A DNA stretch of 12,220 nt from NCBI RefSeq assembly GCF_006345805.1, contig NW_021826682.1, positions 1-12,220 on the forward strand, in the 5' to 3' direction. Shown one piece after another: positions 1 through 12,220 of this stretch. The notes under the pieces were generated by a model that was not told the DNA's origin, did not search any database, and saw nothing but the letters and a program-made list of their open reading frames with translations. Origin of the DNA: Octopus sinensis (Eukaryota). Positions within the stretch are counted from its first letter, which is position 1; each line of letters opens with the position of its first letter. The position numbers and the translations under genes were made by a program.

Positions 1-1
1 G

Positions 2-160
2 AATTTCAGCCAATCACGTACCTCAAGGGGAAAATACTGCCACTCTCGTTTAAAAAAGAATTGAGAATTATTACAACAGGATATTTCATTCAGTATGCAT
101 TTCGGATAGAAGCTGGAAGGTGAGACAAAAAATATATATGAGGCAATAGAATATTCAGAT
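2..160 (+). repeat. Diverged direct repeat A, paired with 10756-10911
   Basis: AATTTCAGCCAATCAC...TACTGCCACTC...TTTCGGATAG...GTGAGACAAAAA...CAATAGAAT is colinear in both copies, with many substitutions. Confidence 0.85.
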
Positions 161-388
161 AAGTGGATAAGACTTTTAATTTCTGTATAAAATTTGAAAC
201 TGAAGTAATATTTGGAGTCGGCGTTATAAAGGTAAACCAATTTTTATTACATTTCTTTTAAGAGATATCATTTATATACACACACACATATATATGATTT
301 ATTTTTCCCTCTCTCTCTATCTTTCTATAACTATGCAACTTAATAGAATAATGTTGTTCCTGACAATCATTTGTCGGTGAGCATTTGG

Positions 389-649
389 TTCCAAGCAGCC
401 ATAACGTTGTTACATGCACGTCAGAATTATTATTTAAATATTTGTTTGTCTTGTTCATCCTGTATAAAGACTTATACATAAACACACATGCATAGGCGTG
501 GCTATGTGGTAAGATAGATGGTTCGCAAGCAGATAGATCCAGGTTCAGTTTCACTGCATGGCAATTTGGGAAAGTGTCTTCTACTATAGCCTCGGGCTGA
601 CCAAAGCCGTACGAGTGGATTTGGTAGACGAAAAAACCGAAAGAAGTTC

Positions 650-650
<1 letters not shown>
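389..650 (+). repeat. Diverged direct repeat B (SINE head plus ~105 bp upstream flank), paired with 9758-10015
   Basis: TTCCAAGCA.CCATAACGTTGTTACA...GACTTATACATAAACACACAT.CATAGGCGTGG is shared upstream of both SINE heads. Confidence 0.9.
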
Positions 651-699
<49 letters not shown>

Positions 700-773
700 T
701 ATAAATATATATAATATATATAACATATATAATATATAAATATATATATATATATACATATATAAATATATAT

Positions 774-804
<31 letters not shown>

Positions 805-1070
805 GTTGATGCATAAGTGTGTGTGAGTTTGTTTGTTTGTGTATGTGTGTGTCTGTCTTCGCGACTATGTTTGTTACCCTTTCATAACTTACTGCAGGTT
901 TTAACGCCCCCTCCTTAACATTGCGGTTCGGCAAAAGCGGACAATAAAATAAGTACTTGGCTTACAAAGAATAATCCCTGATGTCAATGTATTGGGCTTA
1001 AAGGCTTATGATATTGTGCTCCAGCATGGACGCAGGCAAATGACTTCAACATGTAAAAGAATTAAAGAAA
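495..1070 (+). mobile_element. tRNA-derived SINE with an internal (TA)n/(GT)n tract, Octopus-like
   Basis: A-box-like TGGCTATGTGG (499-509) and B-box-like GGTTCAGTTTC (542-552), then the body CTACTATAGCCTCGGGCTGACCAAAGCC, the microsatellite, and the tail GCGGTTCGGCAAAAG...GTGCTCCAGCATGG...GTAAAAGAA. The layout matches a SINE I recall from Octopus genomes; not database-verified. Confidence 0.7.
654..853. repeat. (TA)n then (GT)n microsatellite inside the SINE
   Basis: Seen directly. Confidence 0.95.
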
Positions 1071-1084
1071 AAGTATAAACATTG

Positions 1085-1153
1085 ATATATGTGTGTGCTT
1101 ATGTGTGTGTATATATATAAATGCGTATGAATACATATATAAGTATTTATATA

Positions 1154-1186
<33 letters not shown>
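1085..1186. repeat. (TG)n/(TA)n simple repeat abutting the left end of the array
   Basis: Pure TA run at ~1156-1186. Confidence 0.9.
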
Positions 1187-1189
<3 letters not shown>

Positions 1190-1315
1190 CAATTAAGGAA
1201 CGGCCATAATAGGCCATTCACCCACTAGAAATAACAGCCAAAGCTTCTACCGCAAATAAAGATCAATTCCGTTAACAGGAGAAAATTAAAAAAAAAAAAA
1301 AACATTTACCCTGTA

Positions 1316-1422
1316 ATTTCTTGTACGGTATACCGTTTCATTCGCTGTTTAATGGTAAACTAACCTGATTAAATTAAATCAAGCCAATCTTCCATAAGCC
1401 CTCGAATTCTTCAGCAAGAAAT
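1316..1422 (-). ncRNA. Type I hammerhead ribozyme, copy L1
   Basis: Exact reverse complement of the 107-nt consensus HHR (stem I, CUGAAGA, stem II, GAAA, stem III, GUA, stem I'). Confidence 0.85.
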
Positions 1423-1808
1423 AGCTCAAGTCGGAACAGATATTTACACGAGGCATCTCGAACCTTGCCAAGGCAATATCTGACCTAAAATTTTCAAATC
1501 GTCGCACTCGCGCAAAATTATCGGCAGCAATAAAATCAGCCGTCGATTCCATTACGGAATTAACCAAAAAATTCATAATTAATCAATATAGGGTAGCAAG
1601 GAAAATTTTGTAGAAATTTATTGCCACCAGCGGCCTAGTGGGAAAAAAATTAAATAGTCATAGACCATTTTTAAGTTCAACATTAACAATTAAGGAACGG
1701 CCATAATAGGCCATTCACCCACTAGAAATAACAGCCAAAGCTTCTACCGCAAATAAAGATCAATTCCGTTAACAGGAGAAAATTAAAAAAAAAAACATTT
1801 ACCCTGTA

Positions 1809-1914
1809 ATTTCTTGTACGGTATACCGTTTCATTCGCTGTTTAATGGTAACTAACCTGATTAAATTAAATCAAGCCAATCTTCCATAAGCCCTCGAATT
1901 CTTCAGCAAGAAAT
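1809..1914 (-). ncRNA. Type I hammerhead ribozyme, copy L2
   Basis: Core intact; 1-nt deletion in the distal stem II extension. Confidence 0.83.
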
Positions 1915-2304
1915 AGCTCAAGTCGGAACAGATATTTAACGAGGCATCTCGAACCTTGCCAAGGCAATATCTGACCTAAAATTTTCAAATCGTCGCACTC
2001 GCGCCAAATTTATCGGCAGCAAATAAATATCAGCCGTCGATTCCATTACGGAATTAACCAAAAAATTCATAATTAATCAATATAGGGTAGCAAGGAAAAT
2101 TTTGTAGAAATTTATTGCCACCAGCGGCCCAGTGGGAAAAAAATTAAATAGTCATAGACCATTTTTAAGTTCAACATTAACAATTAAGGAACGGCCATAA
2201 TAGGCCATTCACCCACTAGAAATAACAGCCAAAGCTTCTACCGCAAATAAGATCAATTCCGTTAACAGGAGAAAATTAAAAAAAAAAAAAACATTTACCC
2301 TGTA

Positions 2305-2411
2305 ATTTCTTGTACGGTATACCGTTTCATTCGCTGTTTAATGGTAAACTAACCTGATTAAATTAAATCAAGCCAATCTTCCATAAGCCCTCGAATTCTT
2401 CAGCAAGAAAT
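2305..2411 (-). ncRNA. Type I hammerhead ribozyme, copy L3
   Basis: Matches the consensus HHR on the minus strand. Confidence 0.85.
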
Positions 2412-2794
2412 AGCTCAAGTCGGAACAGATATTTACACGAGGCATCTCGAACCTTGCCAAGGCAATATCTGACCTAAAATTTTCAAATCGTCGCACTCGC
2501 GCCAAATTTATCGGCAGCAAATAAATATCAGCCGTCGATTCCATTACGGAATTAACCAAAAAATTCATAATTAATCAATATAGGGTAGCAAGGAAAATTT
2601 TGTAGAAATTTATTGCCACCAGCGGCCCAGTGGGAAAAAAAATAAATAGTCATAGACCATTTTTAGTTCAACATTAACAATTAAGGAACGGCATAATAGG
2701 CCATTCACCCACTAGAAATAACAGCCAAAGCTTCTACCGCAATAAAGATCAATTCCGTTAACAGGAGAAAATTAAAAAAAACATTTACCCTGTA

Positions 2795-2901
2795 ATTTCT
2801 TGTACGGTATACCGTTTCATTCGCTGTTTAATGGTAAACTAACCTGATTAAATTAAATCAAGCCAATCTTCCATAAGCCCTCGAATTCTTCAGCAAGAAA
2901 T
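2795..2901 (-). ncRNA. Type I hammerhead ribozyme, copy L4
   Basis: Matches the consensus HHR on the minus strand. Confidence 0.85.
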
Positions 2902-3284
2902 AGCTCAAGTCGGAACAGATATTTACACGAGGCATCTCGAACTTGCCAAGGCAATATCTGACCTAAAATTTTCAAATCGTCGCACTCGCGCCAAATTTAT
3001 CGGCAGCAAATAAATATCAGCCGTCGATTCCATTACGGAATTAACAAAAAATTCATAATTAATCAATATAGGGTAGCAAGGAAAATTTTCTAGAAATATA
3101 TTGCCACCAGCGGCCCAGTGGGAAAAAAATTAAATAGTCATAGACCATTTTTAAGTTCAACATTAACAATTAAGGAACGGCCATAATAGGCCATTCACCC
3201 ACTAGAAAAACAGCCAAAGCTTCTACCGCAAATAAAGATCAATTCCGTTAACAGGAGAAAATTAAAAAAAACATTTACCCTGTA

Positions 3285-3390
3285 ATTTCTTGTACGGTAT
3301 ACCGTTTCATTCGCTGTTTAATGGTAAACTAACCTGATTAAATTAAATCAAGCCAATCTTCCATAAGCCCTCGAATCTTCAGCAAGAAAT
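3285..3390 (-). ncRNA. Type I hammerhead ribozyme, copy L5 (1-nt deletion at the core/stem II junction)
   Basis: Sense reads CTGAAGATTCG instead of CTGAAGAATTCG; the rest is consensus. Confidence 0.75.
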
Positions 3391-3946
3391 AGCTCAAGTC
3401 GGAACAGATATTTACACGAGGCATCTCGAACCTTGCCAAGGCAATATCTGACCTAAAATTTTCAAATCGTCGCACTCGCGCCAAATTTATCGGCAGCAAA
3501 TAAAAATATCAGCCGTCGATTCCATTACGGAATTAACCAAAAAATTCATAATTAATCAATATAGGGTAGCAAGGAAAATTTTGTAGAAATTTATTGCCAC
3601 CAGCGGCCCAGTGGGAAAAAAATTAAATAGTCATAGACCATTTTTAAGTTCAACATTAACAAATGGCCGTTCCTTAATTGTTAATGTTGAACTGAAAAAT
3701 GGTCTATGACTATTTAATTTTTTTTCCACTGGGCCGCTGGTGGCAATAAATTTCTACAAAATTTTCCTTGCTACCCTATATGATTAATTATGAATTTTTT
3801 GGTTAATTCCGTAATGGAATCGACGGCTGATATTTATTTGCTGCCGATAAATTTGGCGCGAGTGCGACGATTTGAAAATTTTAGGTCAGATATTGCCTTG
3901 GCAAGGTTCGAGATGCCTCGTGTAAATATCTGTTCCGACTTGAGCT

Positions 3947-4053
3947 ATTTCTTGCTGAAGAATTCGAGGGCTTATGGAAGATTGGCTTGATTTAATTTAA
4001 TCAGGTTAGTTTACCATTAAACAGCGAATGAAACGGTATACCGTACAAGAAAT
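3947..4053 (+). ncRNA. Type I hammerhead ribozyme, copy R1 (predicted cleavage after 4045)
   Basis: ATTTCTTG(3947-3954)-CTGAAGA-ATTCG...CGAAT-GAAA-CGG TATA CCG-TA-CAAGAAAT(4046-4053). All three stems close around the conserved core in the correct register. Confidence 0.88.
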
Positions 4054-4439
4054 TACAGGGTAAATGTTTTTTTTAATTTTCTCCTGTTAACGGAATTGAT
4101 CTTTATTTGCGGTAGAAGCTTTGGCTGTTATTTCTAGTGGGTGAATGGCCTATTATGGCCGTTCCTTAATTGTTAATGTTGAACTTAAAAATGGTCTATG
4201 ACTATTTAATTTTTTTCCCACTGGGCCGCTGGTGGCAATAAATTTCTACAAAATTTTCCTTGCTACCCTATATTGATTAATTATGAATTTTTTGGTTAAT
4301 TCCGTAATGGAATCGACGGCTGATATTTATTTGCTGCCGATAAATTTGGCGCGAGTGCGACGATTTGAAAATTTTAGGTCAGATATTGCCTTGGCAAGGT
4401 TCGAGATGCCTCGTGTAAATATCTGTTCCGACTTGAGCT

Positions 4440-4545
4440 ATTTCTTGCTGAAGAATTCGAGGCTTATGGAAGATTGGCTTGATTTAATTTAATCAGGTTA
4501 GTTTACCATTAAACAGCGAATGAAACGGTATACCGTACAAGAAAT
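4440..4545 (+). ncRNA. Type I hammerhead ribozyme, copy R2
   Basis: Core intact; one G missing in the stem II internal loop. Confidence 0.85.
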
Positions 4546-4937
4546 TACAGGGTAAATGTTTTTTTTTTTAATTTTCTCCTGTTAACGGAATTGATCTTTA
4601 TTTGCGGTGGTAGAAGCTTTGGTGTTATTTCTAGTGGGTGAATGGCCTATTATGGCCGTTCCTTAATTGTTATGTTGAACTTAAAAATGGTCTATGACTA
4701 TTTAATTTTTTTCCCACTGGGCCGCTGGTGGCAATAAATTTCTACAAAATTTTCCTTGCTACCCTATATTGATTATTATTATGAATTTTTTGGTTAATTC
4801 CGTAATGGAATCGACGGCTGATATTTATTTGCTGCCGATAAATTTGGCGCGAGTGCGACGATTTGAAAATTTTAGGTCAGATATTGCCTTGGCAAGGTTC
4901 GAGATGCCTCGTGTAAATATCTGTTCCGACTTGAGCT

Positions 4938-5044
4938 ATTTCTTGCTGAAGAATTCGAGGGCTTATGGAAGATTGGCTTGATTTAATTTAATCAGGTTAG
5001 TTTACCATTAAACAGCGAATGAAACGGTATACCGTACAAGAAAT
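4938..5044 (+). ncRNA. Type I hammerhead ribozyme, copy R3
   Basis: Consensus HHR. Confidence 0.87.
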
Positions 5045-5441
5045 TACAGGGTAAATGTTTTTTTTAATTTTCTCCTGTTAACGGAATTGATCTTTATTTG
5101 CGGTAGAAGCTTGCGGTAGAAGCTTTGGCTGTTATTTCTAGTGGGTGAATGGCCTATTATGGCCGTTCCTTAATTGTTAAGTTGAACTTAAAAATGGTCT
5201 ATGACTATTTAATTTTTTTCCCACTGGGCCGCTGGTGGCAATAAATTTCTACAAAATTTTCCTTGCTACCCTATTGATTAATTATGAATTTTTTGGTTAA
5301 TTCCGTAATGGAATCGACGGCTGATATATTATTTGCTGCCGATAAATTTGGCGCGAGTGCGACGATTTGAAAATTTTAGGTCAGATATTGCCTTGGCAAG
5401 GTTCGAGATGCCTCGTGTAAATATCTGTTCCGACTTGAGCT

Positions 5442-5551
5442 ATTTCTTGCTGAAGAATTCGAGGGCTTATGGAAGATTGGCTTGATTTAATTTAATCAGG
5501 TTAGTTTACCATTAAACAGCGAATGAAACGGTATACCGTCGTACAAGAAAT
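5442..5551 (+). ncRNA. Type I hammerhead ribozyme, copy R4 (3-nt duplication at the cleavage site)
   Basis: Reads ...TATACCGTCGTACAAG, a CGT duplication that puts the cleavage site out of register. Confidence 0.65.
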
Positions 5552-5950
5552 TACAGGGTAATGTAAATGTTTTTTTTTTTTTTTAATTTTTTCTCCTGTT
5601 AACGGAATTGATCTTTATTTGCGGTAGAAGCTTTGGCTGTTATTTCTAGTGGGTGAATGGCCTATTATGGCCGTTCCTTAATTGTTAATGTTGAACTTAA
5701 AAATGGTCTATGACTATTTAATTTTTTTCCCACTGGGCCGCTGGTGGCAATAAATTTTACAAAATTTTCCTTGTACCCTATATTGATTAATTATGAATTT
5801 TTTGGTTAATTCCGTAATGGAACCGACGGCTGATATTTATTTGCTGCCGATATAAATTGGCGCGAGTGCGACGATTTGAAAATTTTAGGTCAGATATTGC
5901 CTTGGCAAGGTTCGAGATGCCTCGTGTAAATATCTGTTCCGACTTGAGCT

Positions 5951-6057
5951 ATTTCTTGCTGAAGAATTCGAGGGCTTATGGAAGATTGGCTTGATTTAAT
6001 TTAATCAGGTTAGTTTACCATTAAACAGCGAATGAAACGGTATACCGTACAAGAAAT
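5951..6057 (+). ncRNA. Type I hammerhead ribozyme, copy R5
   Basis: Consensus HHR. Confidence 0.87.
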
Positions 6058-6459
6058 TACAGGGTAAATGTTTTTTTTTTTTTTTTAATTTTCTCCTGTG
6101 TTAACGGAATTGATCTTTATTTGCGGTAGAGAAGCTTGGCTGTTATTTCTAGTGGGTGAATGGCCTATTATGGCCGTTCCTTAATTGTTAATGTTGAACT
6201 AAAAATGGTCTATGACTATTTAATTTTTTTCCACTGGGCCTGGTGCCGCTGGTGGCAATAAATTTCTACAAAATTTTCCTTGCTACCCTATATTGATTAA
6301 TTATGAATTTTTTGGTTAATTCCGTAATGGAACCGACGGCTGATATTTATTTGCTGCCGATAAATTTGGCGCGAGTGCGACGATTTGAAAATTTTAGGTC
6401 AGATATTGCCTTGGCAAGGTTCGAGATGCCTCGTGTAAATATCTGTTCCGACTTGAGCT

Positions 6460-6565
6460 ATTTCTTGCTGAAGAATTCGAGGGCTTATGGAAGATTGGCT
6501 TGATTTAATTTAATCAGGTTAGTTTACCATTAACAGCGAATGAAACGGTATACCGTACAAGAAAT
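6460..6565 (+). ncRNA. Type I hammerhead ribozyme, copy R6
   Basis: Core intact; one A missing in the stem II internal loop. Confidence 0.85.
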
Positions 6566-6960
6566 TACAGGGTAAATGTTTTTTTTTTTTTTTTTAATTT
6601 TCTCCTGTTAACGGAATTGATCTTTATTTGCGGTAGAAGCTTTGGCTGTTATTTCTAGTGGGTGAATGGCCTATTATGGCCGTTCCTTAATTGTTAATGT
6701 TGAACTTAAAAATGGTCTATGACTATTTAATTTTTTTCCCACTGGGCCGCTGGTGGCAATAAATTTCTACAAAATTTTCCTTGCTACCCTATATTGATTA
6801 ATTATGAATTTTTTGGTTAATTCCGTAATGGAATCGACGGCTGATATTTATTTGCTGCCGATAAATTTGGCGCGAGTGCGACGATTTGAAAATTTTAGGT
6901 CAGATATTGCCTTGGCAAGGTTCGAGATGCCTCGTGTAAATATCTGTTCCGACTTGAGCT

Positions 6961-7067
6961 ATTTCTTGCTGAAGAATTCGAGGGCTTATGGAAGATTGGC
7001 TTGATTTAATTTAATCAGGTTAGTTTACCATTAAACAGCGAATGAAACGGTATACCGTACAAGAAAT
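6961..7067 (+). ncRNA. Type I hammerhead ribozyme, copy R7
   Basis: Consensus HHR. Confidence 0.87.
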
Positions 7068-7454
7068 TACAGGGTAAATGTTTTTTTTAATTTTCTCCTG
7101 TTAACGGAATTGATCTTTATTTGCGGTAGAGAAAGCTTTGGCTGTTATTTCTAGTGGGTGAATGGCCTATTATGGCCGTTCCTTAATTGTTAATGTTGAA
7201 CTTAAAAATGGTCTATGACTATTTAATTTTTTTCCCACTGGGCCGCTGGTGGCAAAAATTTCTACAAAATTTTCCTTGCTACCCTATATTGATTAATTAT
7301 GAATTTTTTGGTTAATTCGTAATGGAACCGACGGCTGATATTTATTTGCTGCCGATAAATTTGGCGCGAGTGCGACGATTTGAAAATTTTAGGTCAGATA
7401 TTGCCTTGGCAAGGTTCGAGATGCCTCGTGTAAATATCTGTTCCGACTTGAGCT

Positions 7455-7561
7455 ATTTCTTGCTGAAGAATTCGAGGGCTTATGGAAGATTGGCTTGATT
7501 TAATTTAATCAGGTTAGTTTACCATTAAACAGCGAATGAAACGGTATACCGTACAAGAAAT
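7455..7561 (+). ncRNA. Type I hammerhead ribozyme, copy R8
   Basis: Consensus HHR. Confidence 0.87.
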
Positions 7562-7953
7562 TACAGGGTAAATGTTTTTTTTTTTTTTTAATTTTCTCCT
7601 GTTAACGGAATTGATCTTTATTTGCGGTAGAAGCTTTGGCTGTTATTTCTAGTGGGTGAATGGCCTATTATGGCCGTTCCTTAATTGTTAATGTTGAACT
7701 TAAAAATGGTCTATGACTATTTAATTTTTTTCCCACTGGGCCGCTGGTGGCAATAAATTTCTACAAAATTTTCCTTGCTACCCTATATTGATTAATTATG
7801 AATTTTTTGGTTAATTCCGTAATGGAATCGACGGCTGATATTTATTTGCTGCCGATAAATTTGGCGCGAGTGCGACGATTGAAAATTTTAGGTCAGATAT
7901 TGCCTTGGCAAGGTTCGAGATGCCTCGTGTAAATATCTGTTCCGACTTGAGCT

Positions 7954-8060
7954 ATTTCTTGCTGAAGAATTCGAGGGCTTATGGAAGATTGGCTTGATTT
8001 AATTTAATCAGGTTAGTTTACCATTAAACAGCGAATGAAACGGTATACCGTACAAGAAAT
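7954..8060 (+). ncRNA. Type I hammerhead ribozyme, copy R9
   Basis: Consensus HHR. Confidence 0.87.
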
Positions 8061-8444
8061 TGCAGGGTAAATGTTTTTTTTTTTTCTCCTGTTAACGGAA
8101 TTGATCTTTATTTGCGGTAGAAGCTTTGGCTGTTATTTCTAGTGGGTGAATGGCCTATTATGGCCGTTCCTTAATTGTTAATGTTGAACTTAAAAATGGT
8201 CTATGACTATTTAATTTTTTTCCCACTGGGCCGCTGGTGGCAATAAATTTCTACAAAATTTTCCTTGCTACCCTATATTGATTAATTATGAATTTTTTGG
8301 TTAATTCCGTAATGGAATCGACGGCTGATATTTATTTGCTGCCGATAAATTTGGCGCGAGTGCGACGATTTGAAAATTTTAGGTCAGATATTGCCTTGGC
8401 AAGGTTCGAGATGCCTCGTGTAAATATCTGTTCCGACTTGAGCT

Positions 8445-8550
8445 ATTTCTTGCTGAAGAATTCGAGGGCTTATGGAAGATTGGCTTGATTTAATTTAATC
8501 AGGTTGTTTACCATTAACCAGCGAATGAAACGGTATACCGTACAAGAAAT
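8445..8550 (+). ncRNA. Type I hammerhead ribozyme, copy R10
   Basis: Core intact; 1-nt deletion and one substitution in the stem II extension. Confidence 0.83.

Positions 8551-12220: not shown

Follow-up and report, generated by a model that had tools for sequence, protein, structure and literature searches.

The question raised by this locus is whether a tandem repeat of about 500 bp in the genome of Octopus sinensis carries a hammerhead ribozyme in each of its units and, if so, to which class of element the repeat belongs. The window, that is, the whole stretch of DNA that was analysed, comprises the 12,220 nucleotides of contig NW_021826682.1 from position 1 to 12,220. Hammerhead-bearing repeats of animals have been known since 1987 and have been catalogued genome-wide; classically regarded as satellite DNA, they are now called non-LTR retrozymes. 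In many animals, abundant small circular RNAs originate from such tandem repeats in the genome; the way in which the repeats are mobilised is still being worked out. An array of 16 units, formed by a 493-bp AT-rich repeat without coding capacity and with a type I hammerhead motif in each unit, lies in the window; it is likely a non-LTR retrozyme of the metazoan type, acting by the mechanism outlined below. The repeat is probably a new family within an already known class, and no new category is opened by this locus.

Anatomy and predicted fold of the hammerhead motif

The preliminary description had listed the elements of a type I hammerhead between 3947 and 4053 on the plus strand, and a reading of the sequence from 3850 to 4150 located every one of them where it had been placed. 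The elements are as follows.

3947 to 4053, plus strand: reference type I hammerhead, 107 nt
3947 to 3954, plus strand: helix I 5' strand, AUUUCUUG (sequence reading, fold)
3955 to 3961, plus strand: core C3 to A9, CUGAAGA (C3 U4 G5 A6 A7 G8 A9; sequence reading, Rfam alignment)
3962 to 4029, plus strand: helix II, a 68-nt rod (fold -23.5 kcal/mol, z -5.86)
4030 to 4032, plus strand: core G12 A13 A14 (sequence reading, Rfam alignment)
4033 to 4044, plus strand: helix III, ACGGUAUACCGU (A15.1-U16.1, three G-C pairs, CGG/CCG, and a UAUA loop)
4045 to 4046, plus strand: predicted cleavage site, A4045 (H17) / C4046 (1.1), from its position in the motif
4046 to 4053, plus strand: helix I 3' strand, CAAGAAAU (sequence reading, fold)

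Helix I is composed of eight uninterrupted Watson-Crick pairs between ATTTCTTG (3947-3954) and CAAGAAAT (4046-4053). The base of helix II consists of five pairs between ATTCG (3962-3966) and CGAAT (4025-4029), the first of which is A10.1-U11.1; beyond this base follow an internal loop, a 4-bp stem, a 1x1 loop, a 14-bp stem and a hexaloop, such that the 58 nt separating the two halves of helix II extend the rod and do not form an open loop. GAAA occupies 4030-4033 of the plus strand, and its last residue, A4033, pairs with T4044 in helix III. The helix III sequence is a perfect palindrome of 12 nt, with a calculated energy of -2.9 kcal/mol as a hairpin versus -18.8 kcal/mol as a self-duplex. 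Cleavage had been proposed to occur after 4045, and the GUA/C found there matches the correct position of H17 for the predicted cut.

In the RNAfold check, the minimum free energy (MFE) structure of 3947-4053 coincides with the centroid and is the hammerhead three-way junction (-32.9 kcal/mol, z = -4.84), a value that none of 200 shuffled sequences equalled. Helix I is open and helices II and III are closed in both structures, in agreement with the type I assignment. Thirteen of the 15 canonical core positions are exact. The invariant core set, including A15.1-U16.1, is intact, and H17 is A, i.e. not G. The other two positions constitute the 10.1-11.1 pair, in which G-C is changed to A-U with pairing preserved. 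This A-U pair at the start of stem II had already been pointed out, and it is observed as A3962-U4029; the G10.1-C11.1 identity is absent and the pairing is kept. In the literature, 15.1-16.1 is the only helix pair ranked as more conserved than G10.1-C11.1 (PMC3088659, PMC4209133), whose natural exceptions include a U-U mismatch (PMC3088659) and compensatory changes in a cricket satellite (PMC2837043). An alternative register, in which A3962 is taken as the additional residue that separates 9 from 10.1 in hammerheads of Penelope-like elements (PLEs), was rejected because it would leave U4029 unpaired beside G12.

In canonical type I hammerheads of metazoans, helix I has 6 bp and contains an internal loop, helix II has 4 bp, and the loop nucleotides are conserved (PMC4209133). 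None of the canonical loop1-loop2 nucleotides is recognisable here against the Rfam consensus, and the eight base pairs of helix I contain no internal loop. We conjecture that loop 2 could be replaced by the internal loop that follows the first five pairs of helix II.

The search with Rfam Hammerhead_1 (RF00163), which the preliminary description had put forward as a check, failed to retrieve the motif: the whole window was without a match to this model both at the gathering threshold and at E <= 10. When 3930-4075 (146 nt) was searched alone, the full model (1-45) was aligned with 15.7 bits versus a gathering threshold of 34 (E = 0.29), and every core position matched. In the alignment, the score is lowered by 57 nt inserted in loop II and by helix II pairs that depart from the consensus, features that distinguish the motif from the family; the order of elements, the invariant core bases, H17 = A and the full-length alignment are shared with it. 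Sub-threshold matches to mir-297, mir-466 and similar Rfam families at 1097-1165, 9281-9455 and 11417-11491 were dismissed as artefacts of TG/TA microsatellites. The motif at 3947-4053 is probably a genuine hammerhead repeat, for which self-cleavage is predicted.

Copies, array architecture and unit properties

The preliminary description had counted 16 copies, each complete, in units of ~495 bp. The count was reproduced by a search with the 20-nt head of the motif, which found 11 copies on the plus strand and five on the minus strand, but completeness extends only to the 15 that fit the type I descriptor. The sole failure is the minus-strand copy at 3390, because one A is lost in GAAGAATT. 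The unit has a consensus of 493 bp, individual units ranging from 489 to 509 bp. Over the 107 nt of the motif, nine copies are identical and four differ in the helix II extension alone; the other variants are a CGT insertion in the 3' arm of stem III (5442) and the loss of an A from the 3' strand of stem I (8936). The copies besides the reference are the following.

4440 to 4545, plus strand: hammerhead copy; GGG to GG in helix II internal loop; predicted cleavage after 4537
4938 to 5044, plus strand: hammerhead copy; identical to reference; predicted cleavage after 5036
5442 to 5551, plus strand: hammerhead copy; CGT insertion in helix III 3' arm; predicted cleavage after 5543
5951 to 6057, plus strand: hammerhead copy; identical; predicted cleavage after 6049
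6460 to 6565, plus strand: hammerhead copy; AAA to AA in helix II internal loop; predicted cleavage after 6557
6961 to 7067, plus strand: hammerhead copy; identical; predicted cleavage after 7059
7455 to 7561, plus strand: hammerhead copy; identical; predicted cleavage after 7553
7954 to 8060, plus strand: hammerhead copy; identical; predicted cleavage after 8052
8445 to 8550, plus strand: hammerhead copy; two changes in helix II extension; predicted cleavage after 8542
8936 to 9041, plus strand: hammerhead copy; A lost in helix I 3' strand, six contiguous pairs left; predicted cleavage after 9034
3285 to 3390, minus strand: hammerhead copy; 1-nt deletion next to the core (GAAGAAUU to GAAGAUU), 10.1-11.1 pairing register gone
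2795 to 2901, minus strand: hammerhead copy; identical; predicted cleavage after 2803 (sense direction)
2305 to 2411, minus strand: hammerhead copy; identical; predicted cleavage after 2313
1809 to 1914, minus strand: hammerhead copy; UUU to UU in helix II extension; predicted cleavage after 1817
1316 to 1422, minus strand: hammerhead copy; identical; predicted cleavage after 1324

The copy at 5442-5551 (plus strand) still satisfies the descriptor via an alternative helix III. With a loose descriptor (at least 5 pairs in stem I, 4 in stem II and 3 in stem III, G-U allowed), one match was found in 20 Mb of random first-order Markov sequence with the composition of the repeat. The chance of the motif is ~5e-5 per 493-bp unit, both strands counted, and the motif is therefore not a chance string.

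The units are organised into two arms of opposite orientation, bounded by microsatellites.

1131 to 1186, no strand: (TA)n microsatellite, adjoining the minus arm at its 3' end
1185 to 3662, minus strand: minus arm, 5 units + 8 nt (TRF period 490, 5.0 copies, 97% matches)
3663 to 3677, plus strand: head-to-head spacer, 15 nt, consensus positions 209-223
3663 to 9272, plus strand: plus arm, 11 units + 130 nt (TRF period 491, 11.3 copies, 96% matches)
9272 to 9328, no strand: (TA)n microsatellite followed by (TG)n, adjoining the plus arm at its 3' end

Read in the sense direction, the minus arm begins at consensus position 224 (at 3662) and ends at 231 (at 1185), and the plus arm extends from 209 to 338. 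The strand switch lies within 3648-3693, where the 5' ends of the arms face each other head-to-head with the 15-nt spacer in between. Both 3' ends are A/T-only strings of the unit (…TTGTTAAT and …GATTAATTAT) fused directly to (TA)n, which suggests that the array was inserted into a TA microsatellite with microhomology. The limits of a target-site duplication are undefinable, as both ends of the array fall within (TA)n. Direct repeats are shared by the flanks (389-630 with 9758-9999, 85%; 2-152 with 10756-10906, 83%), and the array therefore lies inside another repeated or duplicated sequence that is rich in TA/TG microsatellites. We also note an AG-rich low-complexity tract with a period of about 12-16 in the right flank (11661-11775).

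Insertions of Penelope-like elements are tandem or inverted, frequently carry an inverted, 5'-truncated copy at their 5' end, and lie preferentially in microsatellites, (TA)n among them (PMC8557442). No PLE gene, as an open reading frame (ORF) for reverse transcriptase (RT) or GIY-YIG, was found in the window. The architecture, with its junction known from the assembly, would support a PLE-like retro-insertion of multimeric or circular RNA.

The GC content of the unit is 36% (0.35-0.37). ORFs in the repeat reach 66-70 aa at most (3790-3990, 4283-4492 and equivalents) and overlap the 5' part of the hammerhead; we take them to be spurious and the unit to be non-coding. For annotation, the repeat would be labelled a retrozyme or hammerhead satellite, and the small ORFs marked as spurious. 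A tRNA-like element was not found in the unit, and the identity of a tRNA-derived SINE was ruled out on this ground.

Copies of the unit are 96-97% identical, and their differences are mostly singleton 1-nt indels; 21 of 60 difference events lie in homopolymer context. The most variable site of the repeat is a poly-T tract 3' of the hammerhead, which starts 14 nt downstream of helix I:

4067 to 4074, plus strand: poly-T tract, 8-17 T among units

On the sense strand this tract would be a Pol III terminator, which argues against read-through transcription by Pol III. Within the array, the hammerhead and the rest of the unit do not differ significantly in variation (0.47 vs 0.85 events per 100 nt, p = 0.18); an apparent excess of conservation in the hammerhead at p 0.002 proved to be a product of the truncated end units and the poly-T tract. 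No covariation is seen among the array copies at their 96-97% identity.

Homologues of the hammerhead outside the window were absent from the metagenome, viral and prokaryotic collections searched, with 0 matches among viral contigs and 0 among prokaryotic genome contigs. The metagenome pattern CTGAAGAATTCG-N45-70-CGAATGAAAC gave a single match (L001), a GC-rich bacterial contig without a downstream hammerhead, and this was attributed to chance. Relatives of the repeat's 66-aa ORF were not present in protein collections, none of the window's ORFs had an entry in the contig collection searched, and sequence strings from the repeat were unmatched in the supplements of two retrozyme papers and in the full-text literature searched.

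The predicted RNA of the sense monomer is highly structured, with 59% of its bases paired. Energies of -139.9 kcal/mol (z -4.75) and -137.9 kcal/mol (z -5.4) were calculated for the linear and circular sense monomers; the corresponding antisense values are -91.6 kcal/mol (z -2.2) and -86.4 kcal/mol (z -2.1). When 100 nt of context are added on each side of the hammerhead, helices II and III are kept and helix I is replaced by a competing hairpin:

3939 to 3960, plus strand: competing hairpin (CUU/AAG + AGC/GCU), present in the MFE structure of 3847-4153 and of the whole monomer

This hairpin ties up the core CUGA together with the strand that forms the 5' side of helix I. In the same context, the fold constrained to the hammerhead lies 3.8 kcal/mol above the MFE, and the pair probability of helix I is ~0.003. 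For a transcript ending at 4053, the MFE structure is the hammerhead, which supports a model in which cleavage could take place in a co-transcriptional window and be followed by refolding. Co-transcriptional cleavage with subsequent refolding is described for viroid-like RNAs.

Relation to known hammerhead repeats

The preliminary description had placed the motif among the hammerheads of animal repeats, which fits published accounts of low-GC tandem repeats that contain type I hammerheads (PMC7229834, PMC7761336). Metazoan retrozymes were described as type I hammerheads in low-GC tandem repeats of 150-450 bp that do not contain LTR, PBS or PPT and are expressed as circular RNA (PMC7229834). 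A later preprint gives 51-972 bp for the consensus of retrozyme families and a maximum of 300 units per array, and derives the families from PLE pseudo-LTRs (bioRxiv 10.64898/2026.07.22.740005). We applied a unit size of 150-450 bp (PMC7229834) or 51-972 bp (the 2026 preprint) and a GC content below 45-50%. The array consists of head-to-tail units with a type I hammerhead (16 units, 15 intact) whose GC content lies in this range, and the 493-bp unit exceeds the first-described 150-450 bp and falls inside 51-972 bp. LTR, PBS, PPT and coding capacity are likewise lacking, and the monomer RNA is predicted to be stable and highly self-paired. The palindromic tetraloop of helix III is a further likeness to the metazoan non-LTR retrozymes (Cervera and de la Pena 2020; Li, Clavereau and Pollet 2026). 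In contrast to those elements, in which helix II comprises about 4 bp and a loop, helix II is a 68-nt rod here; helix I is continuous over 8 pairs, A-U takes the place of G-C at 10.1-11.1, and none of the canonical nucleotides of loop 1 and loop 2 can be recognised. Those elements are expressed as unit-length RNA, both linear and circular; the equivalents from the present repeat are hypothetical.

Among individual systems, pDo500 of Dolichopoda cave crickets (PMC2837043) is similar in its tandem unit of ~500 bp with one type I hammerhead each. Its hammerhead is, however, a GC-rich motif of 49 nt (...CTGATGAGGTGGGGGAGACGGAAAGGGTC...) with a short helix II, and identity with pDo500 was rejected since there is no sequence similarity to the published alignment reference. 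Newt satellite 2, axolotl HHR_Amex and Schistosoma Sm-alpha are also type I hammerhead tandem repeats with a palindromic loop 3 enabling a double-hammerhead fold. Transcripts of these three self-cleave, whereas cleavage is predicted here; they have a helix III of 1-2 bp with canonical helix II and loops, in contrast to the 4-bp helix III and extended helix II of the present motif. The hammerheads and insertions of PLE pseudo-LTRs (PMC4209133, PMC8557442) resemble the array in the inverted 5' copy placed head-to-head, the tandem arrangement, the insertion in (TA)n and the type I topology; unlike in PLEs, an RT or GIY-YIG ORF does not accompany the array in the window. Assignment of the motif to the minimal hammerhead of PLE pseudo-LTRs was rejected because helix III has 4 bp, no additional nucleotide fits a consistent register, 10.1-11.1 is A-U and an ORF is absent.

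Proposed mechanism and competing explanations

In the proposed mechanism, the strand carrying the hammerhead in sense would be read through to give a multimeric RNA. Each emerging hammerhead is predicted to fold and would cleave itself after the A of GUA (A4045 and equivalents), either as a single motif with a 4-bp helix III or as two motifs paired via the palindromic helix III. The monomer is predicted to refold to a stable branched structure in which the competing hairpin masks the core. By analogy with the elements described in PMC7229834, it would probably be circularised by a host ligase of the RtcB/tRNA type. New arrays would arise when a PLE enzyme reverse-transcribes the circular or multimeric RNA, a step to which the head-to-head arms and the 3' ends in (TA)n point.

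Several features of the motif could also belong to an ordinary satellite, expanded by unequal crossing-over and replication slippage only, in which the hammerhead-like string is an accident or a decayed, non-cleaving relic. Its Rfam score is sub-threshold, A10.1-U11.1 and the 68-nt helix II are atypical, the tertiary-contact loops are not recognisable, the equilibrium fold in context disfavours helix I, and the hammerhead is free of any conservation excess; the homogeneity of the copies is what amplification at the DNA level is expected to produce. We nevertheless consider the relic distinctly unlikely. The full motif would occur by chance at ~5e-5 per unit, none of the 13 strictly invariant core positions is altered, and the one changed pair keeps its pairing. 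Moreover, the hammerhead is the MFE structure of both the isolated motif and the nascent transcript, the sense strand is far more structured than the antisense strand, and size, GC content and architecture fit the retrozyme class. A different doubt concerns the mode of cleavage in a genuine hammerhead, which may be active exclusively as a double hammerhead via the palindromic helix III, with the monomer or circle protected from cleavage. Metazoan type I hammerheads typically have a palindromic loop 3 and act as dimers (PMC4209133, PMC7229834). The perfect palindrome of ACGGUAUACCGU, the self-duplex at -18.8 versus the hairpin at -2.9 kcal/mol and the cofold of two motifs at -78.8 versus 2 x -32.9 (-65.8) kcal/mol for separate motifs make the double-hammerhead mode possible. 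The helix III of 4 pairs (3 G-C) exceeds the 1-2 bp of the dimer-dependent newt and PLE motifs, however, which renders single-motif cleavage plausible; cleavage as a monomer is documented for retrozyme hammerheads of invertebrates whose helix III is stable (PMC7761336), and adjacent motifs are ~493 nt apart here. Strict dependence on the dimer is thus possible but doubtful.

The third reading concerns the architecture and leaves the motif itself untouched. If the inverted two-arm structure were an artefact of assembly or long reads, or a later fold-back inversion at the DNA level, it would be uninformative on how the array was inserted. Palindromic satellite junctions are a known assembly problem (PMC8557442), and the dominance of 1-nt indels among the copy differences, many of them in homopolymers, suggests error-prone long reads. 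A minus arm that is a mirror fold-back copy of the plus arm was nevertheless rejected, as the unit-by-unit variants do not mirror: the poly-T lengths are 8, 8, 14, 11 versus 8, 11, 8, 15. The outer flanks are not mirror images either and match in direct orientation only, at 83-85%. This lack of mirroring in arms and outer flanks argues against a simple fold-back read artefact, and both outer ends are clean (TA)n junctions. We regard this explanation of the two arms as rather unlikely.

The preferred reading, a metazoan-type non-LTR retrozyme, can be extended to a more specific one. The array may be the intact footprint of a single PLE-mediated integration of circular or multimeric retrozyme RNA from an active lineage that tolerates A10.1-U11.1 and in which the internal loop of helix II replaces loop 2; the combination is unlikely to hold in full. 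Under this extension, reverse transcription would be primed from both sides of a cut (TA)n target where the RNA consists of A and U alone (…UUGUUAAU and …GAUUAAUUAU), the 5 and 11 units would result from rolling-circle cDNA synthesis, and the two cDNAs would meet head-to-head, 15 nt apart and in phase. The readable ends of the array, with head-to-head arms and 3' ends in (TA)n, bear on the proposed mobilisation of retrozymes by PLEs. The A-U pair at 10.1-11.1 and the very long helix II could serve to probe the tolerance of the natural hammerhead scaffold.

Two features of single units in the plus arm may be added. A 13-nt tandem duplication at 5098-5125 (TTGCGGTAGAAGC x 2.2) is private to one unit, and neighbouring units (5442-6460), the longest at 507-509 bp, carry private insertions of 3-6 nt.
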